From the NCBI GenBank assembly GCA_049513715.1, contig JBEKVV010000003.1:160001-224000 (forward strand): a stretch of DNA of 64,000 nt, written 5' to 3'. Under the pieces are notes generated by a model. That model worked only from the letters and a program-made list of their open reading frames with translations, was not told the DNA's origin and ran no database searches. The position numbers and the translations under genes were made by a program. This document shows, piece after piece, positions 1 to 64,000 of this stretch. Within the stretch, counting starts at the first letter, position 1. The number at the start of each line of letters is the position of its first letter. The DNA comes from Candidatus Bathyarchaeia archaeon (GTDB lineage Archaea; Thermoproteota; Bathyarchaeia; 40CM-2-53-6).

Positions 1-71
1 AGGATCCTGTGTTCGCGGAGTCAAGCACCACTTCATGATCCTGTGGTTTGCGAAGGCCGTTGAAAAGGTCT

Positions 72-114
72 TTAGTCCCACAAATCGTGGGTTCCTATCC
101 CACCGGCCCCACCA
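72..114 (+). repeat. Degenerate att-like site (tRNA 3'-end-like core plus arm), third copy
   Basis: 87-114 GTGGGTTCCTATCCCACCGGCCCCACCA matches the 28-bp core at 6055 and 21344 at 26/28 positions. It is preceded by TTAGTCCCAC, as at 21329. Confidence 0.8.
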
Positions 115-225
115 CATGTGGCGATACGGCCGGGGCTCATGGCAGCTTCGGAACTTGAGATCTATTTCTACCCTTCCTCTTCCTTCCTCTTGCAGGGCGT
201 CCTCGAACTCTATGATAACGAGTAG

Positions 226-1032
226 TTACACGGCGACCCTTGGATACAATCGTGCTGCGACGGCCACATTTACCGCTACTGCAATCAACAGGAACGCGAA
301 GTCGAATGCCAGCCCATAGACGTTGGGGCCGTCGATGATCATTAGTGCTCTTAATGCGTCCACTTCATATGTCAGAGGGTTGATTTGCGATATCGATTGT
401 AGCCATCCAGGCATTATCGATATCGGATAGATTGCGTTGCTCGCGAAGAAGAGCGGCATCGTAAGTATTTGACCGATACCCATGAACCGTTCCCTCGTCT
501 TCACCAGACATGCAATAATCAACGAGAATGTCGAGAAAAGGGCCGAACCAAGAATGACGACCACCAAAACCCCGATGAGCGAGAGAATGTCCCAATTCAG
601 ATGCACGCCCAACGCGAGAGCCAACAAGTAAACAATGACGGCTTGAGCCAACCCTCGCTCACCTGCTGACAACGCCTTGCCTAACACGAGAGCTGAACGA
701 GGCGCTGGGCTAGCCAAGAACTTGTGAATGATCCCTAAGTCACGCTCCCAAATCACCGCGATGCCGTAGAATATCGCGATGAAGAGAACGCTTTGAGCAA
801 GTATCCCTGGTGCCATGAAATCTATGTAGGGCAATTTTCCAGTAGGTATTGCTCTTACGGTAGTCATTACTTCACCAAATATCAGAAGCCACAGCGCCGG
901 TTGAACTGCGCGGGTAATCAGCTCAGTGAAATCGTGATGAAGTTTGCGCGCCTCAAGTTCAGCGATTGTAAGCGTGTCCCCGACAAAGTTGTTTAGAATT
1001 GTAAGATAGCTGCCAAACCTCATGTATTGCAA
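226..1032 (-). CDS. ABC-2 type exporter permease (DrrB-like)
   Basis: Hydrophobic 268-aa ORF with YIDFMAPGILAQSVLF, ERDLG and INPLTYEVDALR motifs. Directly downstream of an ABC ATPase. Confidence 0.9.
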   Translation of the reverse strand: MQYMRFGSYLTILNNFVGDTLTIAELEARKLHHDFTELITRAVQPALWLLIFGEVMTTVRAIPTGKLPYIDFMAPGILAQSVLFIAIFYGIAVIWERDLGIIHKFLASPAPRSALVLGKALSAGERGLAQAVIVYLLALALGVHLNWDILSLIGVLVVVILGSALFSTFSLIIACLVKTRERFMGIGQILTMPLFFASNAIYPISIMPGWLQSISQINPLTYEVDALRALMIIDGPNVYGLAFDFAFLLIAVAVNVAVAARLYPRVAV

Positions 1033-1033
1033 T

Positions 1034-1876
1034 TCAACCGACCCTCCTTACAACGCGCCTCGTCCTCGAAACCTCTCGATAACCTCCTCCAGACTCGACC
1101 TCGTAGCCCGAATAGTATGCGAACACGTCATCAAGCGTCGCGCCGTTTCCAACCGATTCCTTAAGTTGAGCCGGCGTTCCGACCGCGGCCATCTTACCCA
1201 AGTGCATAATCCCTACCCGGCTACAAAATTGATCAGCCTCATCCATGTAATGGGTGGTTAGGAATATGGTAGTTCCATAGTCAGATCGAAGCCGTTGAAC
1301 GTGCTCCCAAACCGCCTTCCTAGCTACCGGATCCAATCCAATGGTCGGTTCATCTAGGAAGAGAATACGGGGCCTATGCAACATAGCCTGCGCAATTTCG
1401 AGCCGCCGAATCATGCCTCCAGAATAATTACGAACCAGCTTATCGGACACTGCGGACAAACCCATAAAATCCAAAGCATCGCGAATGCGGCTGTCACGCT
1501 CCCTTCTAGAAATATGATACAGTTTAGCAAAGATCAGCAGGTTCTCATAGCCCGTCAGCCCCCCGTCGGCTGAAAGTAGCTGTGGCACGTACCCGATCAC
1601 TCGTCTGACTTGCGATGCCTGATGAATTATGTCGAAACCAGCCACGAAGGCGTCTCCAGAAGTTGGCGGCAGCAAGGTCGTTAACATCTTGATTACCGTC
1701 GTCTTTCCGGCTCCGTTGGGCCCTACCAAGCCGAACACCTCGCCAGTCTCTACGGAAATGGTTAGTTGATCCACAGCGGTTAAGGCACTAAACCGCCTGG
1801 TTAGCAACTTTGTTTCGAGAACGAATCCTGCCTGACCTTCTTGTCGGCTGATAGATTCGACTTTAAGAGATGGCAC
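1034..1876 (-). CDS. ABC exporter ATP-binding protein (DrrA-like)
   Basis: Walker A GPNGAGKTT, signature YSGGM, Walker B LFLDEPT, TTHYMDEA. Confidence 0.95.
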   Translation of the reverse strand: MPSLKVESISRQEGQAGFVLETKLLTRRFSALTAVDQLTISVETGEVFGLVGPNGAGKTTVIKMLTTLLPPTSGDAFVAGFDIIHQASQVRRVIGYVPQLLSADGGLTGYENLLIFAKLYHISRRERDSRIRDALDFMGLSAVSDKLVRNYSGGMIRRLEIAQAMLHRPRILFLDEPTIGLDPVARKAVWEHVQRLRSDYGTTIFLTTHYMDEADQFCSRVGIMHLGKMAAVGTPAQLKESVGNGATLDDVFAYYSGYEVESGGGYREVSRTRRVVRRVG

Positions 1877-2334
1877 TAGTCAACCGCCTTCCTGAAAATC
1901 CGTTTCAGCACTTGCATAGCTTCAATCACGGTCGCACGTTCAGTTGCTGAAAGCTGTCCAATTTTCTCCTCTAGGTAACTCGCAGCGGCCTCATGCGCCA
2001 CCCGGAGCGTTGCGCGTCCGCGTTCCGTTAATGTAAGCGTCATACGCCGGCGGTCTTCTGGATGAGTTTGGCGAATCACTAAACCCTTCATCACAATACT
2101 GTCTACTAGTGCGGACATCGAGGGCAACGTGAGACCGATATGTTCAGCGACGTCAGATAATGACGTTCCCTCATGTCGGTTCAAGTAGGCGAGAGTGCGA
2201 AACTGAGGAACAGACACTTCTTTAGCGCCATGCTTTCGCAGCTGGGCTCGAATTGCACGCATTGCCAACGGCACAACGTCCAGAACCTCGCGGCCACACG
2301 CGCCAATTGACGTTTGAATCGTATTGGCACCCAT
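1876..2334 (-). CDS. MarR family transcriptional regulator
   Basis: VSVPQFRTL...LSDVAEHIGLTLPSMSALVD...EDRRRMTLTLTERG winged HTH pattern. First gene of the exporter operon. Confidence 0.92.
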   Translation of the reverse strand: MGANTIQTSIGACGREVLDVVPLAMRAIRAQLRKHGAKEVSVPQFRTLAYLNRHEGTSLSDVAEHIGLTLPSMSALVDSIVMKGLVIRQTHPEDRRRMTLTLTERGRATLRVAHEAAASYLEEKIGQLSATERATVIEAMQVLKRIFRKAVD

Positions 2335-2463
2335 GATATTTCGCTTTTCGAATGATTAGGGAAGCTAAGTATTTAATGCTCATCCCTAGGTACGCATTGC
2401 AGTAATTTGGGCCGCGCGTTAATTCCAGTCGTTGACGAGGGAATCCACACAGGACAGGAGGTA

Positions 2464-2595
2464 ATGAGTAACGAACCTGGTGCAGTTCAACTTTTCAGGT
2501 GCCCATCTTGCATGAAAACTTGCTACTACCTATGCGATTATTGCAGGCGATGCCCAGATGTTGCGATTGCAGCGCCAATACGGACCCTGCCCTAA
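2464..2595 (+). CDS. Small Cys-rich peptide (CxxC repeats), possibly frameshifted
   Basis: GGAGG RBS before ATG 2464. Reads CPSCMKTCYYLCDYCRRCP; a CCDC motif continues in another frame. Confidence 0.4.
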   Translation: MSNEPGAVQLFRCPSCMKTCYYLCDYCRRCPDVAIAAPIRTLP

Positions 2596-2724
2596 CTCAA
2601 GGAGGAGACTGAAGCAATGCAACTCATCTACAAAGACGAACTCGGCGTTTTGTCTTGCGACAATCGAGTTTCTGTCAGTGTATACTTTCCTAGTTCATTA
2701 GATTAGATTTTGTGAGGAATAGAT

Positions 2725-3192
2725 TTGGAACCCCATGTCGAACCTGAATTCAAGCGTCTACTAGTGGCTGTTGACGGTTCAGATAACGCGGCTCGAGCAG
2801 CAAAGGTTGCTGTGACTTTGGCTGAGAAGTTCGGAGCGGAGTTGATCGTTTGTCATGTTATTCCAACACCAAGCTACCCGCTCGCGCAAGCTGGCATGGT
2901 CGGCCCCGCAACGATACTAGGTGATTACTTCGCCGCTGCTCGCAAAGATGCAAAGAAGGTGGTTGACGAAGCTGTGAGGCTTGCAGAAATGGGGGGTGTG
3001 AAAGCGATCGGTGTAATACGCGACAACGTGTTCTCGGTCGTGGAAGCTATAGTGAACCTTGCAGAGGACAGGAATGTCGATCTAATCGTAATCGGGACTC
3101 GAGGCCTGACCGGTTTTAGAAGACTATTGATCGGAAGCGTCTCGTCAGGAGTAGTCGGCCACGCCCACTGTTCAGTATTCCTAGTTAGGTGA
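2725..3192 (+). CDS. Universal stress protein (UspA family)
   Basis: FKRLLVAVDGS at the N-terminus; DLIVIGTRGLTGFRRLLIGSVSSGVVGHAHCSVFLVR at the C-terminus. Confidence 0.95.
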   Translation: MEPHVEPEFKRLLVAVDGSDNAARAAKVAVTLAEKFGAELIVCHVIPTPSYPLAQAGMVGPATILGDYFAAARKDAKKVVDEAVRLAEMGGVKAIGVIRDNVFSVVEAIVNLAEDRNVDLIVIGTRGLTGFRRLLIGSVSSGVVGHAHCSVFLVR

Positions 3193-3207
3193 GGAGGAGC
3201 AGTAATC

Positions 3208-3387
3208 TTGGCTAGCATAGGAAACACTATCGGAGTCGAATCAATATCCCCGGTGCTTGGCTATGCGATTGAGACGCATGGTCTAACAAAGCGATTCAAT
3301 AGTTTCACTGCGGTAGACCATGTGAACCTCAACCTGCCCAGCCACTTCAAGATAACCGAAAGTAGAAATGTCACCTATACTGCGTAA
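3208..3387 (+). pseudogene. Truncated N-terminal fragment of an ABC ATPase
   Basis: Translates to ...YAIETHGLTKRFNSFTAVDHVNL..., then diverges and stops before Walker A. Resembles the N-terminus of 1034-1876 (VLETKLLTRRFSALTAVDQL). Preceded by GAGGAGG. Confidence 0.7.
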
Positions 3388-3413
3388 CAATGCTCTTCTG
3401 CTGGCGTACCTCA

Positions 3414-4853
3414 ATGGATTACAAGTGGAAGGCTTTCTCGGTAACGTCCGTCGGTTCCTTGATGTCGGCGGTTGACAGCACAATCGTTCTTCTGGCGCTG
3501 CTTCCCATTGCTGAAGAGATCCGCTCGGATTATGTAACGATGGTCTGGGTCGTGATTGCGTACATTCTGGCCAACACGGCTCTAGTTCTAAGTCTCGGCC
3601 GTTTGGCGGACATGTATGGAAGAAAACGAATGTACAATGTTGGTTTCGTGGTTTTCATAGTGGGGTCAGCGCTCTGCGGTTTCGCAGCCAGTGGGCTGAC
3701 ACTGGTAGGGTTTAGGGCGGTGCAGGGCGTAGGCGCCGCACTACTTGCGGCAAACTCCTTCGCTATTCTGTCCGAAGCCTTCCCTAGGGATGAGAGGGGA
3801 AGAGCGTTCGGAGCGAGCTCTATTGTGTGGGGTTCAGGGACGATTCTGGGAATAGTTCTCGGTGGTCTAATTATCACCTACACAAGCTGGCGTATCATTT
3901 TCCTGATCAATGTCCCAATAGGAGCGTTCGGGACGCTTTGGGCGTACCGAACGTTGAGGGAAGCCAAAAATGGTGCAGGGAAGCAGTCTTTCGACCTCCC
4001 AGCAACCACGGCATTCACGGTAGGGCTGCTTGCTCTGCTGCTTGGGGTTAGTTGGGGGCTTGTCTACTCGTGGGCGGACCCAATAACGATCGTTTCGATC
4101 ACCGCTTCGCCGTTCTTCTTCTCATTCTTTGTTTACTGGGAGATAAGACACAGCAGGGATCCGGTGATAGATTTCTCACTCTTCAAGAACAGAGTTTTCG
4201 CACTGTCCATTGTCACGGCCATGCTTCAGTCTCTGGCGTTGTTCAGCGTCAACTTTCTGTTGATCTTCTACCTTGAAGGCATAGCTGGGCTTTCCGTACT
4301 CACCGCATCTTACCTGATAATTCCGATGGCCATTGTATCCTCCGTTGTGGGGCCTTTCGCTGGTTTACTTTCCGACAGGTTTGGTGCGAGGGTCATAGCT
4401 TCGATGGGGTTGGTTATCCAGATGGCGGTCTTATTCCTGTTGAGTCGACTAACGGCTACCACCACATTGTTGCAGGTTGGGATGATTGAAGGGTTCTACG
4501 GCCTAGGTGGCGGTTTATTCTGGCCTGCAAATACGAGTGCGATAATGGCTTCCTCGCCTCCGGCAAGGTACGGGGTGACTTCCGGTATTATGAACACTTT
4601 CAGGAACACGGGCATGGTGATGAGCTTCGTGCTATCGCTCACAGCTGTCACAGGCGTCATTCCAGCGTACATAGTCTACCAGCTCTTCATAGGGAACTTC
4701 TCTGGAACATTGGCGCCGAACTTCGCAGCCGCATACCTTTCAGGCCAAAGCTTCGCGTTCGAACTGTCCGCAATACTGTTGATATTGGCGACAGTCTTCT
4801 CATTAGTTAGGGGCAAGGAGACGAGGCAAGTTGCATCAGCCACTGAGGTCTAA
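3414..4853 (+). CDS. MFS drug/H+ antiporter, DHA2 (EmrB/QacA) family
   Basis: GRLADMYGRKR motif A, FRAVQGVG, WRIIFLINVPIG, about 14 hydrophobic segments. Start placed at ATG 3414. Confidence 0.93.
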   Translation: MDYKWKAFSVTSVGSLMSAVDSTIVLLALLPIAEEIRSDYVTMVWVVIAYILANTALVLSLGRLADMYGRKRMYNVGFVVFIVGSALCGFAASGLTLVGFRAVQGVGAALLAANSFAILSEAFPRDERGRAFGASSIVWGSGTILGIVLGGLIITYTSWRIIFLINVPIGAFGTLWAYRTLREAKNGAGKQSFDLPATTAFTVGLLALLLGVSWGLVYSWADPITIVSITASPFFFSFFVYWEIRHSRDPVIDFSLFKNRVFALSIVTAMLQSLALFSVNFLLIFYLEGIAGLSVLTASYLIIPMAIVSSVVGPFAGLLSDRFGARVIASMGLVIQMAVLFLLSRLTATTTLLQVGMIEGFYGLGGGLFWPANTSAIMASSPPARYGVTSGIMNTFRNTGMVMSFVLSLTAVTGVIPAYIVYQLFIGNFSGTLAPNFAAAYLSGQSFAFELSAILLILATVFSLVRGKETRQVASATEV

Positions 4854-4856
4854 GTC

Positions 4857-5558
4857 ATGGAGCTTGGGCGAAACATCCACCTGATACCTGAGATAAGGGG
4901 AGCAAACACCTACGCGGTCTTAGGAGAGACTCAAGCCGGAGGTGAAGGTCATTTGACATTGATTGATACGGGTATGCCAGGGAACGCCCCCAGGATAATT
5001 GAGTTTCTCAAGTCGCTTGGCAAGGAGCAGATAGGCAGTTTAACCATTATTCTCACCCACCCAGACATAGACCATTCTGGAAGCGTTGCAGAACTCAAAG
5101 AGAAGCTAGGAAACGTGAAGGTAGCAATTCACGAAGCCGATGCTCCACGCCTCACCGGAGAAAAACCCCTCAAAGAAGTACGAGGGCTCGTCGGCCTGCT
5201 GTTCAAGGCAATGTCTCCGTTCATGAAGTTCAAGCCTGTGAAGCCAGATGTTCTACTCAAAGATGGAGAACAGGTAGACGGGCTAAGCGTGATCCATACT
5301 CCCGGCCACACGCAAGGTAGCATATGCCTGTACGGTGAAAGATTGAAGGCCATGTTCGCAGGCGACGCTCTTAGAACCGACAAAAACAGAAGGCCCAAGC
5401 TTCCTTCAGCGACCATGACGCTCAACATTGCCGAGGCGAAGAATTCCATAAGAAAGATTGCGTCCTATGAATTCGAACTCTTGCTTCCAGGCCACGGCCC
5501 GCCCATTCTTACGGACGCCTCCAAGAAGGTTAAGGAATTAGTCGCAAGCCTAGGTTAG
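4857..5558 (+). CDS. MBL-fold metallo-hydrolase
   Basis: LIDTG, THPDIDHSG, HTPGHT, FAGDA and PGHG motifs. Confidence 0.93.
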   Translation: MELGRNIHLIPEIRGANTYAVLGETQAGGEGHLTLIDTGMPGNAPRIIEFLKSLGKEQIGSLTIILTHPDIDHSGSVAELKEKLGNVKVAIHEADAPRLTGEKPLKEVRGLVGLLFKAMSPFMKFKPVKPDVLLKDGEQVDGLSVIHTPGHTQGSICLYGERLKAMFAGDALRTDKNRRPKLPSATMTLNIAEAKNSIRKIASYEFELLLPGHGPPILTDASKKVKELVASLG

Positions 5559-5596
5559 GAATATCCGGCAAACAACATGCTGGCTTAGGAACGGCA

Positions 5597-5893
5597 CTAT
5601 TGGTTTTGCTTGCGAGTTCCCTTTGGCACGTAATCGAAGAATCTTTCGACTGTGTTGCCCGAAGTCCATTCTGTGCGGATCCTGGTTCTTTTCTCCACTC
5701 TGCGCATCTCTGACAATAGCATGCGATTGAGGGCTCGCGCGCTTTCTCCTTCGAGGTCTGCTTCAACTTCGAATCCGTTCTCGATCGATTTGATTGCTCC
5801 CTTACCACTAATGAGCCTCTCAAGGATTGGCCGGATGCCGGATGGATTATCACTGCTTATACGTGCCGATAGCCTGAACTTCTTATGAGTCAT
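5597..5893 (-). CDS. Hypothetical protein (98 aa)
   Basis: ATG-initiated ORF with protein-like composition filling the intergenic space. No motif recognised. Confidence 0.6.
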   Translation of the reverse strand: MTHKKFRLSARISSDNPSGIRPILERLISGKGAIKSIENGFEVEADLEGESARALNRMLLSEMRRVEKRTRIRTEWTSGNTVERFFDYVPKGTRKQNQ

Positions 5894-6033
5894 TATGGTT
5901 CTTTCCGTTTCGCACTTTTCGAATACACGGCTAGGCAGTCGTTCCTCTCTCGTACAGCTGGAAGTTTGAACTCATTAATGGTTCGCAGCGTCTCTGGGCG
6001 ATAAGAATAGGATTGTCAGCGAACCTGTGAGGG

Positions 6034-6082
6034 GATCCCGTGGCGTGGGCCTTCGTGGGTTCAAATCCCACCGGCCCCACCA
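6034..6082 (+). tRNA. tRNA 3'-half fragment (class II/Leu-like variable arm, T-arm, acceptor 3' strand, CCA); no 5' half present
   Basis: GATCCCG-T-GGC GTGG GCC-TTC-GTGGG TTCAAAT CCCAC-CGGCCCC-A-CCA. The complementary GGGGCCG 5' strand and D-arm are absent upstream. Confidence 0.65.
6055..6082 (+). repeat. attL core (28-bp direct repeat)
   Basis: GTGGGTTCAAATCCCACCGGCCCCACCA, identical to 21344-21371 and 60 bp upstream of the integrase. Confidence 0.9.
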
Positions 6083-6141
6083 CTTATGGGACTATGACAA
6101 ACCATATTTAACCACGCCCTGCCCTTTCCATTCGAAAGCCC

Positions 6142-7554
6142 TTGCCTTACAAGAGTCTTGAGAGCTTCCTGACCAAGACTGACGATCCTTGTGTCAAGGA
6201 ATGGATATTGAGCCTTAGAGAGGGCTCAAAGACCTACGTGCCATACGTTCTGGATTTTGTCGAATGGGGCAAGGCTCACAAGCATTGGAAATCGCCCAGC
6301 GATGATTTGCTTCCCCGCTGGAAACGACTGCGAAAGAGCAAGAATGAGGATGCCCAGAACGACTTTCTTTCAATAATACATGACTACGTTAGTGACAAGA
6401 GTGACAGGCATGGCAAGTTAACTGGCAACGTTGACCGCCAGAACTGTTGGGCGGCAATCTGCAACTTCTTCAGACACAAACACAAGTACAAGAAAATCGG
6501 CAAGCAGCCACTGCCCGATCTAGACCCGGAAGATGAAGACCGGCTATTCAGGATAAGCGAAGGGGACAAACTGAGAGCGCAGTTCATTGGTTCTATGAAT
6601 GTGGACGAGGCAAACCTCATCATCGAAAACGCCCCAATGCCCTACCGAGCAGTCTTTGTGGTTATGCTTCAAGCCGGATTCGGTGGAGCTGAATTCCAGA
6701 TATTCAATGAAACCGCTTGGCGTGAGATCGTGAAAGACACTGCAAACCCGAAGGAATTCCCGAAGGAACTCCGTCCAGGTTCCCTCGCCAAGGTGCAGAT
6801 TCTACGCAGTAAGACAAGCCGAAGGCAAGCCCAGACGTACTACACCTATCTGACTGACGATGCGAAGAAATTGATCAGTGAGTGGCTTAGAATGCGCCCC
6901 GTCTGCGACCTACCTCACCTATTCATAATCAAGCAGAAAGGGAGAAGAAAGACTGGGACATACGCTCCAGTTACTACGCCACTTATCGAGAATACAATGA
7001 CGGCACTTGCCAAGAGGTTCAACATGTTGAGACCGCAGGAATTGCAGATTCACCGCTATCACATAACGCCGCACAAGCTCCGCAAAGTCTTCGAAGGACT
7101 CTGTCTGACTAGCGGCGTTGACGAGTGGGCGGTTGACTTCTTCCTCGGTCACAAACCCAGTCGCTACAATGAAGTGCCCTGGACAACTCCGAAAAAGATG
7201 GAAGAAGAGTATCAGAGAGCCGTACCTACGCTGAATATTCTCTCAAGTCCTAACAGGGCGAGAAGCAAACAGGATATGATGCGTGTTGCACAAACGGAAT
7301 TCAAGAAGCTGGTACTTTCTGAGAGGTTTCCGGGAAGAGAGATTACGCAAGATGATGTTGAGGGCAAGAGTATGGATGAGATTTTCAGGATGACTCGGGA
7401 GCACTCCCGGGGTCGTGAAAGGCATGCAGACAAGGTGAGAAAGCAGAAGGTCGTGTCTATGAAGGCACTTGCCAAGTGGGTTGACAGCGGCTGGGAGTTT
7501 GTGCAGAAAGTGTCCGATAAGCAGGTGATTATTCGGTCTCCGCCATCCGCTTAG
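6142..7554 (+). CDS. int: Tyrosine recombinase/integrase
   Basis: HITPHKLRK (HxxR), FFLGH and a catalytic Tyr in SRYNE. C-terminal QKVV...GWEFV tail. The first catalytic Arg region reads QAGFGGAE, which is divergent. Adjacent to an att site. Confidence 0.85.
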   Translation: MPYKSLESFLTKTDDPCVKEWILSLREGSKTYVPYVLDFVEWGKAHKHWKSPSDDLLPRWKRLRKSKNEDAQNDFLSIIHDYVSDKSDRHGKLTGNVDRQNCWAAICNFFRHKHKYKKIGKQPLPDLDPEDEDRLFRISEGDKLRAQFIGSMNVDEANLIIENAPMPYRAVFVVMLQAGFGGAEFQIFNETAWREIVKDTANPKEFPKELRPGSLAKVQILRSKTSRRQAQTYYTYLTDDAKKLISEWLRMRPVCDLPHLFIIKQKGRRKTGTYAPVTTPLIENTMTALAKRFNMLRPQELQIHRYHITPHKLRKVFEGLCLTSGVDEWAVDFFLGHKPSRYNEVPWTTPKKMEEEYQRAVPTLNILSSPNRARSKQDMMRVAQTEFKKLVLSERFPGREITQDDVEGKSMDEIFRMTREHSRGRERHADKVRKQKVVSMKALAKWVDSGWEFVQKVSDKQVIIRSPPSA

Positions 7555-7996
7555 CCTTTGCATCGAGCATCCTGCCGTAAGCATCGAGCATGACATCATA
7601 CTCCCATGTTGCAACCGTTTCACGCTTGTCTGACGAAATTGTATCCTTTAATTCGTTATCAATGGGAATCCAATCCCTAGCCCACTCTTGGAGCTTCTTG
7701 AGATTCGTTGTTTCCTCACGCACGACAGGTCGCACCTTTCGTTTCTGTCGCTTCTTTCTGAGAGGTTGCACACGAGTTCTGTGTTTGAGTTGTGATCTTG
7801 CAATTGCCTCTAACGCCTTCTTACGTAGAAGCTCACTGACCTTCTCTGAGGGCACTAATGCCAAGTCTCCCAGCCCAGCGATTTGCGCCGCCGTGTAGCC
7901 CGCCGTTTCAAAGAAGACAAGTCTGCCCGAACGCAACAGTTCGTTCGCTCTTTCCTTTCCGGTCTTGGAAACCTTGTCCTCTGACAATGCTAACAC
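7529..7996 (-). CDS. Hypothetical protein resembling an integrase C-terminal helical domain
   Basis: RLVFFETAGYTAAQIAGLGDLALVPSEKVSELLRKK segment and a basic patch. Convergent with, and overlapping, the 3' end of int. Confidence 0.55.
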   Translation of the reverse strand: MLALSEDKVSKTGKERANELLRSGRLVFFETAGYTAAQIAGLGDLALVPSEKVSELLRKKALEAIARSQLKHRTRVQPLRKKRQKRKVRPVVREETTNLKKLQEWARDWIPIDNELKDTISSDKRETVATWEYDVMLDAYGRMLDAKAKRMAETE

Positions 7997-8168
7997 AACC
8001 GTTATTCGTTGTTGGTTTCTTATTTCTGTTGCAGGGCGGTAGTTCTAGCATATACTCACTCCAAGTCCGAAGGGATTTTCATGTTTGCATCAAGCAAATC
8101 CATTCTGAAACGACACATTTTGAGCCGTTTTGCTAATCCACAGACGACGGGTTTCCTCAAAACCGAAT

Positions 8169-8350
8169 CTAACCCTCTGAGTAAAGAGCATGCCAAGTAC
8201 GATGCTCTGCCATGTCAACCAACAGCCCACTGTAGGACTGGGCGGTTATAACTCGACCACATTTCGGGCAAGTCAGTCTGAAAAGCCGTTGACCTTTTCA
8301 TTTACAATGATGTCCGCTTCTGGCATGCCTTCTGCTTCGTGATTGGTCAT
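8169..8350 (-). pseudogene. Small CxxC...HxxxH zinc-finger protein, frameshifted
   Basis: FRLTCPKCGRVITAQSYSGLLVDMAEHRTWHALYSEG* (stop 8169-8171) joins upstream MPEADIIVNEKVNG only through a shift at a T4 run near 8281-8284. Confidence 0.4.
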
Positions 8351-8444
8351 CCATGCTCTCCTCGAAATTGCTGGTGATTCGCAAAACGCTTTACTTCGCA
8401 AAGGCTAAGGGATTCGTGCATTAACACTGTCCTGCCGATAATCC

Positions 8445-9608
8445 TTGGAAAGTCCGATACGTAAATTCAGCTATGGACGTGTGACCTTAAGGTACGGCGG
8501 TTCGCTTCCTCGACCGCAGATCATGTGGGACGGACTTGATTTGGTCAATGCGCTGCGGACACCCGTTCCTACCGATGAGCTAGTGCATGATGTGTGTGAA
8601 TTACTTTGTATTCTACTCAAGTCCGACAAGCACTATTGGCATGCCACATTGAACCGATTCTTCGAGGCATTCACACCCACCTGGAAGTCCCTAGTTAGAG
8701 AAGGCAAGATCAGTGACGCCGCTTCAATGTGGATTCACGTTTTGAGTTCTGTGCGGGCGTGGGAAAATCGCTCCGGTAATCTCATCCACAAAGGAACCCC
8801 CTATTACTTTCTCGGAGCGACATACCTTTACGGGTACGATTTCGATCGTGGTCTTCGATACATCTTTGACGCATTCGAGGAAGATAAAAGAGCAACTTCG
8901 GGCGATCCAACGTTGTACAAAGCGATGCCTGCATACAAGGTTGCATCGCTCATCGATCAACCTGACAACTATCTGTATCCAGAACTTGTCCTGCCTGCAC
9001 GAATTCGTATTGACGGATTTCTGAAAGAATATCGTTCTCGCTCAGGTTCCACCATGCAAATGGCAGATTTTGAGAGTAAGTTTCTGAGCAATTCAGTGTT
9101 CGAGATTCAAAAATTCTTCTTTGTATACTCATTGCTTGAAACAATCAAACATGAAGCGACGTGGGAACCCGGCTCCGTACGAAATGAATTCTCGGAAATG
9201 AGAAATCGAGATTTGCTATTCGATCTCTGCATAGTGGTTGACGAAATCCTGAGGGTCAGATTCCCCCCTGCAACATTCATTTCTGCAGGAGTCTTCAACT
9301 TGTGCAGGAGCAAAGGCTGGGTCACTTTGGATAGTAATTCTACTCAGCTCAATCAGAATTTGAACCCGAAGGTGGCTGAATTTCCTCCTACTCCGACACC
9401 AAGGCCAGATGTGGTTGTACCAACACTACTCGACAGGACAATGACCTATCGTGGAGCGCATCTTTCGCAGGAAATGTCGTGGATGCTACTTGCATGGCAC
9501 CTAAGGAACTATGCAGCACACGATCTCAGCCCTCAAGGTGTACTCGTTAAGAGGCATAATGAAATAACTCAAGCGCTGATGAATGCTCTGTTTACAGCAA
9601 TAGAGTGA
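8445..9608 (+). CDS. TPR-like helical protein with C-terminal HEPN-like RNase motif
   Basis: HKGTPYYFLGATYLYGYDFDRGL TPR-like repeat and C-terminal LRNYAAH (R-x4-H). Confidence 0.6.
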   Translation: MESPIRKFSYGRVTLRYGGSLPRPQIMWDGLDLVNALRTPVPTDELVHDVCELLCILLKSDKHYWHATLNRFFEAFTPTWKSLVREGKISDAASMWIHVLSSVRAWENRSGNLIHKGTPYYFLGATYLYGYDFDRGLRYIFDAFEEDKRATSGDPTLYKAMPAYKVASLIDQPDNYLYPELVLPARIRIDGFLKEYRSRSGSTMQMADFESKFLSNSVFEIQKFFFVYSLLETIKHEATWEPGSVRNEFSEMRNRDLLFDLCIVVDEILRVRFPPATFISAGVFNLCRSKGWVTLDSNSTQLNQNLNPKVAEFPPTPTPRPDVVVPTLLDRTMTYRGAHLSQEMSWMLLAWHLRNYAAHDLSPQGVLVKRHNEITQALMNALFTAIE

Positions 9609-9649
9609 ATTTCTCTTGGTAGAATAGCTTTGACGGAGGGTATCTCCTC

Positions 9650-10393
9650 TTGTCGCTGATGATACGCCGTCTAGTTTTTGGTATCCTTGTGGCACTAATC
9701 CTTTTATTTTTTGCTTGGTTGACCTATGCATTTTTGGCTGTAATTCAGACTAGCGCTGACCGCATTAACTTGGGAGTTTTTCTTGCCACTGCAGGCGCCT
9801 TGATTGCTTCCGTAGCGTTCAGTTTCTGGGACTCGTATCTGGAAAGACCAGAATTGAAAATCCTCTTCGACTCAGACGCTGATCATTATACACCTCAACT
9901 TACAATTTTCTCTCAAGAACAATCGACCGACGGCAAGATTACAATTAGTCAACAGGAAAACCGATTTCTGAGAGTGAGGATTCATAATGCTGGCTCTCGA
10001 ACTGCAAAGAGATGCTTCGGACAGCTTGAGCTGATTGAAAGATCAGAAGGAACTCACACTTTATCCAAAGTTGAGAAAACTCTCTATTGGGCTGAAGTCC
10101 CACAGTTTCCAAGCATTCCTCCGAAAGCGAAATTTCCGCTCAATGTTGCTTACTCACGAAAAGGACTAGTTATCCCATTTGAGGGCGGTTGCGATAAGAA
10201 TGTCAGAGCGTGGATTTTCACTAAGGAAGCATTCATGAACCCGAAAATTAGGATGCAGGACGCCATGTGCCTCGGTGAGTACAAAGTGAAAATAACAATC
10301 TTTTCGGACAACACGAAGCCGAAAGAGGAAAGGTTCGTTATACACGTACCCGAAAAATGGGATGCCCTGTCAATGACTCACGTAGATTGTTAG
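9650..10393 (+). CDS. Membrane-anchored hypothetical protein (2 TM plus beta-rich domain)
   Basis: Two N-terminal hydrophobic helices, then a beta-strand-rich domain (LRVRIHNAGSRTAKRC, GEYKVKITIFSDN). Confidence 0.7.
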   Translation: MSLMIRRLVFGILVALILLFFAWLTYAFLAVIQTSADRINLGVFLATAGALIASVAFSFWDSYLERPELKILFDSDADHYTPQLTIFSQEQSTDGKITISQQENRFLRVRIHNAGSRTAKRCFGQLELIERSEGTHTLSKVEKTLYWAEVPQFPSIPPKAKFPLNVAYSRKGLVIPFEGGCDKNVRAWIFTKEAFMNPKIRMQDAMCLGEYKVKITIFSDNTKPKEERFVIHVPEKWDALSMTHVDC

Positions 10394-10634
10394 TGTGAAG
10401 ATGTGAAAATCTCTTCTCTGCGACTGGAAAAACGAGAGCCGCAAGGTGCATTGAAAAGTGGAAATCGAAGAGCAGCAAGAAAGCGAATACGAGGCATCAA
10501 GGCGATATTTTGAAGCATAAACCGGTGTGGTTTTCGATTTGCGTTATGGCAGGGTTCATATTCTCTTTCGTTTGGCAGGCTTATGTGACAACAGATGCGA
10601 TAGTTAGACCATTGTGTCTACTGGGCGGGGTACA

Positions 10635-10784
10635 ATGAGTTATTCGGACGAGGTCGTAAACGACGTGTACGACAAGAACGGTGGGTATTGCTCTTACTGC
10701 CGCAGGAAAATTCATTTCCGAAATTACGGTGGAGGCGATGCTGTTGGTGGCTTCCCCACTACTTTACGACCGGTCGATCTTTAG
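10635..10784 (+). pseudogene. Truncated HNH-endonuclease-like ORF
   Basis: MSYSDEVVNDVYDKNGGYCSYCRRKIHFRNYG resembles the Zn-binding N-terminus of HNH nucleases and stops before any DH motif. Overlaps the stop of a 42-aa TM ORF (10510-10638). Confidence 0.5.
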
Positions 10785-10893
10785 GGTCTATACGATTCTT
10801 CGCTGGGTCGCTCATTTGTTGCGCTGAGTCTCCTCAGCATTCTCATGGAATACGTCGTTCGTGGCACAATCAGGCTGGTGTCGGGATAGGCTA

Positions 10894-13800
10894 TCAGGAC
10901 TTCCAATGTTCACGTATGTATTCCGCAGCTTCTTGCACGTTCAGTGGTTTGCATGTATTTCCCACTCTGATGTAGAATTCAGGTGTTTTTTGTTCGTTCC
11001 GACAGTAAACAGCGTGACCGCTGGGATCGACCTTTATTCCCAGAACGGTTTTTCCATTCAGTTCAGCCCATGACAGGTGAATGTTCATGCTGTCTTGAGC
11101 ATTCATCGGGCGCTGATTTCCAAATAAGCTCATGAGTTTCTGTTCGTATCCGTCCTTGTCAGGTCTCTTAGATAGACAAGGAAAGTCTTTCTCTAAACCG
11201 AGGATTTCACCGTTATCTGCGACTCCAATTATCAAGGTGCCTCCTCTGGAGTTCATAAATGCACTGAGGTCTTTTGCCACGGCAAACTCAAGTGATTGAT
11301 TGACCTTGTTGAGTTTGTAATCCCACATTAGCGAAGATTTGAATTCTGTAGATTCCCCTTCGCCTCTCTTGATTACGTCCTCAATTCGTGCCTCACGTGG
11401 TGTTCGCAGTATTGTTTGGGTTGTCCGGCGAACGATGACTCTGTCTCTTAGGCTTCTCATTGTTGGAATTAGTGCTTCGAATGAGCCGCTACCTTGCTCG
11501 TAAACCTTGTCGGTAATCATGAGGTACTCCCATTTGAGGGGTTGCTTGACTCCTTGGGGTAGTTCAAGGTTGTTTGCGCTCTTCGCCCATGTGTAAGCTG
11601 CTAGGGCTTTCGTGCCTACGTTTTCATTGTCGAGGTCTTTCTCTGCTTTCGTTTCGATAAGGTACATCGCTTCTTTCGTCTTCACGAGGAAGTCGATCTC
11701 GTAGTTCCTTAGTATGCTGAATTCGTCTCGATAGGGAATTTTGAGTGCATGCTTCTTGTCGAGCTTGGCATAGGCGATTACGTCAACCGAATTCTCTAGT
11801 GTGCGTGTCATGAAGTTTCTCTCGAAGCCTCCGCCTTTCGCTGCCACAGCCTGTTTCGGGTAGATGCATTTCCATGTGTCTACTGCTGTTTTCTCTCTAA
11901 TGTGAATTTGTGCGACCGAAGAGAGTGGTTGCCATTGACCGGTCTTTGTGTAGCGTATTTGTCCCATCAATTTGATTAGTCGATTCCGGACTTCCTTCAC
12001 AATGTGATCGAACACCAATGGATCGTTAAGCACCGGGTAGTTTTCTGCGAGGCTGAAATCAATGTCTTTACCAAACAGTTGGTAGGAAACGTATCTGTCT
12101 AAGACTTCAGTGATTTCGGCTAAATGCCCGGTCAGCAGTGCCGATTTTCCTTCCTGCGCAATAGTCTTAGTTGCGTTTGCCAAGAAATAATTGTAGTCAA
12201 AATACCGATTTTCCAGCTTCCACGTTTTCACATGTTTGCCTGTATCCATCTGCGTCTCCGTAACGAACAGCTTGCTTCTTGAACTACGGAAGGTCTCGAA
12301 GTCATCCAATAAGGGGAAGGGGGGAAGTGTCTCAATCCCGATCTCCTCAATGTCAGGGAACTTCCCCTGTTCAAATATCTGAATTGGCCAGTACAAGTCA
12401 AGTTCAGGAATTCTTGACGGAATCGCATCAACGGCGATTACAGAACCTGTTACTGACCCCGTAGTTCCGGTGCCGATGATATATCCCTGCTCTTTCAGAC
12501 GTTCGTAGAAGGCTCGGAACCTCGGATGTTCAACAATGAAGAGAAAATCGTATGATGAATTCGGTTGCCTGTTACCCTTTATTGCCTCTAGCGCTTCGAC
12601 CTTCTCCTGCCAAATTGCTTCATTCTCATATTTCGGAAACATGAGCCGTAGCCCTCTGCCAACGATTTGCTCCAGTAGCAGGTCAGCTTCTGCAGCACGC
12701 AGAACAACTATGACGCAGATGTTCTTCCTGTCGAAACCCTCTCGAAGCATGAGGACGGATACAACTACGTTTAGAGAGTCGTTGTTGTAGTCTATTTTAT
12801 TGAGCCTTAGACGTGCCTCCTCCAGCTCCTTGTCGCCAAGCCCTGTATGAATTCTCATAACCTTTGTTTGATCATAGGGTTTGTTTTCTGGAGTAAAGAG
12901 GGTCTCCATGTGACGTGCAACAAGGTTAGCTACCTCCGTTTCTTCGCAGAGGATTAGCATCACGGGTTTCTTCTCAATTTGTTTCTCATGGAACTCGGTC
13001 GCTATCTGTTCAAGCTTTGTTTTCCCAATCAGGAGTAGAGTCTTTTGACCTGGCGAGAGACCTATCAACTCCCCAACTCTCTTACCTGATTCGGGCGGTT
13101 TACGTGCCGCCTTCCATTCTTGCCCAGACAACATGCGTAGTTCGATTGTTTCGCCGCCAATCGGTTGTTTTTCCACGAGAAAGAGCTGTTTAACCAGCAT
13201 CTGGCGGCTCGCCAATTTCAGATCGTAGTCGTAAACTATGTGCGAGAAGTAGCGTTTCTGCGTGCCTGACCCGAAAAATGGCGTGGCGGAGTAGTCGATT
13301 TGCATGAATAGCTTGCGTTTCACACCGTATCGTTCTATCATTCGTTTATTGAGTAAAGTGATAAATCTGCGCCAAACAAGCTCTATGTCCCCTTTCCCCG
13401 TTACGGATGCCGAGTGGACATGATGCGCCTCATCGTTCATTATGACAATATCAGGGTGTTCTGTTAAGAAGTCGAGAAGAAATTCTCCCCTTGGTTGTTC
13501 TTCAATCTCTTCCCCCGTGATTTGTTCCCAAAGAGACTCCTTGTCTGTCTTCAGTTGAAACTGCTGCCAGTTCGTAATGAAAACAAAGGCACCGTCCGGA
13601 GATAATCGGTTGGCTCTCACGTCAATTGGTTCGAGTAGCTCGAAATTGAAGTCTGTTCTCCATTCGGGTGGTACAAACAGCCCTCGGTTGACATCCGCCT
13701 TCTGTATGTCTCGCAGACCACTAGTCGGATCAACCGAACCCTCGAAAGCATCGAAAATGCGATTCAGAACCTCATGTCCAGGAGTAACGATCATGAAACG

Positions 13801-14271
13801 GTTCGAGTACCAGTCTTCTGAAGTCCCACTCGCTGCCGGGGGTTTCTCGTTTCTTAGCACGTTGAAGTATTGCCAAACGACTAGTGCGATGAGCACCCAT
13901 GTCTTTCCAGTTCCAGTTGCCATCTTGAGACAGTCTTTGATGAATGGCGAGGCTTCAACTTCGTCCGAGAATGCTTTGCTCCAGTTCAGCGCATCTGGCG
14001 CCACCCGTTGATACAGCTCTTTCAACGTGCGAGCCTGAAGTATCTCATGACAGTAAATAATAGTCTCAATAGCACGACGTTGGCAAGCAAAGAATTTCTC
14101 AGACGCTTCTTCTGGTCTGTCAAACCAATAGTGAAGCAAGTTGTATGTTGTCTGTGTCACTCCATGCCATCCTTCGTCACTCCAAGCCTTCACTTCTCCG
14201 CTTTCACCGTCTTCTCCGTTAAGGCGAGCCGCCAACAGAAGCTGCTCGAAAAGGAGTACCTCCCGAGGCAT
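10894..14271 (-). CDS. res: Type III restriction enzyme Res subunit with C-terminal AlbA_2/Schlafen domain
   Basis: MATGTGKT, DEAHH, SATP, LREGFD and EQIVGRGLR helicase motifs; IDFLV...LIETK PD-(D/E)xK nuclease; then GESTEFKSS...SAFMNSRGGTLIIGVADNG. GAGGTGA RBS before ATG 14271. Confidence 0.9.
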   Translation of the reverse strand: MPREVLLFEQLLLAARLNGEDGESGEVKAWSDEGWHGVTQTTYNLLHYWFDRPEEASEKFFACQRRAIETIIYCHEILQARTLKELYQRVAPDALNWSKAFSDEVEASPFIKDCLKMATGTGKTWVLIALVVWQYFNVLRNEKPPAASGTSEDWYSNRFMIVTPGHEVLNRIFDAFEGSVDPTSGLRDIQKADVNRGLFVPPEWRTDFNFELLEPIDVRANRLSPDGAFVFITNWQQFQLKTDKESLWEQITGEEIEEQPRGEFLLDFLTEHPDIVIMNDEAHHVHSASVTGKGDIELVWRRFITLLNKRMIERYGVKRKLFMQIDYSATPFFGSGTQKRYFSHIVYDYDLKLASRQMLVKQLFLVEKQPIGGETIELRMLSGQEWKAARKPPESGKRVGELIGLSPGQKTLLLIGKTKLEQIATEFHEKQIEKKPVMLILCEETEVANLVARHMETLFTPENKPYDQTKVMRIHTGLGDKELEEARLRLNKIDYNNDSLNVVVSVLMLREGFDRKNICVIVVLRAAEADLLLEQIVGRGLRLMFPKYENEAIWQEKVEALEAIKGNRQPNSSYDFLFIVEHPRFRAFYERLKEQGYIIGTGTTGSVTGSVIAVDAIPSRIPELDLYWPIQIFEQGKFPDIEEIGIETLPPFPLLDDFETFRSSRSKLFVTETQMDTGKHVKTWKLENRYFDYNYFLANATKTIAQEGKSALLTGHLAEITEVLDRYVSYQLFGKDIDFSLAENYPVLNDPLVFDHIVKEVRNRLIKLMGQIRYTKTGQWQPLSSVAQIHIREKTAVDTWKCIYPKQAVAAKGGGFERNFMTRTLENSVDVIAYAKLDKKHALKIPYRDEFSILRNYEIDFLVKTKEAMYLIETKAEKDLDNENVGTKALAAYTWAKSANNLELPQGVKQPLKWEYLMITDKVYEQGSGSFEALIPTMRSLRDRVIVRRTTQTILRTPREARIEDVIKRGEGESTEFKSSLMWDYKLNKVNQSLEFAVAKDLSAFMNSRGGTLIIGVADNGEILGLEKDFPCLSKRPDKDGYEQKLMSLFGNQRPMNAQDSMNIHLSWAELNGKTVLGIKVDPSGHAVYCRNEQKTPEFYIRVGNTCKPLNVQEAAEYIREHWKS

Positions 14272-14276
14272 ATTAT

Positions 14277-16373
14277 TCACCTCAAGTCGGCTGAGCATGT
14301 CGCTGTGGCATCATTTCCGAAAATGTCAACAGCACGTATCGCAATTGTATATTTCTTGCCCGTGGATAAGTTATGCGCCGTACTTAGAGGGACTTCCTTG
14401 ATTGCCTTTCCAAACCCCCTGAATGCTTGCCAAGATGACTTGAACGTGAAGCCGTCATAATCCCAATCGATCGCCCAATAGTCCAAGAGAGCTGCGAAGT
14501 TCTTCTTCACAACTTCTTGAACTTCCTCTCTAGACTTCTCATCTTCGACTGGTAAATCGTATAGAATGTATCTTTCAATTCCGACGCTTACGGTTGCTTG
14601 TCCTTTCGAACGTTCTACTTTCGGTTTGGATAACTTTAGAAACGGCTTATCGTGGAAGGTCACTTTACCTGCTAAAGAGTCGATATCTTCTGTGCTACTA
14701 TGCGTTTTCAAATACTCGTAAACTTCTGGTGGTATTGTTCGGTTAGAAATCTCAACTCTCATCTTCCGCAGGATTGGGCGTAGGACGGTCGCAAGGATTT
14801 CCTCATAATTATATTCATAGTCCCAGCCTAGAATTACTAGGCGCTGATAACCTGTTCCGTCTAGGGTCTCCGCCAAGTGAGCAAGTTCCTCGGTCTTCTT
14901 TGCCGTTACCGCTCTGTCTGGGTATCCGACATAAACGAGTTCATTGACGCCATCATCAGCTTTCTTCGTTCCAAGTTCCGGAAAATCCTTACGAGGCATC
15001 GCGCCGTAGAGTTTCAATACAATATGCTGCATTTCAAAGATTCTGCCGCCCGAGAGATAGATCATGTGTCTTTGATAGTTGCCTATGTTCTCAAGCAGGA
15101 ACGGACGGGAGTCCAAAGTGACTAGTCTATTTCTTGAGATTTGAATTGCGGTCTTGGAGAAATCGCATCCGATCCATCGGCGTCCGAGTCGTTCTGCCAC
15201 TGCAGTGGTCGTTCCCGATCCAAGGAAGAAGTCCGCTACCAAGTCCCCGGGGTTTGAGGACGTGCTGATTATTCGTTCAAGCAACTTCTCGGGTTTCTGC
15301 GTATCAAAATCCAGTCTCTCAATGGCCATTGGGTTGACAATGGGTATGTCCGTCCAGATGTTTTGAATCATTTGCCCCTCATATTTATCCAGGTAAATCT
15401 TCCGATAGATGCGTCCACTGTTGGCTTGTGGCATCACTAGTTCATTGTTCTTGAACATCTCTTCCATTCTTTCTTTGGAGTACAACCATCCTTTGGGCGG
15501 AGGATGAACGCCATGGAATTCATAAATCAGATTACGCCTAAGCAGCGGGTTCACTAAGGGAGATTTTCTATATTTGCCTCTGCCATCTCCATCGTCGAAC
15601 ACGAATCTCTCCGCAATGTATTGCTGAGTATTCGGATCATCTTTTGAGTACAGAGGATTGAATACACGCTGATCTGACTTTGAATACAGAAATATCGCAT
15701 CGTTCGTTATGCCGAACCGATCGGTTTCCCAAGCTTGTGTTCCCTTTCGTTGCCAAACAATTTCATTGACGAAATTATCTCTCCCAAAAATCTCATCCAT
15801 GATAATTTTGACGTAATGCCCGACATGCCAATCAATGTGCAGATAGATGGAACCGTGCTGCGACAGAAGTTTCTTCATCAAATGCAATCTGGGATAAAGC
15901 ATGTCCAGATAAGAATCAATTCCACCCTCCCAGTAGTCCTTGTAAGCGAGCCGCTCGATGACCGATGGGGACATGGTCACTTCCTCGCCGTTCATTTTCA
16001 CAGTGTAGTAGTAGTTTTCTCCAGTCCAGAACGGCGGGTCGATGTAGATTAGGTCAATTTTCCCTTCATATCCTGATGCCAGCAACGCTTGCATGGTGAG
16101 CAAGTTGTCCCCCCAAATGAGCCTATTCATTTTCGTACGATTAATCTCAACCTTAGATATGTTAGCGAAAAAAGTCGAAATTCTTTGTTGGTCTCTGTTC
16201 GGGTTTGGCAGAACTATTTCGGCAGTCTGGAATTCTATGTCTTTAGGGTTAGGTGCCCGCTTAGGCTTGGTGTCCCAGACCAATCTTGCTGAATCTTTTT
16301 TTCTCTTCTCCGGGAGCTGTTCTAGGTTTATGCTGGCTGCCGTCAAATCACGTCCGCTTTCTTGAGTTTTCAT
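14277..16373 (-). CDS. mod: Type III R-M adenine methyltransferase (Mod, beta class)
   Basis: LIWGDNL and IYIDPPF (motif IV) precede DFFLGSGTT (motif I); TQKPEKLL. Directly upstream of res. Confidence 0.93.
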   Translation of the reverse strand: MKTQESGRDLTAASINLEQLPEKRKKDSARLVWDTKPKRAPNPKDIEFQTAEIVLPNPNRDQQRISTFFANISKVEINRTKMNRLIWGDNLLTMQALLASGYEGKIDLIYIDPPFWTGENYYYTVKMNGEEVTMSPSVIERLAYKDYWEGGIDSYLDMLYPRLHLMKKLLSQHGSIYLHIDWHVGHYVKIIMDEIFGRDNFVNEIVWQRKGTQAWETDRFGITNDAIFLYSKSDQRVFNPLYSKDDPNTQQYIAERFVFDDGDGRGKYRKSPLVNPLLRRNLIYEFHGVHPPPKGWLYSKERMEEMFKNNELVMPQANSGRIYRKIYLDKYEGQMIQNIWTDIPIVNPMAIERLDFDTQKPEKLLERIISTSSNPGDLVADFFLGSGTTTAVAERLGRRWIGCDFSKTAIQISRNRLVTLDSRPFLLENIGNYQRHMIYLSGGRIFEMQHIVLKLYGAMPRKDFPELGTKKADDGVNELVYVGYPDRAVTAKKTEELAHLAETLDGTGYQRLVILGWDYEYNYEEILATVLRPILRKMRVEISNRTIPPEVYEYLKTHSSTEDIDSLAGKVTFHDKPFLKLSKPKVERSKGQATVSVGIERYILYDLPVEDEKSREEVQEVVKKNFAALLDYWAIDWDYDGFTFKSSWQAFRGFGKAIKEVPLSTAHNLSTGKKYTIAIRAVDIFGNDATATCSADLR

Positions 16374-16618
16374 GCTGATTCATCAGGCAATTACATATCT
16401 GCGCAGGTTGGAGAATAGGGTTTGTGGTTCGATACAACGGGATGTATCTGAATTTCGAATAGCCCCGACATTTGTCCGATCGCCGCCAAAAAAGGCGGGG
16501 GCTGTAGAATCATACGCAGGCAACCTTTGTAGACAGCCTAGGATATTCAGAGCAGATTGCAAGGTCTCAAGTGAGCGCATGATGAAGAAAGAAGGCTTCC
16601 AAAGAGTAAGTGAGGAAA

Positions 16619-16861
16619 ATGTCGAGAAATCCCAATAGGGCAGCTCGTAAAGATTTTCTAGTTGAGAAGGAAAAAATCGAAAATTTGCAGGTTCAGGTGG
16701 CGAATATGCTTGAGTATGTGAGGATTGAAGTGAAAGCCGCAGAAGACGAGTACAACTTTAGTCCGGACAAGGGAGTTGCCAGATACATGAGAGCGCTTGG
16801 TAGACTTGAGGGAATTCAACAAGTCAACAAAATAATTGTCAAGTTTTTCGGTGATAAATGA
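16619..16861 (+). CDS. Small helical hypothetical protein
   Basis: GTGAGG RBS before ATG 16619; amphipathic helical pattern. Confidence 0.5.
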   Translation: MSRNPNRAARKDFLVEKEKIENLQVQVANMLEYVRIEVKAAEDEYNFSPDKGVARYMRALGRLEGIQQVNKIIVKFFGDK

Positions 16862-17019
16862 CCACAATCAACTAGGTTGTCCGTGGGGGCGGCATGTGTC
16901 GGAATGCGTAACTTCCAGTACATCTATGTAATTTGGAGTCTTTCGGAGTATTCACAAGTACATTTGAGTCAGCCAAGTACCAAAGTTTACTTGAGGATCA
17001 TTGGAGTAGTTTTGATCGT

Positions 17020-17340
17020 CAAACCGGGCGGACGGGCGGGGTTAGGGGAAGGAGTAGCGAAAGCGACCGAGCCGGGGAAGTCTAAGCGATTCACACGAAA
17101 GCGAAAAACGGTGTAAACGAAAGCAAAGGGGACGGGTCGAAAGTGCTTGCGTGTAAAGTAAAGACACCGTTGCTTAAAGTGAGGAAAGAGCGAGTCACGA
17201 CAATGAGAAATGGGGTAAAGTGAAAAAGGAAAATCAAGCCAGGAGGGGGCAAAACACACGAACCGAAAGCGAACGTAAAGAGAGGAAAAAAGCGGGGGGC
17301 GATAAAGCAACCGAGAGGGTAGTAGTGAATAGAAGAATGT
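17020..17340. other. Purine-skewed tract with repeated CGAAAG/GTAAAG motifs (candidate origin or structured RNA)
   Basis: CGAAAG at 17058, 17096, 17118, 17138 and 17264. Inverted repeat AACGGTGT (17107) / ACACCGTT (17164). Very few T on the + strand. Confidence 0.4.
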
Positions 17341-17345
17341 GACCC

Positions 17346-18578
17346 TCACTTTTCGCCCTCAATAGTGGGGATGGAGACAACGACTATGTCTATGTATGCT
17401 GAAAGCCAAGAAGGTAACTGATTTTTCAACTCTGTTAGGATCGGTTCGGATTCCTTCGAGCAAACCATCTTTACACGTTCGATGTCGTAGCTGAATGGAG
17501 TGATCATGTTTGCTTGTACTTGTTCTGGATGTGCTCGCACCTCTTCGTCTGTCTCTATGTTCACGGCGTTGCATCCGAACCATTTGAACGAGTCGCTGCT
17601 TGCTCTGTCGAATATGGCTCCGTCAAATCTGTTTAGACCAGGCTGTTGTTGAATGGATAGGTAGAGTTGTGGTCGTGGATGTTGGAATGTCTGGAGGAAA
17701 AATGCTAACTCCATTGCTACGTGCATCATGCCTGTGTTGTCGGTGGATGTTGGAAAGAAAATCTGTCGTGCGAATGGAGTCAGTTGATGTGTGGGTGGAG
17801 GGTGACCACGGTGCCCCTCCCACTCTTTTTGTGTGAGCTGGGTTTGCGAAACGTAACCTGATCTGGTCAGTTTCTTTAGAACGTCTCGAACATCTGTGCT
17901 CTTGAAGCGCTGTATTCGTCCTCGAATGTCTGTGATCGTTGCTTGCCCGATTGTCTGGTTGAGGGAATAGATACCGCCTAAGACATCCCACGTGTCAGGT
18001 ACTAGGTCTTTTTGGTCATTAGTCAGTAGATCGAACGTTCTACTTGCGAGATTTGAGTTCTTCTTGATTTGATCTGCTTTTTGGATTAGCACTTGGATGT
18101 CCAGCGAGAACTTTCTTCCCTCGAATGTGTCGGATTGCTGAAGAGCCGGGGTCGTCGGTATTGGTTGGCTTCGCTTTTGTGATTCTTCTAATGCCGCTAC
18201 TCTGTCTGCAATTTTCTTGACTTCGAGATTGGTATCTTGTTTGAGTACGTTGAGATCGCCCTTAACGTTCTCGGATAGGAGCCACAGCGTGAAGTTGGAA
18301 TCCTGTTTCATCTTGCCATGTGCTTCTCTGTTTGCTTTAATGAATTCGTCTAAGCTGTATTGCAGGTTTTGTTGTTCGTCTTGGTGGAGTTTCTGCTTAC
18401 CTTCGAGTGTCATTAGCGCATTTTGTGTTGCTGCTTCGGCTTTGGTGCGTTCACTCAGTGATTTCTCAATAGCTTCCGTCTCAGCGTCGAAGAGGCATTC
18501 GAGTTCGTGGACTCTCCGTTCTAGTTCCTTGTCTCTGCCCAAAAACTGGCTGAGCTTTTCATTTTTCGTAACTATCAC
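17346..18578 (-). CDS. Coiled-coil + wHTH + nuclease-like protein (Replic_Relax-like architecture)
   Basis: N-terminal heptad-rich region; ATITDIR...VRDVLKKLTRSGYV...HQLTP winged helix; then MHVAM, RFDGAI and AVNIET. Confidence 0.55.
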   Translation of the reverse strand: MIVTKNEKLSQFLGRDKELERRVHELECLFDAETEAIEKSLSERTKAEAATQNALMTLEGKQKLHQDEQQNLQYSLDEFIKANREAHGKMKQDSNFTLWLLSENVKGDLNVLKQDTNLEVKKIADRVAALEESQKRSQPIPTTPALQQSDTFEGRKFSLDIQVLIQKADQIKKNSNLASRTFDLLTNDQKDLVPDTWDVLGGIYSLNQTIGQATITDIRGRIQRFKSTDVRDVLKKLTRSGYVSQTQLTQKEWEGHRGHPPPTHQLTPFARQIFFPTSTDNTGMMHVAMELAFFLQTFQHPRPQLYLSIQQQPGLNRFDGAIFDRASSDSFKWFGCNAVNIETDEEVRAHPEQVQANMITPFSYDIERVKMVCSKESEPILTELKNQLPSWLSAYIDIVVVSIPTIEGEK

Positions 18579-18723
18579 CCCCTTTTATAGACACTATATA
18601 GGATTTGCTAAAGCTTTATAAAGGCGCGGTTATCCCCGAAAAACGGCGAGAAATTCCCAGTAACAGCACAAATCTTCCTTTAACTCGTAGATCCAGGGTG
18701 CAGTACAGGGACGAAGCCACTGC

Positions 18724-19119
18724 ATGAGTGCCGATGCGGAAGTCGAGTTTCTCCAAGGCTTGCTTGAGGAGTATAAGCTGAAAGTTCCTGAATGGAGGAG
18801 TTATTGTGTGGGGCTATACCGCTCCAACGAGGAGAGAAGCGTTGTCCTCCAACATCACTTGGGATGGTATCATTATACGGGAGAACAGGACGAATTTGAG
18901 AGTGAAAGAGTCAAGCAATGTACTAAGCACATTCAACATTTTATCGCTAGGGTCAGAGAAAAGGGGTTCCTGGTCTCACAACGGAAGAGACATTCATCTC
19001 TTGGACGGGGCGGATGGTATGACTTCTGGAAGATTTCCTTGCAAAAAGACATCGAATTCAAACTTCTTCACAAAGACGCTTTAAGCGACGGGCTGTCGAA
19101 ATATCTCAAATCGGCATAA
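18724..19119 (+). CDS. Hypothetical protein (131 aa)
   Basis: ATG-initiated ORF with protein-like composition. No motif recognised. Confidence 0.6.
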   Translation: MSADAEVEFLQGLLEEYKLKVPEWRSYCVGLYRSNEERSVVLQHHLGWYHYTGEQDEFESERVKQCTKHIQHFIARVREKGFLVSQRKRHSSLGRGGWYDFWKISLQKDIEFKLLHKDALSDGLSKYLKSA

Positions 19120-19126
19120 CATGATG

Positions 19127-19963
19127 CTACTTCATGAACCAGTCTTCGTCAATTCTCGAAATCAGCTCCAATGCAGCTCTGAAAGCCTGTTTACCTTCTT
19201 GCGGACTTGCGGAGTATTTGCGGTGGACGATCTTATCTCGAAACTCCTTGGTTGTACTATGCCAAGCTGAATGTTCTCTCGGAAATTGTGCTGATAGAGT
19301 TTGACCGATAGCTTCTCGATACCACGTCGATACTTTTTCGTCTATCGTCCGTCTCTGAACCCACTCAACAGTCTCGGGTTTCATCTGGAGTCTGTTCACA
19401 AGGAAATCGTCAATAAACAATTCAAAAGCCATTTCAGCACTGACGATTTGCATGGTCGGATCATTTTGAAGTTCATAACCCTTCGAGTCAGCGAGTGATT
19501 GTTTCCAGGAAGCGGCTTGATGACCTATGGATTCGCCAAATGCGAGCCAACTCACGTCAACTGCAGTGAGGAATGTTGGTTCGTTATTGATACCGGTCGA
19601 GCTGAGAATTTGGAAACCCTTCGATGTAGTTCCACAGGGTTCTACGTATATCAGATGTTTTTGAGGTGTAAGGAACACCCTGAAAACTTTCTCAGGAATC
19701 GTGTTATATTCGACGTTTGCGACCTGCCCGACCCGAATTTCAACTGTTCCCGAATCGAACCAAGAACTTCTGATGATGTATTGAGCGAAGATGTTTTCCG
19801 AATAAAAATGATTCAGAATTCCCTCAGATACGCTGAGTTGGTGTTGACATTGGTGGCAGGTAAGCACCTCATTTCGGATCGGAACCGGGAAAGCGTTTGA
19901 GTCAATATCCCAGTTGCGGCTACAATTACCACATTCCACGAACAATCGAAGACCTTGAGGCAA
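19127..19963 (-). CDS. Zn-ribbon + beta-sandwich (H-type lectin/tail-fibre-like) + HEPN protein
   Basis: CGNC and CHQC; VFLTPQ...TTSKGFQI...VSWLAFG; SAEMAFE and FRDKIVH (R-x4-H) followed by a terminal helix. Confidence 0.65.
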   Translation of the reverse strand: MPQGLRLFVECGNCSRNWDIDSNAFPVPIRNEVLTCHQCQHQLSVSEGILNHFYSENIFAQYIIRSSWFDSGTVEIRVGQVANVEYNTIPEKVFRVFLTPQKHLIYVEPCGTTSKGFQILSSTGINNEPTFLTAVDVSWLAFGESIGHQAASWKQSLADSKGYELQNDPTMQIVSAEMAFELFIDDFLVNRLQMKPETVEWVQRRTIDEKVSTWYREAIGQTLSAQFPREHSAWHSTTKEFRDKIVHRKYSASPQEGKQAFRAALELISRIDEDWFMK

Positions 19964-20255
19964 GGTTCTTTCCCAAGAGTGGGTGGATTACTCACTATGA
20001 TTTCGCTTTTTCGCAGTGCGCCAAGCTTCTACTTGCTTTGCCCGAAAGTTCGAAGAGGTTATCTCCGATTTCGATTTGACAGCAATTCAAGAACAGTTTG
20101 CGATCAGTCACCAGGGAAAAAGTGACAGAATTCTCACAAAACCGTAACGCCGTAGCACCAGGCGCATAAGAGATAATCTGCCACTTTTTCAAATGACACT
20201 CCGAGGGCCAAGAGTCTCTAAATATGAGATTCTCAGACTCTCCTTTGGTAGTTTT

Positions 20256-21314
20256 ATGATTGTTTTCTTGGGAGCAGGTGCTTCGGCTCCATTCGACTTC
20301 CCGACGATGCCTAAACTAGTACATATACTGTGGAACCATCTTTCTGGCAACGATAAAACCCTCTTCAAGCTTCTATGCGCCTCCAAGAATAGTGGAGATA
20401 CAGAAAATGTTCTGATGACGATCGAGCAAATCAGTTCTATAGCAAACAGTCCAATTGCTGCAATATTCAAACCGTATCAATTACCCCCAAGGATAGGCAG
20501 ATTAGCTCTGCCAAGATTGAACTTCGAAACACTGGTACAGAGTCTTAGAAGCCTTCGTGAGCACATGTACGATGAAATCTTTGAGGTTTACCAGACGAAA
20601 CCTATGACTCGATTGAATTTCGAGCTTTACTCGGAGTTGTTCTCGATCATAGGAAAAAAAGCAGAGAGTAAAGGTCACTTGGTGTTTACAACAAACTACG
20701 ACACGATTATTGAAGACTTCTGTGCGGCAACCCAACGGTACGAACTTAGAGATGGATTTGAGCATGACACCACTAGCGGTAGACACCTTTGGAGTGATCT
20801 ATCATTCGACCGACCAGTATCTTATGCTCCCAAGCCCACGATCAAGTTGTTCAAGGTGCATGGATCGTTAGGCTGGAAGGAGAGCATTCCCTATGGTATA
20901 GAAAAAGTAACACTTGAAAAAAGGGTCGAGTCCAGTCCGACTAGTGTGCACACTAGAGACTTGATCATTTACCCAGGTAGTAAGAATCCCCCTGATCGGC
21001 ATCCCTTTACTTACTTGTATGATCGTTTTGAAACAGAAATGAAAACTGCTGATCAGTGCGTGGTGATTGGTTACTCGTTCAGAGACGACTACCTGAATAG
21101 GGTTTTCAGGAATTTCATTTTCTCTCAGCAGAAAAGAAAGAGGCTATACGTAATTAGCAAGACATCGGAAGAAACGCTGTGGAAAAACCTTCTGGGGCTC
21201 AAGCGCAAAGCTGCTTTGAAGCACTATGTTTTCAGTAAGATGGTTATCCCTATTCCCTGCCACTTTGGAGAGAACGGCTGGTCTAAGGAAATCACGGCGA
21301 AACTACAGGAATAG
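20256..21314 (+). CDS. SIR2-like (SIR2_2) domain protein, putative defence NADase
   Basis: VFLGAGAS, FTTNYD, KVHGSLGW, IYPG and VIGYSFRD motifs. Confidence 0.88.
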   Translation: MIVFLGAGASAPFDFPTMPKLVHILWNHLSGNDKTLFKLLCASKNSGDTENVLMTIEQISSIANSPIAAIFKPYQLPPRIGRLALPRLNFETLVQSLRSLREHMYDEIFEVYQTKPMTRLNFELYSELFSIIGKKAESKGHLVFTTNYDTIIEDFCAATQRYELRDGFEHDTTSGRHLWSDLSFDRPVSYAPKPTIKLFKVHGSLGWKESIPYGIEKVTLEKRVESSPTSVHTRDLIIYPGSKNPPDRHPFTYLYDRFETEMKTADQCVVIGYSFRDDYLNRVFRNFIFSQQKRKRLYVISKTSEETLWKNLLGLKRKAALKHYVFSKMVIPIPCHFGENGWSKEITAKLQE

Positions 21315-21343
21315 CGTTTTTTTGGCTATTAGTCCCACGATTT

Positions 21344-21371
21344 GTGGGTTCAAATCCCACCGGCCCCACCA
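21344..21371 (+). repeat. attR core (28-bp direct repeat)
   Basis: Identical to 6055-6082. Preceded by TTAGTCCCACGATTT. Confidence 0.9.
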
Positions 21372-21633
21372 TATCATGGGTTTAACAGCCCGATTTTGAG
21401 GGCGTTCTTCTCATTTTAACCGTATTCGAAGGCTCCCTGAGTCAAGGCATACGAAGAATTTACTCAGAGTAACTGAGAATGATAAGGATGACTAGAGAGG
21501 GTAACGTCAAGATGACGGTTGCTAGAGCGAATTTTTCTCCCTGTAAATTATCGGTTGCTAACCAACTATTTTGGTTCTGTTAAGACTTCGCGTGATGTTT
21601 TTTCTGTTAAGCATCGGGTGGAGCTACCACACA

Positions 21634-21867
21634 CTAACGGACGACATTGAGCACGCCGTATCTCCACAGGACGAACCAAATGTTAATCAGGAGCGGTATC
21701 AGCGTAACAACAATGACACAGAACGTCAGTACGCCATAGCCGAATTTGACCGTGTAAAATTTCGTTATCTTCACGTGGTTTATTGATATCAGGTAAAATA
21801 TGATTGCGTCGGTAAGACCGATGATGATGATTGCGCGAAGAGTCAAATCATAAAGTAACGAAAACAT
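21634..21867 (-). CDS. Small membrane protein
   Basis: GGAGGTGA RBS upstream; two hydrophobic segments. Confidence 0.55.
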   Translation of the reverse strand: MFSLLYDLTLRAIIIIGLTDAIIFYLISINHVKITKFYTVKFGYGVLTFCVIVVTLIPLLINIWFVLWRYGVLNVVR

Positions 21868-21947
21868 TCAACTCACCTCCTCTGACCATCATGAAAAGGA
21901 TTTCTCATATCAAGCACCAATACACAATCGCCTTCATACAATACCAC

Positions 21948-22226
21948 TCATTTATTCGAGTTCTCTGTTTTCCGAGAAACCACCGCCCAAAAATCCCAAA
22001 CCCAAAATCGCTGATTGTCCGTTCTTCGCAGGTATCTCCACCAGAACTCCAAATTCACTGTAAGAACGAAGAGGGTAAGGGCGGTTATCAAAGCGACCGT
22101 TTCAAAGAAATTAGCCACGAAGGTTTGCATATCGCGTGAAACAGCGTAGAATGCAACAGCGTTTATGAGAGTAACTACGGAAATTACTCGCAGGAACAGA
22201 TGTTCTTTGCTCGTTAATCCTTTCAA
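21948..22226 (-). CDS. Small membrane protein
   Basis: Two hydrophobic segments and a Trp/Arg-rich tail. Confidence 0.5.
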   Translation of the reverse strand: MKGLTSKEHLFLRVISVVTLINAVAFYAVSRDMQTFVANFFETVALITALTLFVLTVNLEFWWRYLRRTDNQRFWVWDFWAVVSRKTENSNK

Positions 22227-22476
22227 CTTTCACGCACCTACCCGATAGGTACACACACATAAAGTAACGAAAGTCCCATTCAACCCTCCTCCTCTCGTTT
22301 CGGCTTTGATGGATTCGATTGACGAGGCTTGACAAAGATAACTATTTACCCACCTTGAGCCCGCATCTTCCATTCCAGTCGGTAATCACCCGTCAACTTA
22401 ACAGAACCACTATTTTTCTGTTAACTGAGAATGCATGTGCCAACCAATTCGTAGGCTAGCTAGCGGGTTCTATGCG

Positions 22477-22695
22477 ATGATCGAACCATTTGTCAAGATG
22501 GATGCTACGAACAAAAAACTTCTGGCACTTCTCGTTGGGCTCATGATTTTTGGCGTAATAGCGATACACATTCAACTGAACGAAACTGTGGCAACTGGAG
22601 CATTCATCGGTACGCTCTTAGCAGGTTCACGATTTCTTGTAAAACCTCGCGTTCAAGTCAAGGAAAACAAGGATACCCACTGCACAATTGGCTAA
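22477..22695 (+). CDS. Small membrane protein (tentative)
   Basis: Two short hydrophobic segments. The 3' end overlaps a convergent ORF. Confidence 0.35.
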   Translation: MIEPFVKMDATNKKLLALLVGLMIFGVIAIHIQLNETVATGAFIGTLLAGSRFLVKPRVQVKENKDTHCTIG

Positions 22696-23328
22696 AAGCA
22701 ATGTAAAGAAATTAGGGTTCGAAGCGATCACATGAAGCATTGGTTCTATTGGGGTAATTGTTGTTGAATTGGTAGCCGCAATATTGGTCACTGCCAAACC
22801 TATTCCGCCTAACATCACTTCAGTTATTACTGAACTAACAATTGGGCTAATTATTATCCCGAGCAGAAATACCGCATAACCTATGCCTTTACCCTTGAAA
22901 AGGTCTGCCTCTTGTCCCCAAGGAATTTTCAGCCACCCTCCTCCACCTCTAACGAAGAGTGTGGTGAGAACTACATCAGCAACTACCCAACCGACTGAGG
23001 CAGAGTAAATGTAGTTCCAGATTGGAAACCATTCCCATCCGATGAAAGTAAGTGCAGCTACAGAACAAATTACGGTTGCAATGGCGTTATCCAGAATCTC
23101 ATGTACAATACCAGTTACAGAAATTGCCAAAGAACTCACTTGGCAGAGGACTCCAATGCGTGATGTGTAGTATTTGGTTAGGGCTTCGTATATCATGGCG
23201 TCAGCAAAATGGTAGCGCGGATCAGCACTTTTACCGGCTGTCTCTTGTGGGTATTTGTTCCCGAAAATAACCCTGTTCTTTTTGGCCAGATTCTGTCCGT
23301 ACCTCTCGTGGCAAATGCGACCAGTCAA
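22627..23328 (-). CDS. Multi-pass membrane hypothetical protein (true start probably near 23140)
   Basis: Hydrophobic helices in the C-terminal ~170 aa. The N-terminal part of the ORF looks non-coding. Confidence 0.55.
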   Translation of the reverse strand: MTGRICHERYGQNLAKKNRVIFGNKYPQETAGKSADPRYHFADAMIYEALTKYYTSRIGVLCQVSSLAISVTGIVHEILDNAIATVICSVAALTFIGWEWFPIWNYIYSASVGWVVADVVLTTLFVRGGGGWLKIPWGQEADLFKGKGIGYAVFLLGIIISPIVSSVITEVMLGGIGLAVTNIAATNSTTITPIEPMLHVIASNPNFFTLLLANCAVGILVFLDLNARFYKKS

Positions 23329-24593
23329 CTGGTTGTCTTCAGTATCTTTTCCAGTTCATCCATTGAAGCGTTAATTGTTGGTATCTCAACCATACCGCGC
23401 ATTGCAGTGCTGGGATCTTTCAGGCCGCTTCCAGTGATCTCCACAACAACGCTGTCCGACCGGTCTAGTTCTCCCTGTAAGACTATTTTCATTAGGCCAG
23501 CGAGTGATGTTACGCCTGACGGTTCTGCGAAGACTCCTTCGTTCTTGGCGAGAATTCGTTGCGCTTCTAGTATCTCTTCGTTTGACACTGCCACCGCTGT
23601 TCCATGTGACTCTCTGATGGCTTTCAAGGCTGCGTCTCCGTCCCATGGAAACGGGTCCATGAGGCCCGTCGCCACTGAGTCAGGCCTCTCCCATGCAACA
23701 ATCTTCATTGGGTCCACGCCTTGCTCGTAGGCGCGTATTACTGGTGCGCAACCGGTCGATTGCACAGCGACCATTCTCGGCTTTGTTCGAATGAAGTCAA
23801 GTTCTTTGAAGTCCAAGTAGCCCTTCCAATTGCCTGCCAAAGCTCCGCCCGCTCCTACGGGCACGAAAACCCAATCAGGCGAATTCCAAGCCAAGCCCTC
23901 GACAATCTCGTAGGACATGGTCTTGGGCCCTTCGGCTTGGTATGGGTTTAGCGGGCCGAAGCTTGGGCACGGGTACCAGCCGTACTTGTCACACACGGCC
24001 TTGAGCATCTTCACCGTCGGGTCTTCCCCGGCCTCAAGCCCGCGAACCTTCACAACCTGAGCACCATACATTGTCAGTTGTGCCAGTTTGCCCGCACTCG
24101 CCATTTCCGGGACGAAGGTTAGGCACTTTAAACCTGCTTTGGCAGAATACGCCGACAAGGCTGCAGCTGCGTTGCCACTCGACGCTGAGACGACGGTATC
24201 ATAGCCTAACTCCACCGCCTTTGACACTCCAACTGTCATCGGCCTATCCTTGAAGGATGATGTGGGGTTCCGGGTGTCGTCGAGTAACCAGAGCCTTTCC
24301 AAACCTAGTGCTTTGCCCAGCCTCTTAGCCGGTAAGAGAGGTGTGCCACCTTCGCCGAGGCTGACAATGTATTTCGGGCCGTTCACGGGCAATAGTTCTC
24401 GGTACCTCCATAGGCCCTTGTCGCGTTTGGAAAGCTCGGCTTGATTAATCGCCTCTCGAACGGCTTCGTAGTCGTAGTAGATGTCTAGCCGCCCGTCATC
24501 GCGATTCGTACACCGAATTGGGCCAGAGCTGAAATCATATTCCTTTCCGCAACGCGCGCATCTGATCTTCTTCACGAAGGAGCTAGATTGCAT
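23325..24593 (-). CDS. thrC: Threonine synthase-like PLP enzyme
   Basis: N-terminal CARC, SLGEGGTPL, NPTSSFKDR (PLP Lys), SSGNAAAA, VPVGAGG and ITGSGLKD. Confidence 0.88.
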   Translation of the reverse strand: MQSSSFVKKIRCARCGKEYDFSSGPIRCTNRDDGRLDIYYDYEAVREAINQAELSKRDKGLWRYRELLPVNGPKYIVSLGEGGTPLLPAKRLGKALGLERLWLLDDTRNPTSSFKDRPMTVGVSKAVELGYDTVVSASSGNAAAALSAYSAKAGLKCLTFVPEMASAGKLAQLTMYGAQVVKVRGLEAGEDPTVKMLKAVCDKYGWYPCPSFGPLNPYQAEGPKTMSYEIVEGLAWNSPDWVFVPVGAGGALAGNWKGYLDFKELDFIRTKPRMVAVQSTGCAPVIRAYEQGVDPMKIVAWERPDSVATGLMDPFPWDGDAALKAIRESHGTAVAVSNEEILEAQRILAKNEGVFAEPSGVTSLAGLMKIVLQGELDRSDSVVVEITGSGLKDPSTAMRGMVEIPTINASMDELEKILKTTS

Positions 24594-24653
24594 TGTGCGA
24601 TTCCACGGGCTCCATGTCTACGGCAAGTGTCAAAGCTCTACTGCGCAGGGATT

Positions 24654-25706
24654 TCACTCGACTATTTCCCAACGTGACTGATACTTGTCCAGCTGTTCAA
24701 CCGTATACTCGTCCAGCGGGTGTTCCCTCTGCGGAACATCGACATGCTTGACTTCCCCGCAGAGTTCTGTTGAGAAGTATCGTTGGCCGGTATCGTTGAC
24801 CATTGTGACGATCGTCTGGTAATCTGGATGCTTTCGAGCGGCCTTGATTGCGGCTGCCACATTACAACCAGAGGAGATTCCGCAGAAGATTCCCTCCTCC
24901 TTCGCGAGCCTCTTCGCCATGGCTATGGCCTCGTCGGAGGTTGTCGTTATTATGCCGGTCAATTGGCTGAGCTCTAAGTTGCGTGGTACGAAACCGTCAC
25001 CGATGCCCTCGATTTTATGCGTCCCCCATTTGCGGTGTGCTAGGATCGGTGCCTCAGATGGCTCAACAGCGTAGAGTGCGATCTTCTTGTTCTTCTCTTT
25101 CAAGAACCTGCCAACACCCGTCAACGTTCCCCCAGTACCCTGGGACGCGAGGAAGCAATCGACCTTGCCCTGACTTTGCTCCCAAATCTCGGGTCCCGTG
25201 GTTTTGTAGTGGGCGGCGATGTTATCTTGGTTGCCAAATTGGCCTGGCTCCCAATATTTCCCCGGGTTTGTTCGTTTCAGTTCAGCTATTTTCTCCAAGC
25301 ACAAGTCAACGTCACTTTCGCCACCGGGCGTTGTGACTACTTGGGCTCCGTAGGAGCGAATGATTTTCACGCGTTCCTGGCTCATGCCCGCGGGCATCAC
25401 CACAGTGACCTTGTAACCCAACGTTGTTCCCACGAACGAGCAAGCGATGCCAGCATTGCCTGTTGACGCCTCCAAGATCTCCATATCAGGCTTGAGGTCG
25501 CCTCGCTCAATCGCTCTCGTGATCATCTCACGGTAGATGCGGTCCTTCAGGCTGCCTGTTGGGTTCATGTACTCGAGTTTGACAAGAATCCGAGCCTTAA
25601 CGCCCTCTGTCTTGGGGATATTTCTGAGCTTGACGAGTGGGGTTCTGCCTATGGTTTCGAATATGCCATCGGCTACGTTTCGCGAATTAGCCCATTCAAT
25701 CATCAT
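24654..25706 (-). CDS. Cysteine synthase / cystathionine beta-synthase family PLP enzyme
   Basis: IGRTPLV, KLEYMNPTGSLKDR, EASTGNAG, QGTGGT, HKIEGIG and DTGQRY. Confidence 0.9.
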   Translation of the reverse strand: MMIEWANSRNVADGIFETIGRTPLVKLRNIPKTEGVKARILVKLEYMNPTGSLKDRIYREMITRAIERGDLKPDMEILEASTGNAGIACSFVGTTLGYKVTVVMPAGMSQERVKIIRSYGAQVVTTPGGESDVDLCLEKIAELKRTNPGKYWEPGQFGNQDNIAAHYKTTGPEIWEQSQGKVDCFLASQGTGGTLTGVGRFLKEKNKKIALYAVEPSEAPILAHRKWGTHKIEGIGDGFVPRNLELSQLTGIITTTSDEAIAMAKRLAKEEGIFCGISSGCNVAAAIKAARKHPDYQTIVTMVNDTGQRYFSTELCGEVKHVDVPQREHPLDEYTVEQLDKYQSRWEIVE

Positions 25707-25764
25707 AAGACAACTGCCGGCCACACAATATGTTCCACGCAATCTTGAAGGTTACTAAACAAGT

Positions 25765-27156
25765 TCACATGACCTTCCATTTGGGCTGGATTTCGATTCC
25801 CGCTCTCTTGAGGAGTTTTGATCCTCGTTCTACGGCATTGCTCAAAACACGGTCTTCATCCAATGTCTTGACCACGCGGTTTTGCATCACAACATTGCCA
25901 TCAATAACAACGGTGTCCACATCGGAGCCTTCGGCCGCATAAACCAGATGCGAAACAGGGTCGAAGACAGGTGTCAGATGCGGTTTCCGCATGGCCACCA
26001 GGATCAGGTCCGCTTTCTTGCCCACTTCCAATGAGCCTATCTCGTTATGCATGCCCAACGCTTTCGCTCCGTTGATGGTCGCCATCTCCAACATAGATTC
26101 GGCGTCCGCGGCCAAGGGATCCATCAATCGGACTTTCTGGAGTAGGGACGCGGTTTTCATTTCCCTTATCATGTCGTAGCAGTTATTGCTTGGCCCGCCG
26201 TCGCAACCCAAACCTACATTCACTCCTGCTCGTCTCATCTCGACCACCGGGGCCATTCCGGACGCAATCTTCGTGTTCGAGGATGGGCAGTGTGCAATGC
26301 TTGCGCCTTTCTTGGCGAATATCTTCCATTCTGGCTCCGTCATCCAGACCCCGTGCGCAAAGACTATTGTTGAGTCCAGTAATCCGACCTCATCAACGAA
26401 TTCTCCAGGCAGCTTTCCAAACTCCCGGCGGCAGTATCGCGCATCCTCCTGAACCTCGTTCAGGTGCATTGTGATTCCAGTCCCTAACCTGCGGGCACCT
26501 TCACCAATTTGCTGATACAGTTCTCGGCTGCAGCCACCGAGTGAACGCGCTCCGTACCACACCTTGATTCTTCCGCCAGCGTGGCCGTTCCACTTTTTGA
26601 AATGCCCCTCAACTTGTCGAAGGCAGGTCTCGCCGTCTTCAACCATGCCGGGATGCATTATGCTCGTTTTGCTTCCGTAGCTCGGTAACCCCATCACCGT
26701 TTTGCCGAGTATACCGCGCATTCCAGCTTGCTCCACGGTTTCAGCGATTCCATCAAGGCCGTACCGTTCGTGTAGCAGGCTTTCAAGAAAGGATGTTGTG
26801 CCTGATTTTATCATTTCAAGCATACAAAGCTCCGCACTAGCTCTGCCGTCGTCAGCCTCGAAGTTACCCTGAAGCGGCCACACGAACTTCTGTAGCCAAT
26901 CAATAAGCGACGTATCATCCGCACAACCACGAATCAACGCCTGCGCGAGATGAACATGAGTATCGATTAAACCAGGCAGAATGACCATCCCCCCGGCGTT
27001 CATTTCAAATTCTGCTTTCGCGCCGTTCCTTACTTCTCGTGATTTTCCCACTTTCACGATTCTTGATCCTTCAATCAGGACAGCGCCATCACCTATTACG
27101 CGACGGTTTGCGTCCATGGTGAGTAGTGTTCCGCCGTAAATCAGAATAGAATTCAC
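25765..27156 (-). CDS. Amidohydrolase (MTA/SAH/5'-deoxyadenosine deaminase family)
   Basis: PGLIDTHVH, MHLNE, FAHGV, HCPSSN, GCDG and GSLEVGKKADL. Confidence 0.88.
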   Translation of the reverse strand: MNSILIYGGTLLTMDANRRVIGDGAVLIEGSRIVKVGKSREVRNGAKAEFEMNAGGMVILPGLIDTHVHLAQALIRGCADDTSLIDWLQKFVWPLQGNFEADDGRASAELCMLEMIKSGTTSFLESLLHERYGLDGIAETVEQAGMRGILGKTVMGLPSYGSKTSIMHPGMVEDGETCLRQVEGHFKKWNGHAGGRIKVWYGARSLGGCSRELYQQIGEGARRLGTGITMHLNEVQEDARYCRREFGKLPGEFVDEVGLLDSTIVFAHGVWMTEPEWKIFAKKGASIAHCPSSNTKIASGMAPVVEMRRAGVNVGLGCDGGPSNNCYDMIREMKTASLLQKVRLMDPLAADAESMLEMATINGAKALGMHNEIGSLEVGKKADLILVAMRKPHLTPVFDPVSHLVYAAEGSDVDTVVIDGNVVMQNRVVKTLDEDRVLSNAVERGSKLLKRAGIEIQPKWKVM

Positions 27157-27236
27157 AAGCCACCGACCCTGCTAGCCAAGTACATTGAGGGCTTTATTTG
27201 AACCTCAACACATCAAAGTTTGAAGGATGACTTCCC

Positions 27237-28055
27237 GTGGTAGACTTTCGATCCAAGTCCACAAGACTCCTACTTGCAGCCATTGCACTGATGATTCTGG
27301 CTGGGTCCACCCTCTATTCGGCAGGCCTGTTTTCGGGGTCCGCACACCCTAGACCTTTGCAGGTCGGGGACCGTTGGTTCTACAATGTCGTGTTCCCAGA
27401 TTCGAAGGGGTACAGATTGACTGAGACCGTGCAGGAGGAATTGCAGATCAATGGCACCGAGGTATTAGTTTTCTTTAATGACGATGACCAACATATTTCC
27501 ACGAACTACTTGTGGCTCACAATGGACTGGCATGAGACCAGAACCAGCAGGCCCAGCATCGGTAACTTAAATGCCAGCTCAATAACGATTTTTCAGCCGC
27601 CGATTGAACTCGTCCGCACCCCTCTGCATGTAGGCGACAAGTGGGAAGTCAACAGCACCAGTACCACGATGGCCGTGATCAATGGCGGCACTCAAGTGAG
27701 CGTTTCGCAGATTCGTGAAACGCGACAGACCGTGTCACAAGAACTTACTCGAACGCCGGTCGGGAACATTCAAACCTTCAAAATCACCGTGACCTACTCA
27801 AATTCCCCATACGAGACTTTGTGGTTCAGTAGCAGGCTAGGCCAAATTGTCTACGCCGAGTACTACAATCCACTTGGAGAAGCAGTAACCCAAACGTTGA
27901 CGGGTTACGACCTAAACGAAACTGGAAGCAATTTCAACTCAACTTACAATCCGACTTCAGTTCTAAAGGCATCTACCTCAACTGGGAACGCTCCGGAAGT
28001 TATATCTACAACAAATTCAGCCTTCACTATTGAGTTGAAAATTTCTTATGAGTGA
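27237..28055 (+). CDS. Exported beta-rich hypothetical protein
   Basis: N-terminal signal/TM segment, repeated PLxVGDxW motifs and TPVGNI. Confidence 0.65.
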   Translation: MVDFRSKSTRLLLAAIALMILAGSTLYSAGLFSGSAHPRPLQVGDRWFYNVVFPDSKGYRLTETVQEELQINGTEVLVFFNDDDQHISTNYLWLTMDWHETRTSRPSIGNLNASSITIFQPPIELVRTPLHVGDKWEVNSTSTTMAVINGGTQVSVSQIRETRQTVSQELTRTPVGNIQTFKITVTYSNSPYETLWFSSRLGQIVYAEYYNPLGEAVTQTLTGYDLNETGSNFNSTYNPTSVLKASTSTGNAPEVISTTNSAFTIELKISYE

Positions 28056-29238
28056 AACGCCAAAGAAAACCCCGAAGACAGTCATTGCAGGAGTCGTAAT
28101 AATCGTGCTGATAATTGCAGCCGGCGTTGCTTACTACTTCACCCAGACCTCGCCTAGCGGGCCGACCATGACAACAAACTCACAGTCCATGACATCTGCA
28201 GCACCCCTAAAAATCGCCATGATTCTGCCAGGAAGAATCGATGACCTTGCTTGGAATCAAGCAGGTTATACTTCGTTCGAGGAACTACTAACAGCACAAG
28301 GTCAGGGCATAAACACGTGCGGATGCTGGATACAGAACCATCAGGAGAAAGCGCAAATCGAGGCTGACATCGCAGACCTCGCAAGCAAAGGCTTCAACCT
28401 CATCATCGGCCACGGTTTCGAATTCCAAGTCCCAGCCCAAGAAGTCGCACCCAATTATCCAAACGTCAACTTCCTCGTCATCGGAGGATGGAACAACTCA
28501 CTACCCAACCTCGCAATCGCTGACGTCAGAACCGACCAGACCGGATATGTTCTAGGCTATCTTGCAGGCACGATGACCAAGACCGACAAGATCGGTTACA
28601 TCATGGGCGCAAGAGTAGCTGAACTAGCTCGCTTCGAACCCAACTTCGCCAAAGGCGCGCAAGATGCAAATCCAAAGATAATCTACACCTACGGCGCACT
28701 TCCAGGTGGAGGTAACGGCATACAACCAGGTGGAAGCATTAGCGTCGTTGCAGTCGGCGACTTCCACGATCTACAAGGAGCTAAAGCGGATGCTGAACTC
28801 ATGGCAAGCCAAGGCATCGACGTCATCGCAACAATGGGAGACGGCGTCGTGCTGGGCACTATCGAAGGCGCAATCGACAAGAATGTTTCATTGATCGGCA
28901 ACGGAGTTGACATAGCCAACAACCCACCCATAGGCGCAGAAAAACTCGTTCTCGGCAGCGGGTCCTGGAAATGGAACGCGGTCTTCACACAATGGCTCAG
29001 CGACGTAGCAGGCGGAAAGCGCAACGGCAAGTACTGGGCGGGCTTCGACAATGCCGGCTTAGAGGTAGAACTTAACGCAAACAATGTTCCCGCAGCTGTA
29101 GTGACAAAGATCCAGAGCATTGAAGCACAGGTGAAGAGCGGCCAAATCAAAACCGACCCACTGGGACCACTGGTCATCGGCTGGAGCAGCTTCATCATAG
29201 CCGCAGTCGTGTCCACACGGTTCCCCACATTCTTCTAG
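28048..29238 (+). CDS. BMP family ABC substrate-binding protein (nucleoside/purine)
   Basis: N-terminal TM; PGRIDDLAWNQAG, LIIGHGFEF, GYVLGYLAG and TKTDKIGYI. Confidence 0.9.
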   Translation: MSETPKKTPKTVIAGVVIIVLIIAAGVAYYFTQTSPSGPTMTTNSQSMTSAAPLKIAMILPGRIDDLAWNQAGYTSFEELLTAQGQGINTCGCWIQNHQEKAQIEADIADLASKGFNLIIGHGFEFQVPAQEVAPNYPNVNFLVIGGWNNSLPNLAIADVRTDQTGYVLGYLAGTMTKTDKIGYIMGARVAELARFEPNFAKGAQDANPKIIYTYGALPGGGNGIQPGGSISVVAVGDFHDLQGAKADAELMASQGIDVIATMGDGVVLGTIEGAIDKNVSLIGNGVDIANNPPIGAEKLVLGSGSWKWNAVFTQWLSDVAGGKRNGKYWAGFDNAGLEVELNANNVPAAVVTKIQSIEAQVKSGQIKTDPLGPLVIGWSSFIIAAVVSTRFPTFF

Positions 29239-29239
29239 A

Positions 29240-30859
29240 ATGAGCCCTCGCTTGAGGACTCCTCTCCTTTTTTTGCTGACCTTAACGAGATGTTCGAAGG
29301 TCTCCAAAACGCAAGAAACGAATCCAGTCGTTGAAATGCGCGGAATCGTGAAGAGATTCCCAGGCGTTCTCGCAAATGATCACGTAGATTTCGATTTACT
29401 GGCTGGGGAAATACATGGCCTACTGGGCGAGAACGGGGCCGGCAAGACCACTCTAATGAATATTTTATACGGTTTCTATCATGCCGACGAAGGAACAATA
29501 CGAGTCTTTGGCAAGCTTGTGTCTCTCCGATCACCATCAGACGCGATAAAATCAGGAATAGGGATGGTGCATCAACAGCTAAAGCTTGTAAGTGACATGA
29601 CCGTCGCCGAAAACGTTGTTCTCGGCCTAAAGTCATCGAAACGATTCCTAACAGACCTTAGTGTGGCCGAGAAAAGAATCAAGGAATTGGGAGAACGCAA
29701 CGGTCTATATGTCGACCCGCGAGCTCAGATCTGGCAGCTATCTATAGGGGAAAAACAGCGGGTTGAAATTCTCAAATCCCTATACCGCGAAGCAAGAATT
29801 CTCATTCTTGATGAACCCACTTCAGTTCTTGCACCAAGTGACGTGAAAGGCTTCTTCGAAGCACTCCGCAAGCTGAGACAAAGCGGCATCTCCATCGTAC
29901 TAATCACGCACAAACTGGACGAGGTTATGGAAATCACTCACCAAGTCACTGTTCTACGCAAAGGGAAGAAGATAGCCACACAACCCACCAGCTCAGTTGA
30001 TCAGCGAAAACTCGCGCAGTTGATGATTGGGGAAGAAATACCAGCCGCCGCTGCCAAAACGCAAACCTCTGCCGGCGAAATTCTCATTCAAATTCAACAC
30101 CTACGAGTCTTTGACGACCGCGGCTTAGAAGCAGTCAGAGACCTAAGCCTCGACCTTCGAAAAGGCGAAATCCTCGGCATAGCTGGCGTTTCAGGCAACG
30201 GGCAAAGAGAACTAGTTCAAACAATCATAGGACTTAGAAAGTCCTCGTCCGGTGCCATAAAATTAGACGGAAAAGACATCACCGGCAAATCCCCGCGGAA
30301 CATCATCAGCTCTGGCGTCGCATACGTCCCAGAAAACAGAAACGAAGACGGCTGCATACCTGACTTTGGCATAGACGAGAACCTCATCTTGAAGGACTTC
30401 GACAAGCCGCCCATATGCAACATGATCTCAACCCGTATCCCCACACTCCTTAACGAGAAAGAAATTCGAAACAGAGCAAAGACCGCAATCAAAGACTTCG
30501 GAATCAAAGCGTTGGGGCCAACCTCAAAGGCAAGATCACTTTCAGGCGGGAATTTGCAGCGACTCGTCCTGGCCCGTGAACTGGCTGGCGAGCCGCGGCT
30601 AATTGTGATTTCTCAACCTACGAGAGGCCTTGACGTGGCAGCTACGGAGTATGTGAGGAGTCTTCTGGTTCAGCAACGAAACAGGGGGGCCGCAGTGTTG
30701 CTTGTTGACGAGGACCTAGCTGAATTGGTCTCAATCTGTGACAGGCTCGCCGTAATGTACAAAGGAGAAATTGTTGGCCTGCTCAGGCCGGACCAGTTCA
30801 AACCTGAGGAAATCGGGCTGATGATGACCGGTGTGAAGAAGATGGCTATTGAGGCGTAG
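29240..30859 (+). CDS. Nucleoside ABC transporter ATP-binding protein (duplicated NBD)
   Basis: GENGAGKTT, LSIGEKQ, LDEPT; second domain GVSGNGQ and LSGGNLQ. Start position uncertain. Confidence 0.93.
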   Translation: MSPRLRTPLLFLLTLTRCSKVSKTQETNPVVEMRGIVKRFPGVLANDHVDFDLLAGEIHGLLGENGAGKTTLMNILYGFYHADEGTIRVFGKLVSLRSPSDAIKSGIGMVHQQLKLVSDMTVAENVVLGLKSSKRFLTDLSVAEKRIKELGERNGLYVDPRAQIWQLSIGEKQRVEILKSLYREARILILDEPTSVLAPSDVKGFFEALRKLRQSGISIVLITHKLDEVMEITHQVTVLRKGKKIATQPTSSVDQRKLAQLMIGEEIPAAAAKTQTSAGEILIQIQHLRVFDDRGLEAVRDLSLDLRKGEILGIAGVSGNGQRELVQTIIGLRKSSSGAIKLDGKDITGKSPRNIISSGVAYVPENRNEDGCIPDFGIDENLILKDFDKPPICNMISTRIPTLLNEKEIRNRAKTAIKDFGIKALGPTSKARSLSGGNLQRLVLARELAGEPRLIVISQPTRGLDVAATEYVRSLLVQQRNRGAAVLLVDEDLAELVSICDRLAVMYKGEIVGLLRPDQFKPEEIGLMMTGVKKMAIEA

Positions 30860-30861
30860 GA

Positions 30862-31929
30862 ATGTCTAAACTAAAGATTACGCCGAAGCTCGAGGTTTCT
30901 CGTCGAGCGGTACTAATAGTTACGCTCCTAGCCTACGTTGCGTCCCCGTTGGTTATCCTTGCGGTTCTCGCTGCAGCCGGCAGAAGCCCACTGGTTGCAT
31001 TGGACGCTCTCTATCGTGGAACCATCGGCACCGTACCTGGCTTCGCGGAATCACTTGTTCAAGCGACACCGCTGATGTTGCTCGCAGTGGGGCTGGTGAT
31101 TGCTTTCAGAGCCAAGGTTTGGAACATAGGAGCAGAAGGGCAACAGATCTTCGGAGCAATCGTCGTAACTTGGCTCGTTCTCCCTATCCTCAAGGACCCG
31201 TGGCCGGGCTACCTGGTGATTCCTATCGCCCTACTTCTTTCTTGCGTCGGTGGAGGCCTATTTGCGGCCGTGCCCGCAATCATGAAATCGAAGCTTGGAA
31301 TCAATGAAGTAATCACTACTATCATGATGAATTACGTGGCCATTGATGCGTTGAACTGGGTTGTGCGCGGCCCTTTTCAAGACAAGTCTATTCCCGGCAG
31401 CTATCCGGAATCGCCCGTCTTTCCTGAGCAATACTCCTTACCCATTATTCTGACCCATTCATCCGTAACGATAGGGATAGTCATCTCAATCGTCGTGTGC
31501 GTTCTGATGTTCTATGTCCTGTTCAAAACACCACTGGGGTACAGCATCAGAGCAGTGGGGCTCAACCGCTCAGCGGCCAGAACAAGCGGAATCTCGGTAG
31601 ACCGCGTTGTCAACTCAGCTATGATTCTCAGCGGAGCCCTATGCGGATTGGGTGGAGGAGTCTACATCCTCGGAGTCGCACATGAACTGGTCCCCGGCCA
31701 AGCAACAGGAATCGGTTACACGGCAGTCGTCGTCTCTCTCTTGGGGAACGTGCACCCGTTGGGAGTTATCTTTGCCTCGCTCTTCTTCGGCGCACTGATC
31801 TCAGGCATGTCCTCTGTGGAACGTGCGCTCCAAATACCTGAAACCCTCTCGCTCCTATCGCAAGGAATAATCATAGTCCTAATTCTGATCATTCAAATCT
31901 TCGCGAGGTACGAAATCAAGAGGAAGTAA
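30862..31929 (+). CDS. Nucleoside ABC transporter permease
   Basis: WNIGAEGQ, NEVITTIMMNY and RAVGLN motifs. Confidence 0.92.
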   Translation: MSKLKITPKLEVSRRAVLIVTLLAYVASPLVILAVLAAAGRSPLVALDALYRGTIGTVPGFAESLVQATPLMLLAVGLVIAFRAKVWNIGAEGQQIFGAIVVTWLVLPILKDPWPGYLVIPIALLLSCVGGGLFAAVPAIMKSKLGINEVITTIMMNYVAIDALNWVVRGPFQDKSIPGSYPESPVFPEQYSLPIILTHSSVTIGIVISIVVCVLMFYVLFKTPLGYSIRAVGLNRSAARTSGISVDRVVNSAMILSGALCGLGGGVYILGVAHELVPGQATGIGYTAVVVSLLGNVHPLGVIFASLFFGALISGMSSVERALQIPETLSLLSQGIIIVLILIIQIFARYEIKRK

Positions 31930-31931
31930 GC

Positions 31932-32873
31932 ATGGCAGCAGTCATTGACGCGGCCTCAATTGCCAGTTTCATAGCGGGAGTACTGGAACTCAGTGCACCC
32001 ATGGCTTTCGCAGCTCTCGGCGAGGTAATCTGTGAGAGAGCTGGAATCATCAACCTCGGAACAGAAGGCGTCATGTTAGTAGGCGCAATCTCCGCTTTCT
32101 CCGTCACCTTCTTCCTCCACTCAGGTCCCCTGGGCGTCGTGATCGGGGCCATTGCCGGTGCGTTGCTGGGGTTGTTGATGGCGTTCATCGCCGTGACCCT
32201 GAAGCAAGACCAAATCCTATCCGGGTTAGGAATCTACTTCCTCGGCCTCGGGCTTTCCGGTTTCCTTTACGAAGTATTGTTCGCCAAGATAGGTTCAACA
32301 ATCAGAATTGAAGGACTGCCAAAACTCCCCATACCCTTCCTCTCAGAAATTCCAGTCATTGGTCCCTCACTCTTTTCCCAAGACTTCATGGAATACCTCG
32401 CCTTCGTAACCCTCATAATCGTAGTCTTCGTCGTCGGCCGCACAACATTCGGCCTCAACCTGAGGGCTGTTGGAGAGAATCCGTCGGCGGCGGATACCCT
32501 CGGCGTCAGTGTTCCGAAGATTCGGTACGTCGCCGTCATAATAGGAGCCGCCTTGGCCGGCGTAGGAGGCGCCTACCTAGCGCTATCGTCACACGCTTTT
32601 CAGGCAGAGAACATCACGGCTGGGCGCGGGTTCATTGCGGTCGCAATGGTCTACTTCGGCAAATGGAAACCCACGAGGGCATTTTTCGGAACCTTCCTGT
32701 TCGGAGCCGCGTACCTACTGGGGGCGTTCTTCCAAGTCGTAGGATCATTCGTACCCTACTACTTCCTTCTAATGGTCCCCTACATCCTAACCCTGGTAAT
32801 GCTCGTTGCCATAGCGAGGCGTGCTCGCCAACCCTCAGCCCTCGGAACTCCGTACACAAGAGAAAGCGGTTAA
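31932..32873 (+). CDS. Nucleoside ABC transporter permease
   Basis: ERAGIINLGTEG, RAVGENP and AGRGFIA motifs. Confidence 0.92.
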   Translation: MAAVIDAASIASFIAGVLELSAPMAFAALGEVICERAGIINLGTEGVMLVGAISAFSVTFFLHSGPLGVVIGAIAGALLGLLMAFIAVTLKQDQILSGLGIYFLGLGLSGFLYEVLFAKIGSTIRIEGLPKLPIPFLSEIPVIGPSLFSQDFMEYLAFVTLIIVVFVVGRTTFGLNLRAVGENPSAADTLGVSVPKIRYVAVIIGAALAGVGGAYLALSSHAFQAENITAGRGFIAVAMVYFGKWKPTRAFFGTFLFGAAYLLGAFFQVVGSFVPYYFLLMVPYILTLVMLVAIARRARQPSALGTPYTRESG

Positions 32874-32974
32874 GCTAGCAGAGATACCAAATGTCGTGGT
32901 CTAGCACACTGTGTCATGAGGAAGCGGTCATGCATACGAAGGTGTTAAATTAGTAGCCGCACAGCCTCCACAAC

Positions 32975-34522
32975 ATGACAACTGAGCCTGTAGCGTTTGT
33001 AAGAAAAGCTTCAGGGCTGCGCAGAGACGTCTCCTTATTGGACGCAGTTAGCCTTAACATAAGCAACATGTCGGGCGGAGCCGCCCTCGGAATAGTCGGA
33101 TTCACTACGGTGCTGCTCTCATCGACGTCGGGTGTGAACTTAGTATATGGTTCCATACTGGCTTGGGTGCTATCAATCCCCCAAATCATTGTCTATACGA
33201 TGATGACGACACGGATCAGCCGGACCGGCGGCGACTACGTATGGGTCTCACGAGTCTATGGTGGATTCTTTGGAGGATCTCTCTCATTCATGGGCTACAC
33301 GCTTGAGACGATGGCCTATCTAGCTCTGATCGCCTTGGCAGCGGTTGTCTCGATTGGTTCGGTTGGAGTTTCACTCGGATATGAGAACATGCTTCCCTTG
33401 GCGCTGCCAGGCAATATCCCTGGAGCCAATCTGGTGGGACAATTCGTCATAGGTGCCTTGGTCTTTGCTGTTCTCATAGCCGTTAACATCCTCAAACCAA
33501 AAGCAGGTTACAAGATTGTTGCGGTTGCAGTAATAGTCGCGATAGCAGCAACTTTTGTGGGTATCTTCACGCTCTTGGCTGCTGGGCAGTCTGGCGTGCA
33601 GAATTACATGAGTTTCCTTAACTCGATCGGCGTCAAGGATACGTACAATTCAGTTGCTAGTTCGTACAGCGGGCCTACGTTTGATCTGAAAGCAACCATC
33701 TTCATGCTTCCATTCTTCGCGATCTTCGTCTACCCGTGGCTGAACGCGGGACCTGCCGTAGCTTCCGAGATTAAAGGTAAGAGCGCACTCAGATACAACG
33801 TGCTCATTTCTTCAGTGGTTAGCCTCGTAGTTGTTACGGCGGCGTTTGCAAGCATGTACTATGCTGGCGGGTTCAGTTTCATTAATGGTGCATTAGCCAA
33901 TCCCACGCTAGTATACGAGTACACTTTCAACTTCTGGACCCTCGCAATGGGCGTATCTAGCAATATGGCCGTGTCGTGGTTCATCGGGTTAGGCTGGATT
34001 CTGTGGAACGTAGCTATCTTAGCTTATGGAATCATCGTTCTATCACGATACCTCTTTGCTCAATCCTTCGACCGATTCCTACCCGAGAAGATATCGCATG
34101 TTAGCCCGAAGTACTCTTCGCCTGTTGTCGCATTGCTAATTGAACTCGTAGGCACTGTAGTTTTGATTGGGTTAGCATCGTTCTTCTACGGTACACTGGT
34201 TTCACTCTACGGAGCTGTGGTTGCAGCAATGATCTATTTCTTCTTCGTAGGACTGGCCGCCGTAGCTTATGCTTTCAAGAATGAGAAAGGACAATCCAAA
34301 GCGGTTCTAGCAACCGCCGGTCTCTTGATGGCAATTGTCTTTGCGTACATTGTCTACCAGTTCCTCGCCTCTCCAGAAATATGGGGAGGAAACCCAATTG
34401 CATATGGTTGGGTAGTGGCCAGCTTCATCGCTGGAATCGGAATCTATGCGGTTTCGAAATCATACTACTCCAAGCGTGGTATCGACATCTCGCTCGCATA
34501 CAAGGAATTGCCCCCACTTTAG
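32975..34522 (+). CDS. APC family amino acid permease
   Basis: FVRKASGLRR, RTGGDYVWVSR, about 12 TM segments and a KELPP C-terminus. Confidence 0.9.
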   Translation: MTTEPVAFVRKASGLRRDVSLLDAVSLNISNMSGGAALGIVGFTTVLLSSTSGVNLVYGSILAWVLSIPQIIVYTMMTTRISRTGGDYVWVSRVYGGFFGGSLSFMGYTLETMAYLALIALAAVVSIGSVGVSLGYENMLPLALPGNIPGANLVGQFVIGALVFAVLIAVNILKPKAGYKIVAVAVIVAIAATFVGIFTLLAAGQSGVQNYMSFLNSIGVKDTYNSVASSYSGPTFDLKATIFMLPFFAIFVYPWLNAGPAVASEIKGKSALRYNVLISSVVSLVVVTAAFASMYYAGGFSFINGALANPTLVYEYTFNFWTLAMGVSSNMAVSWFIGLGWILWNVAILAYGIIVLSRYLFAQSFDRFLPEKISHVSPKYSSPVVALLIELVGTVVLIGLASFFYGTLVSLYGAVVAAMIYFFFVGLAAVAYAFKNEKGQSKAVLATAGLLMAIVFAYIVYQFLASPEIWGGNPIAYGWVVASFIAGIGIYAVSKSYYSKRGIDISLAYKELPPL

Positions 34523-34711
34523 GCCGCCTACAGCAGAACGGTAAGCCTGATTGGCTTAGTTCGTAAGCTAGGCGAACTGATCGCGGCTACGCCCAGAAAA
34601 AAACGCGGGAGAAATGCGCCAAAGTCGTCCACGATAGAATATGAGCCATTCCATCCGCATAATCCCTGTCACGGGGAAGGCCAGTGCCGTATTGGACTGG
34701 TCTATTCTGCA

Positions 34712-35680
34712 TTATCCAGACGTGAGCTGCCAGCTAACCACTTTCTTATCGCCGATATTGACAATGGCTCCCCTGAGTACGCCGTCCGGATAATCGCTGC
34801 CCGGATTGATCACAAGCGTTCTTCCAATCCTGGTTGTTCCCCTGGATTCATGGATGTGGCCGCACAAGTGAAGAAGCGGCTGATGCTTTTCGACTGCGCG
34901 TCGAACCGATGTACTGCCAGCTCCAATCATGACCGCCTGCCCCTTATCAAACACAGGCTTCGGAGGATATACGGACTCGTCCAATTTCGGGCAAGTATCC
35001 AAGCCGCTGTTTATCGGGGGCGTGTGAACATTAAACACACAGTTCTCCATATCAGTTACAGAAGAAACCAATTTCTCTGTTACCGCTTCAAGATCTTCTT
35101 CGCTATGATCTCGCGGACACTTCCAAGGAGTGACGTTGCTCCATCCTAGGTTCACCATTTCGTGAAGCTCGTCTATTTTGATCACTTTGTTGTCGGAATT
35201 CTTCACATGCGGAGTGTCCCGGACGGCATCAACAATTTCTTGATAATCGTCATTTCCGCCCGTCAAATAACAAGTCACGCCCAGGTCAGAGAGGAAAGGT
35301 TCAGCACGGTCGACCCATTTTACCAATGTCTCCTTCATAGTGGCCATGAAGAGTTTGTCTACTTTCTCTTTGGATGCTTTGAGTTCGTCCATCTCTGCCT
35401 TGCTACAATGATAGTAGTAATAACCGCTGTCAGATATCTCCCGCTCCAAAGATTTCACCTCTTCGGCCCCACGCACAGTTTTCCCACCAAGATAGTCGGC
35501 CTTGAACGCCCCGTCGCCGAGGTCTACGATTGGAACAAGCATCTTGCCCGTTAGGTCGCCTCCAAGAATCAAGACGTCCACTTTGTAGAACTTGGCGGCG
35601 CTTAACAACTTCTCAAAACAACGTCCCGAACCGTGCAAGTCAGTTGCAAAGAAGATTTTCGTGAACTTCTTATCTGGCAT
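34712..35680 (-). CDS. Icc-related metallophosphoesterase
   Basis: TDLHG, GGDLTG, GNDD and GHIHE motifs. Confidence 0.9.
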   Translation of the reverse strand: MPDKKFTKIFFATDLHGSGRCFEKLLSAAKFYKVDVLILGGDLTGKMLVPIVDLGDGAFKADYLGGKTVRGAEEVKSLEREISDSGYYYYHCSKAEMDELKASKEKVDKLFMATMKETLVKWVDRAEPFLSDLGVTCYLTGGNDDYQEIVDAVRDTPHVKNSDNKVIKIDELHEMVNLGWSNVTPWKCPRDHSEEDLEAVTEKLVSSVTDMENCVFNVHTPPINSGLDTCPKLDESVYPPKPVFDKGQAVMIGAGSTSVRRAVEKHQPLLHLCGHIHESRGTTRIGRTLVINPGSDYPDGVLRGAIVNIGDKKVVSWQLTSG

Positions 35681-35923
35681 GTCTGCGCATCTTCGATAAT
35701 GGAATAATAAACGTGAGAGTACTAGAATTTATCCCCCTCTGCTTCCACCCTGAAAGGTCCAATTCGCCTGACAGATTGAGTGATGCATCGCGCACTAAGA
35801 CGCTTTGATCTTCGAGATTACCGTCGTCGAGTACCAGAGCCTCACATGACAAGAGCTGAAAACAGACCTATCCGGTTAGGTTTCTTCTTAAATCTCATAA
35901 CGCTAGATACATCGGAGTTGACC

Positions 35924-37720
35924 TTGCTCGAGATCGAAGGTAGGACGAGCCTACATGAAATGACGCGCACTCTAGTGGACACTGCGACGGGTAGGGTGAA
36001 AGCGGACCTCGTTATCCGTAATGCATTATTAGTGAACGTGAATACGGGAGAGATTCTCGAGAAGCAGGAAGTGGCTGTCAAGAAGGACCGCATTGCCCTC
36101 GTAGGTGACACTAGAGGAGCAATTGGACCTGAAACTCAGGTTATTGACGTCCGAGGAATGTATCTAGTTCCGGGTTTCATCGATGGCCATATGCACATTG
36201 AAAGCTCCATGGTCACCGCCACAGAGTTTGCGAAAGCAGTTCTCCCCCATGGGACGACCACAGCTTTCGTTGACCCCCATGAAATAACCAACGTGCTCGG
36301 CTTGGATGGTGTTCGATTCTTCCTGGAAGAATCGCGCGGCCTTCCATTGAAGGTACTAATCACATTTCCCTCTTGCGTTCCGGCGGCACCCGGTTTCGAG
36401 ACATCTGGAGCTTCTATAGGTCCAGCTGATGTGGAGGCTGCAATGAAGTGGAAGGGGGTTGTGGCGTTGGGGGAGATGATGAACTACCCCGGCGTACTCG
36501 CATCGGACAGCCAAGTTCATGGTGAGATCGCAGCCTCGCTCAAAGCAGGCCGCGTTGTGGAGGGGCACGCCGTGGACCTGTTGGACCAAAACCTAGCCGC
36601 GTACGCAGCCGCAGGCATCACGTCCTGCCACGAATCAACCAAGATGATTCAGGCAATGCAAAAGCTCCGGTTCGGGATGTACGCGATGCTTAGGGAGGCG
36701 TCGGCGTCGCATGATGTTGCCGACACCATTCGCGCTATAACCGAACAGAAACTGAACCCGAGGCATGTCTGCCTGGTGACCGATGATAGGGAGCCAGACT
36801 CCCTCTTACGAGAGGGCCACATAGATCATGTCATACGGAGAGCGATCGAAGAGGGTGTAGACCCTGTTACCGCTATTCAGATGGCTTCGCTGAATGTAGC
36901 TGAACATTACGAGTGCGCAAGGGAATTTGGCAGCATCGCTCCGGCAAGGTTCGCGGACATGGTGATTCTCAGCAAGCTGGAAACGGTTGAAGTTGACACG
37001 GTAATCGCCAACGGGCAACTAGTCAGCCGTGAAGGAAGACTCGTCGCCCACATTGCCCCACCGGTCTTCCCTGACTCAGCTCGACATTCCGTGCGGCTGA
37101 AACAACTCCCTACCGCGAACGACATATTGATTCGATCAAAAACCAATCAAGGTTCAGTGAGAGTTAGGGCGATTGGCGTCCAGCCTACCAGTATCTACAC
37201 GAAGAATGTTGAATCAGAGGTAACTGTCAAAGAAGGCAAAGCCCTTGCGAACGTAGATGAGGACATCCTAAAAATTGCAGTCTTCGAGCGGCACAAGGCT
37301 TCAGGAAATGTGGGGCTTGGCTTCGTCAAAGGTTTAGGCTTGAAGGAGGGAGCGGTGGCCTCGACGGTTGGCCATGACAGTCACAACCTCACTCTCGCTG
37401 GAGCCAATGACAGGGACATGCTTGCTGCGGCAAAAGTGCTGGTCGATATCGAGGGCGGAATGGCGGTGGTAAGAGAGGGGAAGGTGCTTGCACATGTTCC
37501 GTTACCTATCGCAGGCCTCATGTCAGACAAATCCGTAGAAGTTGTTTCAAATCAAGTCGTCGAACTAAAGAGAGCTTGGACAGACCTAGGTTCGACCCTT
37601 CCGTCACCGCACATAACCCTCGCCTTCACAACGCTATCGGTAATACCGGAACTCAGAATCACGGACAAAGGGCTTCTAGATACTGTTCACTTCAAGTTCG
37701 TGAGCCCACTAATCGAGTAG
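35924..37720 (+). CDS. ade: Adenine deaminase
   Basis: PGFIDGHMHIESSM, DPHEI, GEMMNYPGV, VTDD and STVGHDSHN. Start position approximate. Confidence 0.93.
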   Translation: MLEIEGRTSLHEMTRTLVDTATGRVKADLVIRNALLVNVNTGEILEKQEVAVKKDRIALVGDTRGAIGPETQVIDVRGMYLVPGFIDGHMHIESSMVTATEFAKAVLPHGTTTAFVDPHEITNVLGLDGVRFFLEESRGLPLKVLITFPSCVPAAPGFETSGASIGPADVEAAMKWKGVVALGEMMNYPGVLASDSQVHGEIAASLKAGRVVEGHAVDLLDQNLAAYAAAGITSCHESTKMIQAMQKLRFGMYAMLREASASHDVADTIRAITEQKLNPRHVCLVTDDREPDSLLREGHIDHVIRRAIEEGVDPVTAIQMASLNVAEHYECAREFGSIAPARFADMVILSKLETVEVDTVIANGQLVSREGRLVAHIAPPVFPDSARHSVRLKQLPTANDILIRSKTNQGSVRVRAIGVQPTSIYTKNVESEVTVKEGKALANVDEDILKIAVFERHKASGNVGLGFVKGLGLKEGAVASTVGHDSHNLTLAGANDRDMLAAAKVLVDIEGGMAVVREGKVLAHVPLPIAGLMSDKSVEVVSNQVVELKRAWTDLGSTLPSPHITLAFTTLSVIPELRITDKGLLDTVHFKFVSPLIE

Positions 37721-37739
37721 ACCCAAACGGAAACCACTA

Positions 37740-38741
37740 CTACTTTGGTTCGAAAGTGTCTATCATGGCGTGAACGTCATCTGCGAGAGGATACAGAATA
37801 GGACATGTGCAGCCCGTGTTGCAGTATTCCTCGACCTTCTTGATGCAGTCGTCCGCTGTTCCACTTGCTGTAATCAATTGAACGAGCTTGTCGTCAACAA
37901 GCCTTTTCGCTTTTTCTAATCCTCCCGGTTTGGCTGGCCAGCCACCCAAGGCTTGCTTTACTTCCTCAATGAGGCTTTCTTTGACTCCGCTTGCTTTGGC
38001 GATGTGGGGTTGCTGTCCCAAGTATTGTGCGACCAGCGGGCGAGCACTATCCAACGCTCTGTCCACATCTTCGTCAAGTGAGCAAACGATAAGTTGCGGC
38101 CTATCAAGACCCTGCCATTTTCTGCCGCCTTTCTCAGCGCCTTGTTTAAGGTACTCTACGGCCTTGCGGTTATACTCCGGCGAGACAAGGTAATTCAGTA
38201 GAACGCCGTCAGCGATCTCGCCTGTGAGAACCATCATGTCCCAACCTGTTGCCCCAATGTAGATTGGGATAGGCCTCGGAGTAGACGGGTCACCATAAAC
38301 AACATCAAGCCGTATATCGCGAACATTCACGAATTCGCCTTCAAACGTCACGTTCTCCATCCTGAACAATCTTTGAAGAACCGTCACGTACTCACGCATT
38401 GCCTTCAAAGGTTTCTTGCGTTCGATTCCAACCTTCCACGCGAGCGGGTCCCACCACGCACCCACCCCGAGCAAACCGCGCCCATCAGACAGGTCGTCGA
38501 GCGTAAGGAAAGTTGCCGCCGTCAGAGCCACGTTCCGGGTCCAATTATTGATCACCCCCGTTCCAAGTTTGATTTTCTCAGTAACAGCCGCTATTGCGGC
38601 TAGCGGAGTGATCGCGTCACGCGCAAGCCGCGATTCCGCATGCCACACAGCCTCAAACCCCTTCTTCTCAGCGTACTGTGCCAGCGTCAACTCTTCGCGG
38701 AGCCGATGCTTATCTTGCAGGTAGAGGGCAACTCGATTCAA
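37740..38741 (-). CDS. LLM-class (luciferase-like, possibly F420-dependent) oxidoreductase
   Basis: [35 protein letters not shown] and PIYIGATG. Start placed at TTG 38741. Confidence 0.88.
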
Positions 38742-38932
38742 ATGAAGCGCCAGTAAGAATCTACCAAAGCACCCTGCAATTAGCTCTTGCTGGCACTCGA
38801 TGTGCCAAATCAACGCGGCACTTTCTATCAATTGGGTTATGCGCAGAGAGATCCTGCACTCGCAGTGACTAAGGAGGAAGGTTAAGATACTTCAAAACGA
38901 TTCGCGATTAGAACACCGCCGGGGAATTATCA

Positions 38933-39409
38933 ATGCGAGTGGAGCGTGCAATCAGTTTCAAGTTGAATGGCAAACATATGACGGTCAAATGCCCACCCGC
39001 GTACACACTTCTCGAGGTTCTCCGAGAGCAACTCCAAGTGACAGGGCCAAAGGAAGACTGCGCTAAGGGGGAATGCGGAGCCTGCACAGTCCTCATGAAT
39101 GGCCAACCTGTATGCTCCTGCTTGGTCCTAGTTTCACAGACGCAGGGCGCTGACATCATCACCTCGGAGGGGTTGGTGAAAGACGGAAAACCGAACCCTG
39201 TCCAAGAAGCATTTGTCGAGGAAGGCGCTGTTCAATGTGGCCATTGTATTCCCGGCATGATAGTTTCTGCATCCGCTTTACTAATGCGAAACCCAGAACC
39301 GTCCCCAGCCGAAATAAGGACCGCTCTCGGCGGAAACCTCTGCAGGTGCACAGGTTATACGAAAATCATCGCTGCAGTTCAGAAAGCTGCGAAGAACTGG
39401 AACAGGTGA
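38933..39409 (+). CDS. Xanthine dehydrogenase family [2Fe-2S] small subunit
   Basis: CAKGECGACTV, QCGHCIPG and NLCRCTGY. Confidence 0.95.
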   Translation: MRVERAISFKLNGKHMTVKCPPAYTLLEVLREQLQVTGPKEDCAKGECGACTVLMNGQPVCSCLVLVSQTQGADIITSEGLVKDGKPNPVQEAFVEEGAVQCGHCIPGMIVSASALLMRNPEPSPAEIRTALGGNLCRCTGYTKIIAAVQKAAKNWNR

Positions 39410-39414
39410 ATTCT

Positions 39415-40299
39415 ATGATGCGGTCCGAAATTGACGTTCTGTCACCCCGGACCCTGGACGAGGCACTCGACCTGTTGGGACAGAAACAAACTCAGTTGAA
39501 AATTGTCGCGGGAGGTTCGGACGTGATAGTCCAGCTAAGGGACGGCGTCATCAAAACAAACAGGCTTCTAAGCATTCTGGGGTTGAAGGAGCTTCGATTC
39601 ATCAAGCAAACCAACGGAAGCATACACATCGGTTCGCTGGCCACATACAGTGACATTACCACTTCAACGCTGACACGAACTCACGCGTGGGTCCTTGTTG
39701 AGGCAGCTAAACAGATTGGCGCAATACAACTGCAAAATACCGCAACGATAGGAGGAAATCTGGGTAACGCATCCCCAGCTGGAGACAGCCTACCGCCCCT
39801 TTACGCGCTAGACGCAGTTGTGGTGACACGGAGCAAGTCTGGTCAACGAGAAATCCCAATTGAAGACTACTTCACCGGTTACCGTAAGACCATGCTGAGA
39901 CCCGACGAGCTGATTCAGGAAATTCACTTTCCTCAACTTGGCACGAGCGACCGAGGCCGGTACCTGAAGCTTGGGCTGCGGGAAGCGAACGCTATCTCAA
40001 TCGTAGATGCCGCTGTAGTATTAAGGGATGGAAAACCCGATGGCTCATACGCCGAAGCACGAGTCGCACTAGGAGCTGTGGCACCCACAATTGTGCGAGC
40101 GCGAGGATGCGAGAAAGAGTTAACGAACAGAGTTCTGACTGCAGAGAACATTCGTGAAGCAGCATCTCTCGCGGCGAATGACGCCAAACCCATTGACGAC
40201 ATTAGGGCTTCAGCTGCTTACAGGAAGGAGGTTGTTGTTTCACTCGTTTACCAAGCGCTCTATGAGTCGCTGTTCGGAAGTGCAGGGAAAAATGAGTAA
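39415..40299 (+). CDS. Xanthine dehydrogenase family FAD-binding subunit
   Basis: AGGSD, ATIGGNLGNASPAGD and DIRASAAYR. Confidence 0.93.
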   Translation: MMRSEIDVLSPRTLDEALDLLGQKQTQLKIVAGGSDVIVQLRDGVIKTNRLLSILGLKELRFIKQTNGSIHIGSLATYSDITTSTLTRTHAWVLVEAAKQIGAIQLQNTATIGGNLGNASPAGDSLPPLYALDAVVVTRSKSGQREIPIEDYFTGYRKTMLRPDELIQEIHFPQLGTSDRGRYLKLGLREANAISIVDAAVVLRDGKPDGSYAEARVALGAVAPTIVRARGCEKELTNRVLTAENIREAASLAANDAKPIDDIRASAAYRKEVVVSLVYQALYESLFGSAGKNE

Positions 40300-40531
40300 T
40301 CCTGTGAAGGTCAAGGTCAAGATCTTCGGCGCTCCCTCGTTAGCACTGGAAAGCAGAGAAGTGACACTTGAACTCAAAGAAAACGCGACAACCGACGACC
40401 TACTGAAATCCATTTCCGTCGAAGACAAGGATTACTTGTACGTCGTCCGCGGGGGCATCAGGCTCAACCGGTCCACCAAACTGAACGATGGAGACGAAGT
40501 CCTGGTTGTGCCGCCGATTGCCGGAGGATGA
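40292..40531 (+). CDS. MoaD/ThiS (SAMP) ubiquitin-like protein
   Basis: 79 aa ending LNDGDEVLVVPPIAGG. Confidence 0.9.
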   Translation: MSNPVKVKVKIFGAPSLALESREVTLELKENATTDDLLKSISVEDKDYLYVVRGGIRLNRSTKLNDGDEVLVVPPIAGG

Positions 40532-40535
40532 TCAA

Positions 40536-42857
40536 ATGACCGAAACCGTTGCCAAACAAGAAGAACTCAGATGGGTAGGGAAATCAGTCGCCAGAAAAGA
40601 TGGCCCCGGCAAGGCAACTGGAGAGACCAAGTTCTTCTCTGATATGAATCTGCCAAACATGCTCTGGGCCAGAGTGACGCGCAGCAAACACCCCCACGCA
40701 CTAATCAAAAGGATCGACACAAGCAAAGCAGAGGCCTTCCCTGGAGTCGTCGCAGTCCTCACACACAAAGACATCCCTGGGCAGAACTGTTTTGGCATCG
40801 TCACACCAGACCAACCCGTCCTATGCTACGACAAAGTAAGATACCTCGGCGATGCGGTCGCGGTGGTGGCCGCCGAAAGCATAGAGGCAGCTGAAACAGC
40901 AGCACGACTCGTCGAAGTCGAATACGAACCCCTCCCGACAGTTACGGACCCAGAAAAAGCAATGAAAACAGGCGCGTCGAAGGTTCACGAGAACGGAAAC
41001 GTCCTGAGGCATGAACACGTCAGGGTTGGCGATGTGGAGAAAGCGTTCCAGCAGGCAGCGATCGTCGTTGAGAACACTTTCCGTACCGGCAGGCAGATGC
41101 ACATGTTCCTTGAAACCGAAGCCGGCATTGGGATGCTGGATGAGGAAGGCAACTTGGTTCTCTATGTTGGAGGGCAGTCCCCTTACCGAGACCAAATGCA
41201 AGTCTCGCGAGCCCTCGGCATCCGCCCCGAAAAGGTCCGCGTGATATCGACACCTGTAGGCGGGGCATTCGGAGGAAAAGAAGAAAACACCGTCCAAATC
41301 CACCTCGCCCTGCTCGCAATGAAAACGAAACGGCCAGTGAAGATGGTTTGGACACGGGAGGAATCGGGCGTGGCGGGGATGAAACGCCACCCCATGGTAG
41401 TTACTATGCGAACCGCGGCCAGCAAGGAAGGAACGATTCTAGCAAACAAAGTTCGAATAGTGGCTGATACTGGCGCGTACGCCTCGCTGGGACCGACAGT
41501 GCTCGACGTCGCCGTCGAAAACTCCTGTGGGCCATACAGAATCCAAAACATCGACATAGAGGCTTACTTGGTGTACACGAACAACGGCGTCGCAGGAGCC
41601 TTCCGAGGGTTCGGCGCCCCCCAAGTCAACTTTGCTCTAGAAACAAACCTAGACATCATCGCGGAGAAACTGCGCATTGATCGACTCGAAATTCGAAAGA
41701 AGAACGCACTTCGCGAAGGCGACACCGGCCCCTTCGGTTACAAGATTCAGGGAAGCATCGGAATACGCGAAACACTCCTGAAGGCCGAAAAATCAGAGAT
41801 CTGGAAGAACCGCAGGAAATACCGGTCGTCCAGTTCAACCCCATGGTTGAAGAGGGGCGTCGGAATCACGGCAGCAGTCAAAGGATTCGGTTTCGGCGCG
41901 CTTCCCGATTTTGCTGCTGCATCGATTCAAATTACTCCAACCGGTAAGTTTGTTGTCGGAGTAAGTTGTCCAGAAATTGGTCAAGGAGCTATCACTGCGT
42001 ATTCGCAGATTGCAGCTGAAGCACTGCAATGTGACATTGGAGACGTCTACATCGCATCTGCCGACTCCCAGTTGGCACCGGACACTGGAACGTCTTCGGC
42101 TTCGATGGCCTTGGTCCGAGGCGGGAACGCCATTCTTGCAACGGCACCCAAGATGAAGGAACTGCTACTTGACACGGCGGCGACAATCACAGGTCAATCG
42201 AAGGAAACACTATCCCTAAAGAACACCGGGGTCGTCTCGCGGAAAAAAGGAAAAATCCTGAGCTACGGCGAGCTTGCCCAATACCTCCAAGAGACCAACG
42301 CGGAAACCAAGGTCATTGCTGGATTCAATGTCCCCAGAGTCGACAAGCCAGTTGAGGGAAGCATTGAGATTCCACATTGGTCCTACATGTACGCCAGCGC
42401 AGTATCACTGGTCGAAGTTAACACATTAACCGGCGGTGTGAAGGTCCTGAAGTTTTTCCTATCTACTGATTGCGGGAAAATCATCAACCCACAATCATAC
42501 ACCGGCCAGTGCGAGGGCGCCATCGTACAAGGGTTAGGGTTTGCGTTGACCGAGGACACTCAAATCGAAGACGGCATCGTCAAAACGAACAACTTCACGA
42601 CATACATAATCCCCTCAATCAGTGATGTGCCCGAAATTCAAGTGGACCCTGTTGAAACCTATGAGAAGATAGGGCCTTTCGGGGCGAAAGGGCTTGGGGA
42701 AATCGGCATCATACCCGTAGGTTCAGCTGTAGCCAGCGCAATCTACGACGCCACAGGTGCGCGCGTATTCATCCTCCCTGCGACTCCCGAACGTGTCTTC
42801 AGAGCTTTGCGAGAGAGGAATGGGTTGGGTAGCAATGGTGGCAAAGGTAAGGGTTAG
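40536..42857 (+). CDS. Xanthine dehydrogenase family molybdopterin-binding large subunit 1
   Basis: GGAFGGK, AFRGFGAPQ, EIGQG and GAKGLGE. Confidence 0.95.
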   Translation: MTETVAKQEELRWVGKSVARKDGPGKATGETKFFSDMNLPNMLWARVTRSKHPHALIKRIDTSKAEAFPGVVAVLTHKDIPGQNCFGIVTPDQPVLCYDKVRYLGDAVAVVAAESIEAAETAARLVEVEYEPLPTVTDPEKAMKTGASKVHENGNVLRHEHVRVGDVEKAFQQAAIVVENTFRTGRQMHMFLETEAGIGMLDEEGNLVLYVGGQSPYRDQMQVSRALGIRPEKVRVISTPVGGAFGGKEENTVQIHLALLAMKTKRPVKMVWTREESGVAGMKRHPMVVTMRTAASKEGTILANKVRIVADTGAYASLGPTVLDVAVENSCGPYRIQNIDIEAYLVYTNNGVAGAFRGFGAPQVNFALETNLDIIAEKLRIDRLEIRKKNALREGDTGPFGYKIQGSIGIRETLLKAEKSEIWKNRRKYRSSSSTPWLKRGVGITAAVKGFGFGALPDFAAASIQITPTGKFVVGVSCPEIGQGAITAYSQIAAEALQCDIGDVYIASADSQLAPDTGTSSASMALVRGGNAILATAPKMKELLLDTAATITGQSKETLSLKNTGVVSRKKGKILSYGELAQYLQETNAETKVIAGFNVPRVDKPVEGSIEIPHWSYMYASAVSLVEVNTLTGGVKVLKFFLSTDCGKIINPQSYTGQCEGAIVQGLGFALTEDTQIEDGIVKTNNFTTYIIPSISDVPEIQVDPVETYEKIGPFGAKGLGEIGIIPVGSAVASAIYDATGARVFILPATPERVFRALRERNGLGSNGGKGKG

Positions 42858-43110
42858 GCTGTTCCACGAGTTACTGCGGAGCGTTGGACGAAGCGAAATT
42901 GAACTCGAAGTCGACACACTGGCCGGCCTCGTTCAACAACTAATCAAAATGCACGCCACAGTCAAAGACGTGCTCTACGATGTCCACGGCGTCCTTCGAG
43001 GCAACATATTATTCTACGTGAACAGTAGGGTTCAGAATCCGCCTGACCTTTCACGGAAACTAAATGACGGGGACCTAATCCTATTAGTTCCACCAGCAGC
43101 CGGGGGCTGA
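42835..43110 (+). CDS. MoaD/ThiS (SAMP) ubiquitin-like protein
   Basis: 91 aa ending LNDGDLILLVPPAAGG. Confidence 0.9.
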   Translation: MVAKVRVRLFHELLRSVGRSEIELEVDTLAGLVQQLIKMHATVKDVLYDVHGVLRGNILFYVNSRVQNPPDLSRKLNDGDLILLVPPAAGG

Positions 43111-43116
43111 GAGCAA

Positions 43117-44004
43117 TTGCGCAGATTCGACATGTACGTTCCAGAGGACCTAGAAGACCTCCTGCAGTACCTGGACGAACATCAGACTGGCTTTCAGTTG
43201 ATTGCGAATGGAAGCGACCTGATCAATCGAATTCAGCGCAAGCAAATTAACCCTAAAACTCTTGTCGACATTTCCGGGCTATCCGAGTTCAACTATGTTC
43301 GAAAGGAAGGCAGCACGATAAAGATAGGAGCCCTAACGACCATCTCTGACCTCTTGTCATCTCCCGTTATAGACTCGCGGCATGAGGTCTTCAGAGAAGT
43401 TGCCGCAAGATTCGGTGGCCCCTCAATCATAAATGTGGCAACTGTTGGCGGCAACGTCTGTGCTGCATCATCCTCCGAGGACCTATTGCCGGTCTTCCTC
43501 GTTTTGGAGGCGAAAGTGAAACTTCGGAGCAAGCACGGCGAGCGTACCGTCACGCTCGAAGAGTTTCTGAAGGGAAAGAGGCTTACCGATCTTAGACCAA
43601 ACGAAATCCTTACCGAGGTTATGTTTGAAGAACTTGACGATAACTCGGCGTGCGCTTTCGAGAAGGTTGGAATGCGAAATTCATTGATAATTGCTTTCGT
43701 CAATTCTGCGGTACGTTTGACACTTGAAAAGGGGTCGAAGCGTGTCGTGGACATTCGGATCGCTTTCAACCGAGTGAACGGCAAAATCCCGCAGCGAGCT
43801 AGGAAGGTTGAAGAGAAGTTGCGGGGTGCGGCTCTAACCGAGGAGAACATCGCGGCCGCCGTCGCTTCGTTGAATAGTGAATTGAAACTTAGCTCCGATT
43901 TCAGGGCGTCCGGTGAATACCGCACAAATGTGGCTTGTGCGCTGTTCAAGCGCGCGCTGAACAGGTGTACTGAGAAACTAATTGGAGAGACCATAATTGT
44001 CTAA
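43117..44004 (+). CDS. Xanthine dehydrogenase family FAD-binding subunit 2
   Basis: ANGSD, ATVGGNV and DFRASGEYR. Confidence 0.92.
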   Translation: MRRFDMYVPEDLEDLLQYLDEHQTGFQLIANGSDLINRIQRKQINPKTLVDISGLSEFNYVRKEGSTIKIGALTTISDLLSSPVIDSRHEVFREVAARFGGPSIINVATVGGNVCAASSSEDLLPVFLVLEAKVKLRSKHGERTVTLEEFLKGKRLTDLRPNEILTEVMFEELDDNSACAFEKVGMRNSLIIAFVNSAVRLTLEKGSKRVVDIRIAFNRVNGKIPQRARKVEEKLRGAALTEENIAAAVASLNSELKLSSDFRASGEYRTNVACALFKRALNRCTEKLIGETIIV

Positions 44005-44470
44005 GCATTTGCTGAAACTCAATGTAAACGGGAAAGAACACGCGATGATGGTTGAATCCCATGAGCGGCTGTTGGATGTCCTGCGGAATCGGTTGGGGTT
44101 GAGGGGAACGAAAGAGGGGTGCAGCACCGGTGACTGCGGCATCTGCGCCGTACTGATGAATGGACGCTTGGTCAACTCCTGTCTGATCCTCGCCATTCAG
44201 GCACGCAACAAGCGAATTACAACCATCGAGGGCATTGGGACAGAGGAAAAACTGCATCCCATCCAGCGAGCCTTCATGAAATGGAACGCCTCTCAGTGCG
44301 GATTCTGTATACCGGCCATGATCCTCGCCGCCAAGGACCTGGTGGACAGGAACCCTGATCCCACTGAGGACGAGATTAGGAAGGCCACTAGTGGGATTCT
44401 GTGCAGATGCACGGGTTACGTCAAAATCGTCGAGGCTGTGAAAACCGCGGCCCAAGAGATGAAGAAGTGA
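43997..44470 (+). CDS. Xanthine dehydrogenase family [2Fe-2S] small subunit 2
   Basis: CSTGDCGICAV, QCGFCIP and LCRCTGY. Confidence 0.95.
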   Translation: MSKHLLKLNVNGKEHAMMVESHERLLDVLRNRLGLRGTKEGCSTGDCGICAVLMNGRLVNSCLILAIQARNKRITTIEGIGTEEKLHPIQRAFMKWNASQCGFCIPAMILAAKDLVDRNPDPTEDEIRKATSGILCRCTGYVKIVEAVKTAAQEMKK

Positions 44471-44476
44471 GAACTC

Positions 44477-46792
44477 ATGGTTGAGCAAACAACCATCCAG
44501 AATCTTTCCAAGGGACGACAACTAGTAGTCGTCGGCAAGAGCGTTGAACGAGTCGACGCGGTCGATAAGGTTCTTGGGAAACCAATCTACACCATGGATA
44601 TCGTTCCTGAGAACGCCCTGCACTTGAAAGTGGTTCGGTCGAGTGTAGCGCACGCCCGGTTGAAGCGGGTCGATTTGTCTGGGGCGCGTGAATTCCCTGG
44701 CGTAGTGGCTGTGGTCACGGCTCAGGATATACCTGGAATAAACGAGTCGACGGCCCTGCTCCCGGACAAGCCATTGTTGGCGACCGATAGGGTGAGGTTT
44801 GTAGGGGAGCCGATCGCCGTAATCGCATCTTATGATCAATCAATTGCTGAGGAAGCGGTTGACTTGGTCAAGGTTGAGTATGAGCCGTTGCCCGCAGTGT
44901 ACTCACCAGTTGAAGCAATGAAAGCGAACGCTCCTAAAATCCACGAAGGGGGAAACGTTGCTAAACACATGAAGTTGCGCAAGGGCAATGTTGAAGACGG
45001 CTTCAACCAAGCGGACCTCATTGTTGCGGGCACCTATAATTCGCAATTCCAAGAACCCGTCCCTCTTGAACCTGAAGCAGGTTTTGTTATCCCCGAATCG
45101 GACGGCTCAGTTACGTGTGTTGGTTCCATACAAAGCCCATTTCATGTGCAAACTGGAATGGCCAAAATCCTTTCGCTACGGCCCGAGCAAGTGCGAGTGA
45201 TTCAGGCCGTCACGGGAGGAGCTTTCGGCCCGAAATCAGACGAGATTCCCCTTGACATTTTCGGCATGGCCGCACTAGTCGCCGTGAAGACAGGAAAGCC
45301 TGCGGCGTTGGCGTACACACGGGAGGAGTCCATGATCGGCCACACCAAACGCCACCCATTCATAATCAACTTGAAAGCAGGCGTGAAGAAGACCGGCAAG
45401 CTTACTGCTTGGGAAGCTGAAATGATCGCGGACACCGGTGCGTACGCTTCGCTCGGGCCGCTCGTCATTATTCGCGCGCTCTTCCACGCTACCGGACCAT
45501 ACGTGATCCCGCACGTGAAAACTGATTCCTATTGCGTATACACGAACAACACTATGGCAGGTTCATTTCGTGGCTTCGGCGGGCCACAAGCACATTTCGC
45601 AGCAGAATCACACATGGACGAGATTGCGAAAAAGCTCGGCATGGACCCAGTGGAACTACGCTTGTTGAACATTCTAAGGCCGGGGGAATTGATGGCTACA
45701 AGCCAAGTCGTTGATGAGGCCTGCGGCCTGGAGGAATGCGTGAATAGGGCTAGAGATGAATCCGGCTGGTACAAGAAGCGAGAGCAATTCAGCAAAATGC
45801 ATGGGACGATGAGGAAAGGCCTTGGCATCGCGATCATGTACCACGGCAACAGCCTAGGCCCGGAAGGTAGTGACTACGCCGCAGTGCACATGCATATCGA
45901 CAGAGACGGTACAGTGCACCTCAGAACCGGGCTCACAGAATACGGAACTGGTGCGACTTCCGGTTTGCTTCAGATTGCGGCAGAGGTCATGCACCTTCCG
46001 ATGAGTTACTTCAGGCTCGAACCACCCGACACTAAGTACTGCTCGGACACGGGACCGACGGTAGCCTCGCGGACCATCACTATCGGTGGGCGGGCTTCCC
46101 AAATGGTTTCTGGAAAACTCGACCGGAAACTCCGGGGGGTTGCAGCAGAGAAACTTCGCTGCAATGTTGACGAAGTAGAATCGAGCAACGGGGCCTATTT
46201 TGTGAACACTGACGCGAAACGTTCCGTGCCGTACCTCGACGTAGTCAAATGGGCCTACGAACATGGGGGAGCGCTCAAAGACGCTGGGACATTCACTGCT
46301 CCGAAATGTGAGTACGACCCGGAAACAAGCCAAGGAACCACCTACCTGCAGTACACATATGGTGCTGTCACCGCAGAGGTGGAAGTTGATACTGAAACTG
46401 GACGCGTGCAAGTCAACAAGATGGTGACCGCTTACGATGTCGGGAAGACCATCAACCCACTATCACTTGTAGGCCAGATTGAGGGTGGAACGGTGCAGGG
46501 CTTAGGTTACGGTTTGATGGAGGAGTTGGTTCACAAGAATGGTGTAGTCGTCAACCCCAACCTAGCTGACTACTACATACCCACATCTATGGACATACCC
46601 GAAATCAGAACCATAATCGTCGAATACCCCGGCCATCTCGGACCCTACGGGGCCAAGGCAATAGGCGAGCCACCAGTAGTCCTTCCGGCTGCAGCAATCG
46701 TAAACGCCATAGACAACGCAATCGGTGTCAGGCTGACGCAGATACCTGCAACCCCAGACAGAGTCCTCATGGCCATCAAGAACAAGGCTTGA
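44477..46792 (+). CDS. Xanthine dehydrogenase family molybdopterin-binding large subunit 2
   Basis: GGAFGPK, SFRGFGGPQ, VASRT and GAKAIGE. Confidence 0.95.
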   Translation: MVEQTTIQNLSKGRQLVVVGKSVERVDAVDKVLGKPIYTMDIVPENALHLKVVRSSVAHARLKRVDLSGAREFPGVVAVVTAQDIPGINESTALLPDKPLLATDRVRFVGEPIAVIASYDQSIAEEAVDLVKVEYEPLPAVYSPVEAMKANAPKIHEGGNVAKHMKLRKGNVEDGFNQADLIVAGTYNSQFQEPVPLEPEAGFVIPESDGSVTCVGSIQSPFHVQTGMAKILSLRPEQVRVIQAVTGGAFGPKSDEIPLDIFGMAALVAVKTGKPAALAYTREESMIGHTKRHPFIINLKAGVKKTGKLTAWEAEMIADTGAYASLGPLVIIRALFHATGPYVIPHVKTDSYCVYTNNTMAGSFRGFGGPQAHFAAESHMDEIAKKLGMDPVELRLLNILRPGELMATSQVVDEACGLEECVNRARDESGWYKKREQFSKMHGTMRKGLGIAIMYHGNSLGPEGSDYAAVHMHIDRDGTVHLRTGLTEYGTGATSGLLQIAAEVMHLPMSYFRLEPPDTKYCSDTGPTVASRTITIGGRASQMVSGKLDRKLRGVAAEKLRCNVDEVESSNGAYFVNTDAKRSVPYLDVVKWAYEHGGALKDAGTFTAPKCEYDPETSQGTTYLQYTYGAVTAEVEVDTETGRVQVNKMVTAYDVGKTINPLSLVGQIEGGTVQGLGYGLMEELVHKNGVVVNPNLADYYIPTSMDIPEIRTIIVEYPGHLGPYGAKAIGEPPVVLPAAAIVNAIDNAIGVRLTQIPATPDRVLMAIKNKA

Positions 46793-46851
46793 AAAAATGA
46801 TTATATGGGCCCTGACCGCAGTCCCCTCCAAGGCAAAGGAGCCAACTTCGC

Positions 46852-47697
46852 ATGAGTAACATCTACCAAAAGATCAGCGAGTTGCTTCACAATCAGGAGA
46901 CCTTTGCCTTAGCGACCATTGTGAACTACAAAGGCTCAGTTCCCCGCCGAGTTGCCAAGATGATCGTCACCAAAGACCTCAAGACATACGGGACGATTGG
47001 CGGAGGTTGCGTCGAAGGCCAAGTAGCCGAAGAAGCAGCCCTTATGCTGCGCGAGGGAACTAGCGGTGTTGTTACAAAGTCATATGATCTGGTGGAAGAA
47101 GAATTCGGGGGAGTAGGCATGAGCTGCGGCGGCAAGATTGACGTGGCAGTGGAAATCGTTGAACCTGACCCCAGGCTTATTGTCGCAGGAAGCGGTCACT
47201 TGTCTTCTGCGATCGCTAGGCTTGGACGTGTGCTCGATTTTGACGTCATCGTAATCGACCCGATGGCGAAGAAGGAGAAGTTCCCTGAAGCTCGCGTCGT
47301 CATTTCAGATTTCGTGGAGAACAACCTACCTAACATCCCCACGTCGACGAACACGTACATTGTGATTGTTACAAGGCATAAGGACGACTTGCCAGCCTTG
47401 AGAGCCGCCCTCAAAACCAAAGCCACCTACATTGGGTTAATCGGAAGCCGGCGAAGAGTTCTGCAGGGATTCCGGATTCTCAACAAAGAAGGTTACAGCG
47501 AGCAGGAGCTCAGCAGGGTGAATGCTCCCATTGGGTTGGACATCGGCGCCGAAACGCCTGACGAGATAGCGGTCAGCATCATGGCTGAAATAATCCAGCG
47601 CCGCAGGCTGGGGGCAAGCAAGCCTGCAGAGCCCATGAAGGTCGAATTGGCATCATTGAAGTCAATTCCGCAAGATGCGGAGACTCCCAAACAGTAG
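46852..47697 (+). CDS. xdhC: XdhC/CoxI Mo-cofactor insertion chaperone
   Basis: GSVPR, GTIGGGCVE, GMSCGG, YIGLIGS and APIGLDIGAETPDEIA. Confidence 0.93.
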   Translation: MSNIYQKISELLHNQETFALATIVNYKGSVPRRVAKMIVTKDLKTYGTIGGGCVEGQVAEEAALMLREGTSGVVTKSYDLVEEEFGGVGMSCGGKIDVAVEIVEPDPRLIVAGSGHLSSAIARLGRVLDFDVIVIDPMAKKEKFPEARVVISDFVENNLPNIPTSTNTYIVIVTRHKDDLPALRAALKTKATYIGLIGSRRRVLQGFRILNKEGYSEQELSRVNAPIGLDIGAETPDEIAVSIMAEIIQRRRLGASKPAEPMKVELASLKSIPQDAETPKQ

Positions 47698-47813
47698 ACT
47701 CCACGCAGCAACTCACCGATCTCAGTTTCTGCTAACTGGTCTTGAGTCATTAGATCCTGGATACAACCACCAAGCAGACTTCGGACTGATTATCCTCGCC
47801 GCCCGAGCGAGAT

Positions 47814-48104
47814 TCAAGCGGATGATGGTTTGGTGCGGCTTCTCATATTCACCAAGTATGTAGCAGCGCTCGAGATTACGAGGGCAACGACGACCCAGGA
47901 TCCGATGTCTTCAACCAACCCGTCCCAGAGTATGTGCTGCTCTGGCATGGGGATAACTTGCAGCCTCCAGGGGACTGGAAAGCCCCGCATTACGACATCA
48001 ATTCCAATGTGGGGTTGGGGTGTCAGAAAGAGGCCTGACACCAAAGCAACTACAACGCCTAGAACAACAGAAAAGACCGCTGCACCCTTCATGTTTAGGT
48101 TCAC
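47814..48104 (-). CDS. Small membrane protein
   Basis: Two TM segments flanking RGFPVPW. Confidence 0.6.
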   Translation of the reverse strand: MNLNMKGAAVFSVVLGVVVALVSGLFLTPQPHIGIDVVMRGFPVPWRLQVIPMPEQHILWDGLVEDIGSWVVVALVISSAATYLVNMRSRTKPSSA

Positions 48105-48203
48105 GTTTCTCGGCTCCTGATTTGATTCTGTCTTAGGCGGCTATTTAGCCGATATTTCTGAACATGTGTTCTAACCATTCGAACGCTCAGGAGAGTTTTT
48201 ACG

Positions 48204-48219
48204 TACTACATCCATAGTA
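48204..48219. promoter_or_regulatory. Putative BlaI-family operator
   Basis: Inverted repeat TACTA-N6-TAGTA about 20 bp upstream of the blaI-like gene. Confidence 0.45.
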
Positions 48220-48237
48220 GGTTAACGTGCTTCGAGC

Positions 48238-48612
48238 ATGTCATTGGGAGACCTGCAAGCAGACATCCTAGGTGCCCTGCAGAGACTAAGGAAGGCAACC
48301 GCCAGGGACATTATGGAGGAAGTGGGGGGCGAGAAGCATTTGGCGTACACAACAGTGAGCACAGTCCTAGACCGATTGCACCGAAAAGGGCTGGTCAGAA
48401 GGACTAGAGTCAAAGGAAGAGGGGGAGCCAAATATCTCTACTCGTACGCAGCCCCCATCGGTATGCGCTCCAACCTAGTAGATAGGGCGGTAGCCCAGCT
48501 GGTTAACGCCTTCGGCCCGTCCATCGTTCCAACAATTTACGATAGCCTAGAGCAAATATCAAAGGAAGATGTCAGTGAATTAAAGAGGAAGGTAGCAAGA
48601 GCACGAAGGTAG
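48238..48612 (+). CDS. BlaI/MecI/CopY family repressor
   Basis: SLGDLQADIL and LAYTTVSTVLDRLHRKGLV. Confidence 0.92.
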   Translation: MSLGDLQADILGALQRLRKATARDIMEEVGGEKHLAYTTVSTVLDRLHRKGLVRRTRVKGRGGAKYLYSYAAPIGMRSNLVDRAVAQLVNAFGPSIVPTIYDSLEQISKEDVSELKRKVARARR

Positions 48613-48618
48613 CCAAGC

Positions 48619-49515
48619 TTGAGCTTAACTGCGATTTACGGCGCCTACTTTAGCGACTTTGGTACACTCGCTGCCCTAGCGCTACCACTGCTCACACTTG
48701 CGATTCTGTTTGTGCTGTTCAAGAGAACAAGTAGCCCTAGGGCGCGGTCTTGGGACCTTGGCCTCATGCTTATCTCTTCCATTTTCCTGTGGGTCTTCAT
48801 CGCCGTTAGCCTAATCCTCTGTTTCGCTTTCGCAGAAACATACGAGTACCAAATAGCAGCAGGCATACGCGCCGTTTTTGGAAGAGCCTTGCTGGTCGGA
48901 ATCGTCGCGGCTCTCCCCTTCTCGTTTCTGTTGCGTGAGATCTCTCCCCAGATCACTTTGGCAAGAGTAAAACGCCTAACAATTCCAGAGAAAGAGATTG
49001 CGAATTCCTTTGATGTTCTCCGCAGAAGAATGGGGATTACATCCGCTGAGTTGCGGCTCTCTAAATCCCGCGCCCCCGTTTCTTTCGCCATTCAGACTGA
49101 CAAGCCGATCGTCGTGATGTCTGAAAGTCTCCTCTCCTTGCTGAAGGATGATGAGATTGAGGCGGTGATGGCTCATGAATTGGCGCACATCAGAAACTCG
49201 GATACTACCCTCAAAGCGTTAGTTACCGCGTACAAGACTGCGCTACCTCACGATCCAATAATCCGCCTGGTGGAAGCCGCATTTCATAGGGAAAGAGAGA
49301 TGGTGGCTGACGAGACAGCTGCCGAAATCACAAAGAAACCGTTGTCGCTTGCATCAGCCTTGTTGAAAATCTATGAGGCCTTCCCCAAGAGCAACCTTCC
49401 GTCTTTGGGAACATTGTCGATTCTCGGAGCTGGGTCAACGTTGATGAGCCGCCACCCGCCAATCCGCCACCGAATTAGCCACCTTATCAATTTGGCAGAC
49501 ATCCACCATCAGTAA
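48619..49515 (+). CDS. M56/M48 family membrane Zn-peptidase (BlaR1 protease-like)
   Basis: TM N-terminus, AHELAH (HExxH), REMVADE and HPPI. Paired with BlaI. Confidence 0.88.
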   Translation: MSLTAIYGAYFSDFGTLAALALPLLTLAILFVLFKRTSSPRARSWDLGLMLISSIFLWVFIAVSLILCFAFAETYEYQIAAGIRAVFGRALLVGIVAALPFSFLLREISPQITLARVKRLTIPEKEIANSFDVLRRRMGITSAELRLSKSRAPVSFAIQTDKPIVVMSESLLSLLKDDEIEAVMAHELAHIRNSDTTLKALVTAYKTALPHDPIIRLVEAAFHREREMVADETAAEITKKPLSLASALLKIYEAFPKSNLPSLGTLSILGAGSTLMSRHPPIRHRISHLINLADIHHQ

Positions 49516-49639
49516 CGTGCATGGCTTGCCGAGCGTTTCAGGGACTCATCTAGAGGCGTGAATGAACCCCCCTGGCCGTTGTACGATATGCCCCGTGCCG
49601 TATTGCAGCCAGGCGGCTACATCTACATCTAAGTTCGGT

Positions 49640-50485
49640 TTACTGCGAACGCTGATCCTTCTGATCTTTCTTTTCTTTGGCGAGCTCTTGGATGCTGGTT
49701 ATCCCAAGCGGTGGAAATCCCAGCGATACGCCTGCGGTGGGTGTGTTTGTGGGCACAAGCATGAGTGTGCCTTTACTTTGTAAGCCAAGTTCGTAAAGGA
49801 TGTTCATCCAGCGCAATTCCAAAGCTCGCACGTTCTTATCGTAAAGGTTGGCTGCGTCCACCATCTTCTGAGCCGCCTCGTACTCAGCCATCGCAAGTGT
49901 TACTCTTGCCCGGCGTTCTCGTTCTGCTGAAGCCTGTCGTGACATCGCTTCTTGAAGCATTCCAGGAATCGCAATATCCTTAATCTCAACCGAGGCGACC
50001 TTGATTCCCCAACGCTCTGTCTTTTCGTCGATAATGTTTCGGGATTCGACTCCTACCTTTTCACGTTCAGTTAACAGTTCGTCGAAACTTGCTTTACCGA
50101 TGACTTCTCTCAGTGTTGTCTGCGCTGCCAAGGTTGTTGCCTCAAGATATCTCTCAACGTTCAGAATCACTTTCTCCACATCTATCGCCTGAAAGAACAT
50201 AATGGCGTCCACATTGACTGGCACGTTGTCTTTCGTTAACGTCTGCTCAGTTCTGAAAGGAACGGTTTGTACCCGCATCGAAACGATGTTGGGTATCCTG
50301 TCGACAAATGGAATTATGTAGAATAATCCCGGACCTTTCAGTCCCGTAAAGCGGCCCAGGCGAAGTACTGGGGCGCGTTCCCATTCTCTGATAACTCTGA
50401 TACCTGATGCAAATACGATTATGATGAAGAGGAGGAGGATAATCCCAGCAATTAATTCTGGTGTGATAATGTCTTCTAACGCCAT
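49640..50485 (-). CDS. SPFH/stomatin (slipin) family protein
   Basis: LRLGR, GPGL, TKDNVPVNVDA, AQTTLR and AERERRA. Confidence 0.95.
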   Translation of the reverse strand: MALEDIITPELIAGIILLLFIIIVFASGIRVIREWERAPVLRLGRFTGLKGPGLFYIIPFVDRIPNIVSMRVQTVPFRTEQTLTKDNVPVNVDAIMFFQAIDVEKVILNVERYLEATTLAAQTTLREVIGKASFDELLTEREKVGVESRNIIDEKTERWGIKVASVEIKDIAIPGMLQEAMSRQASAERERRARVTLAMAEYEAAQKMVDAANLYDKNVRALELRWMNILYELGLQSKGTLMLVPTNTPTAGVSLGFPPLGITSIQELAKEKKDQKDQRSQ

Positions 50486-50496
50486 TTATCGAGCCT

Positions 50497-51870
50497 TCAG
50501 GTTTGGGTTTGCTGGTGCTTGACTCTTAAGATTAGCCCTTCCCTGCCAACTATTTCGACCGATTCGCCCTCCTTCACGGTGCCCATGACGGATTCGGCTT
50601 TCCAGGTTTGACCCTCGACTCTAACCTCGCCGCGAGGTGAAAGCACTGAAACCGCTATGCCTATTTTGCCGGTGAACTGCTCAGGGCCGACCTTTACTTT
50701 CATCCGTCTTGCTTGAGCCACTTTGTAGACGACGACCCCGAACATCCCTGACATTACGAGTGCAACTGCGACCAGAGTCTGCCTAGCAGAGGTGACCGCC
50801 CTCGCGGAGAGTAGCTCCCAGCCGGGTAGTGGAAACGCCAAGAAGCTTCCGAGGATAATCACTCCAATTCCGGCGAGAGCGAAGATTCCGATGTGCGTTT
50901 TGATTTCGATGAGCGTGAGGGCGATTCCGAGGACGAACAGGAGAATCGCGGCTGCGTTGATGCCGATGATTCCGTATCCGAGGAGGGCGAGGAACACCAT
51001 CAGTCCCCCCGCTATCTCGAGCCCAAAACCAGGCGTCTTGAACCCAATTACCACTGCATAGAGGCCGACGAGAAATAGCACGGTGGCTATGAGGGGGTTC
51101 GAGAGCACCTGAAGCAGCATGATGCTGATTCCTGGGTTGTAAGTGTACGAGCTCGCTTGAGACATTCCTGAGAAATCGTAGCTTTGGGTGTACGGATAGC
51201 CGCTGATGGAATTACTCATCACGAGTTTCCATGCAGATGTACCCGCCCCGGTTGCGGTTAGAATGAGCGTGTAGGGTTCAAGTTGAGAGAGCAGGCTTTG
51301 CAGAGTGTCTGCGGCGAACTCAATGACATGGTACCTCAACGCTTCTTCAGGGCCGAGGTTGATGTTCTTCGTGATGAATTCTTGTGCGATTGTCTCATTT
51401 CTGCTATGAAGGCGAGCGTTGTTAACCATGAGTCCGGAAAGGGCGTTGATGAACTTTGAATCATTCAGAACTTGACCGGTTGAAGTATCCGGTTGCGCTG
51501 ACCCAATAGTTGTACCCGACGCCATGACTGCAATGTGGGACGCCATGAGAATGTATGTCCCACCACTCCAAGCTGTAGCCCCAGACGGGGTAACCCAAAC
51601 AACCACGGGTATAGGGGAGCTGTTGAAATCATTCATTATTTTTGTAACTGAGCCAACATCGCCGCCTGGCGTATTCAGCTCGTAGACAATTAGACGAGCC
51701 CCCCCAGCACTGGCCTCGGCAATGGAACGCGAAACCAACTCTACCGTGGGCTGCGAGATGTCTGAGCTTATCCGAACGACCAAGACGCTTCCAGGAGTTG
51801 CCCAAATAGCTGGTTGAAACCCAAGAACCAATACTGTTGCTAGGAGGACCGCGAAGAGGATAAGCCTCAT
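50497..51870 (-). CDS. nfeD: NfeD long-form membrane serine protease
   Basis: LNTPGG, SGGTYI and GSAQP ClpP-like domain, TM block, C-terminal OB fold (PRGEVRVEGQTWKA). Upstream of SPFH. Confidence 0.92.
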   Translation of the reverse strand: MRLILFAVLLATVLVLGFQPAIWATPGSVLVVRISSDISQPTVELVSRSIAEASAGGARLIVYELNTPGGDVGSVTKIMNDFNSSPIPVVVWVTPSGATAWSGGTYILMASHIAVMASGTTIGSAQPDTSTGQVLNDSKFINALSGLMVNNARLHSRNETIAQEFITKNINLGPEEALRYHVIEFAADTLQSLLSQLEPYTLILTATGAGTSAWKLVMSNSISGYPYTQSYDFSGMSQASSYTYNPGISIMLLQVLSNPLIATVLFLVGLYAVVIGFKTPGFGLEIAGGLMVFLALLGYGIIGINAAAILLFVLGIALTLIEIKTHIGIFALAGIGVIILGSFLAFPLPGWELLSARAVTSARQTLVAVALVMSGMFGVVVYKVAQARRMKVKVGPEQFTGKIGIAVSVLSPRGEVRVEGQTWKAESVMGTVKEGESVEIVGREGLILRVKHQQTQT

Positions 51871-51960
51871 GTTGCCTGCGTCTCCATGCAATTTCAGGGA
51901 CAGCTTCCTTTAAAGTGTGCTTCAATTCAGTCGGAAGGGCGACCTGAAGAGATCGAAATA

Positions 51961-52638
51961 ATGTCCATCAAGGTAACATTGACGCGGCCGACACGAAGAA
52001 TGCAGGCAGCGATGCTTGCGACGATTGGCAGGCGTTTTCCTGTCAAAGTTTGGAAACCGGGTCCGCCGTTTGAAACGCTAATCCACACTATACTGTCCCA
52101 GAACACGAACGACCGCAACAGCGACGCCGCCATGAGGAAACTTCGAATGCGGTACAAGATAACCCCAGCCGTGCTAGCAAAGGCGAATGTTGCTGATTTA
52201 ATTCCGTGTATTCGCTCTGCTGGGCTGTATAGGTCCAAAGGACCGAGAATCAAGGAAGTCTCAAGAATCATTCAAGAAGAGTATGGGGGGCGGTTGGCGC
52301 CGATTCTCGATTTGCCGTACGCGAAAGCGAAGGAGAGTTTGATGACGCTGCCAGGTGTTGGGCCGAAGACTGCGGATATCTTGCTTGCTTTTTGTGCAGA
52401 GCATCCCGTAATACCGGTGGACACACATGTCACCCGCGTAACGAAACGGCTGGGAATTGCGCCGAAAAACGCAACATATGAAAAAGTCCGCACAAGTCTT
52501 GAAGCGCTAATCCAACCAAAAAGAAGAATCCCACTACACCTGTCCATAATCGCGTTTGGTCGGGAAATTTGTAGGGCACCTAGACCTCGTTGCCCGAATT
52601 GTCCGGTGAACCGCACATGCCCGAGCAGCACCGTTTAA
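51961..52638 (+). CDS. nth: Endonuclease III
   Basis: ILSQNTND, HhH LPGVGPKTA, VDTHV and the FeS motif CRAPRPRCPNCPVNRTC. Confidence 0.93.
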   Translation: MSIKVTLTRPTRRMQAAMLATIGRRFPVKVWKPGPPFETLIHTILSQNTNDRNSDAAMRKLRMRYKITPAVLAKANVADLIPCIRSAGLYRSKGPRIKEVSRIIQEEYGGRLAPILDLPYAKAKESLMTLPGVGPKTADILLAFCAEHPVIPVDTHVTRVTKRLGIAPKNATYEKVRTSLEALIQPKRRIPLHLSIIAFGREICRAPRPRCPNCPVNRTCPSSTV

Positions 52639-52682
52639 CATAAAATCTACTGAAAACCAATCGCAATAACTCTTTTTAGTAC

Positions 52683-52889
52683 ATGGCATGCGCACGAATA
52701 GAACAAGGTGGACTCTTGTTGGCAACGGAAGAACCAGGCAACGACATACCGTTCTTCGCTGAAGTTACTGCAGGTGGAAGAATAACCATCCCAGAGGAAA
52801 TTCGCAAGATATTCGAGATCAAAGACGGCGACGCGGTCTTCTGCAGACTGAAACTGATGCCAAAGAAAAAGAACAACGCACCAAAGTAG
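52683..52889 (+). CDS. AbrB/MazE/SpoVT DNA-binding protein
   Basis: GGRITIPEEIRKIFEIKDGDAV. True start may be TTG 52716 or 52719. Confidence 0.85.
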   Translation: MACARIEQGGLLLATEEPGNDIPFFAEVTAGGRITIPEEIRKIFEIKDGDAVFCRLKLMPKKKNNAPK

Positions 52890-52894
52890 CGTAA

Positions 52895-53551
52895 CTACTT
52901 CGCTGATGCCGACAGTAGCGTTCTCCCCAAAGCGGTCAACCTCACTCTGAGCCGGCCGCGTTTTCCCCGTTCCACTTCGATGAGGCCAAGCTTTTGCAAC
53001 CCTGCACCTTCCTTTGAACCGCGTATGTGGTAGCTCAGAAGAGGCTTCCCGTAGCTTGACAACGTGCTGAGCTTCTCTAAGCTTTCAACGTCTCCGCCTG
53101 CCAGCTCGATAGCACGGAGGATCTCCATTTTGGGCTTGGTGACGGCCTGCGTGTAGCTCTGATTCATTACGGGGAGAACTGCTGGTTGCTCGCCCAGGAC
53201 ATCGAAGGCTCTTATTCCAAGGACGAACGCTGCCGTAACCCCTGCGCAGGTCAGATGGCTGTCCGCAGACCCAACGTTGATCAGGATATCGTCGAAACTC
53301 TCAGATTCCTTCTTCACAATCTCACTTACCGTCTCCAACATGGTTGGAATCGTTGGATCTTTAACTTGGACGATCTCGACAGCAAGTTTGAGAGTGCTAC
53401 CCAATTTCTCCGCAAGCTGGTTTGCTTGATTCAGGAAACCGTTAGGTGTGATGAGAGTGAGTTTGTGTGCCGGAAAATTCCTTAGCCCTATGAGAACCGC
53501 ATCCTCGCTGCCGCCACCCAGCAACGCAATTTGGAGCGTTCTCAGAGGCAT
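52895..53551 (-). CDS. Csa3-like CARF/Rossmann + wHTH transcriptional regulator
   Basis: N-terminal alpha/beta domain (ILINVGSA) and C-terminal wHTH (KPLLSYHI...LGLIEVERGKRGR...LTALG). Confidence 0.7.
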   Translation of the reverse strand: MPLRTLQIALLGGGSEDAVLIGLRNFPAHKLTLITPNGFLNQANQLAEKLGSTLKLAVEIVQVKDPTIPTMLETVSEIVKKESESFDDILINVGSADSHLTCAGVTAAFVLGIRAFDVLGEQPAVLPVMNQSYTQAVTKPKMEILRAIELAGGDVESLEKLSTLSSYGKPLLSYHIRGSKEGAGLQKLGLIEVERGKRGRLRVRLTALGRTLLSASAK

Positions 53552-53761
53552 AGTCTGGCTTCCGTACTGGTGTATTCAAACCATTGCAGTCCATATTTAA
53601 TCCATTGATTGCATTCGACTGAGTCAAACAGCAATCAACCGCAATGGGCGTTCAGGTTTGACTGATCTCATCATCTAGGTTCGGACCCTGCAATAGTTCT
53701 CATCAGCGGTCGTTCAACCATAGCGCTTTATGATGCTTCCTCTCTCAAGCCCCTAGACCTG

Positions 53762-55024
53762 TTGGGGGAATTGAACTTGTCAAGGAAATACTCCGACCGA
53801 CTTTCGTTGACAGGTTCGATCCTGCTCTCTTCACCATTGTACATTGCAGTCTTCATTATGCGGTTTAGCTTCGGCTTGGTACTCTTCACATTACCAATCT
53901 ATCTTCCCAAGCAAGAGTTCTCCAACTTCGTCGTCGGCGTAATCGCTGCCGCATACCCAGTTGCCGAAACAATCTTCGGCCCAGTCATCGGCGTCCTATC
54001 GGACCGCTATGGAAGAAAAATGTGGATTTACATCGGACTGAGTATCTCAACCATGATTTTGTTTGCTTTCACGCTGAGCACTAACATCCCATACTTGATC
54101 GCAATTCATGCTCTCCAAGGCGTTGCAGCTGCAATGATCGTGGTTAGTTCGCTTACGCTAGTCACAGACGTGAGCACAGTCAAAACCCGGGGCCGCGAAA
54201 TGGGACTCTACGATTTCGCTAACCTGGGAGGTTACATGGTCGGAATCCTTGTAGCGGGAGTCCTTCTGAGAACACACTTTTCACTTGTACCCTTCTACTT
54301 CGGCTCGGCCTTGGCCGCCGCTGGAGCCATCTACGCATTCTTCAAAGTCAAAGAGAAAGCTGACGTAGGGAAAGACAAGGCGTTGTCTCCGGTTCAAACG
54401 ATGAGCTTGCTACTTCGAGACAGGCGCGCTGCCGCGATGTTTCCCATATGGTTGTCCGTGACCACGTTTATCGGGATGGCTTTGACCTTCGGCCCGCGAT
54501 TAGGCCCTTCACCGCTGCTCACAAGCTTCCTAATTGGAGGCAGTGTCTTGATATTGGCTTTCACGCAACCATTCTTCGGCCAACTTTCGGATAGATATGG
54601 CCGAGATCGATTGATGATGCTCGGAATGCTGTCACTCATCGGCTTTTTCGTGACCGTGATCGTGATGTTTCGTGGAAGGCATGAACCAATTTTCACTGTA
54701 CCTTTCCTAATCGTATTCGGGGTGGGAAGTTTCGCTTTCGCACCCGCCGCGTTAGCCACTCTAGGTGACTACGCGCCGGAGAAAGGGCGGGGCACAACGA
54801 TGGGCATGTACAGTGTCGTAATTAGCTTCGGTACAATCATCGGACCCCTACTGGGGGGTTACTTGCTTGACAACTACGGCTTGTCCAGCCTGTTTTACGC
54901 CGGTCTCATCATTTTGATGGTTGCGTTGGCTTTGGCCATTGGCATAGCTGGCCCAGATCTCAGGCAGACCGCATTTTCCCGGCCAGAGAAGCGAATTCGA
55001 GCCGCAAGCGGGAAAGCCTTCTAA
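53762..55024 (+). CDS. MFS transporter
   Basis: GVLSDRYGRK and GQLSDRYGRD motif A copies; about 12 TM segments. Confidence 0.92.
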   Translation: MGELNLSRKYSDRLSLTGSILLSSPLYIAVFIMRFSFGLVLFTLPIYLPKQEFSNFVVGVIAAAYPVAETIFGPVIGVLSDRYGRKMWIYIGLSISTMILFAFTLSTNIPYLIAIHALQGVAAAMIVVSSLTLVTDVSTVKTRGREMGLYDFANLGGYMVGILVAGVLLRTHFSLVPFYFGSALAAAGAIYAFFKVKEKADVGKDKALSPVQTMSLLLRDRRAAAMFPIWLSVTTFIGMALTFGPRLGPSPLLTSFLIGGSVLILAFTQPFFGQLSDRYGRDRLMMLGMLSLIGFFVTVIVMFRGRHEPIFTVPFLIVFGVGSFAFAPAALATLGDYAPEKGRGTTMGMYSVVISFGTIIGPLLGGYLLDNYGLSSLFYAGLIILMVALALAIGIAGPDLRQTAFSRPEKRIRAASGKAF

Positions 55025-55079
55025 TCGAAGAAAGGAGGAATGGCTGGGCCGCGGTTTAGCCAGCCATTGGAAATCAGGT

Positions 55080-55529
55080 CTAACGTTGTGCTATGGGTTG
55101 TTCGTGAAACATCGTAGGTGGTCTTGGGAGCACGCTCTCGCGAAGAACGAAGGACATTGCGCCCGCGATGAGGACTAGAATTGCGCTTACCGCTCCAAGC
55201 TGCGAGTTGACGTTAGCGACGCGGAATGTTCCGACTAGCCCCAAGCTGAGAGTCAGCAAGATAGCGCCGAAGATTATTCCGCGCATTCCCGCTTGCGATA
55301 ATAGCCTTCTTGATGCGAGCGTGTAGCAGTGGATGGCTCCAAGTGAGCAGATGAGGCTCACGACCAAGACGACGGCGAAGACAAAACTGAAAGAGGCGGG
55401 TAGCGTGAATGGGTAAATGCTGGCTATTGGAATCGCGAGGATGCTGATGACGAGGCTGATGACTCCACCTATCACGAACAGTGCTGCGGCCATATCCAGG
55501 AACCCGGTTTTCAATGAAACTTTGCTCAT
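55080..55529 (-). CDS. Membrane hypothetical protein (4 TM)
   Basis: Hydrophobic ORF with ATG start. Confidence 0.7.
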   Translation of the reverse strand: MSKVSLKTGFLDMAAALFVIGGVISLVISILAIPIASIYPFTLPASFSFVFAVVLVVSLICSLGAIHCYTLASRRLLSQAGMRGIIFGAILLTLSLGLVGTFRVANVNSQLGAVSAILVLIAGAMSFVLRESVLPRPPTMFHEQPIAQR

Positions 55530-55708
55530 TTTTCAAACCTTCACCATTACCTTGCACAGAAATCGCGTTAAGTATTGTGGCACAATGTCGCACAAAGACA
55601 CTGGGTACCACTATTCCACCTGGCGATGAAGCGTACGACTCTGCCGAACATTACAGTGAATATCGCAACTATGAGCTCGTCTGGTTGTTGCAGGGACTGT
55701 GCGACTGA

Positions 55709-55939
55709 CTAGCGTCTCCTGATTATCATTTGGATAATTGCAATGACTACGAAAGCTATGCCTGCGTAGATTAGGCTGTGAGTTAGGAACCATACGACCA
55801 CGGCCGCGATGATGGGGAGTATGAAGTGAATTACTGCTTTCAGCAGTAGGATTATGATGATACCAACTATCAGTAGCACTGCAAAGATTGCGATCTCACT
55901 GAAACTGAACGGCAGCTGAAAGATGGAAAACATAGTCAT
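55709..55939 (-). CDS. Small membrane protein
   Basis: Highly hydrophobic 76 aa with a basic RRR tail. Confidence 0.65.
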   Translation of the reverse strand: MTMFSIFQLPFSFSEIAIFAVLLIVGIIIILLLKAVIHFILPIIAAVVVWFLTHSLIYAGIAFVVIAIIQMIIRRR

Positions 55940-55968
55940 TACCAGTGAGAATTATGATTGATTAGGTA

Positions 55969-57099
55969 TTAAGAACTTAGGATACGTGACCTTGCGCGTT
56001 CTCTTTTGGCAGGTTTCCTATTTGGGCGAAGGACAAGAACAGTCACCAGAAGCACGAAGCCAAATATGAAAGCAAAGGCGCCAGCGGGGAACTCAGGGAT
56101 TTGGAAACCTTTCGGAGGTAACGCTAGTCCGATGCTGTTTCCGACGTTCTGCTCGATTCCGTCATAGTAGAGCATGAACCCGTTGTTAGAGAATATTATT
56201 CGAGGATTTTCGACACCGCCTGAATCCCAGTTGCCAGAAGCGCCTGGATTCAAGATAGGATTTGCAGTGGATTTTTCCCAAGTACGCCCATCTTTTGATG
56301 TAGCGTATCCGATTTCTGGAACCAGTGAGCCCTGGTTGAGAGCTGAATACCACATTCCAAACATGAAGCCGTCGAAGAAGACTGAAGGAGAGAATACGCT
56401 CCTCGAATCCCAAGAGCTTGCGTTGGATGAAGGTTGAAGGACCGCCGTCGGCGCAGTCCAACTTTTTCCATCAAAGGATTGCGTATAGAGTATTCTGAGA
56501 ATCGAGCTTGACGGCGGATCAGGCTGCCCTCTGGCTGCGTACCACATATTGTAGAGCGCAGTCTCCACTTTTGCTACAAAAGGCGTTGATATTTGCCGTG
56601 AATCTACACTTGTAGGCCTCAGGACCGGGTTCCGCGAATACCTAGTCCAGTTCGTGCCGTCCGTGGATGTTGCGAGGCCGACTGCACCATTCTGAACCGT
56701 TAGGCCACCGCCAACGTACCACATTGTGAAAACCGTTCCGTTCCAGGCCACACTTCCTAGGCTCACGGATGCACTATCCCATGCGCCTGTCGGTCCCGGG
56801 GTCAAGACGGGGCTTGTGTGTTTGGTCCAAGTGTAACCGTCTGGAGAGGTTGCATATCCAATCCCTGCGACTTTTTGACTGCTGCCAACGTACCACATCA
56901 TGTAGCCGTTAGAAGGGTCGAAGAGTACTGTGGGAAGAATCACGTAATCTGAGTCCCAAGTGCCGGGGGTCGGACTCAAAACGGGGTTACCGGAATACTT
57001 GGTCCATTGGCCTCCTTGTGCCTGCACCCCCATGGGGAAATTACCTAAAACCGACAAGGCGAGAAGCATCATGAAGACCATGGTCGCCTGCTTAATCAT
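55969..57099 (-). CDS. Secreted beta-propeller (glycosidase-like) protein with PEF-CTERM-like sorting signal
   Basis: Signal peptide, repeated MWY...IGYATSxDGxxW...NPVL blades, C-terminal IPEFP + TM + basic tail. Confidence 0.82.
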   Translation of the reverse strand: MIKQATMVFMMLLALSVLGNFPMGVQAQGGQWTKYSGNPVLSPTPGTWDSDYVILPTVLFDPSNGYMMWYVGSSQKVAGIGYATSPDGYTWTKHTSPVLTPGPTGAWDSASVSLGSVAWNGTVFTMWYVGGGLTVQNGAVGLATSTDGTNWTRYSRNPVLRPTSVDSRQISTPFVAKVETALYNMWYAARGQPDPPSSSILRILYTQSFDGKSWTAPTAVLQPSSNASSWDSRSVFSPSVFFDGFMFGMWYSALNQGSLVPEIGYATSKDGRTWEKSTANPILNPGASGNWDSGGVENPRIIFSNNGFMLYYDGIEQNVGNSIGLALPPKGFQIPEFPAGAFAFIFGFVLLVTVLVLRPNRKPAKRERARSRILSS

Positions 57100-57438
57100 G
57101 AAACAACACTTCGCCCCGATAACTCATGATTTTTCAACCGTCTATATCAATTGCGGTCCAACTATATGATTCTCGCCCGGTTTTCGATGTTTTCCCGAGG
57201 AACGCTGCAGTCTCGTTCGTCTCGTGGTTCTTCAGCGGGGACATTATCCTGCTGGCCTTTGCAGTGCTAAGAGAACGGCTGGTAAGTCACCAAGCGATTG
57301 GAATCATCTCCATCATTTCGTGGATAGCCATTGTCCGGTACTTCCCTTAACCTTAACTTGCACCGCACGGAACTTCGTCATCCTCGCGGAGATCGACCTG
57401 TGTAGGAATACATACGAATCAGCGAAGGAGGCGTTGGC

Positions 57439-58530
57439 TTGGGTGTACCAGAGAAGATTCGTGCAATAGAAGAAGAAATGAAAAGGACTCAAATCCACAA
57501 ACATACAGAGCACCATATCGGGTTACTGAAGGCAAAGCTTGCCAGACTCAAAGCCGAGCAAGACATCGCGCAGAAATCAAAGTCCGTCGGAGGGCTTGGC
57601 TTCGAAGTGAAGAAGGGGGGGGACTGCACGGTCGTTTTGATAGGTCTGCCGAGCGTGGGAAAGTCAACAATCCTAAACAGGCTGACAAACGCGAACTCGA
57701 AGGTAGCCGCTTATGCCTTCACCACGGTAACAGTGGTTCCTGGGCTGCTTGAATATGAAGGCGCCAAGATCCAGATACTTGACCTACCAGGAATCATTTC
57801 AGGTGCCTCCTCCGGAACTGGAAGGGGTAGGCGAGTGCTTTCGGTTGCTAGAAATGCCGACCTGATCCTACTAGTGCTCGATGTGTTTCAACCGGATCAA
57901 ATCAGCACTTTGAAGAAAGAGCTACACGAAATGGGCATACGACTTAACACCCGCCCGCCAAATGTCACTATCGAACAGGCCTCGCAAGGAGGTATAGGAA
58001 TAACTGCAACTTGCACCCTCACAAAACTTGACGAGGCCACCATACGTGCAATCCTCGGAGTGTACAAAATCCATGGCAATGTCATTATTCGTGAAGATAT
58101 TAGCGACGACCAACTGATCGACGTTGTAGCAGGAAACCGCATTTACATCCCCGCGCAGGCCGTGCTCAACAAAGTGGATTTGGTAAGCGCGAAATATGTC
58201 GAGGAGGCGAGAAAACGAATCGGGGAAGAATTCATTCCAATATCCGCTGACCAAAACGTAAACATTGACAAACTTAGGGAAGCTATCTACAAGCGTTCGA
58301 ATTTCATTAGAATCTACCTAAAACCCCGCAATGGCGAACCGGACTTCGATGAACCCCTCATAATCACTACTGGTTCCAGAATTTCGGATGTATGTGGGCG
58401 AATTCACAGAAACTTGGCGAGTGGAGCCAAATATGCGTTAGTCTCTGGCACTAGCGTGAGGTTCAGGTCTCAACGGGTTGGAATGGACCATGTATTACAG
58501 GACCGAGATATAGTAACGATCGTAAAATAG
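57439..58530 (+). CDS. DRG/OBG-family GTPase with TGS domain
   Basis: GLPSVGKST, YAFTT, DLPG, NKVD and a TGS tail (LQDRDIVTIVK). Confidence 0.95.
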   Translation: MGVPEKIRAIEEEMKRTQIHKHTEHHIGLLKAKLARLKAEQDIAQKSKSVGGLGFEVKKGGDCTVVLIGLPSVGKSTILNRLTNANSKVAAYAFTTVTVVPGLLEYEGAKIQILDLPGIISGASSGTGRGRRVLSVARNADLILLVLDVFQPDQISTLKKELHEMGIRLNTRPPNVTIEQASQGGIGITATCTLTKLDEATIRAILGVYKIHGNVIIREDISDDQLIDVVAGNRIYIPAQAVLNKVDLVSAKYVEEARKRIGEEFIPISADQNVNIDKLREAIYKRSNFIRIYLKPRNGEPDFDEPLIITTGSRISDVCGRIHRNLASGAKYALVSGTSVRFRSQRVGMDHVLQDRDIVTIVK

Positions 58531-58676
58531 ATGCGAATCACGCAGCTGACGAAAGATATTGACGGTCTTCAGGAGCATCGAGGACACTCCAACCGCGAAA
58601 AGGACTCGGTGCACCTGAGCCTAGGCAAAAGGCGAAACAATGAAGGCTCGTGGTGGGCGTCCAAGGAGGAGTTCAC

Positions 58677-60455
58677 TTGTCAAACTCGAAAGCATCTGGC
58701 GGTATTGAGGCGACTCTGCAAACTTGGGTAAAGGAAGTTGCAGGCAGGACCAAACCAAGCCGCATAGTCGAGTGTCACGGATCTCAAGATGAGTATGATT
58801 CTCTCACCAAGCAGATGCTTTCTGAAGGAACACTGATCCAACTCAACCAGAAAGAATATCCGAACTGCTACTTGCACAGGAGCAACCCTAACGACGTTGC
58901 TCGATCCGAAGATAGAACCTTCATTTGCACACGAAAACAGGACGATGTCGGACCCACTAACAATTGGATAGACCCTAGCCAAGCCAAGAAAATCCTATGG
59001 AAACTCCTGGCAGGATGTATGAGGAACAGAGTCATGTACGTTATCCCGTATCTTCTCGGCCCTGTCGGCTCTCCGTATTCCAGGGTGGGCGTCGAACTAA
59101 CCGACAGCCCTTATGTGGCGGCGAACATGATGATAATGACACGAGTTGGGCAAATCGCATTCGACCACATGAAGAGTACGGGCCACTTCGTGAAGGGCGT
59201 TCATTCAGCTGGGAACCTGGACCCCAAGAACAAGTACATCTGCCACTTTCCAGATGAAAAACTCATCATCAGCGTGAATTCAAACTACGGAGGAAACGCT
59301 CTCCTCAGCAAGAAATGTCATGCCCTCAGAATTGGCAGCGTAACGGCGAGAGAGGAAGGATGGTTAGCCGAACACATGTTCCTCATCGGCGCAGAAGACC
59401 CCGAGGGAAAAATAACCTATATCTCAGGAGCATTTCCAAGCGCGAGCGGAAAAACCAACGTTGCCATGCTAAGACCACCCCCGGGCATGGAAGACTGGAA
59501 GATTTGGGCTATCAGCGATGACATAACTTGGATTCATATAGACACACAGGGAACATTTCGCGCAATCAACCCCGAAGCTGGATTCTTCGGAGTGGCACCG
59601 AACACGAACATGAAGACGAATCCCAACATTATGGAAACCATAAAGAAGAATACGATATTCACGAACGTCGCATTAGCAGCGGACGGAACCCTATGGTGGG
59701 AGGGGATGGGGGACCCCCCTAGCAAGCTTTGGGACTGGCGTGGTAAAGAATGGATGCCTGGTGGTGAATCAGCAGCGCATCCGAACTCAAGATTCACAAC
59801 TCCCGTCAGCCAATACCCGTTTATCTCCCCAATGTTCGACGACCCAAACGGCGTTCCCCTTTCAGCCATGATGTTCGGGGGAAGAAGTGCAACACAGGTT
59901 CCGCTAATCCTTGAAACCGAAAATTGGGAACAAGGCGTCTTGATGGCGGTCATGCTGAAGGCGGAAACCACCACTGCTGCCGACGGAAAAGCTGGGGTTG
60001 TGCGAGCTGACCCGATGGCAATGAAACCATTCTGCGGTTACAACATGGCTGACTACTTCACGCATTGGCTGAAGTTCCGATTAAAATCAAACCGACCTCC
60101 AAAGATTTTCCTATTCAACGCCTTCAGGCGAAACCAAGCCGGACAGTTCCTCTGGCCGGGATACGGCCAGAACCTACGCGTGCTAAAATGGATGATTGAC
60201 CGATGCAACGGAAGAGCAGAGGCCGTAGAAACCCCAATCGGCTACGTCCCAACGCCTAATTCACTCGACCTTCACGGCCTCGATATCTCACCGAGTACTT
60301 TACAGGAATTGTTGCGAGTCGACGCCAAGGAGTGGGTTAGAGAACTTGAAGCATCGCAGACCCTCTTCGAGAGTTTCGGAGAACGCTTCCCGAGTCTTCT
60401 CTGGAAGGAATATTCAGACTTGATGGAGAAGCTGCGGAAGCAAACGGCATTCTGA
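58677..60455 (+). CDS. pckG: Phosphoenolpyruvate carboxykinase (GTP)
   Basis: DVARSE, YGGNALL, WLAEHM, FPSASGKTN, DDITW, AHPNSRF and DPMAMKPFCGYN. Confidence 0.96.
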   Translation: MSNSKASGGIEATLQTWVKEVAGRTKPSRIVECHGSQDEYDSLTKQMLSEGTLIQLNQKEYPNCYLHRSNPNDVARSEDRTFICTRKQDDVGPTNNWIDPSQAKKILWKLLAGCMRNRVMYVIPYLLGPVGSPYSRVGVELTDSPYVAANMMIMTRVGQIAFDHMKSTGHFVKGVHSAGNLDPKNKYICHFPDEKLIISVNSNYGGNALLSKKCHALRIGSVTAREEGWLAEHMFLIGAEDPEGKITYISGAFPSASGKTNVAMLRPPPGMEDWKIWAISDDITWIHIDTQGTFRAINPEAGFFGVAPNTNMKTNPNIMETIKKNTIFTNVALAADGTLWWEGMGDPPSKLWDWRGKEWMPGGESAAHPNSRFTTPVSQYPFISPMFDDPNGVPLSAMMFGGRSATQVPLILETENWEQGVLMAVMLKAETTTAADGKAGVVRADPMAMKPFCGYNMADYFTHWLKFRLKSNRPPKIFLFNAFRRNQAGQFLWPGYGQNLRVLKWMIDRCNGRAEAVETPIGYVPTPNSLDLHGLDISPSTLQELLRVDAKEWVRELEASQTLFESFGERFPSLLWKEYSDLMEKLRKQTAF

Positions 60456-60577
60456 CTCAACGTGACTCGTATCGCCGAGGATTCGGCCCGAGCACTCGAA
60501 AAAGAATGAACCTCAATTGGACTTGAACCGGCATAGTTGCACAATCAATAAATTCGGCGGCACCTCCCAGCGGCGAC

Positions 60578-60934
60578 ATGGAAGCAATATTCCTAGTCCA
60601 ACCATGGGTTCAAGCCCGCACAGCAATGGACTGCTGCAAACTCTGTTACCAGGAAAGGGAAGGAAAGAGCCATCTGGAATGTAAAAGAGGCCACTTGTCG
60701 GCTTACAACCAACTCCTAGCCGTACTGAAACTTGAAAAAGGCTCACAGTTCGAAGAAGCACTGAAACGATTAGAAGAAGCTAAAGAGAAATGCGTCGCCA
60801 CTCCAAAACCAGACGAACATTGCCATGGAAAGTCGCAGGAAGCGCTGAAGTTCACGATTGATCTTTACGGTAAGATTCTCGACGATTACAAGAAACGACT
60901 TCCCAACAGGGAGTCCCCCACGCCTCGATCCTAG
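60578..60934 (+). CDS. Hypothetical Cys/His-containing helical protein
   Basis: DCCKLC, HLECKRGH and HCH motifs in a 118-aa ORF. Confidence 0.55.
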   Translation: MEAIFLVQPWVQARTAMDCCKLCYQEREGKSHLECKRGHLSAYNQLLAVLKLEKGSQFEEALKRLEEAKEKCVATPKPDEHCHGKSQEALKFTIDLYGKILDDYKKRLPNRESPTPRS

Positions 60935-60994
60935 TCCACGACTCGATTCTAGAATTACTAGAGGCAACTGGACTGTGGCGGAGTAAAGCAGCAC

Positions 60995-62740
60995 ATGGAG
61001 CATAAACCCGGAACTGGGATAAAGTGGTTGGATTGGAATGATGACGCTTTCCGGCGGGCGAAGGAAGAGAGCAAACCCGTTTTGCTCGACATCGGCGCAG
61101 TCTGGTGCCACTGGTGCCATAGGTTAGATAGCGACACCTACTCAGTTCCGGAAATCGCTGAGTACATTGAATCGAACTTCATTCCGATTCGGGTGGATAC
61201 GGATAAACGCCCTGACATTAACCGCCGATACAACATGGGAGGCTGGCCGACCACAGCCTTCCTTTCACCCGAGGGCCATGTGATTGGCGGAGGAACCTAC
61301 TTCCCGCCCGACCAGATGAGACAAGTGCTGAGGGACGTCAAATCACTCTGGGAAAGTTCGAAAGACAAACCTGCACCTGAACGTGCGATGCCGCAACCCG
61401 AGAGCATCCCAATCGGCAACCTGTCAGCATCAATTGTGGACGAGGTTCTTGGGGAAGTCGCAAACAACTTCGACCCTATCTACGGTGGGTTCGGCTCACA
61501 GCCCAAATTTCCAAGCACCGATGCCCTTGAGCTTGCATTACTGAAGTACCATTACAGTGGAAATAGGGAGTTCCTTGGAATCACCACGGTGACGCTTCAA
61601 AATGCTGGAAAGAGCGGCACATACGACCGCGAGATGGGAGGATTCTTCCGGTATTCCACTCTCAGGGACTGGAGCGTTCCACACTTCGAGAAAATGAGCG
61701 AGGACAACGCCAAATGGCTACAGCTCTACCTACACGCGTACCAAGTGACGGGTGACCCCTTCTATGCCCAAATAGCCAGAGGAATCATCGACTACGTCAA
61801 CGAATGGCTGTCAGACCGGGAGAACGGGTGTTACTATGGAAGCCAAGACGCTGACGAGGAATACTACAAACTCCCCAAAGCTGAACGCACAAAACTAAAA
61901 CCACCTTACATCGACAAGCACATCTACACGAACTGGAACGCCATGATGGTCTCCGCTTACCTTGAGGGATCCTTCGTCCTAGGCGACGCGAGCGCCAAGG
62001 AGTTCGCGCTCAAGAGCCTCGACAGATTGCTGGCCTTGAACTTTAAGCCCAGTGATGGAATGTATCATTTCTATGATGGACAGCCTCAGTTGAAGAATCA
62101 GCTTTCTGACCAAGCTCAAGTAGCGAGGACACTCTGCCAAGCCTACCAGTGCACTGGAAACGAAAACTATCTTGCACGAGCGGAGGAATTGGTGGAGATT
62201 GCGACCCGTAACTTGTATGATTCCGAGCATGGGGGGTTCTTTGACACTGTTGTCAACCCTAATGCTCCTGGGTTTCTAAGTAAACCCGCAAAGCCGGTGG
62301 AAGAAAACAGCCCTGCTGCCCGCGCCCTGATACTGCTACATCATCTAACAGGCAAGCACAAGTACCGCCAGTTGGCGGAAGGCACTTTGAAGCGGTTTGT
62401 GGAAATCTACCCACAGTTCTCGTTTATGGCTGCGGAATACGCGATTGCTGTGGACTGTTTCCTTAATGAACCCACGGCCATCCAAATCATTGGTTCACTT
62501 GAAACGCCGCAAACGAAAGGCTTACTGACTGAGGCTCACAGAATCTATGAACCACGAAAGGTAATTCAACTCCTGGACCCAGGGAAAGATGCCGGGAAGA
62601 TTACGAGCCTCGGATACCCCGCGACTAGCCAACCAACTGCTTACATATGCGTTGGTAAAGCCTCTACAGCACCTATCATAGAGCCGAAACAGATCGCTCC
62701 AGAACTGACCAGAATGATTGCCACGCAACTCAAGAAGTAA
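60995..62740 (+). CDS. Thioredoxin-domain protein DUF255/YyaL family
   Basis: WCHWCH, GGWPTT, GGFGSQPKFP and PHFEKM. Confidence 0.93.
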   Translation: MEHKPGTGIKWLDWNDDAFRRAKEESKPVLLDIGAVWCHWCHRLDSDTYSVPEIAEYIESNFIPIRVDTDKRPDINRRYNMGGWPTTAFLSPEGHVIGGGTYFPPDQMRQVLRDVKSLWESSKDKPAPERAMPQPESIPIGNLSASIVDEVLGEVANNFDPIYGGFGSQPKFPSTDALELALLKYHYSGNREFLGITTVTLQNAGKSGTYDREMGGFFRYSTLRDWSVPHFEKMSEDNAKWLQLYLHAYQVTGDPFYAQIARGIIDYVNEWLSDRENGCYYGSQDADEEYYKLPKAERTKLKPPYIDKHIYTNWNAMMVSAYLEGSFVLGDASAKEFALKSLDRLLALNFKPSDGMYHFYDGQPQLKNQLSDQAQVARTLCQAYQCTGNENYLARAEELVEIATRNLYDSEHGGFFDTVVNPNAPGFLSKPAKPVEENSPAARALILLHHLTGKHKYRQLAEGTLKRFVEIYPQFSFMAAEYAIAVDCFLNEPTAIQIIGSLETPQTKGLLTEAHRIYEPRKVIQLLDPGKDAGKITSLGYPATSQPTAYICVGKASTAPIIEPKQIAPELTRMIATQLKK

Positions 62741-63149
62741 TCTTCAGATCTTTGACTTCCAGCTTTCTTCTAATCTCTTCCATTTCATCCGCACGAAGAA
62801 GCTTTCTTGCTGTGAAACCTGCGTGGTCATCAGCGTTACGTGGAATAATATGAACGTGGACGTGCGGAATCAATTGATTAGCCGCGGCGCCGTCATTTAT
62901 AGCGATGTGGGAAGCAGCAGCACCCATCCTTGAGATTATGAGCCGGTTCAAAGCGTGGACGCGCAAGTAGAGAGCGCAGAACTGCTTTTCAGTAAGATCG
63001 TTGACACGAGCATAATGTTTCTTGGGCATGACAAGCGTATGCCCAATCGAAATAGGGTACTTGTCCAAAATTGCGATGAATTCCTCGTCCTCGTATATTA
63101 TCTGTGAGTGAGCTGATCTTTGAACAATCTCGCAGAAGACACAGTTCAA
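62730..63149 (-). CDS. HIT family hydrolase
   Basis: CVFCEI, GHTLVMPKKH and HVHVHIIPR. Confidence 0.95.
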   Translation of the reverse strand: MNCVFCEIVQRSAHSQIIYEDEEFIAILDKYPISIGHTLVMPKKHYARVNDLTEKQFCALYLRVHALNRLIISRMGAAASHIAINDGAAANQLIPHVHVHIIPRNADDHAGFTARKLLRADEMEEIRRKLEVKDLKITS

Positions 63150-63296
63150 GTTGAAAACGATTCCCTCCCGTTACATCAACAAACGTGGATTTATGCTTCT
63201 CATGACCCACTGCGAATCTGCACCTCTGCTATGATGTATCCTACACTTCAATTAGGGCGAGATCTCAATGAGATGATGCGTGATGACGGTGAGCCA

Positions 63297-63656
63297 ATGA
63301 CTAACGAAAAACCCGCCAAAATCGCTTCCCAGAAAACCCTTAACCTGACAACTCAAGGAAGAAAAACTGGAAAGAGCCACACCGTTGAGGTCTGGTTCGC
63401 TGTCAGCAAAGACAAGGTATACCTCAGCCACGAAGGCAATGAAACCGACTGGATGAAGAATATTCAGAAGAAAAGTCAAGTCTCCTTGGATATAGGCGGA
63501 AAGAACTTCGAAGGGGAGGCGCACTACGTCCAAGACGGTACAGACGAATCCTGGGCAGGTAAGGTAGCCCTGTACGAAAAATACTACGGAATAGCATCGA
63601 GGGAAATCATCGAGGACTGGTTTTCCCTATCGAGAGTAATCATGGTTAACTTCTAG
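63297..63656 (+). CDS. Deazaflavin-dependent nitroreductase-like (DDN/split-barrel) protein
   Basis: LTTQGRKTGKSHTVEVWF and DWMKNI. Confidence 0.75.
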   Translation: MTNEKPAKIASQKTLNLTTQGRKTGKSHTVEVWFAVSKDKVYLSHEGNETDWMKNIQKKSQVSLDIGGKNFEGEAHYVQDGTDESWAGKVALYEKYYGIASREIIEDWFSLSRVIMVNF

Positions 63657-63728
63657 GACGGATTAACGCTCGCGAGTTTAAGCTATATATGTGAACCAAA
63701 CGGACTGGGGCCGTCAAGCGGTTCGACA

Positions 63729-64000
63729 TTGCACTGTCCTTCATGCGGCAAAGACGTAATTGGAGACGCTAAGTTCTGCGAAAGCTGTGGGGCCAAGGTC
63801 GAAGGCTTACAGCAGCCTGCCCCCAGCGGAGGCCGATCACAGAGCCTGGTTCCCGTTTTCAGTGGGACAGAGTATATCATTGAGCAAAAGATTGTGGCAG
63901 TCAGGGACACTTATGGGATAAAGGATAGGAACGGAAACCTACTCGCCTACGTGAAGAGAAAAATCGTCAGCGTTGGACCGAACTTCTGGTTTGAGGCACC
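63729..64000 (+). CDS. Zinc-ribbon + LURP-one/scramblase-like protein (partial, runs off window)
   Basis: Read manually: HCPSCGKDVIGDAKFCESCG then YIIEQKIVAVRDTYGIKDRNGNLLAYVK. Confidence 0.75.
   Translation, partial: MHCPSCGKDVIGDAKFCESCGAKVEGLQQPAPSGGRSQSLVPVFSGTEYIIEQKIVAVRDTYGIKDRNGNLLAYVKRKIVSVGPNFWFEA

Follow-up and report, generated by a model that had tools for sequence, protein, structure and literature searches.

EcoP15I (PDB 4ZCF) is a type III restriction-modification (R-M) system encoded by a mod-res operon. Its Mod subunit is a beta-class methyltransferase, a class that PMC4490356 defines by a DPP(Y/F) motif ahead of a variable target-recognition domain (TRD) plus FxGxG, and its Res subunit consists of an SF2 ATPase followed by a helical spacer and a PD-(D/E)xK nuclease. 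The complex has been described as Res1Mod2 (PMC4005696), and one Res per complex has been shown only for EcoP15I, EcoPI, and PstII. According to PMC6158743, cutting requires the convergence of two nuclease domains.

Schlafen domains have been published as fusions to R-M methyltransferases and HsdS (PMC13462974, cluster 3; bioRxiv 10.64898/2026.05.29.728809; pSlfn19, pSlfn22, and pSlfn34) and to DUF262, and no mechanism tests of the methyltransferase and HsdS fusions were found in the literature consulted. pSlfn7 (DUF262-Schlafen, EcoSlfn7) carries a C-terminal Ex4(E/D)xK Schlafen domain on a restriction-type carrier, as described in PMC13056530. In RzAgo, a SLFN-pAgo, one-lobed Schlafen domains pair and rebuild a bilobed site, and recognition of a DNA target licenses tRNA cleavage (bioRxiv 10.64898/2026.05.29.728809). 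An RNase also forms a second line behind restriction in EcoprrI; there, PrrC is a protein of its own with ABC-ATPase and HEPN parts, linked to a type I system. HEPN RNases have repeatedly been fused to REases and R-M helicases, and the same guarding role has been proposed for them in PMC3710099.

The locus described here carries a Schlafen domain on the Res subunit of a two-gene type III-type system. It comes from Candidatus Bathyarchaeia archaeon (40CM-2-53-6; GCA_049513715.1, contig JBEKVV010000003.1, 160,001-224,000 forward), and the window is the whole analyzed stretch of 64,000 nt (Table 1). The placement on Res appears to be new: a Res-Schlafen fusion was not found in the literature searched or in the tables of two surveys, and the table of 5,930 proteins in PMC13056530 holds no ResIII/PF04851 entry. 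As in the methyltransferase and HsdS fusions, the Schlafen domain is joined directly to a subunit of an R-M system and has passed between defense proteins. Those fusions place it on the subunit for modification or specificity, or on a small nuclease; here it sits on the motor-nuclease subunit. Unlike in pSlfn7, the domain is carried by a type III Res that has an intact DNase and a cognate Mod, and this Res has no GmrSD_N match in Pfam.

Table 1. Features of the res-Schlafen locus and its surrounding island, in window coordinates
Feature	Position (nt)	Strand	Remarks
28-bp perfect direct repeat, tRNA 3'-end-like, likely attL	6055..6082	+	
Tyrosine recombinase-like integrase	6142..7554	+	adjoins left repeat; weak matches
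res-Schlafen fusion gene	10894..14298	-	one ORF, 1134 aa from first ATG
Schlafen/AlbA_2 domain, single lobe	10897..11391	-	residues 970-1134
Linker after last nuclease-domain helix	11392..11433	-	pLDDT <50 for residues 962-982
PD-(D/E)xK DNase domain	11434..11838	-	residues ~821-955; D869, E882, K884
SF2 helicase-like ATPase core	12646..13923	-	MATGTGKT Walker A (126), DEAH (289), SATP (337), QIVGRGLR (544)
mod	14277..16373	-	beta-class amino-methyltransferase, 698 aa; Pfam N6_N4_Mtase 157.6 bits
SIR2-like gene	20193..21314	+	same island; Pfam SIR2_2 43.7 bits; PADLOC SIR2 E 1.7e-24
Second 28-bp repeat copy, likely attR	21344..21371	+	bounds 15.3-kb element

The mod and res genes are adjacent and co-directional in the window, with mod first, and the same arrangement occurs in all 8 other fused loci, in two of which mod is cut by the contig end. 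Mod contains DPPF at 112, a variable target-recognition region at ~201-350, and FLGSGTT at 383, which agrees with the beta-class definition. The likelier start of res is the ATG at 14271 (residue 10; 1125 aa), 5 nt past a GAGGTGA element overlapping the stop codon of mod; residue numbers given here follow the 1134-aa frame. The 1125-aa form (P0271) is on record in 25 contigs. A promoter and terminator scan gave nothing above chance.

A preliminary description of this DNA had proposed that Res runs in frame into the Schlafen domain, and there is indeed no stop or frameshift between the nuclease and the Schlafen domain. Contigs from 4 of 24 listed runs span 10500-16600 unbroken with 0 differing letters and 0 gaps; these are contigs, not reads, and the runs may be the source of the window DNA. 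The fusion is independently supported by homologues that carry it at 69-96% identity and by 8 further metagenome loci that encode it as one uninterrupted ORF. An assembly artefact or a two-gene read-through is ruled out by the continuous frame, the matching contigs, and the uninterrupted ORFs elsewhere.

Both genes sit in a 15.3-kb integrated island with a defense-island setting. Its integrase is recognized by weak matches (Pfam E 0.0018, NCBIfam XerA_Arch E 6e-05, PHROG integrase E 9e-05). In the 8 other fused loci, mod is the sole conserved partner of fused res, and no third gene, including a cognate antitoxin, is common to them.

The helicase and PD-(D/E)xK nuclease reported earlier ahead of the tail are both present with intact motifs. 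Pfam ResIII matches residues 109-340 (34.7 bits, cut-off 22.5), Helicase_C matches residues 434-551 at 21.4 bits, under its cut-off of 23.5, and PADLOC REase_III matches Res at E 5e-26. The Res model shares the order of SF2 ATPase, helical spacer, and nuclease with EcoP15I Res (4zcf_C), which is its best fold match (rank 1 in Foldseek, E 1.2e-11; Z 14.7, rmsd 4.8, and 398 aligned by VIA-align). The two proteins are 13-17% identical. NCBIfam scores lie under the cut-offs for BPTD_3080, the nearest model (194.8 bits vs 800), and PRK15483 (20.3 bits vs 564). Judged by sequence, Res is a distant subfamily relative to EcoP15I, outside these two narrower families, and differs from EcoP15I Res further in its extra 165-aa C-terminal Schlafen domain. 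D869, E882, and K884 are invariant in 18/18 aligned Res proteins, fused and unfused. A disarmed Res serving as a pure sensor was rejected because these residues are retained and the nuclease-domain dN/dS is 0.03-0.10.

The tail matches SLFN_AlbA_2 (PF04326) at residues 980-1120 with 67.7 bits (cut-off 25.3; E 1.7e-18) over the entire profile (1-118/118), as the preliminary description had anticipated, and the motifs it quoted lie at residues 979 (GEGESTEFK), 1012 (SAFMNSRGG), and 1108 (FYIRVGN). Both marks of catalytic Schlafens, E-x4-(E/D)-x-K and the SAFxN box, are present, the former as E980, E985, and K987 (nt 11361-11338) and the latter as SAFMN at 1012-1016. Conservation of the acidic residues across fusion homologues also holds: the triad is complete in 27/27 Res-fused domains, where the four residues inside E-x4-E vary, and over the unique subfamily domains it stands at 172/172, 172/172, and 171/172, respectively. 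The counterparts E209/E214/K216 are essential in SLFN11 (PMC9482658), and those of CbCash are E17/D22/K24 (PMC13462974). In a PDB sequence search, mammalian Schlafens matched only at E 0.02-1; PADLOC has no model for a Schlafen domain by itself, and tblastn of the domain found no match among 50,697 phage records.

AlphaFold gave a pLDDT of 31 from the single sequence and 81.7 with a 103-row alignment, and the latter model was used. It places the Schlafen domain directly behind the nuclease domain via a low-confidence linker. Model residues 963/964-1133/1134 adopt the Schlafen C-lobe fold, with matches to DIP2311 (3lmm_A; Z 12.6, rmsd 3.1, 135 aligned) and the SAMD9 domain (7ksp_B; Z 12.5, rmsd 3.6, 156 aligned).

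Substitution rates indicate that the fusion is maintained by purifying selection, with dN/dS of 0.07-0.16 in the Schlafen domain vs 0.02-0.10 in the Res core (11 unsaturated pairs of 28). AU tests rejected a one-clade origin of fused Res (p 2e-78 on the Res tree, 3.9e-7 on the Schlafen tree). The tests did not reject a shared origin of groups A and B (p 0.21; support 69/71), and for this reason at least three fusions are counted, not four. The trees show that Res acquired the domain at least three times, at the same end, and the domain was probably swapped between groups A and B. Between the two groups, Res cores are 72-75% identical but Schlafen domains just 46-53%; within group A, pairs whose Res identity is 77-78% have Schlafen domains that are 66-74% identical. 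The group B domain is 75-79% identical to that of the non-Res protein P0193.

The same Schlafen module caps DUF262, BrxL, and sensor proteins, as well as carriers without a known defense role (bPH_2, SBP_bac_3, and a response regulator). Fusions to DUF262 are among this domain's most frequent relatives, at 33-45% identity, a range that refers to these relatives and not to EcoSlfn7 itself. Among the matches listed, 113 of 120 Res relatives have no Schlafen domain. The unfused P0007 terminates exactly at the linker and appears to have lost the domain; no Schlafen remnant was found downstream of the unfused close relatives L043/L044. On inspection by eye, three long Schlafen ORFs of the same phylum turned out to belong to the DUF262 type and not to Res. 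An atlas match at 0.75 to a BglII-like nuclease-Schlafen cluster serves only as a lead.

We infer RNase activity for the Schlafen domain, and a backup tRNA-cutting RNase is its likeliest role because of the domain identity, the intact conserved motif, purifying selection, and the defense-island setting. The favored reading, held at a little under even confidence, is a type III-type Res whose likely backup tRNase is predicted to become active once two Res come together on unmethylated foreign DNA. The Mod-Res complex would hold one Res, as in EcoP15I, so that its one-lobed Schlafen domain would normally be unpaired and silent without an antitoxin. At unmethylated sites, ATP-driven sliding would make two Res nuclease domains converge and bring their tethered Schlafen domains together. 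Once paired, the domains would cleave tRNA by means of a divalent metal bound by E980/E985/K987. Brief encounters in ordinary restriction would cost little, and many or unresolved encounters, as in heavy infection or where DNA is recognized but uncut, would lead to tRNA depletion and cell arrest. Such a protein would resemble RzAgo, CbCash, and human SLFN11, in which a nucleic-acid-sensing module gates a Schlafen tRNase via its assembly state, and SLFN11, too, combines a helicase with a Schlafen RNase, the latter being predicted here. Unlike these proteins, which have oligomerization domains (GHKL, Csx15) or a second lobe, Res-Schlafen has one lobe and neither.

Several points weigh against pairing. 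Known Schlafens act in assemblies larger than a dimer (RzAgo tetramer, CbCash filament, RorSlfn5 hexamer), and two domains may therefore not suffice. The pairing may also be too brief, since type III enzymes are able to dissociate once they have cut (PMC3413136). A trigger firing on every successful restriction would be costly, and of 7 bacterial Schlafen systems assayed in E. coli, only 2 gave defense. The absence of the domain from most listed relatives, the apparent loss in P0007, the carriers without a known defense role, and the distance of this Res from EcoP15I, one of the three enzymes with a single Res shown per complex, also speak against it.

A PrrC-like guard, as proposed in the preliminary description, in which an intact Mod-Res complex keeps the RNase shut until a viral anti-restriction protein or Mod loss frees it, is rather unlikely. 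It has the precedent of PrrC/PrrI, and Mod or Res would be the sole candidate restraint because no separate antitoxin gene is conserved. However, PrrC's own ABC ATPase regulator is absent, Pfam finds neither an ABC nor a HEPN domain in the Res-Schlafen protein, and the fold is a metal-dependent-type Schlafen on a type III Res. A portable effector activated by pairing fits better because the linker is of low confidence, the module moves between unrelated carriers, and a swap between Res groups is probable; nothing specific speaks for the PrrC-like trigger. An active RNase gated by another cue (cut DNA ends, single-stranded DNA, the ATP state of a single Res, or a viral protein), or one acting on rRNA or viral mRNA, is also unlikely. 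R-M-linked Schlafens are speculated in the Cash paper to sense structures arising from DNA cleavage, like the SLFN11 helicase, and RorSlfn5 is triggered by a phage protein, but the Res-Schlafen protein has no dedicated sensor domain apart from Res, and each of the three bacterial Schlafens whose substrate has been shown cuts tRNA.

The preliminary description had also allowed that the domain only binds nucleic acid. Such a clamp or processivity aid for Res, with no RNase role, is improbable: older family annotations read 'putative DNA-binding domain', the SAMD9 structure is titled as a DNA-binding domain with DNA, and non-catalytic Schlafens exist, yet these lack one of the three residues that all 27 Res-fused domains retain, and most listed Res relatives function without the domain. 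It is still harder to accept a functionless passenger left by accidental fusion of a neighboring Schlafen gene. Separate Schlafen genes do stand directly before unfused Res in 4/94 loci examined, and the fusion is rare and patchy, with this Res found in 0/58 other family genomes and 0/400 other class genomes; against this stand the low dN/dS, a frame kept across divergent proteins, and repeated independent fusions at one end of Res.

It is possible, though on balance doubtful, that the head-on meeting of two Res is the switch that pairs half-Schlafens into a tRNase, in a design that arose at least three times across archaea and bacteria. If so, restriction would meter an abortive response without an antitoxin, second messenger, or viral-protein sensor. 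One protein would join a DNA-cutting first defense to a likely shutdown of protein synthesis as backup. Few systems would be simpler for studying such coupling than this two-gene one: carrier, DNase, and RNase share a chain in which each is separately mutable, and unfused natural relatives at ~70% identity provide ready controls. It would also show, in an archaeon, restriction coupled to an arrest of translation, and among prokaryotes it would be a counterpart of SLFN11, whose RNase is gated by a helicase.

The res-Schlafen gene encodes a type III-type Res subunit with a C-terminal Schlafen/AlbA_2 domain, and the fusion is real, under selection, and recurrent. A ResIII domain (Pfam, residues 109-340 of the 1134-aa frame) and a nuclease are followed by the Schlafen domain in one frame without an intervening stop, as the preliminary description reported. 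Its assignment of the tail to AlbA_2 is borne out by a full-length SLFN_AlbA_2 match at residues 980-1120 (67.7 bits, cut-off 25.3). Contigs from 4 of the 24 listed runs, which may be the source of the stretch, span it whole with 0 differences. The probable start of res is 14271, directly 3′ of a GAGGTGA element that overlaps the stop codon of mod. A second copy of the 33-bp piece upstream of mod was sought in the genome's assembly and not found.

Features of the mod-res operon and its surroundings (window positions)
Feature	Coordinates	Strand	Description
res ORF	14298-10894	minus	ORF read from the window
mod	16373-14277	minus	beta-class methyltransferase
33-bp piece	16481-16513		also on other contigs in 2 of the 4 runs; both flanks have loose ends
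Left repeat	6055-6082		perfect 28-bp repeat resembling a tRNA 3′ end
Right repeat	21344-21371		perfect 28-bp repeat resembling a tRNA 3′ end
tRNA-like 3′ half	6020-6082		closed by the left repeat; long, Leu-like variable arm (compare C1:340197-340234)
387-aa ORF	8445-9608	plus	helical, TPR-like N-terminal part; C-terminal R-x4-H motif (RNYAAH)
SIR2_2 gene	20193-21314	plus	stand-alone; ends 30 nt short of the right repeat
Stretches right past the right repeat	21328-22383		several, 74-98% identical to C1:639218-640006

The Res half contains Walker A, DEAH, SATP, and motif VI, and all 18 proteins aligned, fused and unfused, share its nuclease residues D869, E882, and K884. The best structural match of an AlphaFold2 model of the protein (103-row alignment, pLDDT 81.7) is EcoP15I Res, while the sequence is distant from curated type III models; Res is thus predicted to work like a type III Res, yet to belong to a separate subfamily. 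Over its target-recognition region (TRD, about residues 201-350), Mod shares 74-80% identity with the Mod of an unfused system (L039:2065-4128) and only 12-40% with the other 10 Mods compared, fused ones among them, which points to TRD shuffling. The fusion is tied to no single recognition site.

The Schlafen half looks catalytic. The last 170 residues of the model resemble DIP2311 and the SAMD9 domain (Z about 12.5), with a low-confidence linker (962-982) before the domain. Among 172 unique Schlafen domains taken from 442 proteins, E980 and E985 are each present in all 172, and K987 in 171; the complete triad is retained in 27/27 Res-fused domains, so the conservation across fusion homologues that the earlier account presupposed is present. 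According to three studies, mutating the equivalent residues abolishes tRNA cleavage in SLFN11 (PMC9482658), CbCash (PMC13462974), and RorSlfn5 (PMC13056530). Across eight fused loci, including the window's own contig, the 11 of 28 pairs with unsaturated dS give dN/dS of 0.07-0.16 for the Schlafen domain versus 0.02-0.10 for the Res core. That the domain serves as a gated RNase at all is very likely.

PF04326 occurs on 7 Res relatives among the 120 listed of 512 full-length matches, in clusters that together have 43 members, some of them fragments. Of 70 metagenome loci, 9 have fused ORFs (the window's contig among them), against 0 of 24 genome loci. More distant fusions are P0127 (39%), the fragment P0231, and P0324, whose name comes from a Chloroflexota genome. 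The Res tree rejects a single origin (p-AU 2e-78, to be read with caution given its long branches), as does the Schlafen tree (p-AU 3.9e-7), so fusion arose at least three times.

The Schlafen domain is a portable module. In 198 of 201 proteins its end lies no more than 20 residues from the C-terminus, and it also caps DUF262, BrxL, bPH_2, and other carriers; examples are BrxL proteins P0310 and P0416 and long DUF262-type proteins of the same archaeal phylum (L108:3772-6501, L109, L110). In the nearest clade, two groups of fused Res, A and B, share 72-75% identity in their cores versus 46-53% in their Schlafen domains, and the group B domain branches as sister to one from a non-Res protein (support 99/96, identity 75-79%); this suggests a domain swap, although a single A+B clade is not rejected (p 0.21). 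The unfused P0007 keeps the linker with a stop right after it, which suggests loss of the domain. The only conserved neighbor of the fusions is mod. Since a separate Schlafen gene directly precedes an unfused Res at four other loci (L006:3181-11998, ordered mod, PHP/ATPase gene, Schlafen-ATPase, res; L061; L062; L081), this Res family recruits Schlafen in trans as well as in cis. At L028:3776-7453, a 1226-aa gene directly 3′ of a 96%-identical fused res opens with a SIR2-like GAGVS motif, recognized by eye. The source genome's second Schlafen gene (L002:1450-2910, contig C5) encodes an N-terminal domain in a 486-aa protein and adjoins an N-glycosylase-like ORF; its motif was given as Q-x4-E-x-K, while IETTKLEHK reads E-x4-E-x-K.

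The mod-res-Schlafen operon is mobile defense cargo in a genome with archaeal rRNA. It lies between the two 28-bp repeats, the left adjoined by an integrase-like gene and the right by a SIR2-like gene, and GC is 0.44-0.49 across 8-21 kb versus about 0.51 outside. No copy of this Res turned up in 58 further genomes of the family or in 400 others of the class. The tRNA-like half at the left repeat, missed by ARAGORN, may belong to a split or chimeric tRNA; a search upstream found no matching 5′ half. Over its last 30 nt it is identical to another tRNA-like 3′ end, at C2:373500, which we read as Pro. The 387-aa ORF has no Pfam match, and HEPN families are its Atlas neighbors (0.81-0.84), which is no more than a lead; it is possibly a second RNase effector in the island. 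The SIR2_2 gene best matches PADLOC models for SIR2 and Argonaute-associated SIR2, with no Argonaute gene recognized beside it. The stretches past the right repeat are perhaps remains of a related element.

Two triggers for the Schlafen domain can be weighed. One-lobed Schlafen domains of RzAgo are described as pairing to rebuild a two-lobed site (bioRxiv 10.64898/2026.05.29.728809), and polymerization is given as activation in CbCash (PMC13462974). Type III holoenzymes are reported to carry one Res each (PMC4005696), and cutting to require convergence of two nuclease domains (PMC6158743); a Schlafen domain tethered to the Res nuclease would thus have no partner at rest and gain one only on unmethylated DNA. 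Pairing is a tentative reading whose chances fall slightly short of even, as known Schlafen systems form larger assemblies, type III enzymes are reported to turn over after cleavage (PMC3413136), this Res is far from EcoP15I, and pairing is itself putative. The PrrC-like trigger of the preliminary description, in which inhibition of the R-M complex sets off the RNase, draws on analogy (PMC3710099) and is unlikely. The pairing and PrrC-like models differ in what they predict for DNase-dead Res and DNA mimics: in each case the expected outcomes are opposite.

The components of this system are all known already, as is its general idea. Published work describes Schlafen fused to methyltransferases (PMC13462974), to HsdS, and to TRD, DUF262, and PD-(D/E)xK domains (PMC13056530, supplementary file 21), and Schlafens are listed among backup effectors at BREX loci (PMC12839542). 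ResIII and PF04851 are mentioned 0 times in supplementary file 21, whose 17 P-loop fusions are at most about 690 aa each. In the Cash paper's supplementary table (PMC13462974), the proteins close to a type III system, 41 rows in total, are all 218-630 aa. No Res-Schlafen fusion was found in print in a search covering few subscription papers and only some supplements, and a Schlafen domain on the motor-nuclease subunit of a type III system appears not to have been described before. This placement makes the question of the trigger directly testable.
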